Source: a virus
DNA: 64,000 bases
Strand: one strand, 5' to 3'
Virus record (IMG/VR): IMGVR_UViG_3300045684_000009
Span: 1-64,000 of that record
Below are positions 1 through 64,000 of the stretch, piece after piece. A program made the translations under genes and the position numbers. The notes under the pieces are model-generated. The model was not told the origin of the DNA, searched no databases, and saw nothing but the letters and a program-made list of their open reading frames with translations. The first letter of the stretch is position 1; each line of letters begins with the position of its first letter.

Positions 1-33
1 CCCCCCCCCCAAACAGCATATTTATAGCAATAA

Positions 34-234
34 TGATGGTCACATGTCACCCCCACACACTCGTATACGCACGTATGTATGTACACATATGTATGAACTA
101 GTATGTTGATGGTCATTTATACTAGGTTGATGGTTGTTAATCATGATGGTTATGATGGTCCGCCCCCAAATCCTGGAATCCTGGACGTTGGTTGACCGAT
201 GTTGGTGGATCATGCACGCACGCGCGCGCACGCG
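34..234. repeat. TGATGGT short repeats (x5), AATCCTGG tandem pair and alternating purine-pyrimidine tracts at probable genome end
   Basis: TGATGGT at ~34, 107, 128, 144, 153; CATGCACGCACGCGCGCGCACGCG at 211-234; no credible ORF. Confidence 0.6.
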
Positions 235-275
235 AATACCAGGAATTATTGACATATCCAAACATTATAAGATCT

Positions 276-313
276 TTAACATATAATTAACTAAACTGTT
301 AAAGAAATGTTAA
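276..313. promoter_or_regulatory. putative operator TTAAC-N6-TTAAC-N6-GTTAA-N6-GTTAA
   Basis: 11-bp-phased direct and inverted repeats; near-identical architecture at 14216-14254. Confidence 0.55.
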
Positions 314-336
314 GATACATTTATCATGCTTTTTTA

Positions 337-368
337 TTTGGTGGACTCAATAAGTATATATATCTTTG
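337..368 (+). promoter_or_regulatory. Bacteroidota sigma-A-type promoter (-33 TTTG / -7 TATCTTTG)
   Basis: TTTG 337-340, 20-nt spacer, TATCTTTG 361-368, upstream of ORF 545. Confidence 0.7.
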
Positions 369-544
369 AGTATGCTTATAAAGATAGGCACGCGGTTAAA
401 TTGACATAATAAAAGTATTAATACATAGTAAGAACTATTGTATCGTATTACTGAACGTATAAATTATATATATAAGGAAATAAAGTATATAATTGAAGCG
501 ATAGTATAATCACATTATTAAATAACATTAAAATTAAAATTAAC

Positions 545-1366
545 ATGAAAGATTTAATTAAAAGTACAACATTGTCGAAAGCACAACAAAACGATTTAAA
601 TCATGTTTTAAATACTGTAATTACAGATAAAAACATGAGCAGCGAAATAAAGAACGCGCATGGTATCGTTGCAAGTGGCTCTTTTACTATGTTTTTAGCT
701 TGGTTACTTAATACCAAAATTGCTCTATCTTTTGCGCTTACTTGGATAGCAAACGGCAAAAAAATGAAGTACGGTGGTGTCGAGTACACGAATAAAGAGC
801 TTTATTGGAATGCTAAAAACAGTAACGAAAAGCTAAGATTTAGCACCTCAAAATTAAGAGCTTGCTTAAAACTTGCTAAACATTTATTTGGGGTGGACGG
901 TTCGCCCGTTGAAGATATTCAAAACAATATTGAAAACATTGTTACTTGGATTGAAAACGGTTTAATCACTAACTTAGAAAAAGATTTTATAAATCTTTTA
1001 AATGCCGACGGCACACTAAGCGAAGATAAAAACCCACACTTTTTTAAAAGCGAAGCGGAAATTGAAGCGGAAATTGCAGCGCTCGAAAAAAGAACTAAAA
1101 CTTTTAAACCCTTTGAAGATGCAGAAAACGAAGAGTTACAAAGTATAGAGCTTGAAGTGGTGTTAGACAACCCTAGAAGTAAAAAGGAACGCGAAGCAAA
1201 ACAAGCTCAAGCAATTACGGACTATCTTCTATTAAAGGAAGATGAATACACGAAGTTAAAAGACAAGATTAAAGTAGCAAACGACAAATTGAAAGAAAAC
1301 CGTACTGCTTTAAAAGCTTTAAATACTGAAATTGAAGATTTGAAAAGTGTCATAGTTTCAGAATAA
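545..1366 (+). CDS. hypothetical protein with C-terminal coiled coil
   Basis: 273-aa ORF, A-rich leader, own promoter and terminator. Confidence 0.8.
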   Translation: MKDLIKSTTLSKAQQNDLNHVLNTVITDKNMSSEIKNAHGIVASGSFTMFLAWLLNTKIALSFALTWIANGKKMKYGGVEYTNKELYWNAKNSNEKLRFSTSKLRACLKLAKHLFGVDGSPVEDIQNNIENIVTWIENGLITNLEKDFINLLNADGTLSEDKNPHFFKSEAEIEAEIAALEKRTKTFKPFEDAENEELQSIELEVVLDNPRSKKEREAKQAQAITDYLLLKEDEYTKLKDKIKVANDKLKENRTALKALNTEIEDLKSVIVSE

Positions 1367-1380
1367 GTATATTAATCTTT

Positions 1381-1406
1381 GAGGTGTACACTTTGTACAC
1401 CTCTTT
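1381..1406 (+). terminator. intrinsic terminator
   Basis: GAGGTGTAC-ACTTT-GTACACCTC-TTT just after stop of ORF 545. Confidence 0.65.
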
Positions 1407-1508
1407 AACCCTCTAAAATTAGTACAATGATATTAGCAGTCATATTTATTTACGTGTCTTGTTTACCTCTAATGGATTAAACACATATAATTGATTAATA
1501 TATTCAAT

Positions 1509-1567
1509 ACTCAAATTTCTTGAGCGCTCTCAGTTTTGGTGGGGGTGTTCGGAAATTTGGGTTTTTT
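1509..1567 (+). terminator. long G.U-rich hairpin with U-tract
   Basis: 23-bp stem (6 G.U pairs, 1 bulge) 1509-1562 followed by T run. Confidence 0.5.
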
Positions 1568-1851
1568 GTGGGTGTGACCAAAGGGTAATCCCCACACCCA
1601 CCCGATATACACGTATAAAGCCACCAACACATACACAAGACGAAGTAAACCCCCAGACCAAGACAATGGGTGGGGGTAAAATGTAAGTACCTATCTACTT
1701 AAGGGTTGGGTGTAAATTAAACTATCTAAAACCGAGGGTGGGGGGGAATATATACCTAATTATCCTAAACTGACTACATCTTGATAGGCTTTCACCTAAC
1801 AGCTTCTAACTTACGAGTGGTGTGTTGTATCCTTTTTACATAGAAGTGTTG

Positions 1852-2142
1852 TTACACAGGTTGTGGTGGAGTCTCAGGGGGTTGTTTTGGTATACCTACT
1901 TGTAGCATGAGTTGTTTTAGTTCTTTTTGTGGGTTATTTGTTATTAATCTGCCGAAAAAGAGGGTATCTCCCATACCAATAGCTTCCCACATCAAATGTA
2001 TGATGTTTTTCTTCTTATCGTCTATGTATAAACAATACTTGTATGATTCTGTTAATGGTATGTAGTATTCTTTATCTGTCTTACTATATATCCACCCCAA
2101 ATTTAGTATGTGCGCTTTGGTTAGTTTATTCTTCTTTGCCAT
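1852..2142 (-). CDS. hypothetical protein
   Basis: 96-aa ORF, last gene of tightly packed - strand operon. Confidence 0.7.
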   Translation of the reverse strand: MAKKNKLTKAHILNLGWIYSKTDKEYYIPLTESYKYCLYIDDKKKNIIHLMWEAIGMGDTLFFGRLITNNPQKELKQLMLQVGIPKQPPETPPQPV

Positions 2143-2488
2143 AATCGGTCTTTATTGTTTCAAGCTCTGCTATTTTACTTTCCAGTTTTTCTTTTTTCTT
2201 GTTTATATTAGCTATTTCTGCTTCAACTTCTGCGGCAATCACTCCACTTGCGTGTTTGAGTATCACCTTATACACTTCATCTAGTAAATCGCCAGTTAAT
2301 TTTAACACTGGTAATGAATTCAATGCTGCCATTGATGCTGAGACATGGGTTGACTGTCTAAAGTTTATTGTCAACTCTGGCCTTAACCTCATATCAAATA
2401 ATTGATATCCACTTTTACTGTTATTTATTGGAGACTTGTAGTTCTTACATTCATTGTACTTGTCTATAAATTCTATATACTGATTCAT
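2126..2488 (-). CDS. hypothetical protein (C-terminal coiled coil)
   Basis: 120-aa ORF overlapping neighbours. Confidence 0.7.
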   Translation of the reverse strand: MNQYIEFIDKYNECKNYKSPINNSKSGYQLFDMRLRPELTINFRQSTHVSASMAALNSLPVLKLTGDLLDEVYKVILKHASGVIAAEVEAEIANINKKKEKLESKIAELETIKTDYGKEE

Positions 2489-2904
2489 ATTAAATATCTT
2501 TTTTCTACGCCTAATAATGAAAATACACCTACTAATTCAACTAACGACTGTATGTATCCACAAAATACACATTCGTAATTGTAACCTGCTCTTAAATGTG
2601 CGAAATGTACGCGTAGGTCATACGTCACATCATCTATTTGACTCTTTGCTATTTTTACGTGACATCTAGGGAAAGAATATGTTGCTGCGTATTCTTTTCC
2701 TAGATATAACACATCGAATGTATCTGATCTTAATGGTAAGTCTGTATCTGGACATTTCTCAGCAGCCTCAATCTCGTCTAACGGCATTTGAACAAAATGA
2801 GCAAATGTCCAATCACCTCTGCCTGCATAATGCGTTAACCAATCTCTTGAGGTAATCCAGCTCTGTATTGAGGGTTCGAGTCTTAATTCTAGTTTCTTAG
2901 ACAT
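2485..2904 (-). CDS. hypothetical protein
   Basis: 139-aa ORF, ATGA overlap with next gene. Confidence 0.7.
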   Translation of the reverse strand: MSKKLELRLEPSIQSWITSRDWLTHYAGRGDWTFAHFVQMPLDEIEAAEKCPDTDLPLRSDTFDVLYLGKEYAATYSFPRCHVKIAKSQIDDVTYDLRVHFAHLRAGYNYECVFCGYIQSLVELVGVFSLLGVEKRYLI

Positions 2905-3241
2905 GATAATGTATGTTTACGTTAGTTGCGTTTAAATACGCCACACAAGTGTCCAATGCGTCAACAGCGTTTTTACCACTCACGTTTAGCACGCTCCAAT
3001 TACATATTAGTTCTAAACTATAATTATTAGGGTATATGTATATTGTGTAATCGGTGTAAATCCCCTCTCTAACTATTATAGTGTGGTCTTTTGACGGTTC
3101 TGCATACCAAAGATCAAACTCATCTTCGGGCATGCTTTTAAGTTCCTCACAATTCTTAACATTCCATTTAACCAAATCTTTACGATCATAGTCTATGTCA
3201 CATTCACCAAGTAATACTATTTTACGTACTGACTTATCCAT
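2897..3241 (-). CDS. hypothetical protein
   Basis: 114-aa ORF in operon. Confidence 0.7.
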   Translation of the reverse strand: MDKSVRKIVLLGECDIDYDRKDLVKWNVKNCEELKSMPEDEFDLWYAEPSKDHTIIVREGIYTDYTIYIYPNNYSLELICNWSVLNVSGKNAVDALDTCVAYLNATNVNIHYHV

Positions 3242-3257
3242 TCTTCAATGTTTTTTA

Positions 3258-3497
3258 TTATCTATACATTTTTGGTAAATAGTGAATAACAATTTTCATA
3301 GGTTCTACATTGTAACTCATAAGATTGACACTTTCGTCACATAATAAATCTCGACCTATTGATTGCAACATGTATGCTTTAGCGTCATCGTTAAAGTCTG
3401 AGAATGATAAAGCCTCTTTTTTCATAGTATCCAATTCTTTTAATTTATTTTGCATTTCTAGGTAATCGTCTAGAGATATTGTTACTTGTCCTTCCAT
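3258..3497 (-). CDS. hypothetical protein
   Basis: 79-aa ORF, VTISLDDY N-terminal motif common in small phage proteins. Confidence 0.65.
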   Translation of the reverse strand: MEGQVTISLDDYLEMQNKLKELDTMKKEALSFSDFNDDAKAYMLQSIGRDLLCDESVNLMSYNVEPMKIVIHYLPKMYR

Positions 3498-3499
3498 AA

Positions 3500-3682
3500 T
3501 TATCTATTTTTTGTAGGTGTACGTATTGCAGGAGCTTCTACTGTTGTTGGTGGTGGGGTTATCGATATTAGATTAGGTCGTTTCTTACCGTTTACTATAT
3601 ATACAATTTTCCCGTTGTCATAGGTACTTCTGTATTTTGGGTAGTAAAATTTCTCACCAGTCTTTGCGTCTTTAAAGTTCAT
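3500..3682 (-). CDS. hypothetical protein
   Basis: 60-aa ORF filling operon gap. Confidence 0.6.
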   Translation of the reverse strand: MNFKDAKTGEKFYYPKYRSTYDNGKIVYIVNGKKRPNLISITPPPTTVEAPAIRTPTKNR

Positions 3683-4100
3683 TCTTTATATGTTTTACTA
3701 TTTTTAATCTTGCTTTATTAATCTTCTCGTCCTTAAAACTCATATCGCCCAAATGTTTAGCCATATATTCTTCGTATAATTTATTACTCAAATGTTTAAC
3801 TTTACCTAGATTTAACATTACATTAAATGTTCTTCCACATCCCACCACAGGATGTCTCGCTGCTATATTAAATCGATTACAACCATCAATATACTTTACT
3901 TGCTCGTTTTGGAATTTATATTTAAACTTAGATGGGTCATTAGGCATTATAATACCTTTACAATGAGGACTTCGAGTACATACACTCCCTACACCTATTA
4001 TAATGTGATTAAACACTGCTTCATCAATTCCCGAGATATAACACTTATAGAATTTATCGTCAAATACTATAATGTCTCCTTCTTTTATTTTATTGTTCAT
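3672..4100 (-). CDS. hypothetical protein
   Basis: 142-aa ORF in operon. Confidence 0.7.
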   Translation of the reverse strand: MNNKIKEGDIIVFDDKFYKCYISGIDEAVFNHIIIGVGSVCTRSPHCKGIIMPNDPSKFKYKFQNEQVKYIDGCNRFNIAARHPVVGCGRTFNVMLNLGKVKHLSNKLYEEYMAKHLGDMSFKDEKINKARLKIVKHIKNEL

Positions 4101-4332
4101 TCTCTATTTGTTTTACTAATTCGTTTCGAGTATCTAATAACATCTTTAATACTTTAGCTCTTTTTTCTGTTTGGTCGCAGTCGCAGTTGCAGGGGAACAT
4201 TCCTTCTGCATTGTCGTCACATTGACACAGAGCACATACCCCACATTGGTAAATTGTGTCGATAAATTCTTTTACTTCATCTACAGAGAACATTCTCTTT
4301 TCTCTTTTTTTCATAATTATGTATTTATGCAA
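4090..4332 (-). CDS. small Cys-rich hypothetical protein
   Basis: CGVCALCQC and CNCDC motifs; start may be a downstream Met. Confidence 0.6.
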   Translation of the reverse strand: MHKYIIMKKREKRMFSVDEVKEFIDTIYQCGVCALCQCDDNAEGMFPCNCDCDQTEKRAKVLKMLLDTRNELVKQIENEQ

Positions 4333-5090
4333 TCATAAGGACCTAACTGTCCTCCTTTTGATTTATTTAAACAATTGTATAAAGGATTATCTTTATAAAA
4401 CTTTATCATCTTTGTTTCCAAACTACAGGCATTGTTAACTTCTAAATATGGAGTCAGTTGAATAAATTGCCCTAATCTTTTTATTTTAGATATTTCAGGT
4501 CTACGATGTCGTCTCTTATCAATGTTGTAGGTTATACCTACGTATCTTTTATTAACGTGTTTTATTAGGTAGACACATCTTTTAAACCTATTTCCTACTT
4601 TTTTCATGTGCGAACATACTTCATCTAAAATACCTCGTCGAGACGCTGCAATATATGCAGCTCCATTTTTTAACTTAAATTCTGTTCTAGTATTATATTT
4701 TAAAGCTTCTTGTTGTATCATTTGATTTGTCCATTTAACAATACCAACCATGTGTGCGCATGCTTTTTCATATATTCCAAACTTTACAGCAGCAGCAACT
4801 GCCCCGCCAAATCTCTTCTTAAATTCAGTCCTAGTCTTACATTTTCTAGCCTCTTTTAATATTTCATCTTTTGTCCAATCAGAATGGTAATGGGGAGACA
4901 TGTGATGACAAACATCATTAAGTATACCTAACCGAATTGCCGCACTATATGCAGACCTATAATTTCTTTGAAATTCATATCTAGATTGACATCTAGAAGC
5001 AACTTCTCGTATAAGGTGTGGTAACCATTTAACTCTAGCGTCCCCATTATCGTACATCGTCTGTATCGCTTGTATTGCTTTTTGTTTCAT
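4317..5090 (-). CDS. homing-endonuclease-like protein: three ~45-aa repeats plus C-terminal GIY-YIG domain
   Basis: repeats WT.E.I..EA.K..TRTEFK....A..AA...GI....C.HM; VYLIK..YVGIT..R..E..N motif. Confidence 0.75.
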   Translation of the reverse strand: MKQKAIQAIQTMYDNGDARVKWLPHLIREVASRCQSRYEFQRNYRSAYSAAIRLGILNDVCHHMSPHYHSDWTKDEILKEARKCKTRTEFKKRFGGAVAAAVKFGIYEKACAHMVGIVKWTNQMIQQEALKYNTRTEFKLKNGAAYIAASRRGILDEVCSHMKKVGNRFKRCVYLIKHVNKRYVGITYNIDKRRHRRPEISKIKRLGQFIQLTPYLEVNNACSLETKMIKFYKDNPLYNCLNKSKGGQLGPYDCINT

Positions 5091-5452
5091 TATTCTTTTA
5101 ATTTAGTAGTGTGTGGGAAGTAATAATCATACGAACCTTTGTCAAAGTGTTTTAATAGTTGGGGTACATAACTAAACTTTAATCTAAAGTAGTCTCCTAT
5201 TATTCCTTTTTCTATAGAACCTTGTTCCGCCCCCAAATAAGCTTTATTGACTTCTTTTCTAGTGTACATCTCTTTACCGTCATAATACTTACATTGAGTA
5301 GCTGAGAAATATTGTGGACTTACTTCGCAAGTACCTATAAGGCTTAAATTCTCTCGTTGCGGTTGTTCAACTCTGTAATAATGTTTCTCTGTAAACTTAC
5401 CATTGTCGTCACTACCTTTGTATTCGTATATGTAATGTTTATTCTTCTTCAT
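5090..5452 (-). CDS. hypothetical protein
   Basis: 120-aa ORF in operon. Confidence 0.7.
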   Translation of the reverse strand: MKKNKHYIYEYKGSDDNGKFTEKHYYRVEQPQRENLSLIGTCEVSPQYFSATQCKYYDGKEMYTRKEVNKAYLGAEQGSIEKGIIGDYFRLKFSYVPQLLKHFDKGSYDYYFPHTTKLKE

Positions 5453-5627
5453 CTATATACCGCTTGATTACTAAACCTTCATCTTTTAACTTCCCAACCA
5501 TAGATGATACGTAGTATTTACCATCTTTATCCCAATCCCCCACAAATGTAGGAAAATAATCTAACAAAGTGTCGGACTCTAATAGTCGCATGTACTCTAT
5601 TTTATATTGATCTTTAGTCTTCGTCAT
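5439..5627 (-). CDS. hypothetical protein
   Basis: 62-aa ORF in operon. Confidence 0.6.
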   Translation of the reverse strand: MTKTKDQYKIEYMRLLESDTLLDYFPTFVGDWDKDGKYYVSSMVGKLKDEGLVIKRYIDEEE

Positions 5628-5629
5628 GG

Positions 5630-5881
5630 CTACTTCATATCTACGTATACGGTCTCAATGTGGTCAGTCGCTGTACCCATGTCGTGGTCACCTCTTATTA
5701 CAGTTGCAAATCTTATACTCTTTACTTCCTCTCCTGTTTCTGTTTCGACTGCCGCTTTTATAAGTTCAATTACGTCTTTTTCTGTAAGTTCTATTTTTTT
5801 ATTTATCTTCATTAGTCTGTGTTTTGGTACAATTAATCCAAATTTATATTTATGTTTCCAAGAGTACCCCCAGTTATCCAT
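5630..5881 (-). CDS. hypothetical protein
   Basis: 83-aa ORF; true start may be internal MKINKK. Confidence 0.6.
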   Translation of the reverse strand: MDNWGYSWKHKYKFGLIVPKHRLMKINKKIELTEKDVIELIKAAVETETGEEVKSIRFATVIRGDHDMGTATDHIETVYVDMK

Positions 5882-6269
5882 CTAAATTCATTGTTGGATG
5901 AAATTCAAATAATAACTCTCCTGCCACAAATACATAACACCTAAACGATGCTGTCGGTATGTGTGTACCTGGAAGTAAAACAGAGTGAATCATCATATTG
6001 TCAAGCTGAGGATTGTAGTTAACATCAATAACAGTATTAGTTACTAAATGACGATAACCTTGGTTATATGGTTCTTCAATCCAAGAGGTGTTAGAATTCT
6101 CCATATTATCCTGTATAAGCTTAAGACCACCTTGTCCAGTTACTATGTATAAATGTAATGGTGACGGTATCTTATCGAACACCTCTGCTCTCACATGTTC
6201 TATCATGAACGATAATGCATCATTCATTTTAGTGGCGTTGTATTTAATTATTCGTTTATTCATCTTCAC
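5874..6269 (-). CDS. stand-alone paralog of major capsid protein residues ~310-444 (probable A-domain)
   Basis: FDKI..LYIVTGQGGLKLIQD vs MCP FDRI..LVLYTGQAGLKLFHD; LDNMMIHSVLLPGTHIPTASFRCYVF vs LDNTRINTVTYPNSHYPVSSYEFYAF. Confidence 0.8.
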   Translation of the reverse strand: MKMNKRIIKYNATKMNDALSFMIEHVRAEVFDKIPSPLHLYIVTGQGGLKLIQDNMENSNTSWIEEPYNQGYRHLVTNTVIDVNYNPQLDNMMIHSVLLPGTHIPTASFRCYVFVAGELLFEFHPTMNLDG

Positions 6270-6567
6270 ATATTTGATCTATATATCCCAAAGGAGATAT
6301 TCCAGGACCTAATGTTATAATATTTTTAAACTTATCATCTGTTATGATCGAATCGCTTGGGTGTACTGCGCCACCAAAAGGTAAGTCAGCTTCCTTTATA
6401 CCATTGTTCCAATCTGCGTTCCTATTTGCATGCTCTGAGATAGGTTCTACAAGAAATAATCTACCTCCTTTCTTTACATAAAATGTTCCGTACTTACTCA
6501 TATTTTTCATTTTTAAATCTACAATCATGTTCGTAGCCCTGAATCCACCCCTTCCCAATTGAGCCAA
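6256..6567 (-). CDS. conserved hypothetical protein (true start probably MKNMSKYG)
   Basis: VEPI...W...G..H.SDSIIT...FKNI..L..G.SP..YI pattern; operon packing. Confidence 0.6.
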   Translation of the reverse strand: MAQLGRGGFRATNMIVDLKMKNMSKYGTFYVKKGGRLFLVEPISEHANRNADWNNGIKEADLPFGGAVHPSDSIITDDKFKNIITLGPGISPLGYIDQICEDE

Positions 6568-6730
6568 AAGTTAACTTATATATCCAACGTTTCCACCACC
6601 TATGTATTACAGGCTTGGGGTTACTCAATACTACAATGTTTTCGTTAAGTATATCATTAGTATTAAACCAATCACAATTCAACCTTAGTATAAAATGTCC
6701 TTTTTTATCCACAGTAATCAATTTCTCCAC
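6494..6730 (-). CDS. small protein resembling MCP residues ~119-163
   Basis: FILRLNCDWFNTNDIL..IVVLSNPKPV..GYEH vs MCP FLIRLDVDWFGPYDVL..VVVESEPKFV..AYEY. Confidence 0.6.
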   Translation of the reverse strand: MEKLITVDKKGHFILRLNCDWFNTNDILNENIVVLSNPKPVIHRWWKRWIYKLTFGSIGKGWIQGYEHDCRFKNEKYE

Positions 6731-7436
6731 CGCATAATGCTTTGTGGTAGTTTATTAATAATTCCTCTCCTTCTTCTATTCGTCTTGTGGTGGCGAACAC
6801 AGCAAAACAACCTTTATCAATTAACATAATATTATCATCCTCAGAGTGATTGACCCACCCTCCCAAAGAAGTCCTGATTAAACCTCCAGGATGATACTGC
6901 TCTATATAATCACCTTGACCATGTATCATCTCAGTACAGTATAGATTAATGTGAGACGGTCCTATTACAAAGTCCTTATCCAAACCTATTGTAGCGAATA
7001 CACCGTTGCCATGTATTGATGAACTTTTAAGTACTAACCCGTGGTGTAACGGAGAGAATGTGTAATTTGGTGGTAACTCCTTTTGCGCACTTGTTTCCTT
7101 AGACTTAGATTCAGGAGGAGGTATCAGTTCACCAATCAATTCCCAATATAAATCTTCTTTTAAATATTCAACAGGAATAGCTTCTACCAAGCAATCATCA
7201 TTGAGCATTACAACTTCGTGTCGAAACCCTTCATCACCAACTTCTATTGGGTAATCTTGCACAATCACTCGACAATACTTATTCACAACAGGTGCTATCA
7301 CATCGTTAGGTTTAAACTTCTTACTCTTAAAACTAATTAAAAAGCTGACTCCATCCTTTCCATAAGCTTGTTGGTCAGGATTGGGGTTAGTTGAAATTAG
7401 TGCACGCTTGTTATTTTTCATCATCTCCATTTTCAA
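6705..7436 (-). CDS. MCP-insertion-domain / SET-domain methyltransferase fusion
   Basis: N-terminal ~87 aa align to MCP 100-186 (PVEYLKE identical); C-terminal SET motifs IHGNGVFA, VNHS, EELLINY. Confidence 0.88.
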   Translation of the reverse strand: MKMEMMKNNKRALISTNPNPDQQAYGKDGVSFLISFKSKKFKPNDVIAPVVNKYCRVIVQDYPIEVGDEGFRHEVVMLNDDCLVEAIPVEYLKEDLYWELIGELIPPPESKSKETSAQKELPPNYTFSPLHHGLVLKSSSIHGNGVFATIGLDKDFVIGPSHINLYCTEMIHGQGDYIEQYHPGGLIRTSLGGWVNHSEDDNIMLIDKGCFAVFATTRRIEEGEELLINYHKALCGGEIDYCG

Positions 7437-7713
7437 AAAACTGCTTTAATCTAATCATGTCTAATCCTATAAAGTCAGCAACTATCTTTTTATCTTCTTC
7501 GTTATAAACAACGAATCTAGGAACTGATCTAACTCTAACTTTTTCAGCGACAGCTTTGTAAGGGTAATCATCTGCGTCTGTGTCTACAAACTCATAAAGA
7601 TCGATAGAAGGGTCGTAGGTATCTTCTATGAATTTTTTAGCTCTCTTACATGGCCCGCACCACGTCGTACTAAACTGTATTAATTTATTCTTCTTCTCCA
7701 TATTGTTCTTCAT
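7411..7713 (-). CDS. trxA: thioredoxin
   Basis: WCGPC active site and cis-Pro VRSVP motif. Confidence 0.9.
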   Translation of the reverse strand: MKNNMEKKNKLIQFSTTWCGPCKRAKKFIEDTYDPSIDLYEFVDTDADDYPYKAVAEKVRVRSVPRFVVYNEEDKKIVADFIGLDMIRLKQFFENGDDEK

Positions 7714-7861
7714 ATTGTTTCTTAATCAAAGCCTTTTGATTAGCTATCATCTGTTTTCGTTTAGCTATTTCGACATTCTTTAATTCTTTGAAGATGTTAT
7801 ATCTTTTATTTCTAGCTTGAATGTCTTTAACTTTTGTCTTTCTTCCTTTACTTTTTGGCAT
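7685..7861 (-). CDS. small basic protein (58 aa, not in ORF track)
   Basis: MPKSKGRKTKVKDIQARNKR...QYGEEE fills the gap between ClpP-like and thioredoxin genes. Confidence 0.6.
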   Translation of the reverse strand: MPKSKGRKTKVKDIQARNKRYNIFKELKNVEIAKRKQMIANQKALIKKQYEEQYGEEE

Positions 7862-8366
7862 CTTTATAAAATATGTTTGGTTTTTTAAAATACTTCTTAA
7901 TATCAGTATAGCAAAATTCTACATCTTTACCTTTCTTAAATTCTTTCACTTTTTTCTTAGGTATATATCTATTTAAGAACTTAGATAATAGCTTATTAGT
8001 TTTTGCATCTATAACTTCCATATTGTCGTAAGATTTATTCTTTCGTTGACTGACTATCTGTCTACCTATTTTATGGAACATTATATAGTCTAATAACTCC
8101 TCTCTGATGACTATCTTACACTCTAAATGTTTGAACACTAAAATTGCAGCAGCAGAACAATTCTGGAATGTAGGAAATACATCGATTTTATCTTTTCTAG
8201 AGTTAATATAATCTGCTAATACATGCATAAATGGTATCTCGCCGCCAGGTGAAGAAAAGTATAAATTAATATACTGCCAATTAGCCATTTCATCAATTAG
8301 TACCGCTACTGTTTCGTTAGTAATAGTTTCATCAAAAATTATAGTGTGTACATAAGTCTCATTCAT
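7848..8366 (-). CDS. ClpP-like serine protease
   Basis: INLYFSSPGGE, CSAA (Ser), IMFH (His), GKDVEF (Asp). Confidence 0.75.
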   Translation of the reverse strand: MNETYVHTIIFDETITNETVAVLIDEMANWQYINLYFSSPGGEIPFMHVLADYINSRKDKIDVFPTFQNCSAAAILVFKHLECKIVIREELLDYIMFHKIGRQIVSQRKNKSYDNMEVIDAKTNKLLSKFLNRYIPKKKVKEFKKGKDVEFCYTDIKKYFKKPNIFYKDAKK

Positions 8367-8387
8367 CTACTTTAATTTAATTCATTA

Positions 8388-9131
8388 TTAATCTCTAAAC
8401 CCAAAGTTCTCATATAATTCAGATGTCGCATCTGATTTCCAAAACTCTTCAGTATCAACATTCATTATTGTAACATACCCATCGTATCCAGCTCCTGAAT
8501 CTATATTCCAAACATTCTTTCTTTTTTCAGGATATGAATACGATTGAGAATGTCCTATGAACACTTTATTATAAGGATTATCAGGATAAGCATTTGAACC
8601 TGCTTTATTCCAAAACTCTCTATTCCAATATAAATCTGACCCCCCATCCATTTGGAAAGATAAACTGTTTTCAATCTTATGTTGTTGATTCTTCCACCCA
8701 GCATGCACATAAGCGTTATTATCGTCGTCTATGTAATATTTTATAAGACTGTTTAAGAATGCGCTAAATATTGGTGGAGGGTATCCTCCGAACACTCTAT
8801 GATGTCCTACGAGGTTAGTACCTATACCCATAGATTCTAAAGTACTTTTACCGCCTTGATGATACCAAATATCTTCAATATTTATCCAATTCTCACTTAT
8901 AGCATCTAAAGCCCACGCATCGTGATTTCCTAATATACCTATCCAATTAGGTAAATTCATAAGATACTCCATGACAGGTAAGACCTCTATATGTGCGCCA
9001 CCATCTATGTAGTCACCTATAGTTATCAAACGATCTTGTGCAGGATCAAAAGGCGATCGCTCAATTGCTTGAACCATCCCTTTATAATTTCCATGAAGAT
9101 CTCCCATTACATATGTATCTCTAAAATTCAT
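8388..9131 (-). CDS. metallophosphoesterase (Ser/Thr protein phosphatase-like)
   Basis: GDLHG, GDYID, GNHD, VHAG, GHS, IDSG motifs. Confidence 0.9.
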   Translation of the reverse strand: MNFRDTYVMGDLHGNYKGMVQAIERSPFDPAQDRLITIGDYIDGGAHIEVLPVMEYLMNLPNWIGILGNHDAWALDAISENWINIEDIWYHQGGKSTLESMGIGTNLVGHHRVFGGYPPPIFSAFLNSLIKYYIDDDNNAYVHAGWKNQQHKIENSLSFQMDGGSDLYWNREFWNKAGSNAYPDNPYNKVFIGHSQSYSYPEKRKNVWNIDSGAGYDGYVTIMNVDTEEFWKSDATSELYENFGFRD

Positions 9132-9133
9132 TA

Positions 9134-9748
9134 TTAACTTTGGTTTATATTATTCTCCGTTTCAAACTCGTCTATAGACGTTAACGTATCTGCATTTACT
9201 GCACTTCTATACGACGTATTAGTTGCGTTTACTGAATAAACTATTGAACCATATTCTGCAGCACTATCGTTAAAGCTTTTAGTCATCCCTCTAGATACTC
9301 CAAAAGATTGAGCTGTTTTAATTGACTCTTCATCTGCGCCCACAAAAGACACTAGCCAGTCGTTCTTTCTAAGTTTCTTAATAATTTTCTTTACATCTTT
9401 AAATGTGTATTTTTTGGAAGAGTTCTCCTCACCGTCTGTAAATATGTTTACAACACCTCCGTCAAAACCTTTAGGTAGTGAGTTAACACCTTCGCAGATT
9501 GCATCATACAATGCAGTTCCTGAACCTGATATTCTTAATGTTTCGAAATTAGTAATACTACTACCCCCAACAAATTTACCACCATCTCTTACAGACGAGT
9601 CAAAGAATATTACTTGAGTGTAATTACCATCTCCCGCATTTTTTACATCGTTCAATGCTGAGTTTAAACCTGCTTTAGCTGCATCAATCTTTTCACCCGA
9701 CATCGATGGGGAAGTGTCTACTATAAATAAATTGCAAATCTTTTTCAT
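9134..9748 (-). CDS. von Willebrand factor A domain protein
   Basis: MIDAS DTSPSM, GTALYDAI, IFTDGEENSS. Confidence 0.9.
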   Translation of the reverse strand: MKKICNLFIVDTSPSMSGEKIDAAKAGLNSALNDVKNAGDGNYTQVIFFDSSVRDGGKFVGGSSITNFETLRISGSGTALYDAICEGVNSLPKGFDGGVVNIFTDGEENSSKKYTFKDVKKIIKKLRKNDWLVSFVGADEESIKTAQSFGVSRGMTKSFNDSAAEYGSIVYSVNATNTSYRSAVNADTLTSIDEFETENNINQS

Positions 9749-9775
9749 ATTTTATATTGTTTAAGTTAATAATTG

Positions 9776-9848
9776 AAGCGGGGGAGGGACTCGAACCCTC
9801 GATCTCAAGGTTATGAGCCTTGTGAGTTACCATCTTCTCCACCCCGCT
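9776..9848 (-). tRNA. tRNA-Met(CAU), initiator-like
   Basis: cloverleaf AGCGGGG/CCCCGCT acceptor, CAAGG-CTCATAA-CCTTG anticodon arm, GAGGG-TTCGAGT-CCCTC T arm; CCA not encoded. Confidence 0.92.
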
Positions 9849-10590
9849 ATACGTATCTTAATTTAGTTTCTTTAATAAAGTTTTCAATTATATTTTTTAA
9901 ATCTTTAGGTTTCGGATCATCACCTAAATGTTTATATCCGTTAGCCAATTTAAAAGACCAATAATCTAAGTTACTACTATTCCAATAAAACTTATTTAAT
10001 AACCTTTCTGTCATGTCCTGTTTTATAGGATGCAGTTTCTTATTTATTTTAGTCTTTATTTTCCCATCATCTGTAATCCACCGCAAACCTGCGTAAGGGT
10101 AATTCTCTCTGACATAATCTACTTCTATTAACCCTTCTTGACACACGAACACATAATAATTTGGACAATAATATTTAGGACTCCCATCTTCCTTTAAAAG
10201 ATATTGACCTTTTGATTCGTAAACCTTTCTGAAGAACTCATGTTTCTTCCCCTTCACTGATTGCTCTTTAGCTACATCAGTCGAGTGGCATTTTATTTCG
10301 TCTTCATACGTAAGACCATTCTTCATCATGAACCAATCACTTTCCCAAAATTTAGAAGAATCATCTGAAAATAAGTATTTATTTCTACAACAATATTTAT
10401 GTGTTTTTGCGTAGTTGTTGTAGAGAACATATTGTATCTTCTTCTCTGTCCACCCTTTCGAATATTTATCATTTGGTACTCTGGTAATACCAGTAACTAC
10501 ACTATCTACATTTATCAATTTATCTTTCTTTTTGGTAGACTTTTTTCTTCTAGACTTCCTTCTAGTTTTTCTTCGTCTTCGTATTGTCAT
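9847..10590 (-). CDS. PD-(D/E)XK nuclease-like protein (MmcB-like)
   Basis: WESD...YEDEIK...D...KKH...PNYYVFVC motif order; basic N-tail. Confidence 0.6.
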   Translation of the reverse strand: MTIRRRRKTRRKSRRKKSTKKKDKLINVDSVVTGITRVPNDKYSKGWTEKKIQYVLYNNYAKTHKYCCRNKYLFSDDSSKFWESDWFMMKNGLTYEDEIKCHSTDVAKEQSVKGKKHEFFRKVYESKGQYLLKEDGSPKYYCPNYYVFVCQEGLIEVDYVRENYPYAGLRWITDDGKIKTKINKKLHPIKQDMTERLLNKFYWNSSNLDYWSFKLANGYKHLGDDPKPKDLKNIIENFIKETKLRYV

Positions 10591-10894
10591 CTATTGTCAG
10601 TCCATATTTATCTAAAAAACTATCAACTTGACTGTTTGCAAACTCGTCATCAAACTGAAACTCAATTTTAAACTGCTCGAACAACCAATCTTTATATACA
10701 CTTCTTTGTGCGGTGGTCCAAGTAAATATTTCATACCATTCCAACACACCCTCTATATCTACTCCACCAAGCTCTTTCATATCAAGGGCGTCCTCATATT
10801 GAGTGAGTTGTTCGTAATTAAAATCGTTATCCGAAACCTCAAACATGCGATTAATGAACCTCTTTAATAATACTTCTTCTTCATTCATTGTCAA
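10562..10894 (-). CDS. hypothetical protein
   Basis: 110-aa acidic ORF in operon. Confidence 0.7.
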   Translation of the reverse strand: MTMNEEEVLLKRFINRMFEVSDNDFNYEQLTQYEDALDMKELGGVDIEGVLEWYEIFTWTTAQRSVYKDWLFEQFKIEFQFDDEFANSQVDSFLDKYGLTIDDNTKTKKN

Positions 10895-11327
10895 ATATTT
10901 TTCTATAGTATTTTCCGTTTATGTTATCATTATATGATTCCAACTCTATAACTTCTTTACAAAATTGGTATTTAGTTTCGAAATATGTTAGTTGAGACTT
11001 TGTAGGACAAAACATTAGTATTTCTTTTTCTATCGGTTTCCCGTCTCTGATGTCTGATAAAAGCTCTTTACAAGAACCATTATATGTCGCCCAATCGCTT
11101 TCTTTTTCAGTATACTTGAATTTGGAAAGCCTTTTATCTGTTAACTCATTTAATTCTTTTTTAGTTAATTTCTTCTTTCTTCTGTATATTAACTGCTTCT
11201 TACCTATGTAAAACTTACCACTTTCTGTGTTTGTTATTTTGTAGACAAATCCAAAAGAATTTGGTGGTATATCAACCATTGAGTTAATTACTCTTCCTCC
11301 GAATTTCCAACTATTCTTTTCTTGCAT
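10881..11327 (-). CDS. GIY-YIG endonuclease
   Basis: GFVYKITN...FYIGKK...ESDW.TY.GS...YFE...YNDNI. Confidence 0.85.
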   Translation of the reverse strand: MQEKNSWKFGGRVINSMVDIPPNSFGFVYKITNTESGKFYIGKKQLIYRRKKKLTKKELNELTDKRLSKFKYTEKESDWATYNGSCKELLSDIRDGKPIEKEILMFCPTKSQLTYFETKYQFCKEVIELESYNDNINGKYYRKIFDNE

Positions 11328-11557
11328 TCTGCCATTCTTTTTAATAACCTAACTTCATATTTTCCTAAATTAGCGTATGATGATATGATTTCATATAAAC
11401 CTTTTAATAAAACCATGTCACAGGTATCTTCATTGAAATTACCGAATTCGTCTGTCCTAATCCAAATTTCAAACTCACCAAGATCCATACCTTCTATGAA
11501 AGAATTTGGATTGTCTAGTATGCTTTTATAATAATCATGTTCATCTTCCATAGTCAC
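11288..11557 (-). CDS. hypothetical protein
   Basis: 89-aa ORF in operon. Confidence 0.6.
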   Translation of the reverse strand: MTMEDEHDYYKSILDNPNSFIEGMDLGEFEIWIRTDEFGNFNEDTCDMVLLKGLYEIISSYANLGKYEVRLLKRMAECKKRIVGNSEEE

Positions 11558-11808
11558 TCTTCTTCATCTTTAGAACGATGAGGGTCAATCAACTTACAAG
11601 CCTCTTCGTATGTATATCCGTACACCATCATTAAGTCATATGCCAAGTTTTGGTCGTAAAGAAGTTTAGAATAGTGCCACTCAATTTCGCTAATTATCAT
11701 ATTAGGGTTTTCTTTTCTGAACTTCTTTAAATCCTTGTGTTCTTGGGAGGCAGATCTTTTTCTGCCTCCATTTGGATTCATAAACCTATCAAAACCTTTC
11801 TTAGACAC
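11554..11808 (-). CDS. hypothetical protein
   Basis: 84-aa ORF in operon. Confidence 0.65.
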   Translation of the reverse strand: MSKKGFDRFMNPNGGRKRSASQEHKDLKKFRKENPNMIISEIEWHYSKLLYDQNLAYDLMMVYGYTYEEACKLIDPHRSKDEEE

Positions 11809-12763
11809 TTTTCATAAATTTAAAATATTCAGAATTACTAATCTTAAACTGAGCACCTGTATCTTGACATTTCATAACTCTTTGTATAGTACCTGCTCCT
11901 GTACTTATTGTAGTAAGTAACTTCACATTATCTGACCCCGTATAAGGTGAAGTCCATCTAGCTTCTCCTGTCATTGCACCTAAGTGTACTGGTAATTTAA
12001 AGTACTTTCTTAAATGTACAAATAAATCTTCTGTAGCTACTATATCTCCTATATTATAGTCCACCATTTTCTGTAGATATTCCTTCTGTTCTTTAGCAGT
12101 TCCATCCTCAACCATGTCCCACATCAATATACCCTCGTGATTTAACTTATTAGACAAACCAAAATACTTGGTCATAAAATCCATAGAATATGATGGTAAT
12201 CTAAATGCAGATTTAGCTTGCCTCATTAAATCAAATGATTTGACATATACGTTTACGTCTAACCCGTATTTTGCTGCTCGAGCATTGATCCATCTGTTAT
12301 CGAAACTATTATTGTTTACACCGATAATTAAGTCTGCTTTGTTATATTCTTTTAAGAACTCTTTTAATAACTTCTTATCTGAATGTTTAGAGTCCCACAC
12401 CAACGTTTTGACATTGTCTTCTCCAAACCACTTCCAAGCTACAGATATGATGCTAGGTTCTTTCTTCATATCTTTATGAGATAAAAACTGCTTACCTGTC
12501 CAGAACCTTTTAAACTCAGCTCTACTTGTTTCTAAATCATATATCAACAATCTAGGTGTGTCACCGTTATGTGTTTTTTTAAGGTGTTGAAAGTTCTTAC
12601 TAATCCACCTTCGGAAATGGTCCAAGTCTGTAGCTCCATACTCGTAATCGTCGCCTAACACTTCAGCAGCAATTCGTGTAAAGTTCATACCGTTAGATTC
12701 TTTTGATTTCATCAACTTTTCGATGTCAGAAGAATATTTAGACCATTTTGATTTATTACTCAT
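11801..12763 (-). CDS. RNase H-fold DEDD 3'-5' exonuclease
   Basis: IYDLETS (ExoI), NNNSFD (ExoII), YNIGD (ExoIII). Confidence 0.85.
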   Translation of the reverse strand: MSNKSKWSKYSSDIEKLMKSKESNGMNFTRIAAEVLGDDYEYGATDLDHFRRWISKNFQHLKKTHNGDTPRLLIYDLETSRAEFKRFWTGKQFLSHKDMKKEPSIISVAWKWFGEDNVKTLVWDSKHSDKKLLKEFLKEYNKADLIIGVNNNSFDNRWINARAAKYGLDVNVYVKSFDLMRQAKSAFRLPSYSMDFMTKYFGLSNKLNHEGILMWDMVEDGTAKEQKEYLQKMVDYNIGDIVATEDLFVHLRKYFKLPVHLGAMTGEARWTSPYTGSDNVKLLTTISTGAGTIQRVMKCQDTGAQFKISNSEYFKFMKSV

Positions 12764-12765
12764 AT

Positions 12766-13230
12766 TTATTTAGTTTTCGATATAATATTTGGTTTTTTCC
12801 AAGTTCCAATGGCAAGCGAATCTACATGTTCATTCCAATAATTACCATTGTGCGCTCTAACATGTTTTACTTTAAATTCATGTTTTTTATGATTCTTGTA
12901 AATACATTGCCAGTAGTCTACATGTGCCACAGTGGTCTTTTTAGTTGTTTTCCAATCATTCTTCACCCAATTATGCATCCAACTGTTAATGCCATTTACT
13001 CCGTACTTAGAGTCACTAAATATCTTTATCTGTTGTCTAGGTTGTATATTCTCAGCAGTCCAAGACATCGCATTACACAGTGCTCTTATTTCTTCATTCT
13101 GAGAAGTTGTGGAGGAACAATACCCTTTATCTTCTTTTATTATATTTTCATCAGCATCTAATACAACATATGCCCATCCACCTTCTTCTTGAGCTTTTCT
13201 ACAACTTCCATCAGTATATACTTTAATCAT
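12766..13230 (-). CDS. rnhA: ribonuclease HI
   Basis: YTDGSC, NEEIRA, SDSKY, HVRAH.G...NEHVDSLA. Confidence 0.92.
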   Translation of the reverse strand: MIKVYTDGSCRKAQEEGGWAYVVLDADENIIKEDKGYCSSTTSQNEEIRALCNAMSWTAENIQPRQQIKIFSDSKYGVNGINSWMHNWVKNDWKTTKKTTVAHVDYWQCIYKNHKKHEFKVKHVRAHNGNYWNEHVDSLAIGTWKKPNIISKTK

Positions 13231-13285
13231 TCTCTTCTTTTTTGTAAAGGTGGTAGATTGTCAAGTCTACCACCCTGTCCAACCT

Positions 13286-14167
13286 TTAACTATTCAACTC
13301 ATCAACTATATTAATCATTTCCTTAACTTCATCTCTTAAGTATTCAAATGTATACTGTTTAGCAGTGTTAACATCGTAATCTGTATAATGAGTTATAGAT
13401 AAGTTTCTAACTGTATATCCTGCTAACTCTAACAAGTAACAATACATACTTTGCTGTAGTTGATACTTTACCAATTTAGAAGCACTGAGGTGTTGGAATG
13501 GTTCGTTAAACTTATAATACGACTCTTTCTTGCCCAACTTCTTATTAGTCTTATGATCGTCTACATCTACATATCTCACACCATCTATTGTCTCAATAAA
13601 CGCTAAATCAATCTGACCAACTACATAAATATTATCGAACTTCCCCCAAACCAACAACTCAACATAACAACCATCTTCCAAATCATATAAATCATCTACT
13701 ATATTCTCGTTATCGAACGTCTTATCTACGATTATTACTTTTACTTCTTTCTGAGTGTGAGGGTTGATGGCCAGCTTACTTTTGTATAATTCATCCTCAA
13801 TCTCTTTGTGGAACTTTGTACCTAGTATTCCAGCATCTTTCCACTCTTGTTTAACTTCATTTTTAGCTTCAAAAAACTCATCAGGGTTCACGTAGTAACT
13901 TAACTTATCGAAAAAAGTTCTTGGTGGCTTCATTATGAAAGGCATCTTCCATAAGTATATGGATTTCAAATAATCCTTCTTTAAGGCTTTAAGTTGATCT
14001 TCTCCTAATACTTTCTTAAAAGCACCATTTGTATGCCAATAGGGTTCATCCATAGGTTCAGAAAACTGACTTATCAGAGTCGTAACAGATATCCCCTGGC
14101 TCTGTTCTATCCAATAAGTGTGATCTTCTTCTTTAAATATTATACTGGGTGTCCCCTTTTTTATCAT
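13286..14167 (-). CDS. PD-(D/E)XK exonuclease
   Basis: SVTTLI, GTKFH, GQIDL, DHKTN, YQLQQSMY. Confidence 0.85.
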   Translation of the reverse strand: MIKKGTPSIIFKEEDHTYWIEQSQGISVTTLISQFSEPMDEPYWHTNGAFKKVLGEDQLKALKKDYLKSIYLWKMPFIMKPPRTFFDKLSYYVNPDEFFEAKNEVKQEWKDAGILGTKFHKEIEDELYKSKLAINPHTQKEVKVIIVDKTFDNENIVDDLYDLEDGCYVELLVWGKFDNIYVVGQIDLAFIETIDGVRYVDVDDHKTNKKLGKKESYYKFNEPFQHLSASKLVKYQLQQSMYCYLLELAGYTVRNLSITHYTDYDVNTAKQYTFEYLRDEVKEMINIVDELNS

Positions 14168-14170
14168 TCA

Positions 14171-14178
14171 CAAATATA
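14171..14178 (-). promoter_or_regulatory. -7 box TATATTTG of early operon
   Basis: matches Bacteroidota TAnnTTTG; 3 nt before ATG of 13286..14167. Confidence 0.7.
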
Positions 14179-14215
14179 CTAAAAAATAATCTATTTTAGG
14201 GTAAATCAACACCCA

Positions 14216-14254
14216 ATAACGTTTATTTAACACTAACCGTTAAAGTTCGGTTAA
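14216..14254. promoter_or_regulatory. putative operator ATAAC-N6-TTAAC-N7-GTTAA-N6-GTTAA
   Basis: same architecture as 276-313, inside divergent intergenic region. Confidence 0.55.
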
Positions 14255-14470
14255 ATGTTTCTAATTCACCCAATAATTAAAATAAATTCATTACCTTTAC
14301 GGACTATAAGGTTATAACAAATAATATATAACACATCAAGCTTCTCTCATTATATAAAATGTTGTTCTCCGCAGCTATTATATAATGAATTATAACTTGG
14401 TTATGTTATAACAATATATGTTAAAAGTAAATAAGTTATTTACTTTGGGTAAAAACAATTATTATTTAAA

Positions 14471-14478
14471 TATATTTG
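14471..14478 (+). promoter_or_regulatory. -7 box TATATTTG of late block
   Basis: TAnnTTTG consensus 10 nt before ATG 14489. Confidence 0.7.
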
Positions 14479-14488
14479 CACTTACGTA

Positions 14489-14893
14489 ATGAATATAGAG
14501 AAAGTGAATGAAAATACATTATTAGCTAATTACGCTGATGATTTTGAAGAGTTGAACGATTTTATTAAGTTATTAATCGATGTGTTCTCTGCTGCAAGAT
14601 TGTCTAGAGACAATTGGCTTACAGAAAGAGAGAAGGATTTTTTTACTGCATTGGTTGTTTCATATCATTCAGGAATAAAGAATCATATTGACCAAGGGTC
14701 TGACGATATTTATAATAAATTCTTCGGATCTCATAAGAAAAAAGAAAGAAGTATTTGGTTAAACAACCTTCAAAAGAAAAAGTGGGTTACTTACAATCGA
14801 GATGGATTTGATATAAATCCGTTTTTTAAAGTTACAAACTTGATGGAAGATGCCAATGTTGTTATTAATTTAGATTTTACATATAAATCGTGA
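14489..14893 (+). CDS. putative winged-helix DNA-binding protein
   Basis: LTEREKDFF start of helix, LNNLQKKKWV..F.INP wing-like pattern. Confidence 0.5.
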   Translation: MNIEKVNENTLLANYADDFEELNDFIKLLIDVFSAARLSRDNWLTEREKDFFTALVVSYHSGIKNHIDQGSDDIYNKFFGSHKKKERSIWLNNLQKKKWVTYNRDGFDINPFFKVTNLMEDANVVINLDFTYKS

Positions 14894-15309
14894 TAGGTAA
14901 TAAGTTCTTTAAAAGACATGAGAAGGTGTTTAATAAGCTTTCAGTAAAGCACAGTGTTACAATACCGCAGATAAAAGAGATGTTAGAATTCTTTTTTAAG
15001 GATTTAAAAGAATCGATAGAGTCTCCAATGATGCCATCTATAAAGATAAAAGGACTGGGGTCATTTGTACCATCACTAGGACGAATAAAAGAAAGGTTTA
15101 GAATGAAATTTATTCATTTTAGATTGGGAAACATAAGTAGAGAAAATATATCTGAATTTATAAGGTTTCATTGGCCAGCGTATAATAGATTAAAAGAAGA
15201 ACATAATAAGAAGAATACTTGGAGTTTTTGGAAAAAAGTCAATAAAGATGAGTATCCTGAAAGCTTTTATAAACTAAAAGATGAGCAAGCAAGAAACGAA
15301 ACAGACTGA
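14890..15309 (+). CDS. HU/IHF-like DNA-binding protein
   Basis: helix-helix then SIKIKGLGSF arm motif. Confidence 0.7.
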   Translation: MIGNKFFKRHEKVFNKLSVKHSVTIPQIKEMLEFFFKDLKESIESPMMPSIKIKGLGSFVPSLGRIKERFRMKFIHFRLGNISRENISEFIRFHWPAYNRLKEEHNKKNTWSFWKKVNKDEYPESFYKLKDEQARNETD

Positions 15310-15664
15310 GTATAAGCAATACATTGGTCGAATTATATCTCCTGAAAATAGGAATAGAATAAAAGGTGAACTACAGGCGTATTTTATCAACACTATTGCC
15401 AAACAAGAGAAGTACGGGGAATTAAGCAATGAAGGAATATTAACAGCAGCCAACACATACGCTAATCATTTTGTAGGAAGGGAGCGAAAGCATTTTGCTG
15501 CATATTTGGAGGGTAAGTCTTTTTATGACTACAAAGGTGCTACATATCCTGTATTGACCGATACTTCTAAACCTGTATTCTTCTCGGATATGAGTGAACT
15601 TTATGGGTTAGATGTTAACAATTTAGAAGAAATAGTTCCTTACGAAAAAGATGAAGAAGAATGA
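15281..15664 (+). CDS. hypothetical protein
   Basis: 127-aa ORF in operon. Confidence 0.7.
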   Translation: MSKQETKQTEYKQYIGRIISPENRNRIKGELQAYFINTIAKQEKYGELSNEGILTAANTYANHFVGRERKHFAAYLEGKSFYDYKGATYPVLTDTSKPVFFSDMSELYGLDVNNLEEIVPYEKDEEE

Positions 15665-16017
15665 AAGATGACAGAATAGATGATGCTTTTGGGCGAAGTG
15701 TTGGTAAAATATTAAAGGTTGAAACCGAGAAGTTAAATGTTGTCGAACCTTTAGAAATTAGATCGATAGAAGAGTTGAAAGCTTGGGGTACAATATTGTT
15801 ATCATTAAAAGATGGACTACCCCTACCAAACAATCCGATAATAAACATTAAAAGACTAGAGAGAATAGAAAAGGAAACAGGTGCAGATTATTCTAAATTA
15901 AAAGAGTGCTGCTCTGGGTCAAATGAGATAAGAGATTCGAAAGACCTTAAACCTTATTTCTTTGCTATTTTAGATAGAATACATAAGTTAGGTAAATTAA
16001 ACGTAAAAGTAAGATAA
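15661..16017 (+). CDS. hypothetical protein
   Basis: 118-aa ORF, ATGA overlap. Confidence 0.65.
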   Translation: MKDDRIDDAFGRSVGKILKVETEKLNVVEPLEIRSIEELKAWGTILLSLKDGLPLPNNPIINIKRLERIEKETGADYSKLKECCSGSNEIRDSKDLKPYFFAILDRIHKLGKLNVKVR

Positions 16018-16022
16018 GTAAT

Positions 16023-16544
16023 ATGAGTGAGACAAGTACAATGACAGACATGCAGCGACTTTGGGATGAACAATATCCTGAGTTTATAAAAGATCATAGT
16101 TATTTTGTGGATTATGAAGGGTGGCGACCAAAAGAGAATCATGCAGTAGTTCGATTTTTTGTTCTTAGAAAGAAGACAACAATAATCGTTAAAGATAATA
16201 TGTCCGACACCTTGGGTAAGGAAATAGCGATTCCTACAAACTTTGCTATGGTTATTTTGTCAGATATTGACGGTGTGAACGTAGGAGACATTGTAGAGTT
16301 CCCATTTACGGAAACTGCAGGTACGGTCGAGAATCCAAAGATGAAGGCTTACATAGAGTCTGCGGGCGTTAAGGGGGCTACTCCTGTACTACCATTAGAC
16401 CAAAGAGAAAGAATCGGGGCGTTAGAATATAATCATAAAAGAAAAATGGTCATGAAACCAGGGAATGTGTTTCCACAAGGTGATGACTTTTATACTTTTT
16501 CATTCAGTAAGGCAGAGATGCTTTTAGTAAACACACCGAAGTAA
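16023..16544 (+). CDS. GroES-like (co-chaperonin fold) protein
   Basis: RPKENHAVVR...AMVI...VNVGDIVEF pattern. Confidence 0.45.
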   Translation: MSETSTMTDMQRLWDEQYPEFIKDHSYFVDYEGWRPKENHAVVRFFVLRKKTTIIVKDNMSDTLGKEIAIPTNFAMVILSDIDGVNVGDIVEFPFTETAGTVENPKMKAYIESAGVKGATPVLPLDQRERIGALEYNHKRKMVMKPGNVFPQGDDFYTFSFSKAEMLLVNTPK

Positions 16545-16927
16545 TGGGTTTTTGGGGCATACTTAAAAACATAAGAAAGCGGGGTTTAAAAGATGTAACA
16601 AATCCTGTAAAGATATCTAACTTCTTAGATTTTAAAGATATAAAAGAAAACGGATTAACCCTTTCTTATGACGAAATAGTACCATACTGTGAACAATTAG
16701 TTTTTAGGATGTATAACGCAGGGTGTAAACCTTGTATGGATAGAGGAGCATGCACACATTGTGAATGTGAACAACCAGGCTCTGCAATTACACCTAATCA
16801 CGAATGCGACCAAAGTTACTACCCTCCTATGTTTTTTGAAACAGATGGAGATGGAAATACGAAACTATCCATTAATAAGTGGAACGATTATAAAAAAGAG
16901 AAAGGAATAAATTTTAAAACATTTTAA
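16544..16927 (+). CDS. Cys-rich putative zinc-binding protein
   Basis: CKPC...CTHCEC...C. Confidence 0.65.
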   Translation: MGFWGILKNIRKRGLKDVTNPVKISNFLDFKDIKENGLTLSYDEIVPYCEQLVFRMYNAGCKPCMDRGACTHCECEQPGSAITPNHECDQSYYPPMFFETDGDGNTKLSINKWNDYKKEKGINFKTF

Positions 16928-16943
16928 GAAAGAAAGCTTAGTT

Positions 16944-17288
16944 ATGAATTATTTTGATAAAACAACATTTGATTTAGGAGATGTTAGATCTGACGAAGTT
17001 GTAGATTTTGAATTTAAATTTGTAAAAGAACACGCACCTATTGAGTATTGTCATACAGGTTGTTCGTGTACTAAACTTGATGAATTCCCTGTTGACTCTG
17101 TAAAAGGTACAGTTGATGTATCAGCTACAGGATATAAGGCAAGAAATAATCAAGTGTATAGAGTTATTAATGTGATGTTCGACGATGGGTTGCCTGAATA
17201 CGTTGCAAACGACGTAGGTAAAGCGATTAGGAATCCTAAAAAGTTGACTGAGAAATTGGTAATTATAGGAAACGTTATAGATAAATAA
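16944..17288 (+). CDS. DUF1573-like Ig-fold protein
   Basis: FDLGDV...FEFKF...GCSCT motif. Confidence 0.65.
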   Translation: MNYFDKTTFDLGDVRSDEVVDFEFKFVKEHAPIEYCHTGCSCTKLDEFPVDSVKGTVDVSATGYKARNNQVYRVINVMFDDGLPEYVANDVGKAIRNPKKLTEKLVIIGNVIDK

Positions 17289-17359
17289 ATCCCACCCTTT
17301 TAACCTTACCTCGATGTTGGGAGATATCCTCAATCTTCCAACATCACATTTTTTATATA

Positions 17360-17602
17360 ATGAGTGAAGACATAAGTAAAATAATACGATTAATCGAAGA
17401 TTCGTATTTAGAATATAATGTAGGCGATGTAGTCTACTCTTCCATCGATAGTAAATTCGGAACTGGTAAAGTTTTAAATTGGCGATTGTTTGGAGAAGAT
17501 AGGTCGGTTGAATACTTAGTAAGTTTTGGACCAGGTACTTCGTTGTACCTCTGTCCTTTAGAAATATCTAAAGAAAAACCAGTAGATAATTCTCTTTTTT
17601 AA
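17360..17602 (+). CDS. hypothetical protein (SH3-like)
   Basis: YNVGDVVY...GKV...YLVSF. Confidence 0.6.
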   Translation: MSEDISKIIRLIEDSYLEYNVGDVVYSSIDSKFGTGKVLNWRLFGEDRSVEYLVSFGPGTSLYLCPLEISKEKPVDNSLF

Positions 17603-17617
17603 TTAACACAATATAAC

Positions 17618-17911
17618 ATGAAGATACTGATAAGAAGGTCTAAACCTAAATCAACAGAACACGGTTTAGAATATTCAGATGAACCTACTTACTTATCTTT
17701 CTGTAAGCAGTTTAAGAAAACTAGAATTGATAATGGTTGCGCATGTAATGGCGTTGTATCTGAAAACAAATGTCATTTAACAACTGTACCTTTAAAGAAG
17801 TACATACACCCAAGTTTGAAGAATAAAATACCATGTTACACTGGTGATTATTTCGAAGAAAAGGTTAACAATAAAGTTACACTTTCGTGTAATGAATGTC
17901 CAAAGTGTTAA
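17618..17911 (+). CDS. Cys-rich hypothetical protein
   Basis: CAC and C-terminal CNECPKC. Confidence 0.6.
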   Translation: MKILIRRSKPKSTEHGLEYSDEPTYLSFCKQFKKTRIDNGCACNGVVSENKCHLTTVPLKKYIHPSLKNKIPCYTGDYFEEKVNNKVTLSCNECPKC

Positions 17912-17931
17912 ATATTTATAATGAAGTTTTT

Positions 17932-17959
17932 GCGCCTATAGAGATATAGGCGTTTTTTA
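17932..17959 (+). terminator. intrinsic terminator
   Basis: GCGCCTATA-GAGA-TATAGGCGT-TTTTT. Confidence 0.7.
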
Positions 17960-17977
17960 TATGCAACAAGTAAGTAA

Positions 17978-18529
17978 ATGAGTAAGTTAAAATTAAGTGA
18001 CATATATTGTCATGTTCGGCAACCAAGGTATCCTAAGAACTTTTGGAAACTTAATCAAGAGTTGTCTAATATAGAACCTTTCTCTACGTTTAAGAAAACA
18101 AGAGATAGTGCTAGTATTATGTTAGCCATCTTTATGGTATACGATCCTAAGTCACAACTTGTGAACTCAGGTTTGTCATTGGAGGACATGAAGAAAGATA
18201 TTGCTGTAAACTTTTTAGAAAAACCTAAATTTGTTTGGTCGGACTACTCTGAGATTATTAATGCGTACAACGATATATCAAAAACTAAAATAGAAAAAGA
18301 ACTTGACAGTTGGTACGAACAACTACAGGAAAGAAAAGAATATTTAGACACATTAGATTGGAACGAAGACCCAGATTTAAAAGAAGGAATGCTGTTAGAC
18401 ACTGATAAGCATTTCGAGAAGTATCAAAACATAGTAAGTGCACTGAAAGAAGAGAGACAGGAGAGATTAATGAAAGGTGGTTATTTACCTTCTTTATTGG
18501 AACTGTGGGCGTTAGAACACGAAGAGTAA
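17978..18529 (+). CDS. terminase-adjacent protein (possible small terminase)
   Basis: 183 aa, helical, stop overlaps TerL ATG; synteny only. Confidence 0.5.
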   Translation: MSKLKLSDIYCHVRQPRYPKNFWKLNQELSNIEPFSTFKKTRDSASIMLAIFMVYDPKSQLVNSGLSLEDMKKDIAVNFLEKPKFVWSDYSEIINAYNDISKTKIEKELDSWYEQLQERKEYLDTLDWNEDPDLKEGMLLDTDKHFEKYQNIVSALKEERQERLMKGGYLPSLLELWALEHEE

Positions 18530-20955
18530 TGAAAGGTAATTGGGAAATACAAACTAAGAGTAATAGTATAGATGGTGCATCGATGGTTAAGTTCGATCAC
18601 TCTATTAGGAAGTTGAAAGTAGGTGATTATGTGGATTACGATTTGTTTCCATATGACATAAAGAATAGATCTAAGTTTTTAATGCATGAGAATCACCCTA
18701 AAAGTCTAAACCCCAGTTCGTTTACTTATAAAAAGTATTGGGAAGATTTTACTATAAAGTGTCTTGAAGGGATGTGGGTGTACGACGAAGGTACTTGGGT
18801 TTACATGATGCCTGAGCTTTTTTATTATATAAACTACACTAAGATAACGGGTAATGCGGATGGTGACGAAGAAGACAGGTCATTTATATCCCCCGATTTA
18901 TCTTCAACTGAGTGGGTTATATTTTCATACATATATGCAGGAGACAGATTTAGTGGTTTCGAGTTAGATGATAAATACACTTGTCACAGGTATGTTGAAT
19001 CAATGTATAACGGTAATGAAATTAATAAATATGATTTAGCAAAAGTAAAAGATACTATTTATCAAAAGAATGGTCAATTGAAAGTGTTTGTAGACCCTTG
19101 GGAATATTTGACTAGATTCTATTTAATAGATAATCCAAGAGGTAATTTAGGAGCACCTTTATATAAAAATCAATTCGAAGATTCATGTATAACGGGTTCG
19201 AGGGGTGTAGCAAAGAGTTATTGTATATATGGTGGTAAATTCCCGCACTCTTGGTCGTTCGGTACAGTAAGAACTAAAGATAAAATACATGAGTGCTGTA
19301 GTAAGAACTTATTTGCAATGGGTTGCGGGCAAAAAGATCCACTAAACAGGTCATTAAAGATAATAAAGGCTTTTTATGATGCGCAACCAGGTCAATATTC
19401 ATTCCCAGACCCTAAAAGACCTAAACATAGAGGGCCGCTTTATAAACGAGTTCAAGGTAATTGGGAGGCGGGTTCAGAGATTGAACATGTAATTAAAGAA
19501 AAGAATGATTCCAAGGCTCTGGTAGGTTCGTCGTTACAAATGAACGTTATAACACCAGATAGGAAAAGAATAGCGGCTGGTGACCGTTTTTTAGGTTTAA
19601 TGTTTGAAGAGGGAGGTTTCTTATCATACCTTCCTGAAGTGTGGGCTGCTAATAGAAACTCGATGGAAGTTAGTGGTGTCAAAGTAGGTAGAGCGTTTGT
19701 TACAGGTACTTCGGGTGATTTGGTGGGTGTAGAGGGTATTAAGAAGCTTATGGAAAATCCGAGAGCTTATAAGATAACTCCTATACCTAATTATTGGAAG
19801 AATCCTGACAAAGAAATAGGTTTGTTTTTGTCAAACTTATACGCGTATCGTAAGTATAAAGACCCACAAGGTAATAGTGATTTAATTGAGGCGTTAAAAC
19901 ATATAGCTGGTAATCGAATAAGGAATTCTGAAACTATGGATTCTCAACAGTTCGATGATTTCATATTATATGAACCTATACACCCAGACGAGATGTTGAG
20001 ACCCAATAAGCGGTCAATACTTCCAGGAAAACAGGCGCAAGAAAGATTAAGTGATATAGATGCTTTTGGATATTACGACTTGAATGCTACAGTTGGTACA
20101 TTTAAGTTTGATAATTCTCAGAAGTACGGTGTAGATTTTGTAAAAGACAATAGTTTAACACCTATTCACGATTACAACATAGATAGGAATAGAATAAAGC
20201 TAGAAGGTGCTGCAGTTGTTTATGAGCACCCAGACGGATACATTCCCGAAAACTTATATTGGGTTATATTTGACCCAGTATCTAAACCAGGCAGGGGTGA
20301 GAGTTTAGATGCATCTTTAAACTCAATTATAGTTTATAAATGGATGTATACAGGACAAAGTAATACGTTAGAAGATAGTATTGTGGCGGAATGGATAGGA
20401 AGGTTAGATAGTTTAGAAGATACTTATGAAATAGTTGTGAAAATGGCTAAGTACTTTAACGCTAAGATATTCCCAGAAACAAATACACCAGGTTTTGTAG
20501 CTTGGTGTAATACTAATTCGTACTCTCACATGTTGCAGAGTGAGGCGGTGATAGCTATAAAAGAGCTGTACCCGAACTACAAACAAAAACTAGGAAAAGT
20601 AGGATTTTCAATATATGGTGAAAAGCTAAAACCTTGGTTGTTATTACGACTGAGACAATGGCTCTTAACCAAAAGAGGATTAGATGAGGACACTGGTGCG
20701 TTCGATTGTTACAATATAGACACCATATTATCTAAACGACTATTAAATGAAATAGTTAATTTTAATGAGGGGGGTAACTTTGACCATATTTCGTCAATGT
20801 TAGGTCTCATGCTTTTAAGAACTCAATTAACAGGCGAACCTCCTAACATAGAGGACGAATCTGTAAGCAATTTAAACATTGGTCAACCGAAGTTTAAAGA
20901 GTTAAAATCTCGGAGAAAGAGAAGGAGTTCTTTTGAGGAAACTTCATACATGTAA
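18505..20955 (+). CDS. terL: terminase large subunit (likely start 18529)
   Basis: Walker A-like GSRGVAKS, Walker B MFEEGG, GTSGD coupling motif, nuclease FDP...ETN...NFDHISS; crAss-like N-terminus. Confidence 0.93.
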   Translation: MGVRTRRVMKGNWEIQTKSNSIDGASMVKFDHSIRKLKVGDYVDYDLFPYDIKNRSKFLMHENHPKSLNPSSFTYKKYWEDFTIKCLEGMWVYDEGTWVYMMPELFYYINYTKITGNADGDEEDRSFISPDLSSTEWVIFSYIYAGDRFSGFELDDKYTCHRYVESMYNGNEINKYDLAKVKDTIYQKNGQLKVFVDPWEYLTRFYLIDNPRGNLGAPLYKNQFEDSCITGSRGVAKSYCIYGGKFPHSWSFGTVRTKDKIHECCSKNLFAMGCGQKDPLNRSLKIIKAFYDAQPGQYSFPDPKRPKHRGPLYKRVQGNWEAGSEIEHVIKEKNDSKALVGSSLQMNVITPDRKRIAAGDRFLGLMFEEGGFLSYLPEVWAANRNSMEVSGVKVGRAFVTGTSGDLVGVEGIKKLMENPRAYKITPIPNYWKNPDKEIGLFLSNLYAYRKYKDPQGNSDLIEALKHIAGNRIRNSETMDSQQFDDFILYEPIHPDEMLRPNKRSILPGKQAQERLSDIDAFGYYDLNATVGTFKFDNSQKYGVDFVKDNSLTPIHDYNIDRNRIKLEGAAVVYEHPDGYIPENLYWVIFDPVSKPGRGESLDASLNSIIVYKWMYTGQSNTLEDSIVAEWIGRLDSLEDTYEIVVKMAKYFNAKIFPETNTPGFVAWCNTNSYSHMLQSEAVIAIKELYPNYKQKLGKVGFSIYGEKLKPWLLLRLRQWLLTKRGLDEDTGAFDCYNIDTILSKRLLNEIVNFNEGGNFDHISSMLGLMLLRTQLTGEPPNIEDESVSNLNIGQPKFKELKSRRKRRSSFEETSYM

Positions 20956-20965
20956 AGTTTAAACA

Positions 20966-23470
20966 ATGGGTATTTTCAGAAGTCAATATAATTACGACAA
21001 GGATGGATATAAAGCCAGACTTACTAGAAAACAGAAAGAAAAATCTAATTTTTCTGCGATGTTGGACAGGATGGATTGGTACGATATAGGGCAGTTCAGT
21101 GATTTTAGAGATAAGAATAGAATAAAGAAATTCAACATAAATTATGGATTAATGGAAGGCATCTTGGATGTTGAACTCTATGATGATCCATTGTGTTTCG
21201 AAGTGGGCGGTCAAGAAGTAAGTTTCGATTATCAATCTGTGTCTCATTATCCTTTAATATCTCAGGTCGCTAAAACCGTAATAGGTGAAGAATCTAGTAA
21301 GGTGTTTAAACCTATGATTAAAGATAACACACCAGAAAAGCAAACATATTTTAAGAAAGAAGCTGCAAGTAGAATAGACTCATATCTTTCTGCACTTTTA
21401 AATCAGAGTAGACAGACCATAACTCAAAACTTATTAAAACAGTCGGGGATTGAAGACCCTTACAGTCTCAGCCCTGAGCAACAAATGGAGCTACAAAAAG
21501 AAGTAGAGAACCAGATGTTAAAAGAGAGTCCAGAGTCTATAGTAGATTTTATGAAGTATGATTTCCAAACTCCTACGGCGAAGCAAGCTCAAAAGATGTT
21601 GGATTACCTTGTAGAATATCATGACATCAAGTTTAAGAACACTTTAGGATTCAAACATGCTGTATGTACTGCAGAAGAATATTATTATGAAGGTGCTAGA
21701 AACGGTGAGTTAGTATTCGAAGAAGTGTCCCCTATGTACTTTAATTGGGGTGGTTCTTTAGGTGTAGAGTGGTCACAACACGGAACGTGGGCTAAAAGAG
21801 AGAAGTGGTTGACGTATCAAGATGTCACACAGAGACACGCTATGCATTTAAGTGAAAGAGACTTAAAAGACTTAGACTTTTATCATGAACCTTTTGGTGG
21901 GTTTTCTGGGCAGGATATATTTGATACTCCTTACCACAGAAAGATGCAATACGAGTATGGGAAAAATCCAGAGTGGCAAAAGAAATACGGAGACATAAAT
22001 ATAAAGACTAAAGAAGGACAGAGACAAATGCTCGACATGTATTCTGAAGTGTACGATCGCGATTTGTTTGGACATAAAGATGAAAGTAGCATAATAGGTT
22101 CTCAAACTTTTGGAATTAGAGAAGCACACATAGTGTGGCGAGACAAACGAATATTAAAGAAAGTAAAAAGAATAGTAAACGACGAATTAAAGACATTTTA
22201 CTTAGATGAGTTCTATGAAGACAGACCAGAAGACTTTGAAGTAGAAAAGATATGGGTTGATGAGATTTGGGAGGGGTATAAGTTAGGAACATATGAAGCA
22301 AAATATGTGAACGTAAGACCTATACCTTATCAATATAAATCTTTAGATAACCCTTTCGATGTTGACTTACCTTATTACGGTAAGAGATATAATGTGAACA
22401 ACGACATAACAAAGAATGTATCTTTGGTAGATTTAGGTAAGACATTTAATAAAGATTTCGATATAACTATGTCTAGTTTAAAACACGACATGGCTACCAA
22501 TCACGGTAAGAAATTATTAATTACATTAAACGCTAAACCTGAAGAATACAGCATGCAAGAGTGGATGGATTTGATTAGAAATAGTCCTTTCATCCCTGTA
22601 GATTTCTCTAAGAAAGGTTTGAATCAGTTAGATTTCCAATTTTCGAAAGAAGTTGATTTGAGCAAGATGTCTGACATAGCTGGTAAGATTAACATGTTAC
22701 AACTATTTAGAGATGGCGTGGCGTGGTCTATGTATTTCAGTAACTCGAGACTCGGTTCTCAAGGCCAGTACGCAAATACTACAAACATACAAAGCAGTCA
22801 AGAGGCGTCTTACAATCAAACGGCTCTATTTAGTGAACAACATAGGTTGGTTATGGAAAAAGCTCTCCAAGCGTTCCTAAACTATGCTAGATTCTATTAT
22901 AAGGATAACTTAGATAAAGCTAAAGTATTCTTAGATGATGTGTCGTTAGCCGAGTTAGCTACAGGTCCGTACACTTCGTATAATAGAATGGGAGTTAGTT
23001 TAAGTAATTCTGCAGCAGAAATACAAAAGTTATCAATATTGAAACAACAAGCTTTAACATTGATTCAGAACGGTAGCAATCCTGAAAGTGTATTGAAGAT
23101 GATATTAGCAGATTCTGAAACAGAAGTTCAAGAGTTAATTAGAAAAGAATCTAAGAATATAGAGATGCAAAGAGCAGAAAATATTAAAATTCAACAAGAT
23201 CAATTTAATGCGACTATGCAACAGCAACAACAAGCCGCCGCAGAGAAACTTCAGATGGAATATAAGATGCACCAAGAGAAGCTTCAAAACAATACGCAGA
23301 ATACTATAATCGATAGTCAGAAGTTTGCTAACCAACAAGATATTGATAAAAATGGTCAAAACGATCTTTTAACTGGTAAACTTGTTGAAATAGATTCTAA
23401 ACTTAAGATGCATAATGACAAAATGCTCTTAGAGAAGGAAAAGTTAGAACTTCAACGTAAATTAAAATAA
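20966..23470 (+). CDS. portal protein
   Basis: 834 aa directly after TerL, HYPLI and WEG motifs, Q-rich C-terminal coil; crAss-like synteny. Confidence 0.88.
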   Translation: MGIFRSQYNYDKDGYKARLTRKQKEKSNFSAMLDRMDWYDIGQFSDFRDKNRIKKFNINYGLMEGILDVELYDDPLCFEVGGQEVSFDYQSVSHYPLISQVAKTVIGEESSKVFKPMIKDNTPEKQTYFKKEAASRIDSYLSALLNQSRQTITQNLLKQSGIEDPYSLSPEQQMELQKEVENQMLKESPESIVDFMKYDFQTPTAKQAQKMLDYLVEYHDIKFKNTLGFKHAVCTAEEYYYEGARNGELVFEEVSPMYFNWGGSLGVEWSQHGTWAKREKWLTYQDVTQRHAMHLSERDLKDLDFYHEPFGGFSGQDIFDTPYHRKMQYEYGKNPEWQKKYGDINIKTKEGQRQMLDMYSEVYDRDLFGHKDESSIIGSQTFGIREAHIVWRDKRILKKVKRIVNDELKTFYLDEFYEDRPEDFEVEKIWVDEIWEGYKLGTYEAKYVNVRPIPYQYKSLDNPFDVDLPYYGKRYNVNNDITKNVSLVDLGKTFNKDFDITMSSLKHDMATNHGKKLLITLNAKPEEYSMQEWMDLIRNSPFIPVDFSKKGLNQLDFQFSKEVDLSKMSDIAGKINMLQLFRDGVAWSMYFSNSRLGSQGQYANTTNIQSSQEASYNQTALFSEQHRLVMEKALQAFLNYARFYYKDNLDKAKVFLDDVSLAELATGPYTSYNRMGVSLSNSAAEIQKLSILKQQALTLIQNGSNPESVLKMILADSETEVQELIRKESKNIEMQRAENIKIQQDQFNATMQQQQQAAAEKLQMEYKMHQEKLQNNTQNTIIDSQKFANQQDIDKNGQNDLLTGKLVEIDSKLKMHNDKMLLEKEKLELQRKLK

Positions 23471-23541
23471 GAAAATATCAAATAAGCATTTTTAAATTTA
23501 GAACTAGACAATTATATCGTTTAAAATAAATATATATAGTA

Positions 23542-23549
23542 TATATTTG
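23542..23549 (+). promoter_or_regulatory. -7 box TATATTTG upstream of scaffold/MCP
   Basis: consensus match in intergenic gap. Confidence 0.65.
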
Positions 23550-23582
23550 TCGAGTATTTTTAGCAAGTAAATAAAGTAAGTT

Positions 23583-24884
23583 ATGAGTAATAAGAGCACT
23601 GACCCTTTCGCTGCAGTTACTGTAGTAGATCAAGTTCGAGAAAGCGAAGAAACTAAAATCACAGGTTTGAGAGATTCGGATGGTAAGATAGACCTATTCG
23701 GAAAAGAACCTATTCAAGAAATCGATTCAGTAAAAGAAGTCGAAGACGTTGATAACGATACCGACGATGTTGATGATGAAGAAGTAATTGTAGGTGACGT
23801 TTTTGAAGAAAAAAACACAGATGAAGAAGAAGAGGAGGATTTTGAGGAAGAGAAAGAAGAAGATAATGACGAAGATGATGATTCCGAAGAAGGACAAGCT
23901 GAAGACGGCGAACATGAAGACGAAGAAGTAGATGATGTCAATTTACACTATCACATCGCTAAAGAATTAAAACGCGATGGTTTTGTTTCTGATGATTTCG
24001 AAATAGACGAAGAGACGACATTACACGATGTGTACTCTCATTTAAAAGACAATTTACAAGAGTCTGTAGTTGAAGAACTACAAACACAAGCATATAATCA
24101 ACTAATAGAGTTGGGATATAATGACCAAGATTTAAAGTTTGCAAAGCTTATCAGAAGTGGTGTGGACATGAATATGTTGTCAGATATATCTAGATACGAA
24201 TCTTTATCTAATATTAAACCCGATGAAGCTCCTCAAGATGCGTTAGAGTCGCTTATTCAAGAATATTACAAGGATAGGAAGTGGAACGCTGATGAAATTA
24301 GTGAGAAGTTGGAGGATTTAAAATTAGATGATAACATGCTAGATGTGGCGGAGAAAGCTAAGAAGTATTTCAAATCTAAATACGCCACTACACTAGAAAA
24401 CCACGAAGCTACTGCAGCACAACAACGCGCACATCAAGAGGCTTTACAAAAGCAAAGACTTCAATATGTAGAAGAGTTGTTAGATAAAGGTGACTTGTTA
24501 GGTGAAAAGATAACAAACAAAGCTTCTTTTAAAAAGGCATTGTATCAACAAACACATGTAGCAGAGATAGGAGGTAAAGAATATCCTGTTTCAGAATACC
24601 AATTGTTTGCATTAAACTTTCAGAATGACCCTTCTGTGGCATTGTGGGCGTTTAACCAATGGAAAAATAAAGGAGAGAACAATAAGACAGTTAAAAAAGA
24701 AGCCAAAGCTGAAGCTGAGACTGAATTATTCACAGGTTTGAAGAAGATATATACGAAAAGTAAAGGAAAGACCGTAACTAGAGGTCCATCCAAATCTAAA
24801 AAAACAAAAACTAGTAAAAGTACTGATAAGCCAAGAACTGAAACAGGTAGACTAATTCGTCAACTTAGAGGTGGTGGGGCTTAA
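23583..24884 (+). CDS. probable capsid scaffolding protein
   Basis: very acidic N-half, helical middle, basic C-tail; between portal and MCP. Confidence 0.7.
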   Translation: MSNKSTDPFAAVTVVDQVRESEETKITGLRDSDGKIDLFGKEPIQEIDSVKEVEDVDNDTDDVDDEEVIVGDVFEEKNTDEEEEEDFEEEKEEDNDEDDDSEEGQAEDGEHEDEEVDDVNLHYHIAKELKRDGFVSDDFEIDEETTLHDVYSHLKDNLQESVVEELQTQAYNQLIELGYNDQDLKFAKLIRSGVDMNMLSDISRYESLSNIKPDEAPQDALESLIQEYYKDRKWNADEISEKLEDLKLDDNMLDVAEKAKKYFKSKYATTLENHEATAAQQRAHQEALQKQRLQYVEELLDKGDLLGEKITNKASFKKALYQQTHVAEIGGKEYPVSEYQLFALNFQNDPSVALWAFNQWKNKGENNKTVKKEAKAEAETELFTGLKKIYTKSKGKTVTRGPSKSKKTKTSKSTDKPRTETGRLIRQLRGGGA

Positions 24885-24921
24885 GATAAATTAATAAATT
24901 AAGAAACTTAACAATTACAAA

Positions 24922-26484
24922 ATGATAGGTAGACATCCTTTCCCTAGTAAATTTATAATCAACGAAGAACAAGCAGGAGCAGAAAAATACTACTCTAAGA
25001 AATTCGATCATGAAGATTTACTTTTAGCATTTGGCGATCACATAAATGATTATACTGACTTAACTCAGTATGCGAAGAATTTATACAATACGTATAGTGT
25101 TACTTTATCCGACACGCACACTCTTTCTCCTTTCTATGATATGTTAGTGGGAACAGGTGGTCGTATTGATACACACGATAACTTCCTTAGATGGAGGATT
25201 TATTCAAAACCAGATAGGCGAGCATTGTCATTAGGTAATCCTAATGATGAAGATGCTTGTTATGGTGCTGACCAGATTACATTCTTGATAAGACTTGACG
25301 TAGATTGGTTTGGTCCATACGATGTTCTTGCACCTCTAGATAATAAGAGATGTCAAGTTGTTGTTGAATCTGAACCTAAATTTGTTGGTGGTGCTTACGA
25401 GTACGAAGTAACATTGTTAGAGAATCCAGAGAATGCAGCTACTTTCCCTGTAGAATATTTGAAAGAAAGTAACTACTTTATTAAACTTATCTCTTTAGGA
25501 TCTGATATAGGTTCAAACGAGAAAGGTACATTACAATTCGGTTTCGATTATTCGTATATCGAGTTTGAAACTACTATGACGACTGCCCAATGGGGATTCG
25601 AGGTAGATAAAGAAGCTCATGAGAAATGGGGTAACCTTGAGATCGCAAGATGCAATGATGACGGTAGACCTGTACCAGGTTCTGCTAAAATCACAAACTT
25701 CCTTGAGATTGAAGGTATGGCTCAGATTGATTATGAAAAAGAGCTTTGGTTAGCGTATGGTACTCAGACTGATTACCGAACTGCTAAATCGACAGGAAAT
25801 AGAATTACAACAGGTCCAGGTTTGTTTGAATTCTTAGAAGAGTCGAATGTTATACCTTACAACCCTAGAGCAAACGGTATTGACAGAATGATTAATGAAA
25901 TCGATGCCATATGGTTCGATAGAATTGCACCAGGAAAGAGAAAATTAGTTCTCTATACAGGTCAAGCTGGGTTGAAGTTATTCCATGATTGGATTGAAGA
26001 GAAATATGGAAATACTGTTGTTGTTACTCCTCACGATTTCGTATTGGGAGAAGGAGCACCAATTAATAACGCTAACGGGAAAGAATATTCTTACGGCGGA
26101 CAGTATTTGTTTACAAAATATAAATTACCAGTGTTTGGTGAAATTAGTGTAGCTCACTGGGAGTTCTTGGATAATACAAGAATTAACACAGTTACATATC
26201 CTAACTCACATTACCCTGTAAGTTCTTACGAATTCTATGCATTTGACATTGGATTTGGAGAGCCTAACGTTAAACTTCTTTATGATTCTAAAGAAGAGAA
26301 TACGTGGATTATGCCAGGATTGTGGTCACCGTTTGGTCCTACGACTTCTAAAAACCCTGTTTACAAACAACCATCAGGAGATAATCCGAAGTGGGGATAT
26401 GATTGGTTTCATAGATGTAAATTCGGATTAGTGATGATGGATCCAAAACGAGCGTTAGTATTTAAACCGAACATTACACAGTAA
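24922..26484 (+). CDS. major capsid protein (HK97 fold, crAss-like)
   Basis: 520 aa after scaffold; E.ELWLAYG, GPGLFEFLE, YTGQAG motifs; followed by terminator. Confidence 0.88.
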   Translation: MIGRHPFPSKFIINEEQAGAEKYYSKKFDHEDLLLAFGDHINDYTDLTQYAKNLYNTYSVTLSDTHTLSPFYDMLVGTGGRIDTHDNFLRWRIYSKPDRRALSLGNPNDEDACYGADQITFLIRLDVDWFGPYDVLAPLDNKRCQVVVESEPKFVGGAYEYEVTLLENPENAATFPVEYLKESNYFIKLISLGSDIGSNEKGTLQFGFDYSYIEFETTMTTAQWGFEVDKEAHEKWGNLEIARCNDDGRPVPGSAKITNFLEIEGMAQIDYEKELWLAYGTQTDYRTAKSTGNRITTGPGLFEFLEESNVIPYNPRANGIDRMINEIDAIWFDRIAPGKRKLVLYTGQAGLKLFHDWIEEKYGNTVVVTPHDFVLGEGAPINNANGKEYSYGGQYLFTKYKLPVFGEISVAHWEFLDNTRINTVTYPNSHYPVSSYEFYAFDIGFGEPNVKLLYDSKEENTWIMPGLWSPFGPTTSKNPVYKQPSGDNPKWGYDWFHRCKFGLVMMDPKRALVFKPNITQ

Positions 26485-26533
26485 GAAATAGGTGGCTTCA
26501 CCTTCGGGCGTCGCTATTCTTAGGAACGGTTTT

Positions 26534-26566
26534 GAACGTTGTACCTTAAACAACGTTCGCTTTTTT
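26534..26566 (+). terminator. intrinsic terminator after MCP
   Basis: GAACGTTGT-loop-ACAACGTTC-GC-TTTTTT. Confidence 0.65.
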
Positions 26567-26597
26567 AAGTAAGTAAGATAAAAAAATATAGAAAGGT

Positions 26598-27614
26598 ATG
26601 TCAAGTACACCAGATATTAGAATACTACAAAGACTGTCAGAAGGTTTAGGTAGTATAAAAGGTATTAGAGGTTCTGTTAGAGAATATGGAACGAATTCAG
26701 TAAATAGACAAGAAGACGGTGTAGATTTGGGAGGTTTTAAATCCAGGTCTTTACACGGAGCTAAACAATATTTACAACTTTGGTGGTCTAAATTAGATGA
26801 CGCATGGTATTGGGGGTCTACAGATCAAGAGCTTCAAGAGATGGTTACTAAATTAAGACTAAAAGGTAATAAGGGTTCACCCGAAGCAGGTAAAATTATT
26901 ACTTCTGCTGATAGGTACGATTTCGATGACCCATTTTTTAACAATGAATTCTGGTATGGCAGACGATGGATGGAGGGCGGTAGAGTCGTATTCAACATCG
27001 TAAAACCCGAAGATAATGTTTTTTATTTAGCTTATAAAGCTAACAGAGATGTCATTGATAGGTCTAATGAAGATCAAAACAGTGTATTTACTGCAGGTGC
27101 TCGATTTGAGTTAATTTCTCCTAGAATTGCTGCGGCTAAAAAAGCCACAGAATATAAAACAGAAGCAGATGCTACTGTTGCATTAGTCAGTATGACTTTT
27201 GAGAAAAGAAAACTTATTGCTGAGATTATGCAGTTAAGCAAAGTTGATTGGAAACAGATTGATCCTGACAGATTGTTGGTCAACATGATGGATGAAATAG
27301 TCAAGGAAGGTGATAAAGCAGTGAAAAGATATGGAGGTAAAACTTCATTAGCATATTTTAATGCCCTCGTTTCTTTAGATGACGCTTCTCTATACTTGAG
27401 ACATAAAGTCGTTCAAGCTAAGAAGAAAGGGATTTTAAGAAATAAAGGAAATCACTGGCAGTTTAATACTGGCACGTCAAACTTACCTGACAAAATAAAC
27501 GTCGCAATAAATGATGCAGCTCTTGTTAAATTCTTCGAAGACGATGTTAACTCTGATTACTATGTGGAGTTAGTTCACCAACTAGAACAGCGAGAGAAGT
27601 CAAAAACTAAATAA
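26598..27614 (+). CDS. conserved crAss-like protein downstream of MCP
   Basis: 338 aa, synteny with crAss-like head module. Confidence 0.7.
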   Translation: MSSTPDIRILQRLSEGLGSIKGIRGSVREYGTNSVNRQEDGVDLGGFKSRSLHGAKQYLQLWWSKLDDAWYWGSTDQELQEMVTKLRLKGNKGSPEAGKIITSADRYDFDDPFFNNEFWYGRRWMEGGRVVFNIVKPEDNVFYLAYKANRDVIDRSNEDQNSVFTAGARFELISPRIAAAKKATEYKTEADATVALVSMTFEKRKLIAEIMQLSKVDWKQIDPDRLLVNMMDEIVKEGDKAVKRYGGKTSLAYFNALVSLDDASLYLRHKVVQAKKKGILRNKGNHWQFNTGTSNLPDKINVAINDAALVKFFEDDVNSDYYVELVHQLEQREKSKTK

Positions 27615-28345
27615 TGGTTTCTGTTGAAAAACTTGTAAATGATTTTTATAGAAAATTGAATGCAGTAAACTCAGGAAAGAGCAAATTCTACAATATCGTA
27701 GATGTAATGTCCTTTCTTAATGAGGCTTACCAAATTTGGTTTGAAAATAAAGTCTTCTCTTTAGAAACTAACGAAAGAGTTAGGAACGATTTGAGGGGTT
27801 TTGAAATTAAGAAACACGAATTGTCTTGTGAAAAAGTCGATGAGAATTGCTGTAAAATTGTGTATCCTGATAACTTTTATCAGAGATTAAATCAACTAGC
27901 AATTGCTTGTAACGAAGATTGTTGTCCTGATATTGAGAAGAGTATCGTAATAAGGATTGTACAATCAGATGATTTACAAGATGCCAGAAAGAATCCTTTT
28001 AGGAAATCTGATTTTAAATGGGAACAGTTAATAGCAGAAGATGGGGGTGACGGATTATACATCTATCACGATTGTTCTATGGATATTAAAACTGTTTACA
28101 TCGATTACTATCGGAAACCTATAATGATGGAAGCTGGTCATTTAGTGGAATGTGCGGGCGGATACGTGAAGTATGATAATTCATTCATTAACTTTAAAAA
28201 AGACTTTGAAGTATCTGAAACATTTGCAGATAGACAAGTGTCAGATATAGCCGTAGTTCTTGCCTCTAGAGATTCAGGAGATTACCAAGGTTATCAAACT
28301 AAATTACAACAAATATTACAACTAGATAAGTTGTACAAGATATAA
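27614..28345 (+). CDS. tail ring / head-tail connector protein
   Basis: FLNEAY, NPFRKS, IDYYRKP motifs; synteny. Confidence 0.7.
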   Translation: MVSVEKLVNDFYRKLNAVNSGKSKFYNIVDVMSFLNEAYQIWFENKVFSLETNERVRNDLRGFEIKKHELSCEKVDENCCKIVYPDNFYQRLNQLAIACNEDCCPDIEKSIVIRIVQSDDLQDARKNPFRKSDFKWEQLIAEDGGDGLYIYHDCSMDIKTVYIDYYRKPIMMEAGHLVECAGGYVKYDNSFINFKKDFEVSETFADRQVSDIAVVLASRDSGDYQGYQTKLQQILQLDKLYKI

Positions 28346-28356
28346 ACTTTATAAAA

Positions 28357-29985
28357 ATGAGCATTGGAAAAATTGAAAGGCATATAGTGCCTAAACATGA
28401 TTACCCTATGGTGGCGAAAGATTTGCCATTATTTACTTGTCCTTCAGGAAACTGCAAAGGTAAGAAATTATTCTATAACGTAGCGCCAGGTCAATTGGTG
28501 GCATACACTTATCCAGGTCCAGGTCTAGTGCCGATTTCTGTAGATAATACTAATGTAGCCACCACTTCCACTGACATATATTTAGGTATAGGTTGGGATT
28601 CTAACGGTGATGGGTTGTCAGATGATATCCGTTTAATTGCGGGTGAACATTTATCTTTGTGCCAAGTTGAAGCATTAACAGTAGGTAAACCTGATTGCGG
28701 TTCTCCAGGAATTAAAGCAGCGTCTATCGATTGTGTGAAGTGTGACGAAACTTACACAGCTAAAGTAACAATTGACGATAACAGGTCTCGTTCATGGGGG
28801 CCTATCTTTAAGACTGGGTTAGAATTTACAGCTACGTATACGCCAGAATGTGGTGGATGTACAGACTGTCCTGCTGATGCCAACTGTAAAGATGTTATTT
28901 GTGGAATAGTTGACGCATTAAACGGTGAGTTAGATTTAAAATTAGATGGTATAGGTTATCCAGATTGGAAAGATTCTAATCTACCAAGACCGTATAAAGC
29001 GGTTAGAGGTCACGATAATTGGTATACATACTGTATAACACCTGATGCGGCTGGTAGTGATTGTGAAAATTGCAACCAAATAGACGCATTGACTACGTTC
29101 ACTTTGAAGGCGGGAGACTTAGATGAAGTAATTACAGACGTTAGCGATCTTGTAGATCCTACCAACGCTGCAAAAACAATTGTAGCACAGTTGGATCATT
29201 TGGTTCAAAGAATTGAATGTGCATTTAACGATGAGTTAGGAGCTAACACTGGTTTTGCATATATTACTAAAGGAGCTACGGCTTGTTGTCCTTTACAGTT
29301 ACACGTTGTGACTTGTGATGATAAATTCGAAATAGATGGGCTTACTCCTTGTGATGATGCTATTGATCCTGCCACTTTATTGAACTTTGTTCCAGTTAAT
29401 AACTGCGTAGATTGTGGTGAAGGCGATCCTGCAGCTTATACGCCTGCTTGTTGGTTTGCTATTATAGCTCAACCTCAACGACCTAAATGTGATGACTGTT
29501 ATTTAGACAAGTCTTACAATTGGTATGGTGTGGATATTAAAGTAGAATTCTTAAAAGATGCATACGGACATAGACCTATAACTAAAACGGCAACATTCTT
29601 AGAAGCTAGATCACCTAGAAACTTTGGTTCTCAAATCCAATGGTTAGAATATAAATTTGGATTCGGACCTGCAGGTAGAGGTAGAAGACATAGAGCATCT
29701 AATTATAGAAAAGGTTTCTTAAATAAATGGGATGACACTTCTAGAATCAAGAACGCAGTAACAGCAAAATGTGAGGCGTTATATTGCTCTTATACGTTAG
29801 AGTACACTAGATGGCAAAGAAGCCAATTCGGTCCTAGTCAATATGCTACGGATTTCGAATCAGGCATTCACGTTCAAACAGAGCATACTGTAACTCTTGC
29901 AAGTTTAGAACTGTTTTTAACTGCATTAGTAGAGGCGAACAATGGTCTTTGTAGAGTAGTTAATGGGGTTAATTGTATAGCTTAA
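28357..29985 (+). CDS. Cys-rich structural protein (auxiliary capsid protein-like)
   Basis: 542 aa, about 28 Cys, position matches crAss-like auxiliary capsid gene. Confidence 0.6.
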   Translation: MSIGKIERHIVPKHDYPMVAKDLPLFTCPSGNCKGKKLFYNVAPGQLVAYTYPGPGLVPISVDNTNVATTSTDIYLGIGWDSNGDGLSDDIRLIAGEHLSLCQVEALTVGKPDCGSPGIKAASIDCVKCDETYTAKVTIDDNRSRSWGPIFKTGLEFTATYTPECGGCTDCPADANCKDVICGIVDALNGELDLKLDGIGYPDWKDSNLPRPYKAVRGHDNWYTYCITPDAAGSDCENCNQIDALTTFTLKAGDLDEVITDVSDLVDPTNAAKTIVAQLDHLVQRIECAFNDELGANTGFAYITKGATACCPLQLHVVTCDDKFEIDGLTPCDDAIDPATLLNFVPVNNCVDCGEGDPAAYTPACWFAIIAQPQRPKCDDCYLDKSYNWYGVDIKVEFLKDAYGHRPITKTATFLEARSPRNFGSQIQWLEYKFGFGPAGRGRRHRASNYRKGFLNKWDDTSRIKNAVTAKCEALYCSYTLEYTRWQRSQFGPSQYATDFESGIHVQTEHTVTLASLELFLTALVEANNGLCRVVNGVNCIA

Positions 29986-30005
29986 TAATTAATTAAAAAA
30001 TGATA

Positions 30006-30044
30006 ATATGTAGAAGGGTGCAAACAGCCCCTTCTCATATTTTT
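30006..30044 (+). terminator. putative terminator
   Basis: ATATG.AGAAGGG...CCCTTCT-CATAT-TTTT. Confidence 0.5.
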
Positions 30045-30062
30045 AATATAAATAGACGAACA

Positions 30063-30284
30063 ATGTCAGAAAAATTAAAAGTAAAAGCGTCTGCGCGTGA
30101 TAAGATGATTGTTGCGGACGTACTAAGTGATAACTGTGAATGTTATAGCTTCAAATGTTGCCCAATACCTCACATGAAACTTGATGAGATTAACGGTACA
30201 GGTGATGACTATATTTGGAATGATGGCGGTGCTTTCGTATTCGGTACAGAAGCTGAAATGAAAGCTGCGGCTGCAGCACTCTAA
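30063..30284 (+). CDS. small structural protein (start MSEKLK)
   Basis: ATG 30063 after hairpin; CEC/CC motif. Confidence 0.6.
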   Translation: MSEKLKVKASARDKMIVADVLSDNCECYSFKCCPIPHMKLDEINGTGDDYIWNDGGAFVFGTEAEMKAAAAAL

Positions 30285-30328
30285 GTAAAAATTACAATTA
30301 CTTCTAGGCAATATGCCTATTATTTTAC

Positions 30329-30336
30329 TATATTTG
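30329..30336 (+). promoter_or_regulatory. -7 box TATATTTG
   Basis: 4 nt before ATG 30341. Confidence 0.65.
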
Positions 30337-30340
30337 CAAA

Positions 30341-30850
30341 ATGAATTGTAGCTGTATTAAAAAGACAGCGCAAGCTTTCGAATTTCATTTGAAAAGTCTT
30401 GACTGTAAAACTCTTATATTTACTGATCTCAGTAATTGGATGACTGAAGAACCATATGTAGTTCCTTCGGTTCAAGATATAGAGATAACTTTACCAGAAG
30501 GACAGAAGATTCTAACCGAATTTCGAGGCGAATCAATTACTAAGTATACTGCAGAAGGTTTTGGAATAGGTAAGTGTTTCCCTGACGGGATATACTGTTT
30601 CAAAGTTGAAACCTGCGGAGATTCATATACCCGACATAAAGCCATAACGTGTACTCTATATTGTCAGTTAGACACGTTAATATCTAAGGCAGACACTGAT
30701 GAAAATTGGAATGTAATAAACGAGATTTCTAACTTAATTATTTCAATTGAAAAAGCTGCTGAACTAGGTAAGCATAAACAGGCTAACGACTTATATAAAA
30801 TAGCTAATAAGAAACTATCTAGATTGGAATGCAGTTGCCCTTGCAATTAA
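30341..30850 (+). CDS. tail hub-like structural protein
   Basis: PDGIYCFKV motif plus helical C-terminus ending CSCPCN; 11 Cys in 169 aa. Confidence 0.6.
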   Translation: MNCSCIKKTAQAFEFHLKSLDCKTLIFTDLSNWMTEEPYVVPSVQDIEITLPEGQKILTEFRGESITKYTAEGFGIGKCFPDGIYCFKVETCGDSYTRHKAITCTLYCQLDTLISKADTDENWNVINEISNLIISIEKAAELGKHKQANDLYKIANKKLSRLECSCPCN

Positions 30851-30851
30851 T

Positions 30852-33731
30852 ATGCCAATACCAAACTTAATACCTCAACCCAATTCAACTGACCCGTGTT
30901 ACTGTATATCTACATGTACCACTCCTTGTAATCCTGCTAAATGCTCAGACCCTAATGGGTGTCTTGTTCTAGGAAATATCCTAGTAAAGCAATGCGACTC
31001 TGTTTACCCTTGCGGTGAGCAGGGATTTGTCGATTTTAGCTGTTTCTGTATTCCTTGCGAAGAAGAAGTTGAATTTACGATAATAGACTCACCTGATAGT
31101 GTAGTCATCGACTCAATAACCCACGAAGGTTTAACGTTCACTACTACCAATACCGCCACAGGTTGCGAAAAAGCTGAAATATGCTTTAGAGCTGTTTGTA
31201 GGGGTGAAGAAGAGTGCGATGATAAATCCGATATAGGTTCAGTAACCGTCTACTTTAAATCTAGATGTGAAAACTGTGACGGGGCTTGTAATGAGTGTAC
31301 AGGGGATTGTGTATCCACAGAAGGAGAAGAATATAATACTCCAACTATTCACCCAGAAACTGCACCAGAAGCACCAACAAATAGTGAACTAATAATTCAC
31401 CCAGACAGTGCGTGTGTAGACGATATAACTTATGCTATATTAAGTTACGATGACCAAATACTGACAAATGTCACTATAGATGTTAACGGTGTTATATCAT
31501 ATGAAGCTGTGTGCTCTGACCTATTGATAAATGGTATATCTACTCAAGTGGTTTATTCAGCTACAGCTTGTGATGCCATTGTAGAAGGTACAAGTCTTAT
31601 ATCTATAAACTTATGTGCAGATTGTACAGAAGGTGTATGTGACCCTTGTACTGGTAAATGTGTACATGCAGAAGATAAAAATGTTGGATTAATGCACACA
31701 GAATATACATGTGAGTCTACAGCTAATACATTTGATCTATCAAACCCGATAGCAGATGATTATTATGTGGTAGATTACGACTCTGAAGTATTTACAAACG
31801 TATCTATTGCACCTTTAACAGGTATAATAACGTTTGATATTACAGATGATGCTGATCCAGGACGAACATATAGAATAAAATATAGAATTGTAAGTGGAAA
31901 AACATACGATGACGCATACTTTTATGTACCAATTTGTGACTTTTCTTATGTTACGTGTGGTACTAATGAAGAATTAGATATGTGTACAGGAGCTTGTATA
32001 GACATGTGTCCTATAGTAACTCCTACTCAGAAAGAAGACGACTGTGTCATTATAGGTGGTACACCTGCGTCTACAGTTGTTTCTAACTTAACAGAAGAAT
32101 GCGATGTTGTGGGAGACCCATTAGACTTGTGTGCTCCTTTATTGGTAGCATTAGCAGGTAAACCTGAACTTTGTTTGGCTTGTAGAGAGACAAACGGAGC
32201 ACCTGAAGTATATTGTACTTGTACAGGAAATGAAGAATGTTTTGAAATTGATGGAGCATACCAATGTTGTGAAGAAACAACTTGGACTCCTGCGATTGAC
32301 CCTTCATTGGTTTGCGATACAGTGTCTATTACAGAAACATCTAATTGCGGAACGACAAGAATGACATTTGGAACTAAGAGTTCTACAGAATATACCCTGT
32401 TACAAATCGCAGAAGACGTTTGTTCAGGAGAAGTTATTTATGAACAAAACGAATGTGGAGACGCTAGAGTGTCTGCTATTGTAGGTACTAAAGATTGTAC
32501 AGAACAATGTGATTGCGAGGATACAGTTTGGACACCTGACGTAGACGTTATGTGTTTAGGCGAGTCGTATTATCAAACATCTAATTGCGGAAACAAACGA
32601 ACTGCAGTCGGTACATATGAGCCACAATGTCCACCACTTGATAACTTCTTTGAAGGAGTCGAAGTATTAGATTACTGTGGTAATTCGTGTGGAGAAGGTA
32701 CTAAATGTGTACCAGGCGGAGACACTCTTTGTGAAAATGAAGCAGCATGTAATAATGGACAAATAGGACCATGTATATTCCCTAACTCAGGTGAATGTTT
32801 GGATTGTGACGGTTTAACTACTTGTGCAGGAAACGAAATATGTGTTGGTGGAGATTGTGTACAAAATACTGAAGATTGTACTGACGATTGTTATGAAGAA
32901 AATGGTTTATCAGAACCGTGTGTTACATTGATAGCAAATGATTGTGATCTCCCTGCTGCTGTAACTTGTGGAGACCCATTAACTTCAGCTAGTGGATGTC
33001 ATGAATGTATGGGAACAGGAACAATGGCTGATGCCCTTCAAGTAGAAGACCCAGGTGATAAACCTTGTGGAGAAGATTTACTTGACCCTTGTGGAAATGT
33101 AATAACCGTTGGCGGTGGAACAGGTCCAAACCCTAGTGGTTTAAATCCTGCAGATTTCGCTTGTGGAGATGACGTTGTAGATGGTTGTGGTAATGTGATT
33201 ATTGTAGGTGGAGGTACTGACGGTGTTGGTGACGCTTGTGATGATTTAGATGATTGTACCGAAGGTTCAACTATCCAATCTGATTGTAATTGTGGTGGAG
33301 GAACACCAATAGCTCCTGATGATACTTGTGCAGCTACAACTTGTATAGATGAAACTTGTTTAGATGATTGTGGAAATGTAATTGACGGAACACAAGAACC
33401 TGTGATAGGTGATTTGACTGGTGCAGGAGATGCGCAAGTAACACCTTTAATATTTGGTACATTCCCTAACGGTACATACAATTTAGACTTAACTGCGAGA
33501 TTAACATGTAAATGTGATGCGGTCACTTTCCCAATAACTACTACCAACTTACAGATACTTGACGACCCTAGTAATTTTATAGGAACAGGCGTAGTAAGAA
33601 TGACAATAGATGGTGTAGGTGGTTTAGAGATAGTAGTTACAGGACCATTAGTTTCTGGTGATTTAGTGTTCTCTATAGATGTAGAATGCGGAGGTGTGAT
33701 AACCACTGTGTATTTCCAAATTAGCATATAA
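30852..33731 (+). CDS. Cys-rich repeat fibre/adhesin-like structural protein
   Basis: 959 aa, many C-x-G...D/N-CG-N...GT repeats, acidic. Confidence 0.7.
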   Translation: MPIPNLIPQPNSTDPCYCISTCTTPCNPAKCSDPNGCLVLGNILVKQCDSVYPCGEQGFVDFSCFCIPCEEEVEFTIIDSPDSVVIDSITHEGLTFTTTNTATGCEKAEICFRAVCRGEEECDDKSDIGSVTVYFKSRCENCDGACNECTGDCVSTEGEEYNTPTIHPETAPEAPTNSELIIHPDSACVDDITYAILSYDDQILTNVTIDVNGVISYEAVCSDLLINGISTQVVYSATACDAIVEGTSLISINLCADCTEGVCDPCTGKCVHAEDKNVGLMHTEYTCESTANTFDLSNPIADDYYVVDYDSEVFTNVSIAPLTGIITFDITDDADPGRTYRIKYRIVSGKTYDDAYFYVPICDFSYVTCGTNEELDMCTGACIDMCPIVTPTQKEDDCVIIGGTPASTVVSNLTEECDVVGDPLDLCAPLLVALAGKPELCLACRETNGAPEVYCTCTGNEECFEIDGAYQCCEETTWTPAIDPSLVCDTVSITETSNCGTTRMTFGTKSSTEYTLLQIAEDVCSGEVIYEQNECGDARVSAIVGTKDCTEQCDCEDTVWTPDVDVMCLGESYYQTSNCGNKRTAVGTYEPQCPPLDNFFEGVEVLDYCGNSCGEGTKCVPGGDTLCENEAACNNGQIGPCIFPNSGECLDCDGLTTCAGNEICVGGDCVQNTEDCTDDCYEENGLSEPCVTLIANDCDLPAAVTCGDPLTSASGCHECMGTGTMADALQVEDPGDKPCGEDLLDPCGNVITVGGGTGPNPSGLNPADFACGDDVVDGCGNVIIVGGGTDGVGDACDDLDDCTEGSTIQSDCNCGGGTPIAPDDTCAATTCIDETCLDDCGNVIDGTQEPVIGDLTGAGDAQVTPLIFGTFPNGTYNLDLTARLTCKCDAVTFPITTTNLQILDDPSNFIGTGVVRMTIDGVGGLEIVVTGPLVSGDLVFSIDVECGGVITTVYFQISI

Positions 33732-33746
33732 TAAAAATAATATAAA

Positions 33747-35633
33747 ATGAGTGATTGTAAATCATTTGACTTAGTAAAAAACGGACAAGTTTTCACGTTT
33801 GAATATGACTTTAAAGTTCCTGAAAATGTGATACTTGAGGATGCGGAGCTAACAGCCTCCGTACCCTCTGGGTTATCGTTGGTGGGGGCTTACTACTTCA
33901 TAGCGGGCAAACCTTCTGACACAATGACTGCTACAGTAAACGGTGCTGTGGTTTCTTTTGGTAATCTAAAAGAAGGATGTTACGTAGTTAGAGTTAAATA
34001 CTCAGTTACAAATAAGAATGCAGTAGTTTGTCCTATTAATTTTAATAGTGAATTTACGTATATTAATTGTGGAGCAGCTCCTCAAATATTCACTTCATAC
34101 GCTTGTTGTAATTCGTGTTTGGATATTTTAGATTGCTCAGATGCTGTTGCAATATTTTATGATAACACTTATAATGTAACACCTACTGGTAGTGATAGTA
34201 CAGGAGAGAGGGGTTTTTTAAACTACCCTTTCAAAACTATACACGGAGCGAATACTGACTTAGCTGTAGAGGATGGTGACCACTTTATTATTAATAAAGG
34301 TGAATATTATCCAGTTATTGTTGCGAGTGGTAGTAATAGAAAAGATGTATTAGGCGGTGACGCTAATAATGTATCTTATCATATTGTGCCAGGAACAATA
34401 ATAAGCACTTCAGGAAATGTTACTTACGGGCTATTTACAGATGTAGATGAGCAAGCAGTGTTGACTCCTGTTAATCCTTCTTTCTATAAAGTGGAAGCGC
34501 CTTATACAGAGTTGTCATCGGGCGTAACAGAGGATTTACCTATACTGATAGGTATGTATCATGAAGACTCTGAATTTTCAGGAACTTTTGGAACATTAAG
34601 CCAAGAGTATGCTGGAAGAAGTTGGTTTGTACAAACTAGTTCACAACATTTTGATCTAAAAGCGGATAGATTCATAGGTGGTTCTGGAGATGTTGTTGTC
34701 TCTTTCAGCTCTGTACCTGGATATGTTGCAGATGGTAGATATAACAATGTTGAAGTAGATTATATTGAGACTAGGGGCGATAGCAGTGTAAGTAGAGGGG
34801 CTTTAAGAACTCAATTTACCAAAACAGATAATATTCAAAATTCTACATTCAAAATAAATGTAGGAACATTACATCAGAAAAGCGCAACATCCACTGTTCA
34901 GGGTTCAATCTTGATAAGTGATAGTGCGATAGGTACAGGAAGTGTTATTGATATAGATGTAGACAAAATTATAGATGAAACTCCTGCAACGGCTTTTGGA
35001 GATACATCAGGTCCAGACAGTGATGGAATAGGTAGTATACTTATAGCAGGACTTGATACAGTAGATGCTGACCCATTGGGTGGTATAGAATACACTAATA
35101 TAAGAGTTGGAAATATAACAACAAATAAGTGTCTAATTTATTTCCCTTCTATCTCGGTCAACCCTGGTGAACATATAGAAAATATAAATAAGATTATAAA
35201 CTTAGACGTAAGTGGTGTCACAACTGATGGAAACTGTGTTAAGTTCACAGGTAGCGGTACATCTAATAGGAAGTTGACAAACACCAAAATACTTATTACA
35301 GGAGATATGATGTCAGAAGGTGCTAAATGTATAAACCTATCAGACATAGATTTAGACGTTGATTCTGAAATCAGATTCAAAAACTGTAGATTTGAAACTC
35401 AATCCATAGGAGACCCCGTAGTAATAATTGATAACGTAATAGGTGCAGGGGCTGATAATATCATTTTTGAGAATTGTATATTTATAAATGACGGGGTTAC
35501 TGAAACATTTGAAGCTACGGATGCCATCCCTCATAATATAAAAATTATAAATTGTTATGCTAATTCATTAGCAATTGATGCTAACGTTACAGAGCAGGTT
35601 GAAGCAGTGGTGAGAGACACTAACGTAATATAA
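33747..35633 (+). CDS. tailspike-like beta-helix protein
   Basis: GSDSTG...YPFKTIHGA cap motif then I/V/N-rich beta-helix pattern (IRFKNC, IIFENC, IKIINC). Confidence 0.65.
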   Translation: MSDCKSFDLVKNGQVFTFEYDFKVPENVILEDAELTASVPSGLSLVGAYYFIAGKPSDTMTATVNGAVVSFGNLKEGCYVVRVKYSVTNKNAVVCPINFNSEFTYINCGAAPQIFTSYACCNSCLDILDCSDAVAIFYDNTYNVTPTGSDSTGERGFLNYPFKTIHGANTDLAVEDGDHFIINKGEYYPVIVASGSNRKDVLGGDANNVSYHIVPGTIISTSGNVTYGLFTDVDEQAVLTPVNPSFYKVEAPYTELSSGVTEDLPILIGMYHEDSEFSGTFGTLSQEYAGRSWFVQTSSQHFDLKADRFIGGSGDVVVSFSSVPGYVADGRYNNVEVDYIETRGDSSVSRGALRTQFTKTDNIQNSTFKINVGTLHQKSATSTVQGSILISDSAIGTGSVIDIDVDKIIDETPATAFGDTSGPDSDGIGSILIAGLDTVDADPLGGIEYTNIRVGNITTNKCLIYFPSISVNPGEHIENINKIINLDVSGVTTDGNCVKFTGSGTSNRKLTNTKILITGDMMSEGAKCINLSDIDLDVDSEIRFKNCRFETQSIGDPVVIIDNVIGAGADNIIFENCIFINDGVTETFEATDAIPHNIKIINCYANSLAIDANVTEQVEAVVRDTNVI

Positions 35634-35653
35634 TTAACCTAAAACAATAATAA

Positions 35654-36046
35654 ATGGGACATCCTATAAAAACTCCTTTAAACGGGAGTGAAAGTATACA
35701 ATTAATAAATGAAGTAGGCGGTAACAAACAGATCACTACTCAAGATATAGCTGACTTAGCTACAGGACCAACAATTGTTGAAGATTTAGAAAACAATGAA
35801 AGTATTGTTATAGAGAGAGCTAGAATACAAACTGGAGTCTTTAATTTAGCAGATGGAGGAACTCTACTCTTTCCTTATGCTTTTAAAACTGGTGGAACAA
35901 TTAGTTTTTTTGGTACTTCTGAAACTGCAGGAGCTATAGTAAGTGTAAACGCTATGACTACTAATGGGACAATTTTAGATCATAAATTACACGATGGAAC
36001 TCCAGTCACTGGCCAAATAAGCTGGCTTGCTATAGGTTTAGAATAA
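35654..36046 (+). CDS. short fibre protein with gp53-like C-terminal domain
   Basis: IQTG...FPYAF...SWLAIG. Confidence 0.6.
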   Translation: MGHPIKTPLNGSESIQLINEVGGNKQITTQDIADLATGPTIVEDLENNESIVIERARIQTGVFNLADGGTLLFPYAFKTGGTISFFGTSETAGAIVSVNAMTTNGTILDHKLHDGTPVTGQISWLAIGLE

Positions 36047-36105
36047 TTAAGATTTTAACAACTACCAATAAAACATGGGAGGACATCTAATAAAATCAAA
36101 TATAA

Positions 36106-37209
36106 GTGAAGAATTTAAAACCTACAAGCTCTAAATCCAATAACAATGGAGAATCACATGAAGAAAAGAAGCCCAATGTGATAAAGGATTTAGCTGCCAC
36201 AGGTCTTAAAGCTAAAAAGAAGAAGAAAGAAGTTAAATCAGTGTTTGTTGAACCTTCTCCTAAACCAGTTAAACCAAAAGCTGATTCTAAACCTGTTTCG
36301 ATTAAAGACATGTATGTTACAGGAGTTGACGGTGTAGAAAAGGTAGAGTGTGATAAACCTGTTTTTAAAAATAGTGAGCATAAACCTGCGGAGAGGAAAA
36401 GAATACATAAAGTTACTGATAATAACTTTACAGATAGTGCAAAGACGAAGTTAGATGGGATTGAAGATGGTGCTCAAGTAAATGTGCAAAGCGATTGGGC
36501 GGCGGATGAAGGTCCTTCCAGTATTTTAAATCAACCAAACATAATATCGAATCATAAAGATTTAATATTAGATGATGGAACTAACCCTCACAAAACAACA
36601 AAAACTGATGTAGGGTTATCTAATGTAGATAATACATCTGACAAAGATAAACCTTTAAGTTTAGAGGCAATAAAAGCATTAGAAGAGAAAGAAAATGCAT
36701 TCTATAAAAGTAGTGCGTTTAATAAAGACTTTGGGAAAACTGAAGGTACTGTATCTGAAGGAAACCATCGACATGATGGTATTTATGAAATTGCAGATGG
36801 TAGTATTTTAAAAAAGAAAGATATAGGTGTAACTGTTCAAGAATACAATTCTGATACGGTTATAGACGCAAATTACGTTGCAACAGAAAATAATTTTACA
36901 ACTTATTATAAAACAAAAATAATAAGTTTAATAAATAGCGTACAATCTTTATATAATTCTTTAGTATCGACTTTTTTAGGATTGACTGATACTCCGAATA
37001 ATTATACAGGGGAGGGGGGTAAAATTGTTGCAGTAAAAGGGGACGAGACAGGTGTTGAATTTATAACACCAACTGCAGGAGTCACCAACCATAGTGCGTT
37101 AATATTAGATGATGGAAATAATCCACATAACACAGATACGGCTGATATACCTGCTACAACTTTATCTGATGATTTTTTAGCAATATATATATTGGCAAAA
37201 AATACTTAA
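36106..37209 (+). CDS. tail fibre-like protein
   Basis: KLDGIEDGAQVNVQSDW, NPH.TTKTDVGLSNVDNTSD, FLGLTDTP motifs. Confidence 0.7.
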   Translation: MKNLKPTSSKSNNNGESHEEKKPNVIKDLAATGLKAKKKKKEVKSVFVEPSPKPVKPKADSKPVSIKDMYVTGVDGVEKVECDKPVFKNSEHKPAERKRIHKVTDNNFTDSAKTKLDGIEDGAQVNVQSDWAADEGPSSILNQPNIISNHKDLILDDGTNPHKTTKTDVGLSNVDNTSDKDKPLSLEAIKALEEKENAFYKSSAFNKDFGKTEGTVSEGNHRHDGIYEIADGSILKKKDIGVTVQEYNSDTVIDANYVATENNFTTYYKTKIISLINSVQSLYNSLVSTFLGLTDTPNNYTGEGGKIVAVKGDETGVEFITPTAGVTNHSALILDDGNNPHNTDTADIPATTLSDDFLAIYILAKNT

Positions 37210-37219
37210 TAAATAAATA

Positions 37220-38065
37220 ATGAGTTTACAATCAAGATTAACCTCTGCATTTCAAGCAATAGGTGATGACATACAAGCCTTACTGGCCCAGGACGGTACT
37301 TTAACTGGGTTAAATACCGCAGATCAAACTAGTCTAGTAAACGCGATTAACGAAGTACACGATGACGAAGCGACTGCCATTCATGATAATGTGGCGGGAG
37401 AAATATCAGCAATTACTGAAAAAATTACGCCAGTTTCAGGAGACCATATACTAATTGAAGACTCCGCAGCAGCTAATGTTAAAAAGAGAGTTCAAATTGG
37501 CAATTTACCTGCGGCTTCAGAAGTTAATGATTTAACAGCATCAGTAACTTGGGCTAATGTTCCAGATGCCAATATCACACAATCAAGCGTTACTCAACAT
37601 CAAGCCGCGTTAACAATTACAGAATCACAAATTAGTGATTTAATACATAGAGATGCGGATGCTATTCATGGCAATGAAAATGGAGAAATTGCGGCTATTA
37701 CTGCCAAGGCAACGCCAGTAGACGGAGATTTTCTAATTATAGAAGATTCAGCAGCAACCAACGCAAAGAAAAGTATAACGATTGGCGATCTACCTTACTT
37801 GAGTCAAGCAGAAGTAGACGCGCGTGTGCAGTTAGTTGTTGATTCAGCGCCAGCGGCATTGGACACATTAAACGAATTGGCTGCAGCATTAGGGGATGAT
37901 GCAAACTTTAGCACAACGATAGCAAATCAAATGGCTAAACGTGTCGCAGTTGATGCGGTGCAAACATTTACAGTAGGGGAAAAATTACAAGGGTGTACTA
38001 ATATAGGAGTAGGAGACCCAGAACACGATTTCGTAACTGATTATACGACAGCCAGGGATAGTTAA
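37220..38065 (+). CDS. tail fibre-associated protein with internal duplication
   Basis: SLVNAINE, APAALDTLNELAAALGDDANF; duplicated AIH...IEDSAA module. Confidence 0.75.
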   Translation: MSLQSRLTSAFQAIGDDIQALLAQDGTLTGLNTADQTSLVNAINEVHDDEATAIHDNVAGEISAITEKITPVSGDHILIEDSAAANVKKRVQIGNLPAASEVNDLTASVTWANVPDANITQSSVTQHQAALTITESQISDLIHRDADAIHGNENGEIAAITAKATPVDGDFLIIEDSAATNAKKSITIGDLPYLSQAEVDARVQLVVDSAPAALDTLNELAAALGDDANFSTTIANQMAKRVAVDAVQTFTVGEKLQGCTNIGVGDPEHDFVTDYTTARDS

Positions 38066-38068
38066 TAT

Positions 38069-39997
38069 ATGGCTTTAAAAGACAAAATAGTATTATTAGC
38101 TCAGGAGATAGCGGCGGACGTTAAGACATTATTAGCACACGCTGCCAATACTTCAAACCCACATTCAGTAGATAAAACTGATGTAGGTTTAGGTAATGTT
38201 CCAAATGTGGATGCGACAGATGTAGACAATCACAGTAGTGGAACTACTAATAAAGTGTATACGGCTGCCGAACAGACTAAAGTGGGATTTATCAGCGTAA
38301 CGCAGGCAGTAGACCTGGATGCAATGGAATCTGACATAGCTACTAATACAGCTAAAGTAGGAGTAACCACTGAGATATCAGATGTAGTTGAAGATTTAAC
38401 ACCACAATTAGGTGGAGATTTAGATCCAAATGGATTTGGAATAGGAGCTACTAGAGAGCTTTTAACTTTTGTCGAAGATGCTTCTGCAGTAAATCATTTA
38501 GAAATAGAAAATGAAGCTACAGGAGGTGGACCAATATTAAGAGCAACGGGTGATGACGCAGATGTAGACCTTACTTTAGAGACCAAAGGTGATGGTAGAA
38601 TAAATTTAGCTGACCATGTTTATGTAAAGGATTCAAGGGCTATAACAGCAGCAGATTCATCTGCATTAAATATTGATGCAGATTGGACAGGAGTTGGTGG
38701 GAGTTTTTATCGTAAAGGAGTTTTTTTAGATCTTAATTCTACTGGGTCAAATGCAAATGTTCTTGGACTAGATTTTAATTATAATGTAACAGGAACAAAC
38801 AGTAAAGGGGAGTTTATACGAGGGGTTGCAAGTAATAATGGTAGATTGGGATCAACAATGGTTGATTTATCTACTACAAATACTGAAATACTTTTCACAT
38901 CCTATAGTACATACTTTAACAAACAAGTCCAAAATTGGACAGGAATTACAAATAGCGATAGGTATAACCAAAAAGTGTACGGGTTATATAATGAGATAAA
39001 TGTAGATACAGCTTGGAACTCTGCGGCCAACGTAAATAAGCCTGAGTTCTATGGTTTGTGGAGTCAGATAGACACTCCTAGTTCTACTAACACAACTGAG
39101 TATGGTTTGTACCTAAATTCAGTAAATGGAGGGACAGATGATTTTGGAGTATATTCTTTAGGAAATGGTGCTAACATTTTTGAGGGTAATGTAGGTATAG
39201 GCAGGTTAACCGCAAGCTACCCATTGCACGTACAAGGATGGATAGTTAATGCTCAAGATGGTATACGAACTAGAACAGGAACTGCAGCAGAGCCTGCTCA
39301 TGGGTTTATTGATGATATTGATATGGGTATGTACCGTATTACTACGAATACAATAGGGTTCAGTACAGGAGCTGCTGAAAGAATGAGTATCAATGGATCA
39401 GGGGATGTAAAGGTATCTACAGGAAATTTAGGTATAGGGAGAGATCCTACAGAAACCTTAGATGTATACGCCAGTAGTCATGCTACATTAAAATTAGAAT
39501 CTGATACAGGGGATGCTATATTAACCTTAAATTCTAATAATGGTAGTGGAGACCAACCTGAAATATGGTTCAGAAGAAATTCAGGAGCAACAATGACGTT
39601 TAGAACGTTAGCTGCTTCAGATGACACAGAATTAACTACTTTTTCAAATACTCAAGAGTTACAACTACAAACTAGTGGAGGATTAACTAGTATGGGAGGA
39701 GGAGTTGCTTACACAACTACTACAAGTGCAGCAGGAAATTACACAGTTTTAGTAACTGATAAAGTAATATTTAAATCAGGAATAACTGGCGGAGGAGATA
39801 CAGTAACATTACCTAGTGGAGCTGCCACTGGACAAGTGTTTATAATAAAAGATAGTGGAGGAAACGCAAGTACAGATTCTATAACTATAGCTACTGCAGG
39901 TGCAGAAACTATAGATGGCGTTAGTACATACTCTATAAGACAAGATTATCAAAGTGTTACTGTTATTTTCGATGGTACAAATTATAATATAATATAA
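38069..39997 (+). CDS. tail fibre protein
   Basis: NPHSVDKTDVGLGNV, TPQLGGDLD, GNVGIG repeats, TVTLP...IIKD...ETIDG C-terminal module. Confidence 0.8.
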   Translation: MALKDKIVLLAQEIAADVKTLLAHAANTSNPHSVDKTDVGLGNVPNVDATDVDNHSSGTTNKVYTAAEQTKVGFISVTQAVDLDAMESDIATNTAKVGVTTEISDVVEDLTPQLGGDLDPNGFGIGATRELLTFVEDASAVNHLEIENEATGGGPILRATGDDADVDLTLETKGDGRINLADHVYVKDSRAITAADSSALNIDADWTGVGGSFYRKGVFLDLNSTGSNANVLGLDFNYNVTGTNSKGEFIRGVASNNGRLGSTMVDLSTTNTEILFTSYSTYFNKQVQNWTGITNSDRYNQKVYGLYNEINVDTAWNSAANVNKPEFYGLWSQIDTPSSTNTTEYGLYLNSVNGGTDDFGVYSLGNGANIFEGNVGIGRLTASYPLHVQGWIVNAQDGIRTRTGTAAEPAHGFIDDIDMGMYRITTNTIGFSTGAAERMSINGSGDVKVSTGNLGIGRDPTETLDVYASSHATLKLESDTGDAILTLNSNNGSGDQPEIWFRRNSGATMTFRTLAASDDTELTTFSNTQELQLQTSGGLTSMGGGVAYTTTTSAAGNYTVLVTDKVIFKSGITGGGDTVTLPSGAATGQVFIIKDSGGNASTDSITIATAGAETIDGVSTYSIRQDYQSVTVIFDGTNYNII

Positions 39998-40554
39998 TGA
40001 CATATATACCAGTAAATAACACAGGATATGGTGTATCTTGGAATGCAGACCAAAGTGCAGCAAGTAAAGATGCTGTTTATGATAAAATAGAAAGCTTAGG
40101 CGGTGGAACACCTATTTTCCAAGGGTTAATGACTACTGAGGTCACAACAAATTTAACGAGTTGGACAGATGTAGATTCTTATAATGTGTCGGAAACTATT
40201 GAAGATGCGACATATTTTACTTTCAATGAAACAACGGGCGTTTTAACATTGGAAGAAATAGGAACTTACCTTATAACGGGGTTTTCTTCTATGCAATCAG
40301 AAAGTTCAAGTAATAGTAATGCGATCGGATCAGTTAGGGCGGTTGAGGGTACAACGGCGATTCCATACGCACACGCTGGAATAACATTTAATAGAGATTT
40401 AACAGGTCAAGATATTACGACAGAATTTTCAAATTTCATTTTTGAAACAACGGCGATAGATACAGATATTAAATTACAAGTTAAAATAGAGGGGCCAGGG
40501 GCGTCATTTGTAAAATTGATATTTGTAAGGTTTTCAGTTACTAAAATAGCGTAA
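39997..40554 (+). CDS. fibre-associated protein (beta-sandwich tip)
   Basis: SWN...ASKDAVYDKIESL then beta-rich domain. Confidence 0.6.
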   Translation: MTYIPVNNTGYGVSWNADQSAASKDAVYDKIESLGGGTPIFQGLMTTEVTTNLTSWTDVDSYNVSETIEDATYFTFNETTGVLTLEEIGTYLITGFSSMQSESSSNSNAIGSVRAVEGTTAIPYAHAGITFNRDLTGQDITTEFSNFIFETTAIDTDIKLQVKIEGPGASFVKLIFVRFSVTKIA

Positions 40555-40594
40555 GCTAAAAAGAATACGGTTAAACACATACTAAAACTAAAAA

Positions 40595-41521
40595 ATGTCT
40601 TGTAAGACAAAACTTATATCAGAAGAGTACGAATTTACTTCAAAAGAGGAAAACAACCCTTGTTTTTGTGGAAGATCAAACTGTAAAGATGTATGTTATT
40701 CTTTTGATTACAAAGAGTTAGATGACTTGCAATATTCTATAAAGAATACAGTTTGTAAATTAGGCAGAAAAAAGATAGATAACTTATTTTGGGGGTACGG
40801 TTGTGAAGAAGATATAGATGTAAAAGTAGGTAAACTTAGAATACTAGATCAAGTAGTAGAAAGATACAAGACTGGTATATATTATGAAACGGCTGGTTGT
40901 TTATGCGCGTCTCAATTTCAAGATATAAAAGAACAAGTTATAGATTTGGTAGATGTGATTCCATGTGATATTGATTGTCGATTGGATTTAGGAATATCTG
41001 ATGAAAACTTGGCTCAACATATAATGGATGGTAACACTTGTATATCTTATGATAGATATGAGAAGTTTGCTAAACAATTGTGTCAAGATTTAAATATAAC
41101 ACTGACTAGTACTAAAGAGATTTGCGATTTAACATTATCGTTATCTGCAGATATAATAAGTTGTGACGTTTTGTTTGCAATAAAAGTGTATAAACAAATG
41201 TGCGACCTAGGTTACAGCGTCTCTAGAAATATAGATGAGTGTAAACTTGATTGGACGCTATTGCTAGAAAAAACTGATTGTAATTTAGATTTTGATTTAT
41301 ACAAAGAGTTAATAGATTGTAATTTAAGTTACGATATAATAAAAGAAATATATAGTTGCGGCTTGGAGTTAGAAGTTATTAACAATAACCCCGAACTAGT
41401 AACACCAATAGGTCGATATAAACTTTTTAATCTCGCTGAGAATAAATATGAAATATTGACAAAATACGGATTAGAAACAATATTAAAAGAAGAGGATTTA
41501 ACCTCTGATTACTGTAAATAG
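40595..41521 (+). CDS. Cys-rich structural protein with 13-aa periodic Cys repeat
   Basis: seven Cys spaced exactly 13 aa apart. Confidence 0.7.
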   Translation: MSCKTKLISEEYEFTSKEENNPCFCGRSNCKDVCYSFDYKELDDLQYSIKNTVCKLGRKKIDNLFWGYGCEEDIDVKVGKLRILDQVVERYKTGIYYETAGCLCASQFQDIKEQVIDLVDVIPCDIDCRLDLGISDENLAQHIMDGNTCISYDRYEKFAKQLCQDLNITLTSTKEICDLTLSLSADIISCDVLFAIKVYKQMCDLGYSVSRNIDECKLDWTLLLEKTDCNLDFDLYKELIDCNLSYDIIKEIYSCGLELEVINNNPELVTPIGRYKLFNLAENKYEILTKYGLETILKEEDLTSDYCK

Positions 41522-41528
41522 ATAAATT

Positions 41529-44500
41529 ATGTCAGGAGTACCAGTTACTTTGAAGATACAAAATGTAAAAAACGGGGACACCCCTTGTAAGAATCCTATT
41601 GTTGAAGTGGTATGTCAGCAAGGGAATTTGGCATTTCCATGTTCTAGAAAAGTTAAACCAAATGGGGAACTAGAAATAGTTATACCTACTGAAGCTTTTG
41701 AGCAAGGAGACTCTTGTGTTACATTAGCGGTCAAATGCGAAGAGTGTGACAGATGCCCTGCTAAAGAAGTAGAGGTATGTTTTTGCGACTCAGACACCGA
41801 TTGTAAAGACTGTCAATTATGTATTGATGGTATTTGTATAGACCAATGCCCTGAAGAATTTTGTATAAACGGCGTTTGTGCAGAGTGTGCTTCTGATGAA
41901 GATTGTCCTGAAGGTTTTGTTTGTCTTAACGGTAGATGTGTATGTCAATCTGGACTTATAGATGACAGAGGACATTGTGTTGATTGTTTAGGCGATGAAG
42001 ATTGTGGTCTTTGTGAAGTGTGTATTGGTGGAGACTGTGTACCTAAAGATTGTGGAGACCAAAAATGTGATCCAGATACAGGAGACTGTGTAGATTGCTT
42101 GACTTCAGAAGATTGTGGACCAAACCAAATATGTATAGACGGAGAGTGTGTATGTAAGGAAGGTTTTAGACCAGACCCTGTAACAGGTGAATGTGTAGCA
42201 GACTGTTTCAAAGATTCAGATTGTGGACCATGTGAAATTTGTGTAGGTGGACAATGTCAATCTAGATGTGAAGAAGGTGAGAAGTGTATAGACGATAAGT
42301 GTGTACCTTGGCCATGTAACGATGTAGCTTGTGATGATGGTGCAGATTGTGGTGTAGGTTGCGGTTGTGTAAATGGTGAATGTGTACCGTGTGCTTTATT
42401 AGGTTGTGCATCCCCGACAGAGTTTGGAGGTTGTGAAGCTGCTAATGTTTTAGGTTGCGAATGTAACGCTGCAGGAGATTGTGTTGGTGTAACTGACCCT
42501 TGTGCTAATTACGCTTGTTCTCAAGATTGTGGAAACAGACCTGATTGCGAATGTGTTGGCGGAAAGTGCGTATCTAAAAACTGTAAGTCTGATTTTAAAT
42601 TAAATAAAGAAGGTTGTTCATTAAAGGCTACTTTGTCTAGTAACGAATGTTGCCCATGTGGACCTCATACTATAAATAATAGAATAGACAACGCTACAAG
42701 ATTGTCTAGCCAAATTGATGTAATAGAAGGTACTCTTTTCATAAGAAAAGGTATACAAGCTAAAGTAACTAAAGAGCCTACGGGCGCAAGTGGTTTAATT
42801 TTGGATTCTATTCCATTAGTGGATGACTCGGTTGCATATTCTGTGGCGGGGAATGAAGAACCTATTTCAGGAAAAATAGGAATATATATAACATACGAAT
42901 TAGAAACTCCAACAGGGTCTATAATCGAAGATGATACTTACGGACCTGAATCAGACAATCCGTTAGTACAATTAGATGTTTTGTCTTCTTCGGAGGTTTT
43001 GTGGACGTTGAATAATACAGTAGGTTATGTACCTGTAGGTTCAGTTATAAATGGAAACACTGTAAAATCTGCAAATGTAACATTTAGAGTATACGAAACT
43101 ATTGTATTCTTAAGTGGTTGCAAATATGAACCACAATATCTATTCAGATATAAAGTGGACAGTCCTGCATACTTTGATGTAGCTACTACTCCTATTTCAG
43201 AAGATGTATTCTTCCATAGGTCAACTCTATTAGTGACTGACAATTGTGCTAACCCAACATTCTTTTGGTTTAGAGGTCATGAGTCTGTAGATGGTGTACA
43301 GTTTGACCAACTACCTTTCAGAGTAACATATGTTAGTAAAGATTCAACTTCTGACTTTGTAGACATAATCGATTCAACTGAAATAAATCAATTACATAAT
43401 GTAAACAACAATATAGACGACCACTCTGAATTGTGGTCAGGACATTATTATAAAGTAACTACGAATTGTGGTTGTGGGTCTAAAACAGTAAACTTAGAAT
43501 CTTGCGGAAGTGAGCCAGGCATTGCTGTATTTTGTGATCCTACAGAAGCTAAAGTAGATTGGCAGTGTGGTTCAGTCACGTTTGCTAAAGACTTTGTAAC
43601 TGGATGTCCAATTAACTTCAATTTAGGTAATGACTTAGATTCTCAAAATACACCATTCCCTTATGCGTCAGGTGACCCTGACAGTTCTAATCAATCTGAC
43701 ATCCACGAAGATGCTCAAGTGTATTGGGCTATATATGCTAACGGTATTGATATTATACCTGACAGTATTCAAAGGGCAAAGAGTGGGTCAAACGTTGATT
43801 CTAATGGAAATCCTATACAAGTTATTTACAAAGAAAACGACGAGTACGAATTTGATAATTTAAGCTCGATAGTTATTAAGTGGGGTAGATGCTTAGAGAA
43901 AGACTCTAATGGTAACTGTATTACGTTCCAACCTTATAAGTGTGACGAGTGTAATATTACTTTAGTTAGTAACGTACCTCCAATTTCGACACCAGGTTAC
44001 GATATTGAATGTATAGACGATGGTGGAGCAAGAAGTTGGTTAGTTACCTTCAAGAGTTTACAAAACTATCCTGACTTAGCTAGTATCGTATTTAACGGAG
44101 TTGAAAAACCTATTGGTAATTCAACAGAAGCTGCTTTTTCAGTAGGTGTTCCTCAGTCTTATGACGTTACGTTTAAATTTAATGAGAAATGTCAAGCTAC
44201 TGAAGAGGTGGTAGTTACTGCCAATTGCGATTGTCCTGATGTATTTATTACTTCGGGTGTTGATTGCGATAACGACACTACTAGTATTAATTTAGTACTT
44301 AGTAATTCATTGAATTATTCAGGAACATATACTTTTACAAATTCAAGCGGTGAGGTTGTGGAAGTTGAAGGTGATACTGTATCATATTTAGACACATATG
44401 TAAGTGGATATACTTATACTGTTAGATTTACTAACGCATTTTGTGATAAGTCTAATTCATCAACGCCATTCTTAAGAGGAAGTTCTGTTATAGAGTCTCT

Positions 44501-46589
44501 TCAAGATTCTGAAATCAATGTTTGCGGAAATAACGCAGGTGATATTGTTTACAATACTCCTAATTTGACAGGTGACGTTGTTTATTCAGTGGACGGTGGT
44601 GCGGATTTATTCGAATCAGTATCGTCTGGTTCTGTGAATATAACAATACCTACGGGTGCTCAAACTGTTGTAATAAAAGGTAACTCTTTAGCTAACGCAG
44701 AAGGAGACCAATGTGTAACGTTAACACCTAGTACTTTTAACATCAACTATTTAGATGAACTTGTATCAGGTGCGTTAACGGTATCTGATAATGATATATG
44801 TGAAGGAGAGTCTGTTACACTTACGATAACGGGAGCATCTCCAAGCACATCTGCTATCATAGATGAGATAGCACAAACAATTGAAATAAATGGAAGCGGA
44901 GTGGGTACTTTAGTACTTACACCTGTAGAGGGTGTTCAAACATACACTTATTCTGCACTTCAAGGTGGAGAATGTGATGATTTAGTTGTAGGTCAATCTG
45001 TTTCTGTAACCGTTAATGCGGGTATAGTTGTGGAATCTATAACTACGAATTGTTCTGCTGATTTATCTACATATACTGTAACAGTGGACTTAGGTTCAAA
45101 TGCTGACTCAGTAACTGTAAATGGAAACGCAGTAACACCAGGTTTTGGTTCGATATATAATTGGGACGTACCTTCGGGGAATGTTGCTACTATTATTATA
45201 ACTACTGGAACGTGTGTAATAACTGAAGAGATTTCTGAAGATTGCGAATGTGGGGATGTACCTCAACCAACTGTGTCTCAAACTTCGGTTGATTATTGTT
45301 CAGGAGCAAACCCTGCAGTGAATGTTACATCACCTAGTGGTTCTTTATATAACATCGTAACTACAAATGGTACTGTTACACCACCTATAGACCCTGACAC
45401 TTATGTTGGTGGAGTTTCTATAACGGGAGGTTCAAGTACTACTTTAGATGCAGATGGTTTCCCAGGATGGTATGCTGCGTGGTTAGTAGCCGACGATGGT
45501 TCAGATTGTACTTCAGAACCTGTGTATGTTGAATTTACTGAAATAACACCACCAACAGTTAATATATTAGGTCCATCAACTGTATGTAACAACGAGACAG
45601 GTTCAGTGTCTGCCGTAGTTTCAAATGGTTCAGGAACTTACTCATATGAGTGGTCAACTAATCAAGGTTCGGTAACAGGAAGTAGTTCTAGTGTGAACTT
45701 TGATCCTCAATCTACAATAGGTACAATGACTATCACTGTAATAATTACAGATTTAATAACTGATTGTACAAACACTGCCAATATCAATATTACTCTTGAG
45801 GATTGTACTACTCCTTGTGATGAAGTAACTTTGGAGTTAGGCGATGTTTCTCAAGATTGTCTAAACTATACTGTTGAATGGCCTATATTAGGTGGAATTG
45901 CTCCTTATACAATAGGTTCAGTTACAGGAGGTGTGATAAATGGAAACAACGGTACGAATATAACTTATCCAGCTTGTACTGCAGGTAACTGTATCAGCAT
46001 AGTGGGTGGTGACGTTTTAACTATAGATTTTGCAGAGGCTGAATTAGGTGAAGTATTTGATGGAGGAAGAGTGACAATAGTTGACGATAACGGTTGTGAA
46101 CGAACATTCGTAGTAAATTTCGGAGGATGTTCAATACCTGACTGTGATGTAACATTATCAGGTTCAGGACCGTCAGGGTTGATATTTACAAGTACAGAGT
46201 ATAATGGTGAGGATATATTAATCAATACATTTAACAATTCTCAAGAACTTGTAAATAGTGAACGTTTTGTTATTAAAGTGACTAATGACGGAACAACTAC
46301 TACGTTAGTTGATACAGGGTATACTTATCAGATATATAACGCAGGTGAGTGTCAAGAGGATAATGGTTACCCAATTGTAGATTTAAGTGCTACACCTGTG
46401 GGTACAATTATAAACGGATTATTACCTACGGTTGCCGCAGGTGTCGATGTTGAATTTGAAAGTACGGTGAACACCGAATTGTTGATAACTTACACTACTG
46501 CACCAGGGGATGTGATTACGATCGAGCGTAATGATCCAGGCTGTTCAGGTTTAACTGGGGGGTTTGTATTGAAAGTGACGTGTCCTTAA
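41529..46589 (+). CDS. giant Cys-repeat plus Ig/PKD-like adhesin protein
   Basis: C..D.DC..C..C..G.C repeats in first ~370 aa; ICEGESVTLT, GSGTYSYEWS, GGIAPYT, DDNGC motifs. Confidence 0.75.
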   Translation: MSGVPVTLKIQNVKNGDTPCKNPIVEVVCQQGNLAFPCSRKVKPNGELEIVIPTEAFEQGDSCVTLAVKCEECDRCPAKEVEVCFCDSDTDCKDCQLCIDGICIDQCPEEFCINGVCAECASDEDCPEGFVCLNGRCVCQSGLIDDRGHCVDCLGDEDCGLCEVCIGGDCVPKDCGDQKCDPDTGDCVDCLTSEDCGPNQICIDGECVCKEGFRPDPVTGECVADCFKDSDCGPCEICVGGQCQSRCEEGEKCIDDKCVPWPCNDVACDDGADCGVGCGCVNGECVPCALLGCASPTEFGGCEAANVLGCECNAAGDCVGVTDPCANYACSQDCGNRPDCECVGGKCVSKNCKSDFKLNKEGCSLKATLSSNECCPCGPHTINNRIDNATRLSSQIDVIEGTLFIRKGIQAKVTKEPTGASGLILDSIPLVDDSVAYSVAGNEEPISGKIGIYITYELETPTGSIIEDDTYGPESDNPLVQLDVLSSSEVLWTLNNTVGYVPVGSVINGNTVKSANVTFRVYETIVFLSGCKYEPQYLFRYKVDSPAYFDVATTPISEDVFFHRSTLLVTDNCANPTFFWFRGHESVDGVQFDQLPFRVTYVSKDSTSDFVDIIDSTEINQLHNVNNNIDDHSELWSGHYYKVTTNCGCGSKTVNLESCGSEPGIAVFCDPTEAKVDWQCGSVTFAKDFVTGCPINFNLGNDLDSQNTPFPYASGDPDSSNQSDIHEDAQVYWAIYANGIDIIPDSIQRAKSGSNVDSNGNPIQVIYKENDEYEFDNLSSIVIKWGRCLEKDSNGNCITFQPYKCDECNITLVSNVPPISTPGYDIECIDDGGARSWLVTFKSLQNYPDLASIVFNGVEKPIGNSTEAAFSVGVPQSYDVTFKFNEKCQATEEVVVTANCDCPDVFITSGVDCDNDTTSINLVLSNSLNYSGTYTFTNSSGEVVEVEGDTVSYLDTYVSGYTYTVRFTNAFCDKSNSSTPFLRGSSVIESLQDSEINVCGNNAGDIVYNTPNLTGDVVYSVDGGADLFESVSSGSVNITIPTGAQTVVIKGNSLANAEGDQCVTLTPSTFNINYLDELVSGALTVSDNDICEGESVTLTITGASPSTSAIIDEIAQTIEINGSGVGTLVLTPVEGVQTYTYSALQGGECDDLVVGQSVSVTVNAGIVVESITTNCSADLSTYTVTVDLGSNADSVTVNGNAVTPGFGSIYNWDVPSGNVATIIITTGTCVITEEISEDCECGDVPQPTVSQTSVDYCSGANPAVNVTSPSGSLYNIVTTNGTVTPPIDPDTYVGGVSITGGSSTTLDADGFPGWYAAWLVADDGSDCTSEPVYVEFTEITPPTVNILGPSTVCNNETGSVSAVVSNGSGTYSYEWSTNQGSVTGSSSSVNFDPQSTIGTMTITVIITDLITDCTNTANINITLEDCTTPCDEVTLELGDVSQDCLNYTVEWPILGGIAPYTIGSVTGGVINGNNGTNITYPACTAGNCISIVGGDVLTIDFAEAELGEVFDGGRVTIVDDNGCERTFVVNFGGCSIPDCDVTLSGSGPSGLIFTSTEYNGEDILINTFNNSQELVNSERFVIKVTNDGTTTTLVDTGYTYQIYNAGECQEDNGYPIVDLSATPVGTIINGLLPTVAAGVDVEFESTVNTELLITYTTAPGDVITIERNDPGCSGLTGGFVLKVTCP

Positions 46590-46614
46590 TAGAAATTTAG
46601 AAATATAGTAATAA

Positions 46615-48702
46615 ATGGAAAACTGTACAAACTGTGGGTCTAATTGTTTTGAAAAACCTAATAACTGCATATATCATGCAGGTAAATCAGAAGGTGTTGT
46701 AAAACAAGGAAGTTCACAAGCTATAGTAAATGAAGAACTAGGAAAAGAGCTTAATCGAGTCGCCAATAAGGTGGACTCGTGCTCTTTCTGTTCAGGTGGT
46801 ACATCAAACTCTAGTAGTTCTGATGTTTCTACGAATTCCGTTGTAAACTCTAATCCAATTAGATGCAATGTGGCGGGCAGTTTTTCTGAAACAGCTAAGA
46901 TAAAAGTTGAAACTATACCTGACGCTAATGGTGTCGGTGTAGTATATGATTTAACAGATGCATTACCTGAAGGTAAAGTGATATCATCTAGAACGTGTGT
47001 TGAGGGAAAAGTAGGTGGAGAAGATAGAATACTAACGGAGTCCGATAGTCTACGTTCTTCTTTTTCATTAAAACCTAATCAGTTTCCTGCAACTCTAGAC
47101 GTTAGCACTCGAGTGATGACAGATAGTGGGGAAAAGGTGATAACAGGACGAACTCCTTTGGATTCCAATGGAAAAGCAGATACACCTATTGTAGAAATTA
47201 AATCAATTGGTAGAGATGCTACTAACTTTCAATCTGATGTAAATAAAGTATTTGATGATAAACTTTGTTCTCTAGAGTCTAAAGTAGATTCTGTATATAG
47301 TTCAAGTTTATTTGCGGAGATAGAAGCCTTAAAACTTCAAGTAGCCTCATTACAAACTACATTAGCTAATGTATCGAATCTTAAAGTAACATACCAAGAC
47401 AACTGTGACGATTGTGGTGGTGGAACAACTACAAGCACATTAGGTGCAGCACTTACGAGTATTAACCAAAAGGCTTGTACAAACGCTGCAGGAGTGCTTG
47501 AGAACCGTTCTACGGGTACTTCTCTTACTGATCGATATAATAGTATACCTGTAACCTTAAATGCGTTATCGGGAGCTTACACAACACCTGGCGGTACAAT
47601 TACGTATCCTAATACAACAGGTGGTGGCGGCGGTGGTGGAAGTACAGATGGTAATGGCGGTGATGATGGAGGTACAACTCCTACAACCATTACTTGTCCG
47701 ATAACTATCACATACTATAATAGAAAGAATTGTGGTGGAAATATTTTATCTGAAGTACAGAGTGCATTAACTGCTGAAATAGGAACTATCGACCCTAATT
47801 TTACATTAGTGTGGAAGTCTGACAGATCTGGTACAATATCTACACCTAGCGTGTGTCCTGGAATGAATTTTACAGTAACTTGTGGGGAAAATACATCACC
47901 GCTAATTAGTGCGTTACAAACTACTGTCCCTACTGCTGTACAATCAGCTAGAGACTTTGTTGCATCTAATTGTGAATGTGATGTGGATACTCAAGATACA
48001 GACTGTGGAAACTTCGAAGACTTATATGAAATCATATGTATAGCTCCAGATAAAGTGAGCGTAGTACCTACTTCTGCAGGTTATGTAGTTAGTTGGGGTG
48101 GTAATAAAACAGGTAATCCCTCTTATACTCAGCAGTCAGAGTTTGGTAATCCAGACACTATAGGTTTCAATGACGGACATGGTGATACTATATATTTAGC
48201 ATTTAGAGTGATTAGATTGTCTGATAGCACTGTATGTGGAGAAGGAACTGATGAATTGAATCAAGTTGAATTCTTTGCAAACTGTACAAGTGGTGACGGT
48301 GGCGGCGGTGAAAATGGTTGTATCTATCAGAATATACCTTACGTGGGTAACTTTAATCTATCAAATGGTATTGTAACAATGATATCAGAAGATGGTGGAG
48401 ACATTGCTATAACTGGTAGTGGATTTACGGATTTAATACAAAGTGGTGTACCTACAGAAGTTCCGACTTGGAATCCTACTGTAAGTGCTACAGCTTATGA
48501 TCCTGATAATTGTTTCGCACCTTATTTCTTTGAGATTCATCCTAATGACTTATCTACTGATCTAGTACCAGGCGAAGAACCAGACTGTTGTGCACCAGGA
48601 GAGTCGTGTTGTCAGTACAGTAATGGCTCGTATGATTGTGATGACCCAGCTACATGCGCTGCGGGAGGCGGACAAGCAGCTTCAGATGGAGATTGTTGTT
48701 AA
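46615..48702 (+). CDS. Cys/Gly-rich structural protein with coiled coil
   Basis: 695 aa; CTNC start, EIEALKLQVASLQTTL coil, Gly linkers, CC end. Confidence 0.7.
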   Translation: MENCTNCGSNCFEKPNNCIYHAGKSEGVVKQGSSQAIVNEELGKELNRVANKVDSCSFCSGGTSNSSSSDVSTNSVVNSNPIRCNVAGSFSETAKIKVETIPDANGVGVVYDLTDALPEGKVISSRTCVEGKVGGEDRILTESDSLRSSFSLKPNQFPATLDVSTRVMTDSGEKVITGRTPLDSNGKADTPIVEIKSIGRDATNFQSDVNKVFDDKLCSLESKVDSVYSSSLFAEIEALKLQVASLQTTLANVSNLKVTYQDNCDDCGGGTTTSTLGAALTSINQKACTNAAGVLENRSTGTSLTDRYNSIPVTLNALSGAYTTPGGTITYPNTTGGGGGGGSTDGNGGDDGGTTPTTITCPITITYYNRKNCGGNILSEVQSALTAEIGTIDPNFTLVWKSDRSGTISTPSVCPGMNFTVTCGENTSPLISALQTTVPTAVQSARDFVASNCECDVDTQDTDCGNFEDLYEIICIAPDKVSVVPTSAGYVVSWGGNKTGNPSYTQQSEFGNPDTIGFNDGHGDTIYLAFRVIRLSDSTVCGEGTDELNQVEFFANCTSGDGGGGENGCIYQNIPYVGNFNLSNGIVTMISEDGGDIAITGSGFTDLIQSGVPTEVPTWNPTVSATAYDPDNCFAPYFFEIHPNDLSTDLVPGEEPDCCAPGESCCQYSNGSYDCDDPATCAAGGGQAASDGDCC

Positions 48703-48720
48703 CATAAAAAATAACAAAAG

Positions 48721-49101
48721 ATGGAAGATAAATATACTATAAAACAGGTAGCAGATAAAATTGAAACTGCGTTATTACTAGACACTACAATATCTAGAAC
48801 TAAATGTTGGATGACATTTTTAACTGTAGAAGAATTAAACAGTGCAGATATAGAGGATATGGCTGTAGAGCTAGTGAATAATATACACGAACATGTTGAC
48901 ACTCAATATCCTGACGCTAAGAGCGTAGAATATGCAGAACTACCAGTTTGGATAAAAGAATACGACTCAGAAAACTCTTCGAGGCGAATTATAAGAGAAA
49001 ATGAAGAGATTGGACACGAGTTTTATTATACAATACAAGATGCAGGAGACAACGTGTGGTCGTTTCAAGTTTGTGTAAATGCAGTAATAACTTTACCATA
49101 A
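48721..49101 (+). CDS. hypothetical protein
   Basis: 126-aa ORF. Confidence 0.65.
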   Translation: MEDKYTIKQVADKIETALLLDTTISRTKCWMTFLTVEELNSADIEDMAVELVNNIHEHVDTQYPDAKSVEYAELPVWIKEYDSENSSRRIIRENEEIGHEFYYTIQDAGDNVWSFQVCVNAVITLP

Positions 49102-49899
49102 ATGAAATATATTATAATATTTATGATAATGCTGTTCACTTTTGGTTGTACAAAAGATGATAGAGTGTTTCATAGAACTCCTGTAGTTCTTCCACAAGTG
49201 TCGAGTGAATATAGAGAGTGTTTGATACGGTATAAGAATTCATATTATGACAACAGTGATCTTGTGAATATTCGAATTAGAATAATAAACATACATGACG
49301 CAGGTATATCTTCTCTAGTGTCAACTAAGGCATCTTATACAAAAACGGTTGAAGACAGTTTAAATGCTAATTTTTACGAAGCGGGGTTTAAATTTTATGT
49401 AGCTAGTGAAGAACACAAATACACTGGTGAGACTATAAGTAGTTTTGCATTAAACGGGAATAAGTACAACAAATTAGGTGTCATAACTATTCTTGTATAT
49501 CATACTGAGCAAAGATTATATAATGGTATAGCTATGGGTGCACCGAGTACTTTAATAGGTGTACACGCTTCTAGGATGGGTTCTAAGACTTTACCACACG
49601 AAATGGGTCATGCCCTTGGTTTATTTCACACATTTGAACCAGATTCTTCAGACGGCAGTGGTGCAACGCTTGGTGACGGTATTTGTGATACACCAGCTTA
49701 TAATTTGATGGATTTATCAATCAACGATGACTGCGAACATGACGGTGGTACAATGTACACAGAAGAAGAATTAGAAATTATAATCCCAAACTATTTATCT
49801 TATACGGGTGAATGTAGAGAAAATCTAACACCCGTTCAAATACTTGTAACTAGGTGGTATATAACAAACGCTCCAATACTTACAGCATGCGTATATTAA
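49102..49899 (+). CDS. M43-like (pappalysin family) zinc metalloprotease lipoprotein
   Basis: HEMGHALGLFH, GDGICDTP, NYLSY; lipobox TFGC. Confidence 0.85.
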   Translation: MKYIIIFMIMLFTFGCTKDDRVFHRTPVVLPQVSSEYRECLIRYKNSYYDNSDLVNIRIRIINIHDAGISSLVSTKASYTKTVEDSLNANFYEAGFKFYVASEEHKYTGETISSFALNGNKYNKLGVITILVYHTEQRLYNGIAMGAPSTLIGVHASRMGSKTLPHEMGHALGLFHTFEPDSSDGSGATLGDGICDTPAYNLMDLSINDDCEHDGGTMYTEEELEIIIPNYLSYTGECRENLTPVQILVTRWYITNAPILTACVY

Positions 49900-50486
49900 T
49901 TTATATTTTATGTTTATTTGTTTTAGTAAGTTGTGCCGATAAACAAGCAGTAGATACTGTAGAGTTTGAGGATATGGCTTTCGATTATGCGGTGAACGGA
50001 TTTGACTCTAATGAAGAATTAGATGAAAGTTTGTTGATGCTGTATGATATGGCAAATAAATTACCAATAGATTATATATTTATACATTGTGCCGCAACAC
50101 CAGAAGGATTTGACGCTGATGCTGCGTTTTTTGAAAGAGTGTGGGAGAGTAGAGGTTGGAGGAATCCAGGATACCACATTATAATTCGATTAGACGGCTC
50201 TATTATATGGGCAGGAGATATAGAATGCGACGGTTTGTCATGGGATAATATAAGAAATGGAGTGAAAGGTAAGAACACTAGGTCGTTCCATATATCGTAT
50301 GTGGGTGGTGTAGATAAATATAGACGACCAAAAGATACAAGAACTCCTGAACAAAAACAAACTTTAAAGAATTCAGTAGACATACTTAAAATGTTATATC
50401 CAGATGCTGAAGTGTTAGGTCATAGAGACGCACCAGGTGTGAATAAAGCATGCCCTAGTTTCTCAGTAAAAGATGAATACAATTAG
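49887..50486 (+). CDS. N-acetylmuramoyl-L-alanine amidase (T7 lysozyme-like) with lipoprotein signal
   Basis: IFIHC, GYH, ISYVGG, GHRD...KACPSF; MRILIYILCLFVLVSC signal from ATG 49887. Confidence 0.88.
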   Translation: MRILIYILCLFVLVSCADKQAVDTVEFEDMAFDYAVNGFDSNEELDESLLMLYDMANKLPIDYIFIHCAATPEGFDADAAFFERVWESRGWRNPGYHIIIRLDGSIIWAGDIECDGLSWDNIRNGVKGKNTRSFHISYVGGVDKYRRPKDTRTPEQKQTLKNSVDILKMLYPDAEVLGHRDAPGVNKACPSFSVKDEYN

Positions 50487-50529
50487 TAAAAACTAATTTT
50501 ACTAGAGGTAAATATTAATTTAAAATTCG

Positions 50530-50537
50530 TATATTTG
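50530..50537 (+). promoter_or_regulatory. -7 box TATATTTG upstream of tail module
   Basis: consensus match in intergenic gap. Confidence 0.6.
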
Positions 50538-50639
50538 TTCTATTATTTTAACAAATAAACTTAATACATGTATAGAAGAGGAGGTATTGGGTGTGAATAA
50601 TAATAATAAACATATCTGTATAGGATATAAACTTAGAAA

Positions 50640-51362
50640 ATGGCTGATATTCGTAGTTATAGGGACTCAGTTGAGTACTTCAAACATGTACCTTTAGATT
50701 CATCGGGCTACCAGTCTGACGACTTGGGGTGGAGCGATAGAGTGATAGTAGAGCACCTATTAGATGTAAGAACTTCTGAGATAAAACAAAGACAACTAGT
50801 AGGTATACCTATCGATAAACACAACGAACAGACATTACCTTGTATTGAATTAGAAGAAGTAGACGCTGTAGATTGTCCTTGTCCACCTCCATCGGGGTGT
50901 ATTTGGTTAAAATCTAATGATATATTACCTAGAATGATATCTTTAACTTCCGTAAGTTCTATAGACGGAAGTATAAACTTTAACCCTGTGGATTGGACCA
51001 AGTTAAAGTATAAAGTTAATAGTAGAATTAAGTCCAATCAAAAAAAGAAATATTACACCACTAGAGACACAGGCGAAGGTACATATTTGTACATATTAAA
51101 CGATGATTTTCTTAAAGCGGTATCTCTTACTGCAATATTCGAAGACCCGTACTGTGCGTTTTCATTCCCTAAATGTGGAGAACAAAATATAGAAGCGTTG
51201 TGTAATCCTTGGAATGTTGACATCAAAACAGATAGGTCAATATTCGAGGCAATTATAAGAAAAGCGTGGCAAATATTGCTTTCCATAAGGTCTGCGGCTG
51301 GATCAGACACATATAATGATTCTCAAGACAATACTAAAAATGTGATTCAGCCTAAATTCTAA
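50640..51362 (+). CDS. tail ring protein
   Basis: QTLPCIELEEVD..DCPC..C, YLYI, AIFEDP; crAss-like synteny. Confidence 0.75.
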   Translation: MADIRSYRDSVEYFKHVPLDSSGYQSDDLGWSDRVIVEHLLDVRTSEIKQRQLVGIPIDKHNEQTLPCIELEEVDAVDCPCPPPSGCIWLKSNDILPRMISLTSVSSIDGSINFNPVDWTKLKYKVNSRIKSNQKKKYYTTRDTGEGTYLYILNDDFLKAVSLTAIFEDPYCAFSFPKCGEQNIEALCNPWNVDIKTDRSIFEAIIRKAWQILLSIRSAAGSDTYNDSQDNTKNVIQPKF

Positions 51363-51365
51363 AAC

Positions 51366-51830
51366 ATGGCTACCAATCCCGTAAAAAGTAGATACACTTT
51401 CACTCAGAAAGACTTCTATAAGAATTACAAAAAGAAATCAAACAACCCTGTAACATGGAAACAATATACAGGGTTTATTAGCGATTTCTTTGCTGAAATG
51501 CTTCGACAAGTTATATACGATCGTACTGACTTTAGATTCCCAATCAACTTAGGTTATATAACTTTAACTTCTAGGAAAATACCTATCAAACATAGGCATA
51601 TTAACATGCCGCATTTGAAAAAAACAGGTGAGAAAAAGCGTATACTTAGTTTAGAGACAGACGGTAGGTTTTATTCGTTAAAGTGGCGGACGTTTAGATG
51701 CAATCTGAAGAATAAAAGTTTATACCTACTTAAAACACCTCAGACTTCATGGACACGTAAGAATGCTAAGACTTCAATAAAGGAGTATATAAACACCACT
51801 CTTACTACTAACCAAAAACTATTACCATAG
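51366..51830 (+). CDS. IHF/HU-like protein
   Basis: FRFPINLGYI arm motif, between tail ring genes as in crAss-like phages. Confidence 0.65.
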   Translation: MATNPVKSRYTFTQKDFYKNYKKKSNNPVTWKQYTGFISDFFAEMLRQVIYDRTDFRFPINLGYITLTSRKIPIKHRHINMPHLKKTGEKKRILSLETDGRFYSLKWRTFRCNLKNKSLYLLKTPQTSWTRKNAKTSIKEYINTTLTTNQKLLP

Positions 51831-52891
51831 TGAGTAAACCTAACCAAAGATATATATCATTATCCACCGCAATTTCGGATTGGATAGAAGATTATCAGTT
51901 TGATGAACCAATCGAAGAAGAGATTCTTACGAAATGGATTACTGATATACTTCGACAAATGCAGGTAGAAAACTTGCTAAACAATAAAATAACAATATTA
52001 GATGTAGATGGTTATAAAGCTGTACTTCCTGAAGACTTAAGAATGGTTTGTGAAGTTGCTTATAGATTAGAACCCCCAAAATGCGGTCCTAAAGAGAGAC
52101 TTGATAAAGTTACTCAATGGGTGCAGGGGACTGATGAAGGTTGTGAGTTAGAGATTAACGTGAATTGTCCTGATTGTCACAAAACAGGATGTAAAGAAGT
52201 TGGGCAAAACTATGTTGAAGTTAATGTAGACAAGCTGTGGGAGTTACAAAATCCTCACATGTTCAGTCAATATTCTTCTAAATTTGCAACTGTATCTAGA
52301 TTTGGATATGGTAAAAGTACATACACCCCCGATTTCAAATTACTAAAGTATGGGGGAGGTAATCCTTGGAATAATTCTAAATTACATTTATCTGATTGTG
52401 CAAATGTGCACTGTCATGATTGTGAGCACACTTATGATTTTAATACTAACAACATCGAGGTAAGTTTTAAGAAAGGTGAGGTGTTAATAAGTTACATGGC
52501 TGTAGCTCTTGATGAAAAAGGTGATATGTTAATCCTTGATGATTCGGATGTATTAGAAGCGGTATCTGATTATGTATTATATAAATACATGAGAAAGATG
52601 TATTTTAAAGAAGTAAAGAGTAGAGGGAATAAAGATTCTAACTTCTACAGGGCGTATAAAGACTCTGAACAGTCTCATTATAGGTCTTTAGCTAGAGCTA
52701 GGTCTAAACTCACTATCCCTTCTTATTTGGATTGGATAGACTTCTTAAAATCTAATAAATACCACAAAATAGATAATGCTTATAGTAATATATTAGATGG
52801 TAAGAGTTATCAAAGTAGGTCTGGTAAACATTATGGAAGAACTACGGCAGGGTTAACTAATAGAAACGTGTATAAAGATAAAAGAAACTAA
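51830..52891 (+). CDS. tail tubular / ring protein 1
   Basis: YKAVLPEDL, G.V.ISY.A...DE.G motifs; precedes muzzle gene. Confidence 0.7.
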   Translation: MSKPNQRYISLSTAISDWIEDYQFDEPIEEEILTKWITDILRQMQVENLLNNKITILDVDGYKAVLPEDLRMVCEVAYRLEPPKCGPKERLDKVTQWVQGTDEGCELEINVNCPDCHKTGCKEVGQNYVEVNVDKLWELQNPHMFSQYSSKFATVSRFGYGKSTYTPDFKLLKYGGGNPWNNSKLHLSDCANVHCHDCEHTYDFNTNNIEVSFKKGEVLISYMAVALDEKGDMLILDDSDVLEAVSDYVLYKYMRKMYFKEVKSRGNKDSNFYRAYKDSEQSHYRSLARARSKLTIPSYLDWIDFLKSNKYHKIDNAYSNILDGKSYQSRSGKHYGRTTAGLTNRNVYKDKRN

Positions 52892-55800
52892 TGGGTTCAC
52901 CCAAACTAACTAGAAATGGATTTACAGGTAGCATGGTACAAGATAGTGCTCCTTGGATGGCGTCTCCTGAATCGTGGGAGTACGCTTTAAATGCTTTACA
53001 CAAGAGTAGAGACTCTAAAGGTTTTGGGTTAGTTAACGAAGAATCAAATGAACTTTGTGCTAGTTTCGGAGGTAGAATAGTTGGAGCAACATTTATTGAT
53101 GAAAGAAATCAAACTCTTATATTTACTGAAAATGATGAACTTTGGTTGTTAGGTAATGACACTTGTAAAAGTAAATTCGTAGTAAGTGCAGGTGAATTTG
53201 GATGTGAGTGGAATTTAGGAGCGTGTGAGTATCACTATGCTGAACTAAAACCACAAAATGCGTGTAATGAGTTGCATGCATATTTCAGTTCAAAGTGTGA
53301 GTATTTTGTAGTCAACATCGATGAGATGTTAGACAGTGCTAGAAAAGAAGCTATAAAAGCTAATTTCAAAGAAATTGAAGACGCTAACAGTTGTGAATAC
53401 AGTTGTGAGTATTTTAAGCTTTTCAAATGTGTATGTACTCCAAAGTTGAGTCCGATAGTAAGACAAAAAGGTGGTCATAGGTTGCAAGCTGGTGCTTACC
53501 AGTTCGCTGTACAACTAGAAGATAATCACGGTAATACAAGTAATTGGAGTTTTATATCTGAACCTACTTATGTATCAGGACCAGATAATATCGCGGGGGA
53601 GCTTTCTTCAGACGCTATATCTGTAAATATAAGTTGCTTAGACTGTAGATACGATAAAGTACGTATAGCTGTTATTAGTAATGTAGGTAACGTACAAGAT
53701 GTTACAATATTACCGTCCCAACACTATAACTCAAAAGGTATTGAGTTCATATATTATGGGCAACAAGGTAAGACTGTAGATTTAGATGAAATAACTACCA
53801 AGCATAAGAAATATTTAAGAGGTCAGGATTTAGTACAAGAAGACGGTAGACTTTGGTTGTATAACATTAGACAAGAGAGAAATCTTCACTACCAACCTAG
53901 AGCTTGGGGTATTAATGTTGAAATACAACCGTACGAAGTTACTGCAGAACAGCAAGCTAAATATCAATACCGATCGTTAATGAGAGGTGAGAGATATATG
54001 TTTGGTATTGTTTGGCAATATTGTGACGGTACGTCTTCTGTAGTATTCCCACTCTCACCTACAGGTGGCGGTGGAGCAGAAGGTTATGGAAACGGACAAG
54101 AACAATTTAGAAGTATAGACGATGACCCTACACCACCTAGTCAACCAGATCCTGAGAATCCAGATATTGGAGATGGGGGAGCATCTGAGAATGGTGGCGG
54201 TATAGGTTCTACATTTAATATATCAGCGTTCGAATTTATAGAACCTGAATATTGTAGAAAGAAAGGACATCAAACTCGTACAGAAGGACAAGATGGAAAT
54301 GTGCAGGAGTACCCCAATAGTGGAACTACTCCTATACCCGATAGTGATATAAACAATCAGATCATTGAGATGGAGATTTACGAACAAGTGCAAGCTTGGG
54401 CTACCGATCTTAAAGATTACGAAGATTCTACTAAATGTGATGATTGTAAAGAGTGTTATTGCCCTGATTTTGAAAGGGATGAAGATGGTAACCCTATATT
54501 CCCAGAAGACTGTTGTACAGGATGTTGTGAGGGTGGAGATTGTTCAGGTTGTTTTGAGGACACCGAAGCTGTAAATAGTGATGGTCCTAGATTTGAAGAA
54601 GTAGTAGACACTTGGTTAGATAATGTTAGTGAATTAGCTAACGAGAAAATGATAAAACCTGATGAGGTCGATTCTAGATGTCCAGATATACCTGAGACAG
54701 ATGCTCACCCTACATCAAGTCTTAAAGCTGCAGCAGAGCAGTTGATAAGAATAGGTGTTAATGAAGCTGAGTATTTTGAACCATTGAAGGGTAGACTAAT
54801 AGGTGCAACTAAAAGTCAAACAACACCTTCAGGTGCTCAAGAAACAGTTATATCAGCTCGAGTTACTGGCGAAGACGGATCGTATAGTGGCGACGATGGT
54901 ACTGTAAGAGGTCATCAATATACTGACTGTAACGGTCATAACCTCACAGAAGAGTCACCTAGAGCGTTGTCTCCTATGAGTTTTATACCTTATTTTACAG
55001 CAGACACTATATATCCTGATACAATCGATTGCGGTGGTAATCCTCTGTGGGGTTCTAAAGCTAACAGTAATGTAGAATTATTTGAAGTACCTGGTGAAGA
55101 TGTCTTACCTTGTTTTAGAGGTTTTCAAGACAGTGCAGTCGGGCCTTGGACAAAAGATGGTGATGAACTATCTAATGGTTACGTAATATTACTAGGGTTA
55201 AAGGTTTCAGGTATTCCTATTCCTGACCCTGAAGAATTACCTAAACCGTTGTGTCCTACTCAACCATATAGAATAGTAATGATCCCTCGCGATCATATAA
55301 ATAAAAGAGTGGCGGCTAAGGGATTGGCAACTTCTACATTTATAGGAAATGTAAGGGGAGCTGCTCACGCTGTACCTAGACATGGTGTTAATTCAATGGA
55401 GACTATAGATGCTCACATTGACGATAATGGTTCAAGATTGGGTAGTGGAAATGCGCCTGGTTATAACTTCCATTCATTAGATACATCTATGCAAAGTATA
55501 ATGTTAGATGTTGATACCGTAGTTGCTGAAAGGTTTAGGTCTGGTAACGGGTCAAGACATGGTTTATACGCCATAGGTCGAGACCCTGAAGATTCTTATA
55601 ACGGTAGTAGAGTAGATCAAAGGGGTGCTCGTACATCGATTAATTTAAATATGTCAACTGCAGCAGGAGCAGAACAAAATGTAAACGGTATAACGTATGC
55701 ACCTGCAAACAGTGTTGTAACAAATCCTTTAGGTATAACTTATCCACTCTTAAACATGATGAGGGAGTCGAGTGTGTATTTTGAGCCTGGAGGAAGTCTA

Positions 55801-58173
55801 CCTGGGTTACCTTATAATTTAGGTAAAGGTGGTGGACAAGCGGATGTATCTTTCGTGGGAGACGGGATGCAGCATGCAGTTCCTGTAACTCACGCATCAG
55901 CTTGGTATGTTTCATTACGTAGAAACGTTCCAAATCAATATGGGGATATTGCTGGTGCTAGGTTTATAGATACGGGACTTGTAGCAGGGAAGAATAATAG
56001 AAATCAAATCGCAGGTATTTGTGGTGATATATTTATAGGACCACATAGTTTTAAAAGAACGGGATATGTATCGAATAAAGTAGGGGACTTTCACGATACA
56101 GCAAGAGGTCCACGTACAGTGTGTGACCCACCTGATGATAAGATATTTCAACAACTCGGTCAATGGTTTCATACGAAGTTACCAATAGACAGAGACTTAA
56201 CTGATGCAAAGAATTATTGTAGTTTACATCGAGGTAAGGATTGGCAAGACTCTAGAGCTGCGGATGGTCCAGAAGAGGAATATTACTATCCAAGAACTCA
56301 ATCCACTCTAATAACATATTGGGGTGAATTTGAAGTCAATCCGTATAAAAGGGCTACAGGGAAAGGAGACCCTCAACAAACGGGTGAAGTTTATTACCCT
56401 AAATTGAAAGGTCTCCACCTCGATTCTAACGCACCTACCCAACAACCTTGGGAAGACAGTTGGATGAATAGGTTTTATTGTAGAGTACAACAACCTTCTT
56501 TAAGAGCGAAAGCACTTAAAGTTTTGATTCGCACCGCTTTAGATATAATACTTCCAGCGATAGGTGTATCTCAAGTTATAAATATGGAGGGTGTACCTGA
56601 TATTACAGGTGGGTTCTTCGTAGCACCTATTTTGATTGCATTGTGGTGGTTCGCTAATCGAGTACTATTTAGAGAAGATAGAATCGATAACATGTTAGGT
56701 ATTCCTAGATGTAAGACAGATTCCGAGGGTGGTGAAATGGAAGATTGCGTAACGGGATTTGAGGATAATTACTACTCATATTCTATGGATTTCAATAAGC
56801 AGAATGATGAGAATATATGGTTCAGTATGAATGACCTGTATAACACTTGTGATTGTGATGATTGTGAATTAGGACAAACAACCAACGAAGTGTTCTATTC
56901 TAATAAACAATTATTAGGAAGTGATATAGATGCTTATAGAAACTTTCAATCAGAAGCTTTTGTAGAAATACCAGCGCATGCAGGGCAACTTAAGAAGATG
57001 TTCAAGTTTAATGGTCAATTCTTTGCCCACACAACCGAAGGTCTTCATATTATAAAGTATCAACCTAAGAATATAGATAACGCAAGTGGGTTTTCATATT
57101 TAGGTGGTGACTTGTTAATCAGACCTTTCCAATTATTAGAAGGAGTTCCTGAAGGTTTTGCGGGGATATCAGACCCTAACAGTGCTATATTAACTAAGTT
57201 TGGTTATTTCTTTGTAGATAATGAAGCTAGAAAAGTATATCACTATAATGGTACGGGTATACCTAAAGATATTACTACACAAGGTATGGAGTTATTCTTT
57301 AAGCAAAGTTTAGACTTCTGTGATAAAGTATCATGTAGAGATGAGAAAACACCAGGTGGTATGTATTATTCACTAGGTTACGACCCTAGATATGATCGAA
57401 TATTACTCACTAAGAAGGACGGAAGTGGTTGTAATAGTTTTACTATATCGTATTCTCCTGAGATTAATCAAGGAAAAGGTGGATGGGTTAGTTTCCATTC
57501 ATACATGCCTCAAGCTTATTTGTGGGATAGACATGATATGTATTCTATAGTTGGAAGTGAAGTTTGGAAACATAACGTTGCAGGAAGTTATCAAACTTTC
57601 TATGGCGATTATAATCCTCACTTAATCCAGTTTACCGCTATACCTTCAGCTAAAGGTCTTCAAATGAAACCTTTTACATATGAGAGAACTACGTTAAGAA
57701 CTGAAGTTGAGAAAGCATCAGGTGGTGACTATATAAGAGATATAGATGACACATTTAACAAGATGGCAATGTTCAATCATACACAAGGTACAGGTACAGT
57801 ATGGTTAGAAAGAATAGGTGATAACTTTGGAGATGATGAAAATCAAAGAAATAAGTTAATGGAAAAAGAAGCGTCAATACGTGCGCAGAAGAACCATAGA
57901 GAGTGGGATATAAACCAAGCTCAAGATTATAAGTTAATAGACTGTAGAAGAGACCCTTCTGTGGTGAGGGATTGTGAGTGTCAAGCTATTCCTAATATAA
58001 ACGAAAACGTATACGATTGTAAAGTACCAATTACTAACAATCACTTTAGAAATAAGAATTTAAGCGACGATCATTTGACATATAGGTTTATTAAAGATGA
58101 TAATAAATCAGATCAGAGAATCAAGACTATTTACGTAGAAACTTATGGCAACTCAACGGAAAAAGAAGATTAA
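52891..58173 (+). CDS. tail stabilization / muzzle protein
   Basis: 1760 aa; YALNA, NEESNELC, G.YQFA, RGERY.FGIV, WVSFHSY.P motifs. Confidence 0.82.
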   Translation: MGSPKLTRNGFTGSMVQDSAPWMASPESWEYALNALHKSRDSKGFGLVNEESNELCASFGGRIVGATFIDERNQTLIFTENDELWLLGNDTCKSKFVVSAGEFGCEWNLGACEYHYAELKPQNACNELHAYFSSKCEYFVVNIDEMLDSARKEAIKANFKEIEDANSCEYSCEYFKLFKCVCTPKLSPIVRQKGGHRLQAGAYQFAVQLEDNHGNTSNWSFISEPTYVSGPDNIAGELSSDAISVNISCLDCRYDKVRIAVISNVGNVQDVTILPSQHYNSKGIEFIYYGQQGKTVDLDEITTKHKKYLRGQDLVQEDGRLWLYNIRQERNLHYQPRAWGINVEIQPYEVTAEQQAKYQYRSLMRGERYMFGIVWQYCDGTSSVVFPLSPTGGGGAEGYGNGQEQFRSIDDDPTPPSQPDPENPDIGDGGASENGGGIGSTFNISAFEFIEPEYCRKKGHQTRTEGQDGNVQEYPNSGTTPIPDSDINNQIIEMEIYEQVQAWATDLKDYEDSTKCDDCKECYCPDFERDEDGNPIFPEDCCTGCCEGGDCSGCFEDTEAVNSDGPRFEEVVDTWLDNVSELANEKMIKPDEVDSRCPDIPETDAHPTSSLKAAAEQLIRIGVNEAEYFEPLKGRLIGATKSQTTPSGAQETVISARVTGEDGSYSGDDGTVRGHQYTDCNGHNLTEESPRALSPMSFIPYFTADTIYPDTIDCGGNPLWGSKANSNVELFEVPGEDVLPCFRGFQDSAVGPWTKDGDELSNGYVILLGLKVSGIPIPDPEELPKPLCPTQPYRIVMIPRDHINKRVAAKGLATSTFIGNVRGAAHAVPRHGVNSMETIDAHIDDNGSRLGSGNAPGYNFHSLDTSMQSIMLDVDTVVAERFRSGNGSRHGLYAIGRDPEDSYNGSRVDQRGARTSINLNMSTAAGAEQNVNGITYAPANSVVTNPLGITYPLLNMMRESSVYFEPGGSLPGLPYNLGKGGGQADVSFVGDGMQHAVPVTHASAWYVSLRRNVPNQYGDIAGARFIDTGLVAGKNNRNQIAGICGDIFIGPHSFKRTGYVSNKVGDFHDTARGPRTVCDPPDDKIFQQLGQWFHTKLPIDRDLTDAKNYCSLHRGKDWQDSRAADGPEEEYYYPRTQSTLITYWGEFEVNPYKRATGKGDPQQTGEVYYPKLKGLHLDSNAPTQQPWEDSWMNRFYCRVQQPSLRAKALKVLIRTALDIILPAIGVSQVINMEGVPDITGGFFVAPILIALWWFANRVLFREDRIDNMLGIPRCKTDSEGGEMEDCVTGFEDNYYSYSMDFNKQNDENIWFSMNDLYNTCDCDDCELGQTTNEVFYSNKQLLGSDIDAYRNFQSEAFVEIPAHAGQLKKMFKFNGQFFAHTTEGLHIIKYQPKNIDNASGFSYLGGDLLIRPFQLLEGVPEGFAGISDPNSAILTKFGYFFVDNEARKVYHYNGTGIPKDITTQGMELFFKQSLDFCDKVSCRDEKTPGGMYYSLGYDPRYDRILLTKKDGSGCNSFTISYSPEINQGKGGWVSFHSYMPQAYLWDRHDMYSIVGSEVWKHNVAGSYQTFYGDYNPHLIQFTAIPSAKGLQMKPFTYERTTLRTEVEKASGGDYIRDIDDTFNKMAMFNHTQGTGTVWLERIGDNFGDDENQRNKLMEKEASIRAQKNHREWDINQAQDYKLIDCRRDPSVVRDCECQAIPNINENVYDCKVPITNNHFRNKNLSDDHLTYRFIKDDNKSDQRIKTIYVETYGNSTEKED

Positions 58174-61100
58174 AAAATACCAAAAGGGGAGTAATGTATA
58201 TAGCTCTAAAGGTCAACCTAACATTGTACCTAACACAGATGGTATATATGTTTTAGGACATGAACCTCTCAAATATCCTCCAAACACTACTCCTGATAAA
58301 GTTGCATTGGCTAACTTAGAGAGTTTTAGTCTTAATGGTTATCATGATTTAGGTATGTTTGACCAACCTAGTATTGCCAAATGGATAAGTAGTCTTCCTC
58401 CAGAAGAACGGTATCTTTTCGAAAAAGACAGAAAAGGATATATAGCAAAGAACTTCGATAATTTTAAAAAGTCACTACCTTCTTCAGAAAAACAACCAGA
58501 CCCTACATTTAGAAACGAGTTTAACAGAGGAAAAGGTGCGCTTGAAAAGTTATACGGGAAAGCGAATTATATTCCAGTTAGCGATAATGGTCTTGAAGAT
58601 AGGTTATCTGAAATACCTGAAGGAGCTAATGTGATGTTTATGGACCATTCAGGTAGTCACTTGTTTGGAGTTCCTAGACAAGATTTCTACTCAATGTTAA
58701 GTAAAAAGAATCCAAAAACATGTATAGGTGGTTCTTGTTCTCTTGGACATTTTATTCCAGACAATGTTCAAGAAAAAATAGGACACGGTACTATTATAAA
58801 CGATGCTTTTTTTCAATCTCAATTTCCAAATACAAATGTTATTTTGGACAAGACTAAATGGGACGGATTTAAACCTGAATTGAGTGGTATAAATTCAATT
58901 ATAGGGGTGGATGCTAAAACCCCCCAATATATATATCAACAAGGCGGACAAATGAAAAACAAGAAACAACAAGGTGGATTTGGCGACATATTCACGCAGA
59001 ACCCTAACATGTTCGGCTCATTTACACAAGATTTATTAAATGATAATAAAGGTCTTGACTTTGCTGCTAACATGCCTGAGTTTAACATAGGAGGTAGCGA
59101 CCTACTAGGTGATGTTAAATTACCCGCACAATTGGGTATATTAGCGAATCAATTCTTAGGAATTAATGAACTATCCAACGACGGTAGAGAAGCTGCTTTT
59201 AATAATAGATTATCTTCACCTGATTATCTTAGACAATTTACAGTGTCTCCTTCAATAGGGCCATTGAATTATTTACAAGGTGGCGGACCAGCTTCACCTA
59301 TTAATTCGAGGTCTAGCGTAACAGATCAAGCAGGTTATCTCACCTCAAACTTAAACAATTTTACACCACAGAAGGTAATACAAGGAAGCGGTGGACAAAC
59401 TAATATAACAACAAACGGAATGGCTTTTCCAATATTTGCAAACGGTGTACCCTTACAACCAAACTCAGGTAACTACATCTTCAACGGAAATGAGGTGTTA
59501 GAAACACCTATGAGACAAGGAGGAGAAGTACCTAAGATGTTCTTGGGTGGTCTTTGGGATGGTATCAAGAGTGTAGGTAAAGGTGTAGCTGATGCAGCGT
59601 TAACTCCTTTTGGTGGTGGTAACTTAATAGAATCAGGGTTCGATAAGATTCCTGTACTATCTGATGCGCTAGGTTTCTTTGGAGACAGTACATTAGGTGC
59701 GTTTGATGGCGCTACCAATTTATTTGGATTTGATATACTTAAAGACGGAGCATTCAACACTGGGTTAGGTAAAAGTGTTTACTCTAATGCTGATAATTTA
59801 GCATCTATGGCTGCTCCAGCAGTAGGTGGTGCTTTGTTTGGTCCATTGGGTTCTCAAGGCGCTTCTGCTCTGCAAAGCTTAGGTCATGGTATAACTGGCG
59901 GACCTCAAACATCGGCTAACCAAGGTTATGCAGGTACACCTGGTTTTAATCCTAACACTGGTGGAATGGGAAATGTGATGGGTGGATTAAGTCAATTAAT
60001 ACCATTACTTCAAATGTTTACTAAACTACAAGGTTATAAAGAAGGTGGTTCTGTATTTAGAGGTAGACAAACAGACTTAGCAATGCCTTTAACTAAATTT
60101 AATCAAGCGGGTAACATAGGTCTTGGTGGTTTAATTGGTGCGTTCCCAGAAGGAGTACCTATCCAAACTGAGAAGTTTGATAAAATACCTGAACAGATTA
60201 TATTCGGAAATGCGATGATAGCAAATGTTAACGCTCACGACTCTCACGAAGATATGGTGAAAGATGGTAATTCCGACATGGTGACAGACATGTTACCTGA
60301 AGGTGCTTATGTGACTTCTGCATATGGTGGTATAAAGATACGAAAGAAAAAGGCTGAAGATTTTGTGGTGGGTATTAAAATACACCCATATCATGAGAAT
60401 CAAAAAGGTTTACTACCTGAAAGAATGACGGTAGCTGATGTATTCCCTAAAAAAGTGGATGAGTTAACTCCTGCAGAATTATCAAACGAAATTAAGAAGA
60501 AGTTTGAAGTTAGAGATCGTGTAGATATATTTGGTAACGCTACTAATGAGATAAACTTAGAAAGTAGAAAACCTTATCTTCAATTCTTAATTCAAGAATC
60601 AGAAGAACAAAAGATGAAAAAAGAAATGGCGTCTCAGAAAAGAAAAGCAACTAACGCTATTAATAAAGTAGCGAAAGAAATAGGAGTAGACAAGGCTGAA
60701 TTAAAAGCAGCATTTGGGTTTAGAAAAGGTGGAAAGGTAGTTAAGAAGGATGTAGTTAAAGCTCAGAATGGAGTATATGCTACCCCTTATTCTGGATTAC
60801 AACCTTTATCTACTAACCTTTATAGTTTACCAAGTCCTCAGTTTTCAGTTCCTGAAACTGCACCTTACGCTCATGTGAATGGTCCGTCTCAGGGGTTCTC
60901 TATAAATAACTTATTAGGACAAGTTGAACAATCGCTTCCTTTTGTAGGACAAAGCTTAGGTATAGTAGGTAATACTAGAGATTTTCTAAGAGCACCTGGT
61001 GTTGAAAATACAATAAATAATATTCAGGGAGGTTTGTTCAATCAGAACTCTCAATTAAACCAAGCCAACTTACTTGGAAATATTGGAGCGATAATTGCTC

Positions 61101-61642
61101 AAAACCCTGACATACAATTTACAGATAGACCTTTGGGTGCGTTTGATACAGCACTCGGTAACGTGCGAACAGCTAGACAGACTTTACCTAATCAAGTGTT
61201 CTCAAGAAGTTTGAGACAGTTAGGTGATATATCTGGTTTATTAGATAGGGGCGTATCGATGAACGGAATTCAGTCTTTATATAATAGAGCAATTCAAACG
61301 GGATCAGATGCCGCATTGAGTACTAATTTAAACTTGTTAGGTCAAGAGAACAACTTATTGTTAGGAAAACAAGCAGGAGTTGCGGGTAACGTTGCAGGAC
61401 AAGATAACAAAGCCAACGTAGGTACAACAAATAGAAATAATCAATTGGCGGGTATAGGTACTCAATTTGGACAGTATACTAACAACCAAGGTAACTTAAA
61501 TAGTGCTTTAGCTAATTCTCAAATAAGAGCGATGTTAGCCAAAGAACAACAGCAGTCTTCTGCTATTCAAAGTGGAGCACAAAATCTATTTAACTTAGGA
61601 AACATAGACGCACTAAGTTCTATACTTGGAATGTTTAGTTAA
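58145..61642 (+). CDS. ejected cargo / internal virion protein
   Basis: Gly/Asn/Gln-rich, repeated xxQ/KGG motifs, glycine-zipper hydrophobic segment; follows muzzle. Confidence 0.7.
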   Translation: MATQRKKKIKKYQKGSNVYSSKGQPNIVPNTDGIYVLGHEPLKYPPNTTPDKVALANLESFSLNGYHDLGMFDQPSIAKWISSLPPEERYLFEKDRKGYIAKNFDNFKKSLPSSEKQPDPTFRNEFNRGKGALEKLYGKANYIPVSDNGLEDRLSEIPEGANVMFMDHSGSHLFGVPRQDFYSMLSKKNPKTCIGGSCSLGHFIPDNVQEKIGHGTIINDAFFQSQFPNTNVILDKTKWDGFKPELSGINSIIGVDAKTPQYIYQQGGQMKNKKQQGGFGDIFTQNPNMFGSFTQDLLNDNKGLDFAANMPEFNIGGSDLLGDVKLPAQLGILANQFLGINELSNDGREAAFNNRLSSPDYLRQFTVSPSIGPLNYLQGGGPASPINSRSSVTDQAGYLTSNLNNFTPQKVIQGSGGQTNITTNGMAFPIFANGVPLQPNSGNYIFNGNEVLETPMRQGGEVPKMFLGGLWDGIKSVGKGVADAALTPFGGGNLIESGFDKIPVLSDALGFFGDSTLGAFDGATNLFGFDILKDGAFNTGLGKSVYSNADNLASMAAPAVGGALFGPLGSQGASALQSLGHGITGGPQTSANQGYAGTPGFNPNTGGMGNVMGGLSQLIPLLQMFTKLQGYKEGGSVFRGRQTDLAMPLTKFNQAGNIGLGGLIGAFPEGVPIQTEKFDKIPEQIIFGNAMIANVNAHDSHEDMVKDGNSDMVTDMLPEGAYVTSAYGGIKIRKKKAEDFVVGIKIHPYHENQKGLLPERMTVADVFPKKVDELTPAELSNEIKKKFEVRDRVDIFGNATNEINLESRKPYLQFLIQESEEQKMKKEMASQKRKATNAINKVAKEIGVDKAELKAAFGFRKGGKVVKKDVVKAQNGVYATPYSGLQPLSTNLYSLPSPQFSVPETAPYAHVNGPSQGFSINNLLGQVEQSLPFVGQSLGIVGNTRDFLRAPGVENTINNIQGGLFNQNSQLNQANLLGNIGAIIAQNPDIQFTDRPLGAFDTALGNVRTARQTLPNQVFSRSLRQLGDISGLLDRGVSMNGIQSLYNRAIQTGSDAALSTNLNLLGQENNLLLGKQAGVAGNVAGQDNKANVGTTNRNNQLAGIGTQFGQYTNNQGNLNSALANSQIRAMLAKEQQQSSAIQSGAQNLFNLGNIDALSSILGMFS

Positions 61643-61660
61643 TAAGAAAGTAAGCAAATT

Positions 61661-64000
61661 ATGATAGACTTTAAAGATTACGTAAATTATCCTTTACAAC
61701 TCTTCCAAAATGGAGGTTTAACAACCTTCAATATTGGAAACGAAGCACCCACCAACGGGTTAGCTGCGCAGATGGCGGCTAACATTCCAATAGCACCCAT
61801 CGTACAAAATCCTTTAGATATCTCTAGTTCATTTAGAGATAGAACATTGGATTTACAAGAAGATGCTTTTTCGTATAGAAAGACTAAAGACATCATGGAC
61901 TTTACTTCTAAGCTATATGATAAAGTGGGAAAAGGTGTAGCTACGTCTACAAGTGACGCTACAGGTTTGTATCTCCCTATATATGGAGAAGATGAAGCCC
62001 AGTTTAACAAGACGTATGGTGAGATGCAGTCTAACATGACGAATGCTATGTTTTCAGGTGACACACAGACAGCAATAAAATTGTTTAATGAGTTAAATCA
62101 ACTACCCAAAAGTAGGAACTTTAGAGTGGCGGGTGAAAATAGTGCGATATTAAATTCCATAACCAACTTTAAACCTGAGTTAAAGACTGGTCAAGCATTC
62201 GATACTCAAGGAGCTTTAAGTTTTTCTAAGAAAGCTGAAGATTGGTTAAGACAAGATGATAATAAGTACAGGTCGTTGACTGATTTTATGCGACAAGAAG
62301 GAGTTAGTAATTTAGAAGACTTCGTGTATAATGAGAATGAGGCTGTAAAAGAAATAGACACATATATAAAAGCAGATGCTGACTTCGAATATAGACAATT
62401 AATGGCTGAGTCCATTGGTGGTAATCCTGCATTAGCTGAATTAAGAGAGAGGTTAGTAGACGGTGGAGACATATCTTCACAAGATTTAGCTAAATTCCTT
62501 ATGTCAAATGGAACTACAAAGCAACATATTGCTAACACAATTGGTGGTGGAGAAAAAGGTTTAACTAAATACATCGATCAAAGAAGACAAAACACTACTA
62601 TAAATGAAAAACAACTCAACAAAGTCATAGATGTAGCTACAGAACTTAATCCTCAACTATATGAAGTGGAGGTTGATGGTAAGAAGTATGAGGTGAAGTT
62701 GGATGCGTTAGGTCGAATAGTAGAAGATAGGGTGGAGACAATAGGTAATATTGAGCAAGCCGAAGCCGAGTTTGGTTTTGACACTCAATTAGCTACTCAG
62801 AAAAACGAAGCGGCGGTTCAGTTAGAAAAAGAGAAGACAACTAGAAAAGCTACAAAACAAACATACGAAGCTAATAGAACTTCTTCAAGTAAAAATACAT
62901 ATGAAACTATAAATAATTCTGGACTAGTTGATAATGAGCTAGATGCCGATTCAATGTCTAAAGATATGTTGAATGCGTATGAGGATGGGAAAGAGATGGA
63001 TGTATTGTTTGCTGAAATAGTAGAGACATATGAAATAGAGGGCGACGAAGCTAAAAAAGAATTAGCAGACACTATAGAAAAGACTTATAGAAACTATAAA
63101 TCTAATGGTCTTGAGGCGGGTATTAATAAAATAGAACCTATTAAAGAATCAACAAGTACCGACTTTATAAAACCTTCGGGAAATGAGATATTAGATATGG
63201 GTGAATTGTTCCATAAAATTGAAAGCCCTAATAAAGGTTTTGGAGCTACCAATGATGAAACAACAGCTTTAGGTAATTGGCAATTCTTATACACTGACTT
63301 CAGAGACCAAATATCGGCAGCTATAGACGATAGAGGTTTGGAGTGGGAAGGTATACAACTTACAGATGAAGAGGAGGATTACTTCAGAACTAATAACATA
63401 TGGGGTTCGGCTAAACGACGTAAGGCTAATAATCTTACAGAGGATGATAAGAAGAAAGCTGCGGCGTTTTTAAGAAGCCCAGAAGCTCAAAAAGACTTAT
63501 GGGGAAGTAATTACGAAGAATATAAATCAAACTTACCACAATTAAGAGAGTTAGACACTGAAGGTAAATACAGTGATGCTCAACTTATGTATATGTTACA
63601 TCACCAAGGTACATTAAAGTCAGCTAGTGAATTTATCAAAACAGGTAAATCTCCTATAACGGCTGCAGGTAGAAATATAACTAATGAATTAAATAGAGCA
63701 TTATCTAAGATGGCTAAGGTTTCTAGTAATAGTGGTTTTACAGGGTTTATAGATGAGGACGGTATGAGTAGAGGTTCTAGTGATACCGTAACTCCACAAA
63801 CAGAGTTTGATCCTAGCATATATTACGATATAGATTCGAAAACAACTCTTACAGAACCAACCTCTGTTGACCAAGGTTCTACAACAGAACCTGTAGATTC
63901 TACATCTGAAGTTGCACAAAGTCAACCACAATCTCGATTGGAGAAAGTATTAACAGATACTCAAGAAGAAAGAACTCAGGTATTTGGAGAACTGGCTACA
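61661..64000 (+). CDS. internal virion protein with lysozyme-like domain (runs off window; not in ORF track)
   Basis: open frame from ATG 61661 (MIDFKDYVNYPLQLFQNGG); IES...GATN..TALGNWQF...FLRSPEAQ at ~63220-63490. Confidence 0.75.
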   Translation, partial: MIDFKDYVNYPLQLFQNGGLTTFNIGNEAPTNGLAAQMAANIPIAPIVQNPLDISSSFRDRTLDLQEDAFSYRKTKDIMDFTSKLYDKVGKGVATSTSDATGLYLPIYGEDEAQFNKTYGEMQSNMTNAMFSGDTQTAIKLFNELNQLPKSRNFRVAGENSAILNSITNFKPELKTGQAFDTQGALSFSKKAEDWLRQDDNKYRSLTDFMRQEGVSNLEDFVYNENEAVKEIDTYIKADADFEYRQLMAESIGGNPALAELRERLVDGGDISSQDLAKFLMSNGTTKQHIANTIGGGEKGLTKYIDQRRQNTTINEKQLNKVIDVATELNPQLYEVEVDGKKYEVKLDALGRIVEDRVETIGNIEQAEAEFGFDTQLATQKNEAAVQLEKEKTTRKATKQTYEANRTSSSKNTYETINNSGLVDNELDADSMSKDMLNAYEDGKEMDVLFAEIVETYEIEGDEAKKELADTIEKTYRNYKSNGLEAGINKIEPIKESTSTDFIKPSGNEILDMGELFHKIESPNKGFGATNDETTALGNWQFLYTDFRDQISAAIDDRGLEWEGIQLTDEEEDYFRTNNIWGSAKRRKANNLTEDDKKKAAAFLRSPEAQKDLWGSNYEEYKSNLPQLRELDTEGKYSDAQLMYMLHHQGTLKSASEFIKTGKSPITAAGRNITNELNRALSKMAKVSSNSGFTGFIDEDGMSRGSSDTVTPQTEFDPSIYYDIDSKTTLTEPTSVDQGSTTEPVDSTSEVAQSQPQSRLEKVLTDTQEERTQVFGELAT

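Follow-up and report, generated by a model that had tools for sequence, protein, structure and literature searches.

A separately encoded A-domain paralogue of the major capsid protein in a divergent crAss-like phage

Introduction

Among virus building blocks, the HK97-fold capsid protein is the commonest. According to recent reports, bacterial immune receptors recognise its axial (A) domain on the face that forms capsomers, and exactly that domain is kept in ORF131, a small open reading frame located on the minus strand of a phage genome. The locus raises the question of whether a phage encodes, as a gene in its own right, a single domain of its own major capsid protein (MCP), and what such a product may do. 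It also allows two direct tests, namely whether phages turn duplicated domains of their structural proteins against sensing, and whether an isolated A-domain can fold, oligomerise or interfere with assembly. The window analysed is the first 64 kb (64,000 nucleotides) of the IMG/VR record IMGVR_UViG_3300045684_000009, which measures 133,828 bp and features direct terminal repeats; the GC content is 35%.

Results

The phage and its major capsid protein

The structural genes relevant to this analysis are found on the plus strand from 18.5 kb onwards, in the order terminase large subunit, portal and MCP:

18505-20955, plus strand, terminase large subunit (phrog_6681, E 1.7e-56)
20966-23470, plus strand, portal (phrog_6547, E 7.9e-54)
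24922-26484, plus strand, MCP, 520 aa (Pfam Crass_capsid, PF23898, E 5.6e-36)

The MCP also matches the major head protein family phrog_11589 (E 2.3e-33) and PDB entry 7qof, gp32 of phicrAss001 (E 3.3e-25). By its sequence matches, the 24922-26484 product is identified as the genuine major capsid protein and as the parent of the copied segments described below. It is 23-26% identical to the MCPs of deposited crAss-like phages and up to 74% identical to those of uncultured relatives, and the phage is therefore a divergent crAss-like phage. The closest MCP relatives, P0002 (74% identity) and P0005 (64%), are encoded on contigs of 115-117 kb.

ORF131 is located on the strand opposite to the terminase, portal and MCP genes, in a block of non-structural genes. 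The minus-strand genes around it encode thioredoxin, metallophosphatase and VWA proteins, all exceeding the Pfam cut-offs, as well as proteins with weak GIY-YIG and ClpP-like matches, which stay below the cut-offs. Further genes of the block encode a SET domain, an RNase H (E 6e-33) and an exonuclease.

ORF131 is related to residues 310-444 of the capsid protein

5874..6269, minus strand, ORF131, A-domain paralogue; 131 codons from GTG 6269, with a likely start at ATG 6263 yielding 129 aa (P0001)

The likely start codon overlaps the stop of the upstream ORF as ATGAATAA. In BLASTP, ORF131 residues 7-117 pair with MCP residues 310-444 at 28% identity (E 4e-10). Gaps in the alignment lie opposite 36 MCP residues and 8 ORF131 residues, and the aligned ORF131 segment is thus a net 24 residues shorter than its MCP counterpart (111 versus 135). 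The original prediction had quoted four motif strings as common to ORF131 and MCP 310-444, and all four are found in this alignment, including the TGQ.GLKL..D stretch retained at the start of helix 2; its estimate that a loop of ~25-30 aa had been removed was about right. The relationship was recovered beyond chance by several further procedures. The Smith-Waterman score of ORF131 against the MCP, 104, was reached by none of 1000 shuffles. A tblastn search of the whole window with the MCP detected ORF131 at E 6e-7, and the pair was found at E 1.6e-7 when the 391 ORFs of the genome were compared all against all by BLASTP. The profile of 37 MCPs matched ORF131 at E 1.6e-11 (probability 97.4) in hhalign and at E 9e-10 in HMMER.

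ORF131 was assigned to no Pfam family at E<=1, and to no family in NCBIfam or in PADLOC, which covers defence proteins; in PHROGs one weak row alone was obtained (phrog_401, E 0.19). The coding nature of the frame is indicated by codon usage, as the codon log-odds are +0.44 in frame and -1.27 and -1.29 out of frame, to be compared with +0.61 for the MCP and +0.58 for thioredoxin. At an off-frame stop frequency of 11%, the chance of 131 codons staying open is about 1.8e-7. A second assembly of the same DNA, with a word depth of ~20, is identical over 5600-7500, and the reading frames are therefore not the result of an assembly slip. The dataset may be the source sample itself, so this identity confirms the assembly and not an independent occurrence. 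Among the matches listed, the ORF131 sequence was found in one DNA dataset and in no RNA dataset. Promoters of the sigma-70 type and terminators were no more abundant in the 5000-8500 interval than in shuffled sequences.

A small family of A-domain-sized proteins

Seven proteins, ORF131 included, were retrieved at E<=0.001 by an HMMER search of 1.84 billion representatives. Five are stand-alone homologues of similar length (115-153 aa), encoded on Logan/ENA contigs of 1.2-4 kb, 27-33% identical and sharing invariant motifs. Of these, P0087 matched at E 4.7e-15, and P0089-P0092 at E 3.8e-6 to 8e-4. The remaining protein, P0088 (1779 aa, E 1.5e-6), is a long repeat protein with six repeated stretches; its match was judged by eye to be probably spurious, and the sequence was set aside. 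Residues T42, G43, G46, Q86, L87, D88, P103, S106, F112 and G115 are invariant in all six small proteins. When compared to the MCP profile, the family profile aligned to MCP 309-444 (E 1.6e-21, probability 99.4). The gathering cut-off of Pfam Crass_capsid (27 bits) was reached by no member; none of the six matched at E<=0.1, and one did at E 0.17.

The six small proteins and 37 MCPs (43 rows, 132 columns) were placed in a tree rooted on the most distant MCP. The small proteins form one clade, with support 99/99, nested inside the MCPs of this phage group; support for the nesting is moderate (84-94) and carries a long-branch warning. The stem of the small clade measures 1.26 and its end branches 0.83-1.62, while the median end branch is 0.21 over all 43 rows and MCP rows mostly range from 0.04 to 0.8. 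The small genes may thus have evolved faster than the MCPs. The turns are the best-kept parts of the small family. Of the two main helices, the first varies almost freely, unlike the corresponding MCP helix: its mean BLOSUM score is 0.26 within the family, 0.04 against MCPs, and 2.37 among MCPs. Conservation of the turns and freedom of helix 1 would be expected of proteins with a changing surface on a constant fold.

The distribution of the family was monitored in several collections. Scanning IMG/VR with the single MCP yielded nothing, and with an alignment of MCPs (A1) 26 loci. In 23 related IMG/VR records, mostly fragments, the largest being 121 kb and ~80% complete, the small-family profile matched nothing but the MCP itself, in 18 of the 23, and the same outcome, MCP only and in 18 of 23, was obtained with ORF243, a neighbour of ORF131 described below. 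No further family members were detected in IMG/VR with the alignment of the small family (A2), nor in JGI metagenomes and GTDB genomes with alignment A4. Searches of 50,697 deposited phage records by tblastn with ORF131, P0090 and P0089 gave no match. In a word-index protein search, ORF131 retrieved itself only, and A2 four proteins already known. Taken as a whole, the data suggest that the small family had a single origin in this phage group's MCP, from which it has strongly diverged, and that it is an accessory and fast-changing one.

Since five stand-alone homologues exist, all six proteins fall in one clade and codon usage is gene-like, ORF131 is a real gene under selection as a module, not a decaying relic. 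Selection for a module had been put forward from the sequence of the locus, and the family bears it out.

Predicted fold

The structure of ORF131 was predicted twice with AlphaFold. Model 1 was obtained from an alignment of the small family and the 37 MCPs (pLDDT 89.5, pTM 0.84), and model 2 from the six small proteins only, with no MCP row to steer the prediction (pLDDT 77.0, pTM 0.74). Secondary-structure elements are the same in both, at nearly the same residues. The top Foldseek match of model 1 is 7qof_A (TM 0.63 by query), and a second structural alignment superposed 118 residues on gp32 295-504 (Z 13.5, rmsd 3.0 A). Model 2, compared to 48,161 representative chains, also matched 7qof_A first (Z 10.6, rmsd 3.9 A, 121 residues, gp32 294-504), and this was the only chain with Z>=8. 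Among the best 50 entries listed for model 2, 49 are capsid or encapsulin shells by title, the exception being a de novo design. The ranges matched in other capsid proteins are the C-terminal halves, site of the A-domain. The assignment of MCP 310-444 to the A-domain of an HK97 fold, proposed at the outset from sequence, agrees with both models, as further rows also correspond to A-domains of other capsid and encapsulin proteins. The fold predicted for ORF131 is therefore related to that of the MCP region, and the protein is predicted to fold alone.

gp32 is described as an HK97-fold protein with A- and P-domains, in which a beta-barrel I-domain (residues 79-180) is inserted in the E-loop (PMC10172136). 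The ORF131 models feature a beta-sheet and two main helices superposable on solved A-domains, which is what defines an HK97-fold A-domain. The complete fold, made of N-arm, E-loop, P-domain with spine helix and A-domain, is not contained in the 129 aa of ORF131. Alignments cover MCP 309-444 only, plus the C-terminal strand of the MCP, on which the last hairpin strand of ORF131 is placed by both MAFFT and structural alignments. As modelled, ORF131 looks like two A-domain sequence segments joined directly, the MCP stretch ~445-505 between them having been removed; by analogy with the HK97 fold, this stretch is taken to be the P-domain. ORF131 is thus, on the modelled structures, the product of an excision at the domain level.

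No PDB chain was matched by the sequence profile of the small family at E<=10. The ESM Atlas yielded no usable match by features; its own ORF131 model has a pLDDT of 0.48, and all structure rows had TM <0.42. The predicted complex of MCP and ORF131, run without folded controls, scored 0.18 against a mark of 0.32, a value that speaks neither for nor against binding.

Other capsid-derived pieces in the same cluster

The genes flanking ORF131 were compared to the MCP in the same way:

6705..7436, minus strand, ORF243, 243 aa; residues ~7-106 are an I-domain copy (MCP 96-194), residues ~116-230 a SET methyltransferase domain
6494..6730, minus strand, ORF78, 78 aa; second, partial and more diverged I-domain copy (MCP 120-155)
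6256..6567, minus strand, ORF103, 103 codons from TTG, with a likely start at ATG 6501 (81 aa)
5630..5881, minus strand, ORF83, 83 aa; the first ~25 residues (~5875-5801) resemble the C-terminal strand region of the MCP (MCP 490-515)

ORF243 is the clearest case. The MCP profile matched it at E 6.1e-17 (probability 98.8) in hhalign and at E 4e-20 in HMMER, and by tblastn MCP 87-185 aligned to 7442-7146 on the minus strand, corresponding to the ORF243 N-terminus, at 40% identity (E 1.6e-15). The copied segment corresponds to the I-domain through the alignment to gp32, whose I-domain spans residues 79-180 (PMC10172136). The SET domain exceeds the Pfam cut-off (PF00856, E 7.9e-6).

Similarities are fainter in the two smaller ORFs. 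ORF78 was matched by hhalign at E 4.9e-5 (probability 68), and by tblastn, which aligned MCP 121-153 to 6694-6614, at E 0.11; its score of 57 was reached by none of 1000 shuffles. For ORF83 the hhalign E was 1.9e-4 (probability 47), a score of 69 was reached by none of 1000 shuffles, MCP 491-513 aligned by tblastn to 5872-5810 at 52% identity (E 0.012), and the genome-wide BLASTP gave E 4e-4. By HMMER alone, ORF78 (E 0.36) and ORF83 (E 0.38) score at chance level, like the unrelated ORFs 73419-73724 (E 0.15) and 13289-14167 (E 0.22). Both have been accepted as MCP-derived because of hhalign, shuffles, BLAST and position. The remainder of ORF83 consists of a small, unrelated domain, with phrog_13043 matching residues 24-76 (E 9e-4).

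ORF103 did not match the MCP profile significantly (hhalign E 0.12, probability 0.5) and has no family in Pfam, NCBIfam or PADLOC, and in PHROGs a weak row only (phrog_18691, E 0.16). An apparent match by eye of its C-terminus to MCP 293-309, by which the whole cluster would be colinear with the MCP, was rejected as evidence, since the score of its best local match to MCP 186-309 was reached by 112 of 1000 shuffles and the hhalign probability is low.

Only four ORF pairs are paralogous at E<=1e-3 in the 133.8-kb genome, and three of these link the MCP to this 1.8-kb cluster. The description of ORF131 as stand-alone holds in that it is a separate ORF; it has to be qualified in that MCP-derived segments are found in four adjacent ORFs, ORF131 being one of them. 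The start of ORF83 overlaps the ORF131 stop as ATGGATAA, and at the likely ORF103 start the overlap with the stop of the preceding ORF reads ATGAGTAA. Three junctions in a row consist of an 8-base overlap of the form ATGnnTAA, a junction type common in this genome.

Discussion

What ORF131 is and what it may do

With a probability of about 0.95, ORF131 is a separately encoded, folded paralogue of the A-domain only of the phage's own HK97-fold MCP, devoid of N-arm, E-loop with I-domain, and P-domain, and is a member of a family with a single origin in the MCP of this phage group and strong divergence since. With none of the elements linking capsomers, ORF131 cannot build a shell. The cluster shows domain-by-domain reuse of a duplicated capsid gene in Crassvirales, with an A-domain alone and an I-domain fused to an enzyme, and no such case was found in the literature searched. 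The interest of ORF131 is enhanced by the surrounding MCP-derived cluster and by the newly reported sensors of the A-domain.

Tentatively, we propose that ORF131 may imitate the axial domain of the MCP without assembling, as a bait engaging a factor that recognises the A-domain, most likely host capsid sensors. The gene would be transcribed with the leftward non-structural genes, an early timing being suggested by gene content and strand only, and the soluble look-alike would occupy the factor recognising the axial domain of the MCP. The favoured targets would be host sensors of monomeric MCP, for example of the STAND/Avs type, reported to grip the penton- and hexon-forming face of the A-domain. 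A bait of this kind is consistent with a family that keeps structural turns but not helix 1, and with an accessory, fast-changing gene found in a non-structural block opposite in strand to the assembly genes. The cluster, to which three of the four paralogous ORF pairs link the MCP, also includes an I-domain fused to an enzyme, and ORF243 might accordingly be regarded as a putative second MCP-derived bait, one carrying an enzyme. Yet the long branches could equally reflect relaxed constraint, and the nearest precedent, T4 vs.8, is described as activating EcAvs2 instead of blocking it (PMC13601566). No MCP-derived decoy was found in the literature searched. In a broader and more speculative version, which we consider rather unlikely, a spare copy of the capsid gene would have been taken apart into several baits (the free A-domain, the I-domain-SET fusion and the second I-domain fragment); expressed alongside non-structural genes, these would intercept host immune sensors of monomeric capsid protein and, in the case of SET, modify them chemically. 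If true, this would define a new class of anti-defence, a self-mimicry aimed at Avs-like pattern recognition.

A free A-domain might otherwise act on assembly, as in the capsomer poison of the original prediction, by docking on the A-domains of MCPs in nascent pentamers or hexamers of its own or of a co-infecting phage, and thereby cap, delay or re-size assembly, or it might act as a holdase of MCP monomers. A-domains are described as forming the capsomer centres in HK97-fold shells (PMC8346489; 10.64898/2026.01.04.697583), ORF131 derives from the MCP of its own phage group and retains the start of helix 2, and redirection of assembly by an MCP homologue is known from SaPIbov5 Ccm (PMC8569155), the 7rwz_A chain of which matches the model with Z 5.1. 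A docking role is nevertheless unlikely. The two main A-domain helices are described as the main contacts within the pentamer (Andreas and Giessen, PMC8346489), and in the small family helix 1 is free to vary. ORF131 lies apart from the structural module and on the other strand, is sporadic among relatives, unlike a core assembly factor, and a poison produced ahead of the MCP would be detrimental to the very phage encoding it. Freedom of helix 1 and non-structural location thus lean against docking on capsomers. It is similarly doubtful that the fold now serves a function with no link to factors binding the MCP, for example by offering a novel surface to which some other protein of phage or host binds, MCP ancestry being only history. 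Identity to the parent MCP of only 28%, the long stem and branches in the tree, the concentration of conserved residues in turns holding the fold together, and the lack of any Pfam, NCBIfam or PADLOC family, with one weak PHROGs row, all fit such a reuse, but three further MCP-derived pieces in the same 1.8 kb are hard to explain if likeness to the MCP is irrelevant.

Less probable is a ring of self-assembled A-domains, or a small scaffold, holding a protein encoded by a neighbouring gene, as proposed for Family 4 encapsulins; in a variant, the A-domain would consist of two pieces, the second supplied by the MCP-like N-terminus of the ORF that follows. The architecture is that of the ~100-aa A-domain-only proteins hypothesised to be pentameric facets and reported in complex with an operon enzyme (PMC8346489), and the downstream ORF83 begins with a look-alike of the MCP C-terminal strand. 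However, no member of the family matches PF08967, and in the models the sheet is closed by the C-terminal hairpin of ORF131 itself, aligned up to gp32 residue 504. Very improbable, finally, is that the cluster is non-functional debris of a duplicated MCP gene decaying to short open frames. On the minus strand, the order of the pieces (I-domain, A-domain, then C-terminal strand) does follow that of the MCP in part, and MCP 1-95, 195-309 and 445-489 are missing from the cluster, as could be expected of a remnant. Against this, homologues of similar length and with invariant motifs persist in other contigs, the 131 codons have stayed open with gene-like usage despite the frequency of off-frame stops, and the excision is at the domain level and confidently modelled. 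Even if only a neutral leftover, ORF131 would show that A-domain-only proteins have also arisen in viruses, independently of the cellular Family 4 encapsulins.

Comparison with known systems

The nearest relatives are the A-domains of Crassvirales MCPs, such as the phage's own MCP and phicrAss001 gp32 (PDB 7QOF; PF23898), to which ORF131 is homologous in sequence and similar in predicted fold over gp32 ~294-504. The turn motifs Y8, D30, T42, G43, G46, L87, D88, P98, P103, G115 and P123 are common to ORF131 and Crassvirales MCPs. Unlike these, ORF131 has 129 aa instead of 520, lacks N-arm, E-loop, I-domain, P-domain and spine helix, has an internal stretch shortened by a net 24 residues, and is encoded in a non-structural block.

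Family 4 encapsulins, or A-domain encapsulins (PF08967/DUF1884, PDB 2PK8), are described as proteins of ~100 aa made of the HK97-fold A-domain alone (Andreas and Giessen 2021, PMC8346489). They are reported from hyperthermophilic archaea and two Bacteroidetes genera, and their genes are usually located downstream of an enzyme gene (hydrogenase, OsmC, GAPDH, DeoC) (PMC8346489). The ORF131 family resembles them, since its members (115-153 aa) are also A-domain only. In contrast, ORF131 resides in a phage genome, has MCP-derived ORFs as neighbours, and has, by the tree, a separate origin from a Crassvirales MCP. None of the six members matches PF08967/DUF1884 at E<=1. The ORF131 family is thus like Family 4, but is not a member of it. 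2PK8 is not among the 50 matches listed for either model, which does not exclude a structural likeness. A phage-encoded paralogue restricted to the A-domain was not found in the literature searched.

Single domains of assembly proteins kept as separate small phage genes do have a parallel in T4 vs.8, a stand-alone paralogue of the ATPase domain of the terminase large subunit, though the parent of ORF131 is a different protein, the MCP. vs.8 is described as restricted to certain phage taxa and, being toxic with EcAvs2, as an activator (Evans et al. 2026, PMC13601566). SaPIbov5 Ccm (PDB 7RWZ) and the T4 vertex protein gp24 (PDB 1YUE) likewise derive from HK97-fold capsid proteins, and their A-domains align to the ORF131 model with Z 5.1 and 5.8-6.1, respectively. 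Both have retained the entire fold and become part of shells, whereas ORF131 keeps one domain.

Capsid protein segments flanking ORF131

Minus-strand genes next to ORF131, the stand-alone copy of the A-domain of the phage major capsid protein (MCP), host other MCP-derived pieces:

6705-7436 (-), ORF243, 243 aa, copy of the MCP insertion domain (I-domain) fused to a SET methyltransferase domain
6494-6730 (-), 78-aa ORF, another I-domain segment, shorter and more diverged
5801-5881 (-), start of an 83-aa ORF, the next gene after ORF131, resembling the MCP C-terminal strand

The I-domain copy spans approximately residues 7-106 of ORF243 (hhalign, E 6e-17), and the SET domain is recognized by Pfam (E 7.9e-6). 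In the capsids of crAss001 the I-domain is an exposed beta-barrel which contacts the auxiliary protein. ORF243 may therefore be an enzyme whose target is either a partner of the capsid or a sensor that recognises it. When ORF243 was used as query against the 23 related IMG/VR records, the MCP I-domain was the sole match, found in 18 of them, and neither a second I-domain copy nor a SET match was seen in the set. In the 78-aa ORF, the segment corresponding to MCP residues 120-155 (hhalign, E 5e-5; local alignment score reached by none of 1000 shuffles) is followed by a Trp/Arg-rich stretch.

The N-terminus of the 83-aa ORF is 52% identical to the MCP C-terminal strand over 23 residues, and the match of this ORF to phrog_13043 begins only from residue 24. 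Purely as speculation, a shift of +1 where ORF131 stops (GGA TAA C) would fuse its frame with that of the 83-aa ORF.

Other paralogues and the gene following MCP

The sole non-MCP paralogous ORF pair in the genome is formed by a 642-aa fibre-like protein (38069-39997, +) and a 209-aa ORF located outside the window (genome 101090-101719, +), in which the C-terminal ~100 residues of the former are repeated (34% identity, E 1e-7). Weak matches to the I-domain region of the MCP profile, found at genome 73419-73724 (-; E 0.15), outside the window, and at window 13289-14167 (-; E 0.22), are probably due to chance.

26598-27614 (+), 338-aa gene, immediately 3' of MCP

The same position, directly after MCP, is occupied in the crAss001 gene order by the capsid auxiliary protein gene. 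Among PHROGs the 338-aa product has no match at E<=0.001; its sole Pfam row, PG_1098_N, is weak and under the cut-off (E 0.0047).

Organization of the leftward gene block

Overlaps of 8 bases, of the type ATGnnTAA, are found at three successive gene junctions (6494-6501, 6256-6263 and 5874-5881). Overlaps of the same length occur also elsewhere in the block, as at 2897-2904 and 11801-11808, and their recurrence suggests that translational coupling is a habit of this phage genome. The block also includes a tRNA gene:

9775-9848 (-), tRNA-Met (CAT)
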